The translations under genes and the position numbers were made by a program. A DNA stretch of 63,847 nt, filler included, from Collodictyon triciliatum (Eukaryota): the NCBI GenBank assembly GCA_043381765.1. It is 16 parts of 16 records of this genome, joined end to end, with 100 filler letters (N's around TTAATTAATTAA, not from the genome) between each part and the next. Parts side by side here need not be neighbours in the genome. Positions count along the whole stretch, not along the records: positions 1 to 3,977 come from JBHJMP010006643.1; 15 more parts are not named here. The stretch is one strand, 5' to 3'. Of the stretch, positions 1-63,847 are shown piece by piece; position 1 is the stretch's first letter, and the number at the start of each line of letters is the position of its first letter. A model generated the notes under the pieces. The model saw only the letters and a list, made by a program, of their open reading frames with translations, did no database searches and was not told the origin of the DNA.

Positions 1-97
1 TTTTGTGTGTGTGTGTGTGTGTGTTTTGTATTTTGTTTTGTTTTGTTTTGTTTTCTTTTTTTTTCGTTTTCTTTTTTTTTTGTTTTCTTTTTTTTTT

Positions 98-129
<32 letters not shown>

Positions 130-214
130 CTTTTTTTTTTTTTTTTTACTTTGATTACTCAGATGATGTTAAAGAACCATTAAATTAGTTTATTCATGAT
201 TTCTATGCGTATAG

Positions 215-328
215 TGCGGGCAAGGTATTTACACTTGGGCCAACGGTGTGAGTTTTACTGGCGTTTGGGATCGAGATGTCCGAGGAGATGGAGAGTATGA
301 ATATCCTGACGGAGTGAAATACACATAG
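215..328 (+). CDS. Exon of a MORN-repeat protein (partial gene)
   Basis: After the acceptor tatag the frame reads CGQGIYTWANGVSFTGVWDRDVRGDGEYEYPDGVKYT*, matching the MORN pattern GxGxYxWxxGxxYxGxW. A further exon is possible. Confidence 0.7.
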   Translation, partial: CGQGIYTWANGVSFTGVWDRDVRGDGEYEYPDGVKYT

Positions 329-659
329 CTTTTTCTGCTTCATTATGTCCAATGTAAATATTTAGTCAACCTCGAAGAAAAGATGGAAGTTATCCTCACC
401 TTTCGATCATGTGGAAACTTTCTATAAAGCTAATCTTCATGTTCAAAGAAATTAAAGAGAAATGAAATACCAATTTACTCAATGTGCCTTTTAGTTTCAC
501 ATGCACTGTTCCTTTGCTTGACACATATACTAATAACAAGTTATAAATGAAAAGAGGTTTTTGTGAGACTAGTGATTGGAATTTACATATATAAATATTA
601 CACGTTTGGAACAAATGCATACCATCTCGAATTATGTGTGATGATACAATGATCTAAAA

Positions 660-950
660 AAGCGCTGTATGTTTCACAATTGCAAACATTTAACATCTCG
701 CGCGTCCAGACAAGGGTCTGATATGCCGCAGAAAGTTTGGGTAGACTTGTTTTTGTCTGCCGTGAATTTAAGCTATCTTTGCTTCGTTTCAATCGTAAAA
801 TACTGACTAAACTAGGAGGGGTATACCAATCTTTCGATTGGCAAACCTGGTTCGCTAGTATCCAAGGTCTCACCACTTTTTTCAGAAAGGCAGTGTAGTG
901 GCGAAGACTGCCAGGAAAGACCCAACAGCCTTTTTTTTAAAGAAGGTTGT
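660..950 (-). ncRNA. Candidate Fanzor omegaRNA scaffold / element right end
   Basis: Lies at and just 3' of the Fanzor ORF end and is dense in stems, e.g. CCAATC-GAAA-GATTGG (841-826), TCGCCACT..AGTGGTGA, CAGAC-CCTT-GTCTG and ATGTTT..AAACAT. Boundaries are uncertain. Confidence 0.45.
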
Positions 951-2844
951 ATGAATATTTTGAATAATTGAAAGAACTTTCTTTAGTTTATTTTTAGCGC
1001 TGTTAAAGTCCCTTGTCAAGAATACACTTTGCATGCTTTCTGAGCGATTGCATTCTTTACATATGAGGCATCTATACAAACTTTTTTAATTCCTTTCGGT
1101 TGCATATATTCCAGTTCTTTTTCGCAGTTGCAGCACACCTTGGAGGTTCTAAATTCATCTACGCTAACTGTTTCAAAACGTTTGGATAATATTTTTCGTA
1201 ATCCTCTTCCGATTGTTGACATAAAATGCTTCATCAGACATTTTCTGCTCCAGTTCCCATACACCAGTACAACATCCTTGCCAAATGTCTTTTCGATGCT
1301 GTCCATAAACAACTGTTCACTTCTTTTTGTATTAACATACTGTCTCCATCTCATCTTTCGAAAAGTTACATGTTCATAAAATCTGGATAATTCTATCTGG
1401 CATCTTGGTTTCATAGATACATATTTTCGAAACTTTTCATAATCAGCCGTGCATGAATTATGTTTACTTAGTTCTGTCTCTAAATCCATTAAAGATATTC
1501 TTGATGCCTCAAACCGCTGATTCTCTGAAAAATCCTGTGACCAAAAGAAACAGCACTTTGTAAACCTGTTGCCATACATATCCCTGAATAATTGTACTTT
1601 TCTTTTTTCTCGCGCAAGAGTACTTTGTGATTTTTAAGAGATTTGCTATCATGTCTTGTTTGGTGTGCCGTGCAACATAATTTCTTACCTGTCTCGTCCA
1701 CCATGTAACTAAATTAAACTTGCCTGCATCCACTCCAACTATATATTTTTTAGTCGCTAATAAAGATAAATGCTCTTCGGAAAATTCATCTATTCATAGA
1801 TATATTCTTGGGGGGTTTTTTTTTATTATTTGATTTTGAATTTGAAATACCTTTCTTTTCAAACAATGATGGCACTGCCAAGCCGTCTGTTTGTATCATG
1901 AATATAAAATTGTAGTTTCTTTGATGTAAGACCCTCTTCTTCATTTCAAATAAGTCACCCCATAGTGTCTCTTTGCATCCTGATATATTCCTCATTAATT
2001 ATGTTTTTCCAGTTGATACTAATAGATCTATCAAACATGCAACATCTAGAGTAATATGGCACGGTATATTGGTTGTTCTTGTAGAGATTGGTTGAAACAG
2101 TTTGGTTCCAATGTCCTCAAAATGCGATTCATTTAAATCAGACTTGGAATGTACTTATTTGGATTGAGTTTGACGTCATGTTCGATACCATTTACAATAT
2201 CGCTGGGAATGATATGATGCAAATGCGTTATAGCCCATTCTTCGTATTGTTCCGGTATGTCGAGATTCTTGAAGATGACTCCCTTTTTAACTTTCGTAAC
2301 TCTGCCTTTTTAGTAGCTTCCGTAATATTCTCATCTTTAGGAACTGTTTGATTTATAAAGCGCAGTAACCTCTTTTCAAAATGTTCCTTAATGTTACTAT
2401 GATAAGCTGTTAACATTTGCTTCTCCAAGTACGGTAGTGCATGAGACAATCCAACCAATGGAAAGTGTTTTTTTGGGGGAGAAGAAATCGAAAAACATAG
2501 ATAAAAATTCATCAGTCAAATCTCATATCTGGTTGTTTTATAAATGCGAGTCTATCTTTTGAAACTATTCCGACTGTCTTTGAAACGTACAAAAAACCTT
2601 TCATCGATTGTTGGGAGTTGTTGTGATTTCAATATGTAACATCTTGCAAATAGATAAGTGTCGGCAACCAAATAATGACACAATAAAACTGTATCGTTGA
2701 TTTTCTCATAGTCATCCGCATTCTTTACAATCCGACTTTAGAGATGTTTTCAGATTTCAATAGTCTGGGTATACAGACTTTAGATTCTCAGACTCAAGAT
2801 GTTTTCTTTTCTCCATCTGAAAGTCTTTGTTTAACTTTTTCCAT
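882..2844 (-). pseudogene. Fanzor (Fanzor1-like, TnpB-derived RuvC nuclease) gene with multiple frameshifts and stops
   Basis: Collinear fragments in shifting frames: N-terminal KTSLKS..KINDTVLLCHYLVADTYLFARCYIL; YHSNIKEHFEKRLLRFIN; IQTDGLAV; RuvC-I GVDAGKFNL (~1710-1736); FRKMRWRQY; VLVYGNWS..GRGLRKILSKRF; VDEFRTSKVCCNC; CKEC; RuvC-III TRDFNSAKN. No introns evident. Confidence 0.88.
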
Positions 2845-2852
2845 TAGAAAAC

Positions 2853-2908
2853 TACCGAGTTTTCAATTTTTTCCTTTATTCGATTCAAAGTACCAAGCTT
2901 TCAATTTT
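2853..2908 (-). mobile_element. 20-nt LINE 3'-end micro-insertion (2871-2890) with 18-bp TSD
   Basis: Minus-strand insert CTTTGAATCGAATAAAGGAA lies between direct repeats taccgagttttcaatttt (2853-2870) and taccaagctttcaatttt (2891-2908), 16/18 identical. Confidence 0.8.
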
Positions 2909-3639
2909 AATAAAACTTCAGTCTATTAGTCAATCTAATAATTTAATATATACAGCTGCTTAAAATCAATTAAGGTAAAATTAAGCATATACTGAGACTC
3001 TCAAAATGTGCGCATTGCAGCAAACAAACCCACAAAGTTTTTTTTACAAGTGATGATTTGAGACGAAACGCTGAGAGTCGATTCGGCGAGTTCGAAAGGA
3101 CGACCGTATAGCCATTGTGACTGAAAGTCAACATATTGGCCCCAAGCAACATGATTACCGCCACAAGTGTGGATAGTATGCTTTTTGAAATTCGCGTTTG
3201 GTGAGAGGTTTATGGGATGAGTTCTGTCTGGGCAAAGACAACGGCTTGTTTGGATTTTTGGATTTTTGAATTAATATTACATAAATGGTAAATAAAGTAT
3301 AAATTGATTATAGGAATAGAATGAGATTATAAAGTATTTTGACCATATTATATATACTAATTATATTATTATATTATTCAGGTTGTTTCTTGGATTCATC
3401 AAAGCTCCTGCTTTCGTCAATCCAAATTTAATTCGATAGTTTTCTGTGCAATAAACTGCTATGTATGGGTGCACTTTCGTTGTATAAAAAGTATTGCCGT
3501 TTGAAAGGGATAAAACCAAGTTTGTCGCAACCTTCGTAATGAAGTTTATCCATTTACAGGTTGAATGAGACGGAAGAAAAAGGAAGGAAAAAAGAAAATG
3601 AAAAGGGAAAAACAGTGAGAAAGGGACTCTTTTAATTCC

Positions 3640-3977
3640 AATAATCTATCGAGTTTTCATAAACCACCAGGCGACATACATGCACAAATTTGAAGTTTGA
3701 GATTTTGCGATATAAAATCAAGGCGCTCTCTAAGCCACCCACGGAGGGAGGACTGGGACTCATAACGCCTGGCATTGCATGGACATCGCTCACGATGATA
3801 TGGTGGACAGATATCCTTACCCATCCGAAAGGGTTTCGGCAGCGTGGAATGTGGCACCTCATCCATCGCATATGCCCGAACTTCAAGGCACAGCTCTGTG
3901 AGAGCAGAATCCCATCACTCTCGCCAAACACGCCCGAGCCGCTACTAGCGCGGTGGAAGATTCTGTATGAAAACTGT
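3640..3977 (+). mobile_element. Non-LTR retrotransposon (L1/Tx1-like) ORF2 fragment, cut by the contig end
   Basis: LSKPPTEGGLGL matches the conserved post-RT motif LxxPxxxGGLG[LI] of L1/Tx1-clade ORF2. The region is intronless and more GC-rich than its flank. Confidence 0.7.
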
Positions 3978-4077
3978 NNNNNNNNNNNNNNNNNNNNNNN
4001 NNNNNNNNNNNNNNNNNNNNNTTAATTAATTAANNNNNNNNNNNNNNNNNNNNNNNNNNNNNNNNNNNNNNNNNNNN
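3978..4077. other. Artificial contig-joining linker N44-TTAATTAATTAA-N44 (first of 15)
   Basis: Identical linkers, with stops in all six frames, start at 3978, 8054, 12130, 16207, 20279, 24353, 28427, 32501, 36574, 40646, 44716, 48786, 52855, 56924 and 60991. Confidence 0.98.
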
Positions 4078-4301
4078 AAAATAAAAAACATAAAAAAACA
4101 TAAAAAAACATAAAAAAACATAAAAAAACATAAAAAAACATAAAAAAAACATAAAAAAACATAAAAAACATAAAAAAACATAAAAAAACATAAAAAACAT
4201 AAAAAACATAAAAAACATAAAAAACATAAAAAACATAAAAAACATAAAAAAGAGAAAAAGAAAAAGGAAGGGTAGGTTCAGTAATGAGTAAATTATATAC
4301 A

Positions 4302-4661
4302 TTTCTACAGCCTCTGGCGCTGGTCCGTTGGGTATGTGTCTCAGGTACGTAGATGGAACCCAGCCGTATTTTCCGTCGTAAAGAATTTCACACCAATCAC
4401 TAGTATCAGGCGTAAAATTTAGTGAATGAGTAATTGTTCTTATATTTACAAAATACACAAACTCAATAGCTTAGTTTCCTTGATATCAAATAACTAAAAT
4501 ATTCTTATATATTAAAAATCACCTTTGTCTGCTAATAATCTGCACTGTATTCCCTTCTTTAACACTTATTTCAGATGATGATGCAGATATGAAATCATAC
4601 CAAACTATTGTAAAAAGGAAAAATTAACAGTAACTTTCTTTTGTTAACCATTTTGAAATCG

Positions 4662-4717
<56 letters not shown>

Positions 4718-6760
4718 GTGAAAATCAACCTTGTGCAAACTGTCGTCCATGAGAAATCATATCAGGGGGGTGTGGAGCCTTTCTCGAAGGTATAGGAGCG
4801 CGTTCATGTTTCATGGCAATTTTTTCAAACATATTTCCTCGAGGCTTTCATAGAAAATTCAATATGTTGCGAGTAAAAATAAAGCATTAGAAATTAAGAA
4901 TCGTTTAGACACAAAGAGTAAAGATATATTTCATAATCTCAATGCAAGAGGATATACGAGTATATATCTTACGGATAGGGGCAAATTGCCATTATTTCCT
5001 GTTTCTTTTGATGCATTCTGAGGTGCTTTTGGTATGCTAGGCTGTTCTGAGCTAAAATGATGGGCTTTTGATCACATAGCACAAGCGTATCGTTTTATTT
5101 TCTTTCGCTGATAAATCAGAATATTGTTACACATATACATCGATACATCAATTTATGGATAAATCAAAAAGGAAAACAATTGATTACTCATTAAAGTCAT
5201 ATATTAATCCATTATAAGATTTTAGAGAAAAAACAAGTCGGATTACACTTTGGTATGGAGAGGTTGTACATCTTTTTGAAAATGAATATCTTTTTTGGGC
5301 ATGGCAGCAGTATAAATATGCGATTTCGAGCCGAGTATTGAACTATTACATAATCAACGCTTTAGTTTATAAAAATATTTGAATGTCAACGAGTTTCAGG
5401 AGCACACAATATTCAGCTTATGTGGTCATTATTTACTTTGAGGCATTTGGCTGACTTCCCGGTAGCCCAGCTCCGTGATGTTGGTTGGCACTCGGCTTGT
5501 ATTGGCTCTGTGTATCTTTATTCAAAATAATAGAGAAAATGAAAAGTATGAACATGAGTAAATGAGTAAATGAGTAAATGAGTAAATGAGTAAATGAGTA
5601 AATGAGTAAATGAGTAAATGAGTAAATAAAAGTGCTTTTAATACTCATCACACCATCAATTTTATTGGATACTTAACCTTGAAAGCAATCTCCCTAAAAA
5701 GTTGACTAAATTAATTTCTCATATAAAGGGGTTGACTTTCATCATTCCAATAGTACTGCAATACAAAAGACTATGAAATACCTCTGCTTTTGGTCCTTTT
5801 ACAACTTCATGATTGAAGGGAGCCTGTTGGTTTCTCAATGAATGAACAGGAGCTGAATCTTCAATTTTCAGGTTCAGAGAGGTCTGGGCACGTGACTCAT
5901 CGACACTTATGCCAGTAATAACTTGCTTACGCAAATCTGACTTGACTGCTAGAGAATTCAATGATACAGTAGCACGATTGGGCGGAGGAATCATTTTAGT
6001 TCCTATGCGCGGTTTCGATTGCGCTGCAGGTGGATTGAATGTTGGTGGTAATATTTCCACAAAATCAGGTGGAAACCATCCCACGCGGTCATCCAGTTCC
6101 CCCTCCCACCAGCCACTAAATTAAATTAATCCGTCTAAATCGTCAGAAAATATTCAACCCGATAAGCAAGAGCTCTCAAATCAACCGTGTGTGTGATACA
6201 CATGGGTAGATAATATGAACCTGGTATCTTTTTTCAGCAGAACAAAGACGATTCCTGCATCGAAGGTAAGCTCACATGATTCTTCCCCTGTTTATTTTTA
6301 TTTTAGAAATAAAATTACAGTTTGCATGTGTTCTTATTGCTTGGTCTTTTTGAATTAATTGTTTTGATTTCGTCCTAGGTCGTTCGTAATAAAGCATTTG
6401 GGTTGATAGATGGCAGTATACCTCTGTATGGATATATGGATCTGACATAGGTTGCCTGTTGTTTCATTCATTTATTGTTTTGAGAATAAATAAATTCTTC
6501 AGCGACTTTACTCAAAAAGTGATACATGTCAAGGGATGGTGGTGATATTACACGGTACTGAACGTCTGGGAAAAGGACTCGCCTTTACCTTGGGCTCATC
6601 TGCGATAAATAATCTCATTAAAATGCAGACATGTCTTGGTTATGAAATATAAGTATTTATGATGGATATATCTGACTTACGCTTCAGAGGCCTTGGAGAC
6701 AGTGTTTGATAAGGGCCTACTTTGAGGTACGTTTGGGTTAACGGTGATGCGATACGAGTA
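4302..6760 (-). CDS. Multi-exon protein with at least two SH3 domains and a Pro-rich linker (partial)
   Basis: Exon peptides ELTFDAGIVFVLLKKDT/GWWEGELDDRVGWFPPDFVEIL and VWYDFISASSSEISVKEGNTVQII/DWCEILYDGKYGWVPSTYL; GT-AG introns. Start and end not resolved. Confidence 0.8.
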
Positions 6761-6782
6761 GGTGCACAAAATGAACAAAACC

Positions 6783-6878
<96 letters not shown>

Positions 6879-7996
6879 TGAAATATACCCGTCGGTTGTG
6901 GGGCTTTCTAATATTTTATTTAATAAAAAAAGTTAAATTCAGCTGAAAAAAATGCAAAATGTGATTGATAAATGAAGGCGAACTGCTTAGTATATATAAA
7001 TAAATAAAGGAGGTTGAGAGTTAACATGGTATACTAAAAACTCTTACTGTCGCCGTATTGACTGAGTTCAATCCAAAGGAAACGTCTTTCAAATCAGTTT
7101 GAATAAATTATTTAAGACTTATTTTTATTTTTGTTGAAAAAAAAGGATGAAGTATCTATAACATACAACTGTTATATATGCACAAAAACTTAAAGACACA
7201 TATTTTTCAAGCCAAGAAAAAAAAACTAAGTAAACAAATATTAACAAATATAAACAAATAAATAAAACCTCGCCCAGGACCCAGAGGTCGACTCATCTTC
7301 GACTTTGTTCCTTGTCTGCGCACACGCGCTGGTTAGAAAGTGCAAGGCGGCAAAACGTGGGCATGGTTTCAGAACTTGTGGCGAGAGCAACAAACCAGTA
7401 CGAAGAAGAAAAGAAAAGGAAAGAAAAGGAAAGAAAAGAAAAGAAAAGAAACAAAAAGGAACAAATGGACTCTGTCCTAGGAGCTTCGTATAGTTCTTTT
7501 CTCTTTCCCGATTCAAAGCGTATATTTGTAATTGTCTTTTATTATTATTATTATTATTATTATCATTATTTTTTGAATACGCCGCTGATTTTGGTACCAT
7601 CTTTTTATTTTATTCTAACGAAAACATAATAAACAGGAAGGACTGGGAAGTTGGCCATGTTTGACACGGGCGAAAACAGAAGCACACAAAGCGAAAATAC
7701 GAAAGAGAGGGACGTCAATGCAAATGGTGATTCATGAGATATCCAATGTGGAAAATCAGATAAGGTATGATCTCTCTGATTATTTTGCTGATCGTTGTGA
7801 TAATTGTGCTGCGGGCTGCTTGTCTTTTTCGCCCCGAGTGCTGTCACTTGCAAAACGCGACGTGTCTTGCCAAAGCAGTCAGGCACTTGGCTGCTTGCCT
7901 TTTCCTTCCCATTCACAAGCCTTGGACAGAACTTGTCGAAGATGTAAATCCGGACACGGGCCTTCTTGGTTTTCCAGAAGCAATCTTCCCTGATCC

Positions 7997-8052
<56 letters not shown>

Positions 8053-9421
8053 TNNNNNNNNNNNNNNNNNNNNNNNNNNNNNNNNNNNNNNNNNNNNTTA
8101 ATTAATTAANNNNNNNNNNNNNNNNNNNNNNNNNNNNNNNNNNNNNNNNNNNNCCACTCCTAGCTTCTGCCGAGACGACCGACCAACGATTAAAAAAAAA
8201 AAAGAAATCAACAAGCGACCTGCGGATGGGGCACAAACCCAATGTTAGCCATTTACTGAAAAAAAAAATTAGCCGTTGTGCCATATCTCCCGATTTCGGT
8301 GTATAACAAATCCCTCAATGAAGCCAACCAGTCACATATAACATCCTCTCATCTTCAATTCATTCATGCAGGCTATCCTTGCCGATGTAAGATGGGTAGG
8401 CGCGGCGTTATGAGGTTCATTGGATGGCTCCGGCGCTCCATGCATCGTATATCTTTCTCATCATGGGATGGCTGAGGCTTGTAGCGCTCCACAGTTGGAA
8501 CCCGTCCTTGCTGAGAACTGAACCACAAATGGGAGTCACTACGTAAACTGATGAGGTTTTTCCCACGGTTATACGTAGTGCCGTATCCCGACTCGGTGGG
8601 GGCGGCTTCGTGGCTTCAGCACGGCTCCTGACAGTAGAACCTAATGTGGGATACAACGCACCCAACAGGCATGCCCTCATATGCATACTCTGCCCTCAAA
8701 TATCTTGTCCGCATCTTTCATCCGCTCTCTTTGTGGAATATTTCCTATTTTGGCATTCTGCTGCAAAATATACCTACAATAAATGAATCAAGTATTAGTA
8801 TAAACACATTTTGTTTAACTCAATTCTTCGTTATATGATAAGGCTATAATCCACATCGAATTCATATATGTGGAAAATGAAATATTTCTTCCATTATTTC
8901 ATCATCAGATGCAATCTATGATCAATTTTTTTTTTCACATCAATAATGAATCATCTATCATTCACTTCGAAAATATGCCATCGAAACCAATCTGACCCGA
9001 ATCCCTTTTCCATCCCTCATATAGGCACTGCTACCAGGCAACCCTTGCTGGACCCACGGACAAACTGCCCCTCACTCGGGCAACGCCTTTGTACATTATG
9101 TGCCGGGATAAGGCTGTATGCAAACTTCGGTAACGTTAAGCCTGGGTGATCAGGGTTATCCGTTTATTTAAGTTACGTACCCTTTCTTTCCGTCCTTATA
9201 AAGGCGGGTGGCTTCGACAACCGCTCGCCTCGCACGCTCGACACAATTTTTTGCCGCAGCCGGTCGGTCGCCAAGCAGTGTTGAGTATCGAGTCGACCTG
9301 CAACTGTCGTCTGTAACACGCAACCACTCGCACAAGCAACGCAAAGTGGACTCACGAGCACAATTGCACCCACGAGCACGCTCACACACCTACACACACG
9401 TACACACATGAGGGCCGATAA

Positions 9422-36940: not shown

Positions 36941-39900
36941 GATACGATAATTTGACACTGAAATATAAACCCCCTCTGGACACAAAAATCCCAATACAGC
37001 TTGATTTTCCCGAAGGGAATGTCGTGAATTTTGCCAAAGTGCAAATTCCAGTCGAGGTATTTTCGTTATTTTCCTCCTTTTTATTTTAATTGGTGAGTGA
37101 AATTGAAAAAAAAAATCAGAAAATTTACCGCCTGGTCTCATGACATATTCAGGTGTCTCTGTCTTCCAAAAAAGCAGTTTCGTTCACTTTGAAAATCGAA
37201 TTCACAGATACTGAGGGAAATCGATTTCCGTAATAAGCTATAATAAAAAACAAACAAACAAACAAAAAACAAACTACTTTCGTACACACTCATGTAATTT
37301 ACATGCGATAATATAAAGTATCAAAAATCATAATTTTAAGTTGGACAGGAACAATATTGATTACTCAAAAGAAAATATCATGGATAGAATCATGATAACC
37401 GGAACAACGGATAATTGTTTATTCACCCTGTTTCCTTACTTCTGGGGTATTAAGCAGCAAACACTACGTATGGACAAATACCATGTTAATATATAATGTC
37501 TTGGGCTCTATGTACATACTTTAATTATTTGATAGGCATAAGTTGATGGTTTTTTGTTCAATGACATCCTCTCTATTGATTAACCTACAATCAACTCTTA
37601 TTAGTACTGGTAAAGAGAAAGCTTAATTTACATTATAATAAAATAATAGTTTCTCAGGAGCAAGAGAATGGAGCACCAGCTGAAGGGTAAATATTCTTAT
37701 TTAGTTGCGGCGAGTACTTGCTCTATTGGTGTTATTCTCTTGATGGTTGATATACCAATCATTTTAAAGCTGATCAATAAACTGCACAGTGGTGTCCAAG
37801 CCCCTAAACAAGATATGCTTATGTACATATCATATGGAACTCAAGGATGTAATGGAAAGGCTATCCAGGTTTGCATCCTCGCCTTGTGTAATATTCATAT
37901 ATACGAAATACGTGATTTATGGTCTTGTATGAAATTTGGTTCAAGTAAAATTTATGAAAGATGTCTAATTTTGGCCCGATTTTTTTTTTTTTATCATCAT
38001 GAACCCAACTGCTGAGACATCTACTCGCTTCATAGAAAAATTGAACGCAAAACTAACCCAGAGTGTATGATAGATTCTTGGAGAGAAGGACTTCCGAGCG
38101 ATGATTCGTTGGCTAAATTTGCATACACCAAAAGTATCATTTAAATTCATACGAACATATATATATATTTTGAGATTGGTCCAAGTTTTCGTTTTACACA
38201 ATTATGCTCTATAAACCTAGGCTTCTGTTGAGAAGTTTCCCGAGGATATGGCCTCTTCACATGGGAGAGTCGTTATCGATATTGTAATTAGATCAAACCA
38301 CCAACGAGTCTCGCAGTTTTCATTATATAACTATTTCAAAAAATTTAATCAGGAACACCCTCTATCAAAATGCAATTAACGAATAAACATTGATATGAGC
38401 TAGGTTGAAGCACTCACTGGAAAACCATTTGCTGGAAAACTGGTCACCTTGGAAGGGTCCAAGAATGAACAGCTGCTAAAAAAGCACAAACAAATGGCTG
38501 ATTTACTTCTGCTACTCAAACAATACGGCGGATTGCTTAATAGAGTAAGACCTGAGTACCTGCTGAAAGTTGATGAATATTATCGATACCTGATGATTAC
38601 ACGGGTAAATTATTACATTTTTTTTTTTACCCTCATCATCTTTCATATGTCACCTTTCTTTATTGAATATATACATACTACATTCACCAATAACATAAGT
38701 ACTTATATAACAAGGAAATGTGAGATAAATGCATAAAAATTGAATTCAAATTTCCTTAATTTTATATAAATCATGATACAACATAATCATTATCACTACT
38801 CTTATATTTTAACACAATAGCCTGAGTATGAGTCAAAGACAGGGTCTGAACGGATGCAGGAAATGAGGGACATCGAAGAATGGTTCCACTTTTTGAGTCA
38901 GGAGGCTTGGACAACCCTTGTGAGCCAAGTTCTAAAGTTATTTGTTCTCAACAGAATAACACCCTCCAACTTCAAAACATTACCGGAAATTACCAGAGAA
39001 AACATGCATGAGGACGCCGGAATAGCTGGCTCAAGCACTCTGAGGTAAAGAAACGCCGAAGCACTGCTACTTCTTTTTTTTTTTTTTAAAAAAAAAACCA
39101 GCCTTGTAATCAAACTTATTTATGAGTGTAAATAAATACATTAAGATTGTACTTCTCTTTCTCTCTTTTTTCTTCTTCTTCGACTAAAATGATCTAATAG
39201 CGTTTCAGAAAGCATTCTCCTTCGGTGGGTGAATATTCACCTGACAAAGGCAAGCTTCCTTAATGAAGAATAATATTTCCAAGGATTCCCTTTTTTATAT
39301 CAAGGTGTCACACAAATTGATGAACCATACCTTATTCATAGATGTTTTTTTTTTTTTTTTTTAAATATTAGATCTTCCCAGAGTCAGGAAAGAAAGTGCG
39401 CAACTTTGAGGAGGACATGCGGGATGGTATCGGAATTGCAGCACTTTTGGAATCACATATACCCTCTTTGCGTCCTTCCCTGGAAGAAATCGTGATGTCA
39501 TGCTCACTCCCAGAGCATTACCTTCATAACGCCACAAAGGCATGTTTATTAAAATAGCCTCCTCGTCTGTATACCAATTTTTTCCGTTTTGTTTGGTGAA
39601 TAATGATAAAATTCCATTTATCTACAATAGATAGTCGATGCGATGACCGAAGTAGGATTGGATTTTATCCCTGACCCCACAGAAATTGCAGAAAATCCTT
39701 CGCCTATTGGCATGATTTTGCTCTTGGTTAGTTTGTACCAGAATCTCCCCCAGGTACTCCCTTCATTTCGATGAACAACCACTCTTCACAACTTATTAAC
39801 TTCTCAGTTATCGGCAACTTCTGGACAATTTCCTCTATTACCTCTGATTTATATAATGGGAATACACTTGTAAATAGCATGATTTTTTTCTTCTAGTACG

Positions 39901-40530
39901 TGCCCAAAACAACTATTGAGTTTTCTGGGAAATTACACGAGAAAATATGCAAACATCTAGAACTTTCAAACCCCTCTCCAAAAGTATGTTAGCCTGACTG
40001 TGATTTTCATGCAATCAGTCTCCCAATTTATGATAAAGACAAAACCTTTACCATCTTGCGCAAACCGAAAAAATAAACAACTAAATACATAATAATCCCA
40101 ATTTATGATAAAGACAAAACCTTTACCATCTTGCGCAAACCGAAAAAATAAACAACTAAATACATAATAATCCCAATTAATGATGTTCAAGCCAACCTTT
40201 TTAAGTATTAAATGTACATAGATGATAACATACCACATACGGTTGGACGGTTCATCTGATTTTACAGTGGAATCAACTGTCCTTACTATACCACCAAAGG
40301 TATCCACATATGTCCGACTATATATGATAGTAATTTCACCTGCCTTAAGTATACTATTTTTTTTTATTTTGTTTACTTATTTGACTCAATGATGTTAGGC
40401 ATAACATAGAATACACGCACATTTTTTTAAAAATATTAAGTCATGAGGTGGATTACAAATAACGACCATTTATTACATAAAGGGTTCTATCAGCTACCCC
40501 ATCTTCTTTTCTGGTCGATTCTCTCGTGAG
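36941..40530 (+). CDS. CFAP47: CFAP47-like cilia/flagella protein with a calponin-homology domain (internal fragment)
   Basis: Exon peptides GYDNLTLKY..LDFPEG; SFTLKIEFTDTEG; ITGTTDNCLFT; SQEAWTTLVSQVLKLFVLNRIT; SESILLRWVNIH; VRNFEEDMRDGIGIAALL; LYQNLPQYVPKTTIEFSGKLH..LELSNPS. Confidence 0.8.
40021..40178. repeat. 75-bp tandem duplication inside an intron
   Basis: 40021-40095 is repeated at 40096-40170, followed by the first 8 nt of a third copy. Confidence 0.9.
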
Positions 40531-40953
40531 GTATTCTAACAATTACCATCTTGGAGCCAAAATAATGTTACATTTATGAACCAAATATGTAAAAAAAAAA
40601 GAAAAAAAAGAAAAAAAAAAAAAAAAGAAAAAAAAAAAAAAAAAANNNNNNNNNNNNNNNNNNNNNNNNNNNNNNNNNNNNNNNNNNNNTTAATTAATTA
40701 ANNNNNNNNNNNNNNNNNNNNNNNNNNNNNNNNNNNNNNNNNNNNAAAGATAAAAAGAAAAAAAGATAAAAAAGATAAAAAAGATAAAAAAGATAAAAAG
40801 ATAAAAAGATAAAAAAGATAAAAAGATAAAAAAGATAAAAAGATAAAAAGATAAAAAGATAAAAAAGATAAAAAAATAAAAAAAGATAAAAAAAAGATAA
40901 AAAAGATAAATATATAAAGATAAAAATTGGTTCGAGATTTATATTTAACAAAC

Positions 40954-43900
40954 TCGGTTAATCTTTTCCTGCGCTCTTTCTTTTCCTTGAGAATATTTCG
41001 ACGATTGATTTTGTGTTTCAACTGATTGCAACATTGGTTGATGGCTTTCTATGAGTTTTAAAATTATTGTAAATAAGCAACCGCGTGGTCTCTCGCTCGT
41101 TATAGTTCAAGCAAAAATAGCAACGACGAAAGACCAAATCATTATTTACTCCAAAATATAAGTGGCCGCACTACCAACCTTCACAGCATCTTTTATTTCG
41201 ATTATATCGTCTCCGATATACTCTTTTCCAGTACCCTTGAACGGAATTTTTGTGCTCACAATACTTACAAAGACGCCAATCTTATCTGTGTTCTTATTGA
41301 TTTTATATGAAGTCCACCTGGATTATAGTGAATTTCTCAAGTTATTTGATGATTCAATTATCTAACCAATAAAGCATCAAAATTGAAACTTTTTTTCTGC
41401 TATCACGATTTTAAGATAAAGGAATTATCCGTTCAGGTTTCACAAAAAAAAAAATTATGAAAACCAACTCACGAAATATCTTTCAGTGCAGTGCGTGAAG
41501 CAACATCACCTCCAGCTTCAAATAACAAAGGGATACGATTTGCGAAGCGAAAGATTGTTACACCCTTTACGATAATTTTAAAATTTTAATTAGATGCGTA
41601 TTTTAAAATCAGATAATTCAAATTTCTTGGAAGTGAGATATTATTGTAATTTTTTTTTTAATCATGTGAGATGCAATATCCATGCATGAATAGTGGTGTG
41701 ATATTTCAAAAGGTATGATTTATACTTTCTTGATTCTTTCGCCCCCAATAGATACACCAGCTTCGACTATAAACGGGTGCCCTTCATATATTTCGACCCT
41801 GGATACATTTTAATCTTATTAAACAATTCCAGAAATAAAAACAGCATATTCCTTCTCATCTATGATATAATACATTAACTCATGTTATGGAATCATACGG
41901 CATTCGGTAGGTCGCAACGATTTCAGGTAGGACCTCTTTGATGATTCCTAAGCGTAGGTTGTATTCTCCGGCAGGACTTAGAGCCTTTTACAATAAAAAT
42001 GACAAAATTTCAAAACATGGTAAAATGGAGGTTAACGAATGAAAAAAAAATAATAGAATCGAAAAAAAAAATCCTAATGAAGAGACGGATATTTGGTTAC
42101 TTCGCTAGGAGGGTCAGGGAACTTCATTTCACGAAATAGATTGACAAGCTGCTGGCCGAATGTTGCTTTATCAATTGTTGATACGATTGTAGTGGGGTCG
42201 ATTTTCAATTCGTCTGTGAGGTATTGTAATGTTTTTGTGAGGAGTGTGGTTGAACATAATTTTTAAAATAAAACTAATATAATCATTTTTTAACTCCAAA
42301 AAAAAAACTGAAAAGAGAAAAGAAGCACAAACCAGTGATTTTGATCGCCATGCGCGCATCAATTTCAAATGACTTTGTCAAAAACGTCTTAAGATTACAC
42401 TGCATTTAAAACGATTTAAAGCTGCTGGTTTATACAATACATACATTATGATGCAATTTTTCATGCTCAAGTTCTTAACGTTGGCTCTGCGATGGGTGTA
42501 CCAGGAAACTTACACTATCGAAATTCGTAACGAGCTGGTCAATCATGAGCAGGTTTACTGATGAAGGATGATAACGAATTTCCTTGGGTGGACGAGGCAT
42601 AATGTCTGAACGGCGTTTGTAGCAAACATAAAATGACTTCCTACATGTAAAAACATATTATGAAAATCAGATTTAATCAATAATCCAGAGTTTATGAGAA
42701 TGCACAAGGATGCCGTATAGAAGTAAAATTGGCAAATAGTACGAAAGCCATACGCGTCGGTCTCGGAGCGGTATTTCAAGTGGAACTGAGCATACGGAGT
42801 AATAACTGCCAACTGGCGCATATATTTCACGATATAGTGCTACGTTTAATATTGAATTTGAGTCAAGTCAGAAGAAAAAAAGGAAGTGATGTGAGCGGCA
42901 CTTGGAAAATTATCCATTTATGCTCAATTAACAGAAAAGGGATGTTACTTAACAGAAGAGGGAGAAGCAGCTTCTCCATATGATTTAAATGTAGCATTAC
43001 CCCGTGGGTTGTCCAGTTACCGGCAATCAAGACGCTCAGCTCCGAGCCATGCCATCCGGTTGGATTTGGTAGTTTCACATGTTTTCGAATGTTAGGCATA
43101 TTGCGGTATATATCAATATCAAGAACGACTTCGGAGATGTAATCTTGTCCTTGTTTAGCCGATCTGATTGTGATTGGTTGCCCCGTGCTCTGCTTTGACC
43201 AAATCAGTGCCTATTTATATTAAATTAATTTTAGACAGATGTAGTTTAATTTTCTCAGAGTATATGTGATAGTACAAACCATCTTTGCTCCAAGACCAAA
43301 TTTACCCCTGCTTTGCTTGACACCATACTTTGTGCTGGACAAAACTGGTAAAGCGAAAAAAGTATCATCAATTAATCATGGACATAATTAGTGACGTATA
43401 AAAGAATCGTAAAAGGACACATAATAGTAGAAAAAAAATTAATATTCATCATGAAAATAATCTTGCTCATTTCCCTTGAATTGCAATCTCGTTTCTATCT
43501 AAACTAAATTTACTATGACACACGTATCATCTATTTCAATTACGAACCTCGGCCAAGCATGTTTGGGATATCATCGTGCGCCATGCCACCGCCATTATCC
43601 TATGATCGAGATTGAGAATCAAATATCTTATTAATTCACCTGTATGCCCCAGCTTCATTAAAGACACCGATGAAATCGAGGGATGCATGATATTGCATAG
43701 GGTTACTGATATAAACTAAAAGCAAATACTTTGCATGTGACATTAAAGTACACCACGTCCTTGGATCTTCCTCTCTTTGCCTTGTCTCGGGATTCAGCAA
43801 CGATTCGTTCAGCAGCTGCAGCATCCATCGGCTCGTTGAGATCAGAGGGTTGTGCTGGGTAATGAAGCAAAATAAAAAGTGAGGCAGTCTGAATAAGAGA

Positions 43901-44635
43901 ATATGTGAGTAAGGAGAACAATTACTTGTTGGTTTCTTTGCAACTTTTTTCATCTCACGCTCAACGAGTTTGGCTTCTTTAGTAAGGCGAGCCTTTCAAT
44001 GGAGAAATAAAAATAAAACAGTAATTATGTTAGAAGATAGGGTTCGAAATGATGGCTTCAGGTAATCATGTGTTCACTGGACTCTACAGCCAACCTGTTT
44101 TTGCTTTTCTGTCTCGAAGTCGTTGTATAGTTCATGGTTTTTGCGCTCAAGCTCCGGAATACTGTGTGTAGAGTCGAACTTTGCCTTTGATACCTCATCG
44201 CTGGTGGTAAAGTCAGAAATTAGATGTATAACAGAGCAAACACGGTGGCTGAAGGATCTTAAGCACATTAAGCACACCAAAAATGGTGCACTGCAAACGA
44301 TTCAGATATATGTATTCGCTTTCTCACATAGTGATATGAATTTCAGGTAACACCCCGATGCTCTCTGCTGCATCCAAACTGTTCTCTACAAACTCTCGGA
44401 TAGTGGTGTACAGCGATTTTCCGGGCTGTAGTCATGAATGAGTGTTTCGTTGAGAGCAAATGTGAGTAGCAGCAGTTTTTTTTTTTTGGTAAACAGAATA
44501 TGACACATCAAATGTTAGACTTATAGACTGCTTCTGAGAGGAGGCAGTCTTTTGCCTAAGTTTGTCAGCATAGCGTTGATATTGAGATAATTACATTGTC
44601 GAAACCAGCGATGTTTTTGTTTTCAGCGAAGAACT
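40954..44635 (-). CDS. TOP6B: DNA topoisomerase VI subunit B (multi-exon, both ends missing)
   Basis: [146 protein letters not shown]. Confidence 0.95.
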
Positions 44636-44922
44636 CTGAATACCAGAGACAAATTCAGGCCCAACAATTATGTATTTATCGAATGAAAAAGTTATAAAGC
44701 AAGATTTATAAAAAANNNNNNNNNNNNNNNNNNNNNNNNNNNNNNNNNNNNNNNNNNNNTTAATTAATTAANNNNNNNNNNNNNNNNNNNNNNNNNNNNN
44801 NNNNNNNNNNNNNNNGGAAAAGAAAAGGGAAAAGAAAAGGGAAAAGAAAAGGGAAAAGAAAAGGGAAAAGAAAAGGGAAAAGAAAAGGGAAAAGAAAAGG
44901 GAAAAGAAAAGGGAAAAGAAAC

Positions 44923-46120
44923 CTCGGAGCTTGATGGACAAATTAAATACCTTGCCCAAGTCGATGGGTGGAAGAGGGGCCTTTTGTACAACAGATGTTT
45001 CGACAGAATCTTTCGGGGCAGAAGGAGGATGAGGTTCTGTGTTGCGCGGAGATTTGTACTTTGTAATGGATATAAGGTGGGGAAGAAAGGAATGGAAACT
45101 CTTTATTACATCTGAATCTCTGACATTGCAAAAATATACCGCAAACCCCTATAAACGAACAAATAAGTCATAGATGAATATCTAAAAAAAAGAAAATGAA
45201 AAGAAAAGAATGCATGAGATACGACAGGTTAAGTGCAAGTATGTATGTTCATTTATTAACAACCTGTCATCTTTATAGACTCCTGTCGAATGAGCCTGCA
45301 AACTATCCCTTTCACAAGTTGGGCCGTTGCTTCGCTCTTTATCTGGGAATGTGAACACCCCAATCTTTGGATTCAATTTGACTGGCGCAGGAGAATTGGG
45401 GGGACCGACCCTAACAGAGTCATCTGATTGTTTTGCGCTTACTGTAGTTACGGTGGCCGAGGCAGCTTTGACCATCAATCCAATATCCTCGCGCAAGGTA
45501 TGAGAAGTTTGGTGCGTAACTTCAGATGTATGCGGCTTGACCAACATCGTCTTTTGTTTGATTTTTTTTAATAAAAAAATGAAGCATGTTTATAAGCTTT
45601 ATTTAATGTATATCAAACATTTCTAGGCTTTAACTTATTGATTGATATTGATAATGATTGATTGCGATGATAATGGATTGTGATTGATTGTGATCATGAT
45701 TAATTGTGATTGATTGTAATAATGATTAATTGTAATTATGATTGTAATGATGATTGTAATGATGATTGTAATGATGATTGTAATGATGATTGTAATGATG
45801 ATTGTAATGATGATTGTGAGTAATTGTGGTTATGATTACAATAAAGGAACAAATGTCAAATTGAACAAAAAGAGAAAAAGAGACAAAAGTGCATAACAAT
45901 AATGAAAAAGCCCTCCTCTCTCTATTTACAGGCCTTCGCCACTCAACATCCCCCTGAGACCCGCTGAAAAACAAACCTCACGAGAGATCTGCTGCGACGA
46001 AAGGCGATCGACGGCGGAACGCGGACTCGAACGCAGCCCGGCCGGCTGATGCGGTCGTATATGCGCAGAAGGTCGAGGCGGAGCGGACGGCTGATCGGAC
46101 GCGGTAGTCTGTGTGGACAT
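44923..46120 (-). CDS. Hypothetical protein, 5' exons
   Basis: ATG-initiated GC-rich exon (MSTQTTASDQPSAPPRP..) plus open exons at 45262-45550 and 44923-45148 with GT-AG ends; no family recognised. Confidence 0.45.
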
Positions 46121-46275
46121 CTCCAGTCCAGCGCTGTTGCCGCCGCAGTTTGTGTGAGACGGGAAAAGGAGGAGAGGAGGAGAGGAGGAAAGGGAAGGAG
46201 GAAAAGAAGGGCGAAAGTAAGGACGAAAACGAAAACGAAAACAAAAAGAAAAACAAACGAAAGGGGAGAAGATAC

Positions 46276-46376
<101 letters not shown>

Positions 46377-46648
46377 CAAATGACAGCGAATGAATGGGGA
46401 TAGCGTTTTTATTCATTCCATTTGTTATATCTATTATTTGGCTAGAATAATTCATGATATTTTTATTGTATTTGATGTTGAAGATGACAGGGTCTATGAA
46501 GAGAACCAGGTGGGGCGGTCGAGTGTGATAAGGAAAGTGGCAATACAGGGCATTCTATGGCAATAATGCTTGTGCGGAGAGAATGACAATAGTAGAAGCG
46601 GACGGAACAGTGACGGTGGTTATCACAATAGAAATGAGAATGACGGAG

Positions 46649-48562
<1,914 letters not shown>

Positions 48563-48885
48563 CTTTATAGCGTATCATAATAATTTATCATTTTATGCGT
48601 CACTCTTCCCTTTTTTTTCTTCTTCAGATATTAAACATAGATTATCATAGCTCTAGTTTGGTAAAGAGCCAAGATGGAGAAATAGGGGGGGGGGGGGGGG
48701 GGGGGGGGGGAAAAAAAAAAGGAAGGGAAAGGAAAGGAAAGAAAAAGAAAAGATGAAAAAAAAAAAAAAAGAAGTTGGCGGCGGGNNNNNNNNNNNNNNN
48801 NNNNNNNNNNNNNNNNNNNNNNNNNNNNNTTAATTAATTAANNNNNNNNNNNNNNNNNNNNNNNNNNNNNNNNNNNNNNNNNNNN

Positions 48886-48985
48886 GTCTTCTCCTACTCG
48901 CGTTTGCTCTCTCCCATGCGCTCCCGTCCCGCCCCTTTGTATGGCATAACCTCGCTACACTTTGAATCGAATAAAGGAAAAAAAA
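48886..48985 (+). mobile_element. LINE 3' end (3' UTR plus A-tail), cut by the contig start
   Basis: Matches the reverse complement of ~52228-52326 with 3 substitutions and a small tail difference; ends CACTTTGAATCGAATAAAGGAAAAAAAA. Confidence 0.88.
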
Positions 48986-51900
48986 TGGATGCACTACTAT
49001 AAACTTCTTTCTTTAATACGATTGATTATGATATGTATTAAAAATTATTTAAGCTCAAAGGTAACACGGTATATAAAATGTACGATTTCCTAGCGCCCCT
49101 GGAATGTTAATATTTTTGTTCGATGGGCATCGGGCGAAGCAGGCATTTAAATACGAATCTATTTAATGGAAATATCACATAAAATAATGTTTTGGAACGG
49201 AATACTTAGACATCATTATACATTTATCTTTTCTTTATTTTCACTTTAAGTAACAAGGTTTATCATACACATCGCGACAAAGTAATGGGTTTTGGTCGCT
49301 CATCATTTCGAACCCAAATACCTTACCGTACCTTAATCATTTAAATCTGGGTGCTATAATCACAGAAAATTAAATATGATTCCCTTCGCTTAGGTCGGGA
49401 ATGAATCATAAGTTGATTAAATCGGTTATGGAAAACACAAGGATAAGCAACCGAAAGGCAAAAGTAAGGATGAAGCGAAGCAGGGCGGGCTGCCGAAGGT
49501 TTTTTCTCATTTAATCTGCGTAGGGAGCGAAAAAAAAAATAAAGAGAGCAAAGTGAAAAAAAAAAGCAAATTCGGCTGGGTTGAGCAACTGATAATAATG
49601 GGAAAATCGTACAACTCACGCCAGAGGCTTTCACTGCTCAGATTACAGGCAGCGCACCCAACCAGAAAGCTGCTAGTGAATAAAAGATATCATTAGCAAG
49701 TTTTTTTTAATGTAAACATATCTCGAACCTGCATCGCAACACCCCTCAATCAGATCGTTCTCGTCGATTCGATTACGAAAGAGGAAAAACTGGCACAAAC
49801 ATAACTCATTCATGGGCAGTATTTGTATTGATTTTCTGTATCATCGCATTTTACATTTTGAGAAAACATAAACCTCGCATCTTCTGTGTCTAAAGAAAAA
49901 AGAAAGAAAAAATATATAGAAACCCAAACTGATGTGACAGAAGGCAGCGTTTGATTCACTTTTGTATCTTATTACCTTTTTGTGGGAACTTGGTGGCTGC
50001 TGCAAGATAACGATTATTTTGAGTCATTATATGAAGTAAAAAAAAACTCTTTTTTGGGTATGAAGGCGATTGGGTTTGGTCAGCTCACTATGGCCTCTTT
50101 CTACTACATTATATTACTTGTGTTTCCTACCCCGATTGTTGAAGTGCTACATGACTTACTTTCACCACGTTTATCGTCGTATTCTTGGGTCGGTAATTAC
50201 AATGTCGTGCCTATACAGGTCTCTCTTAATGGTATGGTTTCTGATTGGCACTGAGGTAGATAAATTCGTGATGTATATCAATAATGCTTTCGTAAAACCT
50301 AACCTTTCCAATTGCTCTTAATAATACGTCGCATGTAATCAAAATGTTAATGATTCGACTTCTGGGTCATTTTTATGACTTTACACGGACTTGTGTGAAA
50401 TATTAAGACACAAACTGCATATTTTGCTTTATGTGTGAATAGCACTGATGAAGATTGTGCGCAGGGCTAGGCGTAATCATGATTTTTTTTATCATTGCTA
50501 TGACCGACAATTATTTGTGATTTATCCATTTAAGCTTCATGTGATAAAAGCTAAGATATTGAATAAATTATTATTTCACACAATGGGGGGACTGATGAAG
50601 ATACGCGGTGGATTATGATTGATTGATATCGGATATTGATGATGCTTAAAGGAAAACAATCGCTTCACAAACACAAGCAAAAAATCAATGTATCCAGTGT
50701 ATAAATCTATAAGTGAAACTTACTATATACTGGATATGTAGGCCTAAAAGTATTTATAATAGCAATTAAAAATAAAATATGTAATAGATTATATTATATA
50801 CATCAATGTCAATTTACTAAGCCCTATCAATTACATTTCTGATAACGTGGAAAATTGCAGCATTTGTAAAGTTTTTTTACATTTGGCGATTATCCTTTTT
50901 CGGCGTAACGGGTTTTTCTTAAATCATGAATCAAGTTTTTTTTCTTCGGCTCGTTTGATTAAGACGCATCTTGGGCTGCTTGGAGATTTGCGGACATGAA
51001 CACATTTGAATCCCTTGCTTAGAAGTCTTAATTTTTGGACTCGAATTGGTTACACTGTTGTGCTTGTTTTTGGGCGTTGGGAAGAGCTGAAAGGAACAAA
51101 AACAGCGAATCTAACGAAATCCCTGATGCTGAAGCCGGCGAAGTTAGTATTTGCTTGTGATGAAGCACGAAAGGTAGGCAATGGGGAGAGATCAGGAAAG
51201 AAAAACTTGCAATAGATCATAGAAATGTCTGTCTAGAAAGAAGAACCAGAGTACAAAACAAAACAAAGAAAGAAAAGTTCAGCCAAAACCTTGGGTGTTT
51301 AATGTTTGGTTATCCAGACGCTTTGAATAAAGGTTTTTTTTTGTGACTAATACTTGAACCACTCATATGTATTCGATTATTGTAATAGGCACCGATGGTT
51401 GCTTAGGAGGAGGAAATACCGACTAATTGAATCTCTATGAGGACCGATGCAATGTAGCGTTATCTGTCGCATGAAACCCTACATCAAAGGTTTGGGGAAA
51501 AATACAACCAAAATATTATACAAAATGAAGACAAAGACAAAGAAAGCAAACAACATATTGTCCTTTCTCATTTATCTGGAAAATGATACCGTAAGGATTG
51601 ATAAAAAGAAGACAAATGGATAATGAAAAATGGAAGGAAAATAATGCGAGCTGACATGCCTCAAGAAAGCACTTAATTCACTCAGTTTTATTTTTACTTG
51701 CATAGGGGAATGTGCAACTGACACATGTTAACGAGTCTGCATGATTTGATAATGCAAACAGACACCTTTCCATCGCTTTGTAGGTGTTACCAGCAATTGA
51801 GTTGGTTGGGTTGTTCGATGTGCATTCTTTCTTGGGCTCCTCACTGAGAGTTTTCATGCTTCCTTTGTTGAAGTGCCATAGTGACCCAATTTCGTCACTT

Positions 51901-52211
51901 TTCTTTTGTTGCATACTTTGACTGTCAACTACAAATGTCGTGTCTGCAATATTCTTGCTGGATGGCGCTGATTGTGATTGTAGGGTTAGGTACATTGGTA
52001 ATTTTATTTTTACTCTATTTTGTTTTCCTTCCCTTTTCTCAATGTCAATACTATTTGTGTATACATTATACCTGTTTACTTTTAAGGGGCATCATATGAA
52101 TAATATTCACATCTTCACAGGGACACGGGGAATGATAAAATTATTACGTGGAGTTTGGTATACGACCGAACAGCGCTCATGCAGACTTTGCGTTGAGGTT
52201 GGTCATGTAAC

Positions 52212-52642
52212 AATATATTTTTATGTTTTTTTCCTCTTTATTCGATTCAAAGTGTAGCGAGGTTATGCCATACAAAGGGGCGGGATGGGAGCGCACGGGA
52301 GAGAGCAAACGCGAGTAGGTGAAGACACTACCGTGGAGAGGCCAGCACTGGAAAGAAGTCAGTGATAGCGAGCTGGTCAGGTGGGCGTCCCAACTGGTTG
52401 ATTAGTTGCGTGGGTAGCAGGGTTTGGATATGCTGTGGGAGATATCGCACGACACATTCCTGCACCTCTCTTCGCTGCGGTCAGAGTAGCGAAGAATGCG
52501 GGCGTGTTTCAACAGGTTGTTCAGGAAGCTGTATTGCACGAGGCTCTCAAGCCTGGATACATTGATTTCTCGTTCGGACGAATCATTAGAGCGAGAGAAT
52601 GCACGCACACTCCATAAGGGCCACAGAATATATTTTTATGTT
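52212..52642 (-). mobile_element. 5'-truncated L1/Tx1-like LINE (~400 bp) with 16-bp TSD
   Basis: TSD aatatatttttatgtt at 52212-52227 and 52627-52642. ORF end LWPLWSVRAF..PRN* fits the WxxWxxRNxxxF-like ORF2 C-terminal motif, followed by a 3' UTR, AATAAA and an A-tail. Confidence 0.88.
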
Positions 52643-53235
52643 AAATGATTTTCTTTTATAGGATGATAAAAAGCATATTTTATATCAACCCTTTTACTAT
52701 CAAAAAATGAAGAGCGATTCATTCTATACGCTGATTCTCTCCCTCTCTAATCTGTAATCGCTTATCTCTTTGATCTTTACACATGCTTTCCTCTATGCGC
52801 TGGCTGATGCCCCTCCTGTGTAAAATTTTCATATCCTGATAATGACACGAATAANNNNNNNNNNNNNNNNNNNNNNNNNNNNNNNNNNNNNNNNNNNNTT
52901 AATTAATTAANNNNNNNNNNNNNNNNNNNNNNNNNNNNNNNNNNNNNNNNNNNNTTCTTTTTCTTTTTCTTTTTTCTTTTTCTTTTTCTTTTTCTTTTTC
53001 TTTTTCTTTTTCTTTTTCTTTTTCTTTTTCTTTTTCTTTTTTCTTTTTTCTTTTTCTTTTTCTTTTTCTTTTTCTTTTTCTTTTTCTTTTTCTTTTTCTT
53101 TTTTTCTTTTTTTCTTTTTTTCTTTTTTTCTTTTTTTCTTTTTTCTATTTCTTTTTACGGTTTTTTAGTAGCTATTTGATCTATATTAAATACATTATGT
53201 CATACTGAACAAATAATGATGTGATACCAACAAAG

Positions 53236-56200
53236 ACAAAAAGAAACATCTTCTGAATTCCAAACATGTTTGAATGCTCAACCTCATCATCAAAAGATTG
53301 CATTAAACTCCTTAATCAAAGACGTAGAGGTAATACTAAATCGTGGGCTCTTTAATATAAAACGGGTTGCCTCCTTTGTTACATCCAAATCTTAATGATA
53401 AACCAAAATTTTGCCTGTGACTTTTTGACAGATATTCTATGCATCAATATTTACCAACAAAAATGCCAAAAAAGCGGCATCTGAACTTCGCTTTAAGCAT
53501 CAAGAGCAGGAGAATGATGAGCATGTAACTCCACAATATTTATTAACTTTTTTTTACTTTTTTTTTTTTACTATTTACTATTTTACTTCATTATTTTAAG
53601 AGGTTGATCGTCATACTTTTCAAATTAAAAACATTCTAGTCTCTTGTCAAGGCTGGCTTGTTCATCGGAGCATCCTTATCATTAGCCACTAGTGTATTGT
53701 TAACATTTTTCGGCACAGACATTTTTTCAAGAGCAGAGCTTGTGGATGTATGTTGAAAAAATACCATCACTCTACTTTATATATGCGACGGTGACATTGT
53801 GTCCTTCATTCAAAAAAATATTATTAACTGTTTTTGCTTACCTCCAGCAATATCAATTTTTTTCCCTTTATTCGAAATCAATTTCAAATTTCAATTTTAA
53901 AAACAGGTACTATATGTTTACCGCGGCATATTTGTGATTTTGCTTATGGGCTTCTTATTTTCAGTTGACTGTTTGATTTGGTTTCATCACCGAATAAATT
54001 ACAGCTTGATACTTGACTGTAATCCACAGACTCCACTTCAATTAAATCAGCTATTTGAGGTTTCCATTTATTTTAAATAATATATTAATTTCTGATCAGA
54101 TTGTTATATTAGAAGTGGAACATTATTACTTAAGGATATGCCAAAAGAATTCAAAGAGTTAAAGATAACTAAATTATAGTTGAATGGCTTGCTTTTCCTT
54201 ACGTTCAGCAGCAACCTATATGCGCTAATTAGGCAGATAGAAGGCAATATTTAATAATCTTATTTTTTTTCTTTATTCGATTCAAAGTATTTAATAATCT
54301 TATTTAGCACAAAAACAAAAATTTTTTTATATATTTGACTTCCCCTCAATTACATACCTGGAGCCAATACAGAAAAGGGATGTTTATCTCCACTAAAAAT
54401 TTAAATATTTAGGAACATGGACATGGATTTCAATTGACATACAACTTTACCCTACGATTCTTATAGCATCGCTAGTTTTCATAATTATCCTTCCATTTCC
54501 AATATTCTGTCATCATTTGAGATTTGGCCTGATGAGGACTTTCTTAAACAGCTTCAAGGCCGGTTTCAATAGAGTTGGATTCAGGTGTGTTTATATTCCA
54601 GAACTTAACGGTTTGAACACCAAGCGGGATGAATAAGAGAAATTTGTCTTTACAACAGAGATTTCTTCCTGGCCGACCAGCTAACAAGCTTAATCGTTCC
54701 GATGCAGGTTTATATTGATTTATTCTATCAACTAATCTCTCACTGGTGACATTAATCAGATTCACACACTTATTTCTTCATTTCTCAAACAAATAATTTC
54801 ATAGGATATTGGGTATCTGATATGCCTTTCACAAGAGAAGGGGAAATTAGGTGAGTTAAAAATAAGAAGTCGTCTACGCTTGAAAAATTCAAAACTGATC
54901 AGGGATTATCCTATAGGAAAGTGCGATGAGTCCATGATTCAGATTCCCATCGTGATTGCACTTTTTCCTGCTACAATCCGCCTGGCGCAGTGCTTACGTA
55001 GATTTTATGACACTCGGGAAGCTTATCCTCATTTGGTCAGAAACTGAAATTCTTGTACATACATTAATGATATTTCGTGCAATATCATACACTTATCGAA
55101 TCATGGCGTATAGGTAAATGGGTTAAAGTATGCTGTTACATTTGCTGTTGTTTCTTTCTCAAACTTAAGGCGTGTGTACGGAGGTTTCAAACATTTTGCA
55201 TCATTCATAATATGCTTCAATATTCTCACAATTGGGTTCTTTCGATGATTTTTTTTGGATTAGATACTTTTTTGCCGTACTGGATTTTGTTTGCTTCTAT
55301 CTCCTCAATATATGGATACGTATGGGACATCAAGTATTATTCTGAATATATCTATACATATTTTTTTCTGCAGACTCAATTCGAGTCATGTAGAATATCT
55401 TTATTGATTGAGTTTTTTTCAGAATGGACTGGGGATTTGTTAATCCGAAGAAAAAAGGTTTCCTGAGGGATCATTTGTGCTATGGGAGCAGACATGTTTG
55501 CCAATATACTTATGGCGTCACTCAAATTCATTTTTGCTTGGGTTTTATTCCAACACTTAATGAGTTTATAAATTTAAATTAGAAAGAATACACACTATAC
55601 TGATATATATATATATTCTTTTGCTGACTTTCATGATAGCTATATTATTTTGGTGTGATAGCCAATATGGTATCTCGATTCGTATGGGTCATGCCAGTTG
55701 TATGGAGAAGTGTCAATCAGCCCATCTTCTCAACAGTAGCTTGCCTTATTGAGGTTTTAAGGTTTATTTATCCCAAAATTATTACAAAATACATGCGGGA
55801 ATTTTTATATTGCATATGCCTCTCTTTCTTGGTGGCTGAATTTTGTGGCGATATGCATGTGCCCCGCACTATTACTATGCTGTGAAGTAAGCCTTTAACA
55901 AGATAACTCATCAAAAATTTTATTCATATACCTAAAAGGCGCTTCCAATGGAATTTGTTTCGCATGGAAAACGAGCATCATAACAATTGTATCAATTACC
56001 GAGCAGTAAAATATTCGGATACATTTGACCGATTTATCCATGAAGATGCATCCCGTAAACTTTCGAATTTATTCCCAGTGATTTACAATATACTCCAACG
56101 CTCAAATGTTTAATCTTAATTTAAAATTATATTTTTTTACTTATTTGTCTTAATTCCCAAAAGCTTATCATCTTCAATATACATTTCAACCTTTCTTATC

Positions 56201-56778
56201 TTGAAAGCATTATATCTAACATCGTGAAAATACCTCCAGTTCACACCAATGTAGATACAAAAACTTCGCCACGCCTTGAACCTGTCCCACAGCCATATCG
56301 ACCTATTCGGCACATGAATAGCTCCTCTTTGATTCGTTTGAACCTTGCTGCATCACCTGCCAGGCCTGACCCAGCAACGATTTATATCACGGAGTCACCT
56401 GTAAAGGAACAGAGCAGCTTAAAAGTGGATTCATCACCCACCCATACAACTCCCAGCCTTTTTAACGAAAATATGGAAAATATTGCTGGAAGCCCTTTTT
56501 CATCACCCATGGAGTTTCGACCGCGCCGTTCTGGCTCCTCATCTACCGATTTATCCGGTGTCATTGGGTTGAGGCAACGCACAAACTCGTTCCGATACGC
56601 ACAGCCGCAGAAACCGCCGTACCCGAGCCTATCAGCCATTCACTCTCCCTTTGTCTCATCTCCAGTCCTTGGTTTGACTATATATGACGATGACCAGCAG
56701 GAATCAGACGGAGAGGAAGAACTTGTCGAGAACCCGATGATAGAGCTCATGAATATTCTGCCTGCTGCACGCAGATGA
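53236..56778 (+). CDS. SPX-EXS phosphate exporter family protein (XPR1/SYG1/PHO1-like), 5' truncated, multi-exon
   Basis: EXS motifs RINYSLILD, DFFLADQLTSL, IRLAQCLRRFYDT..YPHL/NGLKY, YGYVWDIKMDWG, SRFVW and EVLRRFQWNLFRMENEH; Ser/Pro-rich last exon. Confidence 0.93.
54248..54305 (-). mobile_element. 22-nt LINE 3'-end micro-insertion (54266-54287) with perfect 18-bp TSD, intronic
   Basis: Minus-strand CTTTGAATCGAATAAAGAAAAA lies between tatttaataatcttattt at 54248-54265 and 54288-54305. Confidence 0.9.
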
Positions 56779-57136
56779 TAAAAAAAAAAAAGAGTCAACA
56801 CTACGGAGATGCACAAACAATTTCTTCTTCTTCTTCTTCTTCTTCTTCTTCTTCTTCTTCTTCTTCTTCTTCTTCTTCTTCTTCTTCTTCTTCTTCTTCT
56901 TCTTCTTCTTCTTCTTCTTCTTCNNNNNNNNNNNNNNNNNNNNNNNNNNNNNNNNNNNNNNNNNNNNTTAATTAATTAANNNNNNNNNNNNNNNNNNNNN
57001 NNNNNNNNNNNNNNNNNNNNNNNCCCCCCCCCCCCCCCCCCCCCCCCCCCCAACTGTCACCCCACACTCAGCTACCGGTTGAATATTTTTTTTTAAAATG
57101 AAATAAAATAAAAACTAATGATAACGCATTATTGCA

Positions 57137-58239
57137 GAGCCAAACAGCAAGTCTGAAGTCGTCGACCGATGATGTTGGTTTTTCCAACTCAGATGTAATA
57201 GACGACTCATGCAGCGACTTGTTTGACGACATCTACCAACCAGAAGTTAAAGTAGACCGTGTTAATATTATGGTACAACCAGAAAGAAACTCAAATACGA
57301 AGTGTAACGAGTCTCTATACAACCCGAAGATGGATTGTGGGTAATGAAAATTTATTCTTGTTGCATCCCTGGTATTCCTTCAGGAAAACTCCCAAAACTC
57401 TAAACACTTGAATATTTGTGTGAGATGCTCATAAAATGTTAGAATTTGTTATCTAGAAAAAGACAACTCAGATGACCTCTTCCAACTGACTTGTTGTAGA
57501 ATGGAAGTCCACCTATCGTGTATCTCCAAGTGCTTAAGTATCCTCTTTTCAATTACCCTCTGAATACCTTAAACAATTTTTTTTTCAATATGGACGATGA
57601 CTTATATTCAAAAGCTATTGCCATGGAATTATTATCGTTTTTTTTTTTTTACACTATATTCTTATTTCTATCCTTACATGATGTAAACCATACATTTTGT
57701 AATATTCAAGTAATTGACTGGCTGTGATGCTTGTTGTAAAGATATGAGGCATATGCAAAAGTCGTGCGTTTCTTGTCTACAACCATACGATGCGCAACTA
57801 GAACAACTCGTTAAACGAGCTTCTACAGAGTCAAATAGAAGGGCACGAAAGCGACAAAAAGGTTGTTTACTTATTTACCAATCTTTATTGGTCGTTTTTT
57901 TTATTCACTTAAATAAAACAGAAAGAGAAAAAGAAAGAGAAACAAAAACAAGAACAAGAACAAAAACAAGAACAAAAACAAAACGACAACTGTTAAGAAT
58001 GAAACCGATATTTGTAATATAAATCTTATATGTACAGACCTCTTGAACGTGCTACTGAAATAAACGCCACCCGAGAATCCCATAAACATACCATGCGAAG
58101 GATTTTGATGTTCTTTCTTCTGATTTATTTATTTTTCATAAATATTTCCAGGGCAATACCCTATTTATCAAAGCGACATACTTATAAAGAAAATTCAATG
58201 ACTTCGCACATCCTTTTTTTTCTTTACCTTAAAAAATAA
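57137..58239 (+). CDS. Hypothetical Cys-rich (RING-like) protein fragment
   Basis: Exon peptides LTCCRMEVHLSC and CDACCKDMRHMQKSCVSCLQPY; exon structure uncertain. Confidence 0.35.
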
Positions 58240-58593
58240 GTAAAGAAATGAAGTAAAATAAAATAAAAGTCTGCTGTTGTGCATCATCTTGCACAAAATC
58301 GAAAGGAAGAATAAAAAAAAAGTCTGCTGGTGCTGTCTCCATGAAGGTATTGACAGCTAAAGCCATTGTCATCTAGCCAAGATGAAGATTTATCTGGGCA
58401 AATGCTTATCTAACACAACCTTTCTTAACACAGTTCAATGTATACATGTATAGATAAACAAATGAAAGTGGCTTCACATAGTGTTTTTTTTTCTTTGAAG
58501 TTTATATATTTTTATTTCTTTAGTATATCCGCATATTCACCCATGTATTTCATCTCGGTTTTCTTTTTCTTTTACGTTAAACAATGGTTTATT

Positions 58594-60835
58594 TTAAAAG
58601 TTGTAAACACAAATCAAATCTTGGGGCATCACTTTCTGCCGGCATATGGGGCACTCCAGCTACGGTTAAGTATCACAATGACCAACCATACTGATGTGCA
58701 TCACTCACGAGTATAAATCAAAATCAAAATCAAAATCAAAATCAAAATCAAAATCAAAATCAAAATCAAAATCAAAATCAAAATCAAAATCAAAATCAAA
58801 ACCAAAATCAAAATCAAAACCAAAATCAAAACCAAAATCAAAACCAAAATCAAAACCAAAATCAAAATAAAATTCAAAATCAGAACCAAAATCAAAACCA
58901 AAACCAAAACCAAAACCAAAACCAAAACCAAAACCAAAACCAAAACCAAAACCAAAACCAAAACCAAAACCAAAACCAAAACCATAGCGTTCAATAGACA
59001 AACCGACCGACTATGAACCTACCTTGGTTTTGCACCATTCTGTGATGCACTTCCAGCAGTAGAGGTGGCCGCACGCAGTCGACGTGGAGCACTTTCTCTT
59101 CTCCAGGCACAGGCTGCAGCTCTTGTAGCTCTCCTCCTCCCCAGACTCACCATCGGAACTATGAATCCCGCAAGAGCAGAGCCCGGTAAGAGCAAAGTTA
59201 AAAGCCCACGTCTCAAATCAAAAAGGAGGGAAAAAGAGAAAAAGAGGAGGGAAAGAAGGGAAAAGAGAAAAGAAACAACTGACTCAATAATATCACTTGA
59301 AGAAAGGCAGATAGACGTTAAGGAAGGCCATCATCCACCACATTGGGCAGAAGTCACATACTCCGATTCGCCATGCTGCTCCTCGTGATGCGGGGGCTGC
59401 GTCAAGGCTGCAGCTGTCCTCATCAGGAATGCAGAAGAAGAGAAAAGCAGCTGAATCAGCAGAAACACCCCCAGGATACCGTACCCTGCCTCGGGCTGCG
59501 TGATTTTCCGGTTCATGATCTAGTGTGCATATGTGTATTTGCGTAGAATTTGTTTAGAAAACAGTCTCGCGTGGGCCTGGCAGGCTGCTGAAGAGCGCTT
59601 ACGTAGCGGGTCCCGCTGACTCTCTTTGATAGTTCGTAGTAGACGCCTGTGTGTAGAAATCCCCGTGCGTGGGTGCATGTGAATGAGAGTGGGCAGTTAA
59701 TTGGGCGGCAGATTGTGTCGTCTGCATTGTGCGAACATGGGCTATCTTTTTGTCTTTTGTTTGTGTGTTCTTTTATCTGTCAATTATATCGTACCCGTGA
59801 AGTAGAAGACTGCAAGATGATACTTTTGCACAAAGTCCATGATGTCATCGGATCGGTTCAATAGGTTCTCCAGAAGCACATAAACACGGCCGTCTGGACC
59901 GCCTGCGATAAAGACAGGCAAGAAGTGATTTCATTTTATTTCCATATTTTTACAGCTATCTTCTATTTCTTTTTCTTGTTCTTTCTTTTCAAGGATTATC
60001 TTCTAGATCGGTTTGTGCAGGAAAGAAAAATGCGTTGGCCTTAAAGTTGGTTGTTCCTATTTCACACAACGACCAAATAACAAAGAAAAGAAAAAAGGAA
60101 ATAGGAAAAAGGTGGACTCGGGTTTAGTTACTGACCTTGTCTCATCATGCATATGTTCAAGAGGCGTGCTTTTGAGCGGGCGAGGATATAAGGGACCATC
60201 ACTTGCCAAAAGACCAGCTTTGTGCGATGCCTGCCTCGTACCAAGCCGAATCAGTATGTGAAAAGCTGTTGACAATATCACGCTCTGAAAAGAATGGTCA
60301 TACGACATAGTAGGGCTGCGATAGTGTTGTGTCACTTGGACAATGTCACAATACTCCTCTCCAAGCGTCTGGGTCCCTAGTGGGACATCCAAAAGTGCTC
60401 GTGGTCAGGCGACAGAAGGAAAGGAAAGGAAAGGAAAGGAAAGGTAATGGCCATATAGTAGGCCAAATGAGATAGAAGAGAAGAGAGGAAAAGGAAAAGG
60501 AAAAAAGACAGAGAAAAGAGAGAAAAAAAGAGAGAAATACCGCGGAGAGTAGTGAGTGCGTAGTAGATCAGCTCGACAGCGACTTTGATCTCCTGCTGGA
60601 AGCGCTGCAATGAGTGGGCGCGCTGTGTGCCGAGGAGGCGATGGCTCAGCTCGTTGACGGTGCGATGCAGGGAGTGCAGGTAGAACGCGTCCTTTTCCAC
60701 GGCTCGTAAGATGTTTGGCTGTGCCGCAGATCCAAACATATTTGGTGGAGCTCGTGCAGCTCGTGCGCCACTTGCGCCTGCTGCCCCGCTTCTTTGCAGG
60801 GCTCCGGCTGGGGAGTTGGAGGAGACGCTACTCAT
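58594..60835 (-). CDS. PEX10: Peroxisome biogenesis factor 10 (Pex2/Pex12 N-domain plus RING), multi-exon
   Basis: [112 protein letters not shown]. Confidence 0.95.
58716..58984. repeat. (AAATCA)n/(AAACCA)n microsatellite, representative of many simple repeats in the window
   Basis: Other tracts: (AAT)n at ~4663, 6784, 18672, 19875, 28336, 32232, 60898; (GAGTAAAT)n at 5555-5627; (AAAAAC)n at 14266; (AAC)n at 14529; A/G tracts at 24453-25000; (TTTG)n at 25573; (AAAG)n at 16307 and 46280; (GGAAAGGAGA)n at 62965-63200. Confidence 0.95.
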
Positions 60836-60893
60836 GTGTGCGAATTGTGTCGGCGGCTGAGTCTGATCAGTCTTCCTTTCCTTTGGTTTCACG

Positions 60894-60990
<97 letters not shown>

Positions 60991-61423
60991 NNNNNNNNNN
61001 NNNNNNNNNNNNNNNNNNNNNNNNNNNNNNNNNNTTAATTAATTAANNNNNNNNNNNNNNNNNNNNNNNNNNNNNNNNNNNNNNNNNNNNTCTACTTTTT
61101 TTTTTTTAACGATAGTTGCCCCGTACAATGGTGAGCACATATGCTAGACAATATAACGAATATAACTCACTTACGAAACTGTAGTAGATGTGACACGCAT
61201 TTAAACGCAGACGCAACAGCACCAACCAGCGATGCAAGAAGCGCCCCAACATTGGTTTCTTCCAGTGTCCCTAATGAAGAACACAAAAGGAGATTAGTTC
61301 AGCCTGGCTATCAACAACATCATCAACATCAACACCAATATTAACATCGACACCAAAACCATCACCAACCATTACCAGACACAGATACTCGCGCCACCAC
61401 CAACCAGAGGGAATCTTCTGCAA

Positions 61424-61795
61424 ATGACCGGCCAAACATCGGCATCATCCATGGTGCCGGTAATCAATGTGGAGAGCCAATCGACTTCGCCGTCAATCAG
61501 CCATAACAACTCTGTCTTTTCTGCAAGTGCCGGGCGCGGCGATTGGCACGGACAGGACGCTGCAGGGGCGAATGATGAGGACTATTCTGTCCACAACATC
61601 AGCTCGTACTCGTCATTTCGGCTCGATCACGGCTCCTCGCAACGCATCTCGCCCCGAACGTCGTCCTTCCTGTCAACAAACCGCCACGAGTCGATCATGG
61701 TGAATCCACGCATAGATGAGAATGATGCGGAGTCCCCACAAGCGGCGACATTCGCACCCACACGGCCAAGCGATGAGGCTTGTGATGTGGAGTAG
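61424..61795 (+). CDS. Probable terminal exon of an unidentified Ser-rich protein
   Basis: GC-rich 123-codon ORF ending in TAG just before AT-rich sequence; no motif recognised. Confidence 0.35.
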   Translation: MTGQTSASSMVPVINVESQSTSPSISHNNSVFSASAGRGDWHGQDAAGANDEDYSVHNISSYSSFRLDHGSSQRISPRTSSFLSTNRHESIMVNPRIDENDAESPQAATFAPTRPSDEACDVE

Positions 61796-63366
61796 AACCC
61801 AATCAGTTTTATTTTTCCCTCTCCAAAAAAAAAAAAAAAACTCTGTAATACCACGTTTTCTTTCTTTTCTGAGTTCTCTGCCAAAGAGATGAATATATTA
61901 TATGATTACTTCTGCTATTTATGGTGGTAATGATGATAATAATGCCAGTAATAGTGAAAAATATGAATATATAAATAAAACAGAAATGAATAATACGGTT
62001 GGTAGCGTCATATTAGCCTGTTTGTGAAACATTATAAATCAAAATAAATACGCACATATGATGAAGTCACATAAAAAAAGGAGTAACATAAAACAGCATC
62101 AATACCACACCTGTGATAAAGCAAGATGAGAAGACAAGCAGCGGCGCAGCGACAAGTGAATAATTACGCCAACCTTCCCTTCCCACAATCTTTAACGGAA
62201 GGTATTCGAAGTTTTTGCAGTGCCATGATTTGTAGTGGGCCTTTCTACGTCTACACATATTTAATTATTAGAATATTTGTTTATGCGAATAAATGCATAG
62301 CAACTCAAGTGGGCAAATGAACGATTATTTCGACATTGAATTCATATGAAAAAAAAAAAGTTTCTTTTTTAATCAAGCCGTGTTGTCATTAACTCTCAGA
62401 CAGGCGAGTTCTTCTAGGCAGGATATTTCTGTCGGCATATGTGTTCGCCGATTACCGATATACAAGAATTGAGAGTTGTTAAAAAAAAAAAGAAGAAAAA
62501 ACACAGAAAAAGAAAGAAAAGATCTTTCCATCAGCAAACAGGACAACAGATTATTGGCCGCATCAGCGAACATAAAGATTATCAGATATATCTCTGGGAG
62601 CAGCAATCATGGCCCATGAGTAATGCGCAGCGCGACCAGGCGAGTGAGCAAAAAGAAAGCGGGCGGGACACACGACATATAGGCAAGTCCAAGACTCGAT
62701 ATCACGCGGCTTCCAAGAGCAAAGATGCCCGTATTCCCAGTGATGCGACGCAGTTCTCCGAGGATGGTGTCATACCTTGACGTTGTGATGCCCGTGTGAA
62801 ATACAGAGATGCTGGATATATTTTTGTGTGTTGTCTGGGTGATGGAGTTTGATGATGTGCTTGTGTGACATGGATGCTGCAGACCATAGTGTATACGCGC
62901 GTCTGGATGACTTTTAGATAGTATAGGGAGTACGGATTGGGGGTTATTGAAAAGAGACGTTGCAGGAGAGGAAAGGAGAGGAAAGGAGAGGAAAGGAGAG
63001 GAAAGGAGAGGAAAGGAGAGGAAAGGAGAGGAAAGGAGAGGGAAGGAGAAGGAAAGGAGAGGAAAGGAGAGGAAAGGAGAGGAAAGGAGAGGAAAGGAGA
63101 GGAAAGGAGAAGGAAAGGAGAGGAAAGGAGAGGAAAGGAGAGGAAAGGAGAGGAAAGGAGAGGAAAGGAGAGGAAAGGAGAAGGAAAGGAGAAGGAGAAG
63201 AAGGGAAGTTTTACTTCGTCCAAGGAGTGTTTGGTTTGGAGAGCATATGCAACTCTATCATATCAATCGCACATGCTGATTCGTAGACCTGGCTGTCATT
63301 AAGCCTCGCTGAAAGGCCAGAGAATGCCGTGGGATTTGATTTCATGGCAATTATGATTATCTTTAT

Positions 63367-63600
63367 TTAAACTTGGAAGAGGCCAGAGACAGATTCACCA
63401 AAGTTGCAGCGGCGAATGGTTTCTCCGACAAGCGTGGCCACTGATATCTGCTTGATGATGGACGGTATGGGAACATCCTTTTGGAGTGGGATAGTGTCAG
63501 TCACAACAAGTTGCTCCAGACAGGACTTCTCTATGCGCTCGAGGGCTGGTCCGGATAGCACGGCGTGGGTGATGATTGCGTAGACTCGCTTAGCCCCAGC
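63367..63600 (-). CDS. PRPS: Ribose-phosphate pyrophosphokinase, last exon
   Basis: After the acceptor cctag: AGAKRVYAIITHAVLSGPALERIEKSCLEQLVVTDTIPL..ISVATLVGETIRRCNFGESVSGLFQV*. Confidence 0.95.
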   Translation of the reverse strand, partial: AGAKRVYAIITHAVLSGPALERIEKSCLEQLVVTDTIPLQKDVPIPSIIKQISVATLVGETIRRCNFGESVSGLFQV

Positions 63601-63847
63601 CTAGGCAAGGGATGACGCGCGTTGTGTTAATCGAATAGTGAGTAAATGTGTCCGTGAGGCATCTGTTAGTCTTGCAGAGTAAAAAAAAAAAAAAAAAAAA
63701 AAAAACCTATCCATTTTTTTTTTTTTAATGACATGCCTTTTTTTTTTAACAGAGGAATAGTGAGACAATTCTTTGGTCTTGAGTATAAAGTCTCAGGGAC
63801 TCTGGGTTCAACCCCATGGTTATCTCCAGAGCAAATATCAAAATCTC

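Follow-up and report, generated by a model that had tools for sequence, protein, structure and literature searches.

A decayed Fanzor1 gene lies on the minus strand near the beginning of the analyzed stretch of DNA (hereafter, the window), which has a length of 63,847 bases with an overall GC content of 37% and consists of 16 joined pieces of about 4 kb, the joints between pieces being 30 runs of 44 N, paired around TTAATTAATTAA. The gene sits in piece 1 at positions 1–3977. An earlier note on this DNA referred to a "contig" here; given the joints, this contig extends only over 1–3977, less than 4 kb. No further copies have been found in the 63,847-base window beyond this locus by tblastn with eight fragments of the gene and four relatives. 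The features of the piece are collected in Table 1.

Table 1. Features of piece 1; positions count along the whole window.
Feature	Position	Strand	Comment
MORN repeat exon	215–328		Pfam, E 9.6e-5, exactly at the cut-off
Short 3' tail of the repeat	822–881	minus	depth of other copies starts in the 822–932 bin
Fanzor1 pseudogene	882–2816	minus	ATG 2816–2814 to TGA 884–882
RuvC-III Asp (GAC) in TRDFNSA	1010–1008	minus	invariant D604 of P0001, SpuFz1 D606
Zinc-ribbon (TNB), CCNC...C-LIC-KEC	1050–1135	minus	CCNC 1135–1124, CKEC 1061–1050
Relocated catalytic Glu (GAA) in VDEFRTS	1156–1154	minus	invariant E555 of P0001, SpuFz1 E541
Gly of YGNW, canonical RuvC-II Glu position	1258–1256	minus	invariant G521 of P0001; Fanzor1 hallmark
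RuvC-I Asp (GAT) in GVDAG	1730–1728	minus	invariant D364 of P0001, SpuFz1 D383
N-terminal two thirds, REC/WED part	1731–2816	minus	collinear with P0001 residues 1–363
TDG	1890–1882	minus	family-invariant
Upstream part of the repeat	2817–3186	minus	joined to the gene 5' end in contigs of other copies
Nested 25-nt retroposon tail	2867–2891		within the upstream part of the repeat
Further repeated DNA	3187–3596	no strand	part of the element or a separate repeat

The setting of piece 1 is likely eukaryotic nuclear, since it contains the MORN exon and traces of retroposons; the flanks also contain a separate repeat that looks LINE-like. A sub-threshold Pfam match to the PHD domain at 3361–3504 (E 0.0034, 17.8 bits vs. 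the cut-off of 24) has been set aside, and the ORFs of 2817–3977 and 598–936 otherwise have no Pfam match.

The boundaries of the gene had been placed at 882–2844; the gene proper is retained at 882–2816, and the remaining 2817–2844 segment is upstream sequence. Stop-to-stop frames on the minus strand are observed at 882–1085, 1016–1633, 1509–1793, with more upstream. The description of the locus as a series of collinear, intronless, frameshifted fragments is borne out by frameshift-aware alignment to P0001, an intact protein of 648 aa: the alignment runs from position 2816 to position 897 of the window against P0001 residues 1–642 of 648, contains no intron-sized gaps, and yields 383 identical out of 630 aligned residues (60.8%). 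In the tblastn comparison, P0001 matches the window in collinear pieces in frames –3, –1, –2, –1, –3, and this match is far beyond chance, as the pieces have E-values of 1e-75, 2e-46, and 5e-35. Ten frameshifts, as read from the assembly, are located near 2732, 2590, 2514, 2305, 2111, 1815, 1795, 1709, 1506, and 1078; homopolymers of at least five bases adjoin four of them and are absent at the other six. Compared to P0001, there are also three in-frame stops, TGA 2759 opposite Arg, and TAA 2135 and TAA 2001, both opposite Tyr. The N-terminal two thirds of the gene (1731–2816) carry seven of the ten frameshifts and all three stops. With ten frameshifts and three stops, an open frame for the protein is absent, and the gene is a pseudogene, not a working member of its family.

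All motifs named in the earlier note are present on the minus strand, including the three acidic codons and the split zinc finger, the latter interrupted by the frameshift near 1078. As the window keeps the catalytic Asp, Glu, and Asp, the Gly of YGNW, and both zinc-finger halves, the earlier motif reading was correct. The invariant columns in A1, a set of 41 rows picked from the listed relatives for near-full length (585–695 aa), are, in the P0001 numbering, T312, D364, Y481, R487, G521, E555, S559, and D604, and the invariant D, G, E, and D align to positions 777, 899, 935, and 1000 of the 8gkh_P chain, that is, SpuFz1 of Spizellomyces punctatus. Subtraction of a tag offset of 394, which is our own arithmetic and is consistent at all three acidic sites, gives D383, G505, E541, and D606, and the RuvC triad of the window falls at the D383, E541, and D606 positions of SpuFz1. 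The metal ligands of SpuFz1 are E541, D383, N385, and D606 (Saito et al., 2023, PMC10432273, in excerpt).

In section 6 of Bao and Jurka (2013, PMC3627910), G500 and E536 of SPu-1-1p are described as extremely conserved in Fanzor1; these two residues are G505 and E541 of SpuFz1 after a five-residue shift. According to the excerpted text of Jiang et al. (2023, PMC10530073), Fanzors have Pro or Gly at the canonical RuvC-II Glu position and use a Glu approximately 45 residues further on. The rearranged Glu that the earlier note ascribes to many Fanzors agrees with both the latter observation and the G500/E536 hallmark, as far as these parts of PMC10530073 and PMC3627910 go; the distance from the Gly of YGNW to the Glu of VDEFRTS is 34 residues. 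Moreover, the long motif of TnpB and Fanzor proteins given in the same section 6 of PMC3627910, D-X(125,275)-[TS][TS]-XX-C4-X(5,50)-RD, is matched (as a regular expression) by the read-through in which X marks each break, the gap between the catalytic Asp and TS being 194. Hence, judged by every sequence feature tested except the open frame, the gene is a Fanzor1.

Comparison with solved structures leads to the same class. Fragment 1016–1633 matches three sequences in PDB at E ≤ 1, all of them Fanzor1, from Parasitella parasitica (PpFz1, PDB 9cf0, PMC11423790; E 1.2e-12, the best PDB match), S. punctatus (SpuFz1/SPu-1, PDB 8gkh, PMC3627910, PMC10432273; 5.2e-9), and Guillardia theta (GtFz1, PDB 9cer; 3.1e-7). 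As only Fanzor1 structures were matched, the identification of a decayed Fanzor1, originally made from the long N-terminus, TDG, and YGNW, is upheld. P0001 itself matches the three Fanzor1 at 2.1e-28 to 3.7e-23, the sole other rows being myoglobins with E 0.4–0.6. The A1 profile matches PpFz1 at 3.6e-101, SpuFz1 at 4.3e-98 (a full-length alignment covering positions 7–601 of 610), and GtFz1, which has the same Fanzor1 fold and order, at 7e-77. No TnpB or Fanzor2 chains are found in PDB by the A1 profile at E ≤ 0.01; other matches at this threshold are only TranC and Cas12m (6e-4 to 4e-3), on the zinc-ribbon part.

Among longer proteins, the 205-aa fragment 1016–1633 matches 10 of 508 candidates at E ≤ 0.001, P0001 being the best match (65% identity, 76% of the query covered), and a library-wide HMMER search with this fragment yields 1,867 cluster representatives at E ≤ 0.001, 799 of them at E ≤ 1e-10. 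Fragments 1509–1793 (with GVDAG) and 882–1085 (with CKEC..RDFNSA), taken alone, retrieve no Fanzor from PDB, only noise at E 0.17–1; the assignment of these two fragments and of the N-terminal pieces rests on collinearity with P0001, and the REC/WED part is tied to the solved Fanzor1 chains via P0001 and the A1 profile alignments. In Pfam, the eight window fragments have only a sub-threshold match to Cas12f1-like_TNB (E 0.03, 14.9 bits vs. the cut-off of 26.3); this domain, the OrfB zinc ribbon, is present in 29 of the 41 relatives. HTH_OrfB_IS605 and OrfB_IS605 have no Pfam match in either the window fragments or the 41 relatives.

The pseudogene is a part of a multi-copy repeat. Eight public runs each share 5–9% of the sampled words of 600–3900, and four have been aligned at a likeness of at least 85%; a share of one half or more is not reached by any public run, and no RNA run is listed. 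In one small run (X6), 462 contigs have been placed on 822–3596 and 3708–3900 with a likeness from 85 to more than 99%: 44 contigs are 99% or more alike, 106 fall between 95 and 99%, 186 between 90 and 95%, and 126 below 90%. Three lake or freshwater metagenome runs have 17–80 contigs each, mostly less than 95% alike, and therefore their habitat labels indicate relatives, not the source organism.

Other copies cover the locus from the 822–932 bin to the 3486–3596 bin, and again from 3708, with next to nothing at 600–821, and at 3597–3707 nothing in X1, X2, and X6 (0.27 in X3). The gene 5' end is linked to the upstream region by contigs of other copies, which join 2733–2870 to 2952–3186 (record 29) and 2741–2852 to 3071–3186 (record 30); hence the repeat spans at least approximately 822–3186. 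The highest depth of other copies is observed at 3367–3585, which may be a separate short high-copy repeat, and no coding signal has been found in 3187–3596.

Some of the other copies have frame-restoring indels, +A behind 1706, +A behind 2118, and –1 at 2732, which are at, or no more than about seven bases from, three of the ten window frameshifts (near 1709, 2111, and 2732); such copies constitute about half of the X6 depth there. The other copies also contain their own indels, and hence the family is to a large extent decayed. A search for proteins of near-full length gives as best matches the fragments P0158, P0159, and P0161 at 72–75% identity; as none reaches 90%, no sibling from the same genome is seen. 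In a metagenome scan with fragment 1016–1633, two of 124 candidate stretches are relatives, one (L001) being a C-terminal piece only (P0001 residues 539–638) without DNA likeness to the window, and the other (L002), a distant relative (24%). Neither was of use in locating the element ends.

No convincing inverted or direct terminal repeats are observed in the 3,977-base piece, and a target-site duplication has not been found. The absence of a recognizable transposase, reported earlier, also holds within the 3,977-base piece, given Pfam searches with its fragments and ORFs. A perfect 16-nt palindrome is located at 826–841, and on the minus strand this hairpin is followed, by eye, by CTAG and T; no 5' end is identifiable. 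Helitrons have a 5' TC end and a 3' hairpin followed by CTRR, and insert between A and T. As an alternative, the abstract of PMC3627910 describes hairpins at both ends and variable duplications. A Helitron-type carrier for the Fanzor1 repeat is only a lead.

The minus-strand RNA 1010–800 folds better than 197 of 200 shuffles (z –3.27), and Rfam yields nothing on 1–3977 at E ≤ 1. According to a figure legend in PMC10432273, the omega-RNA of some Fanzors overlaps the ORF end. A putative omega-RNA overlapping the ORF end and the 822–881 tail is possible in the window element as well.

Members of the wider family are frequent in viral data. In IMG/VR, the scan with P0007 has yielded 23 loci, and the one with P0002, 353 relatives (80 kept); many of them are located on contigs that carry the names of giant-virus bins and have lengths of up to 316 kb. 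Fanzor1 from giant-virus contigs (L003–L105) belong to the same family, in which P0002 and P0007 share 50 and 40% identity, respectively, with the window fragment; the genes on these contigs have intact ORFs of 627–674 aa and form tree clades separate from the window. The IMG/VR scan with P0001, the nearest intact relative of the window, has produced no viral locus.

The tree is a quick maximum-likelihood one, unrooted, with several long branches and no named Fanzor references; its 63 rows comprise the window read-through (X at the breaks), the 41 rows of A1, P0003, P0005, P0009, and 18 hand-picked viral ORFs, ten from the 80 kept loci and eight from the 23 loci. In this tree the window pairs with P0001 (SH-aLRT 100), then with P0013 (96), and none of the 18 viral ORFs falls in the clade of these three. 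The viral rows are placed elsewhere, in two clades; the viral label changes three times, with at least two changes forced by the starred branches alone. The suggestion that this is a kind of Fanzor1 also found in giant viruses is therefore true of the wider family, but not of the subclade of the window, where both the P0001 scan and the tree show none. The end branch of the window is 0.61, compared to 0.22 for its sister P0001 (approximately 2.8 times), as expected for a drifting copy.

Taken together, these data make it highly probable that 882–2816 (minus strand) is a dead Fanzor1 copy within a repeat that is present in multiple copies and is at least about 2.4 kb long (approximately 822–3186, perhaps to 3596) in the genome of an intron-bearing eukaryote; what is seen directly is the homology to Fanzor1, the breaks of the frame, the survival of the codons for the catalytic and zinc-binding residues, and the repetitive nature of the stretch. 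One could assume instead that the organism has an unbroken gene and that the frameshifts arose in sequencing or assembly, e.g., as homopolymer errors of long reads. Four of the ten frameshifts do adjoin runs of at least five identical bases, and none of the public runs contains at least half of the words sampled from this stretch. However, the other six frameshifts are away from homopolymers, the three in-frame stops are substitutions and not indels, the window branch is about 2.8 times that of the intact sister, and copies in public runs have indels of their own, decay being general, all of which makes this assumption most improbable.

The copy could be a part of an integrated giant-virus fragment rather than of a cellular transposon family, given the abundance of the wider family on giant-virus contigs (23 loci for P0007, 353 relatives for P0002) and the fact that the piece has only 3,977 bases, its wider context being unseen. 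Yet the P0001 scan has no viral locus, no viral row enters the clade of the window, P0001, and P0013 with its support of 100 and 96, the presence of hundreds of diverged copies in a single small run is consistent with a genomic repeat, and the flanks contain the MORN exon and a repeat that looks LINE-like; hence we consider a viral fragment very unlikely. As for the class, the RuvC and zinc-ribbon core is common to Fanzor1 and to Fanzor2 or TnpB, and the sole Pfam match, the TNB domain, does not distinguish between them, so that a gene of the Fanzor2/TnpB type, or prokaryotic contamination, might be considered. This has almost no probability in view of the A1 profile, which matches Fanzor1 chains and no TnpB or Fanzor2 chain at E ≤ 0.01, the Gly in place of the canonical RuvC-II Glu, accompanied by the relocated Glu, and full-length collinearity through the Fanzor1 N-terminal region.

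The dead Fanzor1 copy of the window may be compared with several known systems. SpuFz1/SPu-1 has in common with it the D/E/D triad and Gly at the old Glu position, and, like the window family, is a single intronless ORF of about 640 aa, multi-copy, with partial copies. In contrast to the window element, where none have been found, SPu-1 has 30–33-nt inverted ends and TA duplications, according to the excerpted sources; also, the sequence identity with SpuFz1 is low and the window copy is dead. The Glu motif of PpFz1 is nearly identical to that of the window (IDEFRTS vs. VDEFRTS), and the match to PpFz1 is split in two, the first stretch reaching chain position 984 and the second starting at 1096, with no counterpart in the window family for the part in between. 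In GtFz1, Asn replaces the third catalytic Asp, whereas the window keeps Asp (RDFNSA). The GtFz1 loci lack inverted repeats and a transposase, as stated in an excerpt of PMC10432273, and the window element is apparently likewise. Finally, CRe-1 to -3 of Chlamydomonas, described in parts of PMC3627910 and PMC10530073 as non-autonomous Helitron/Helitron2 elements, contain Fanzor1 without a transposase or classic inverted ends, similar to the window; in the window element no Rep/helicase is seen, and the ends are not defined.

By analogy with the family, the ancestral intact gene would have encoded an RNA-guided double-strand DNA endonuclease, the RuvC site of which would be formed by the Asp of GVDAG, the relocated Glu of VDEFRTS, and the Asp of TRDFNSA. 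An omega-RNA from the 3' end of the element would have been loaded onto this ancestral nuclease, and targets would have been cut beside a short motif, which would have favored persistence of the carrier transposon. The window copy is no longer able to encode the protein, and its sequence has drifted ever since its inactivation.

Fanzor1 genes were described in 2013, and their RNA-guided nuclease activity was shown in 2023. One survey reports 3,655 unique candidates across eukaryotes and viruses (PMC10530073, in excerpt). The gene of the window is new but dead, and its kind is known and well surveyed; survey tables may already list the family. Dead copies are expected in any such family, and the window copy by itself is of little weight. 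The proper annotation of this stretch is a Fanzor1 pseudogene inside a repeat, and not a host coding sequence. The genome is flagged as a possible source of intact copies from a little-sampled subclade, in which the nearest intact protein is 61% identical. As a tentative suggestion, which we regard as rather doubtful, the repeat may represent a high-copy Fanzor1 transposon family, lacking inverted ends and a transposase, in a freshwater eukaryote, and intact siblings, forming with P0001 and P0013 a subclade devoid of giant-virus members, may be active RNA-guided nucleases that use an omega-RNA and a target motif of their own and may travel on a Helitron-like carrier.

A 25-nt motif recurs within the window (see the table below), and a 21-mer taken from it has four matches at no more than two mismatches, compared to zero expected by chance. 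The reverse complement of the motif has the 3' terminus AATAAAGG followed by an A-run, and at three sites the motif is flanked on both sides by direct repeats of 13–17 nt. Judging by these sequence features, the motif copies look like extremely 5'-truncated tails of non-LTR retroposons with target-site duplications. One of the copies lies upstream of the Fanzor gene, approximately 50 nt from its ATG.

Features located in the window
Feature	Position	Strand	Remarks
Putative isolated MORN-repeat exon	215–328	+	Pfam E-value 9.6e-5, exactly at the cut-off
25-nt motif copy	2867–2891	+	
Separate repeat	3663–3977	+	the repeat itself starts at ~3710
25-nt motif copy	19148–19172	-	
25-nt motif, longer copy	48959–48983	-	
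25-nt motif, longer copy	52227–52253	+	
25-nt motif copy	54264–54289	+	

The window consists of 16 pieces of approximately 4 kb each, separated by spacers of the form N44-TTAATTAATTAA-N44 (at 3978–4077 and then every ~4 kb), and the order of adjoining pieces does not imply their adjacency in the genome. Most of one piece is filled by a degenerate tandem repeat of about 3 kb (9173–12177), in which both strands carry long open frames, in several phases.

Close to the 3' edge of the multi-copy repeat carrying the Fanzor1 pseudogene, a perfect 16-nt palindrome is observed at 826–841, followed on the minus strand, some 10 nt further, by CTAG and then T. This arrangement (812–841, minus strand) resembles a Helitron-like 3' end, and is no more than a lead.

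To the right of the Fanzor1 element, identical loose-end sequence precedes the start of the separate repeat in three runs. The open frame of this repeat contains a GGLGL stretch of the kind present in LINE ORF2 proteins towards their C-terminus, and has no match in Pfam. The deepest coverage of the aligned stretch is at 3367–3585, reaching 557 in X6 (a small public run whose contigs were aligned at at least 85% likeness), and the same segment forms its own short contigs in two metagenome runs; it may be a separate short high-copy element.

Fanzor1 ORFs occur very frequently on giant-virus metagenome contigs from IMG/VR, with 353 relatives of P0002, an intact relative of the pseudogene. In the ten loci translated from the 80 kept ones (L026–L105), the Fanzor1 ORFs are intact and encode 627–638 aa.
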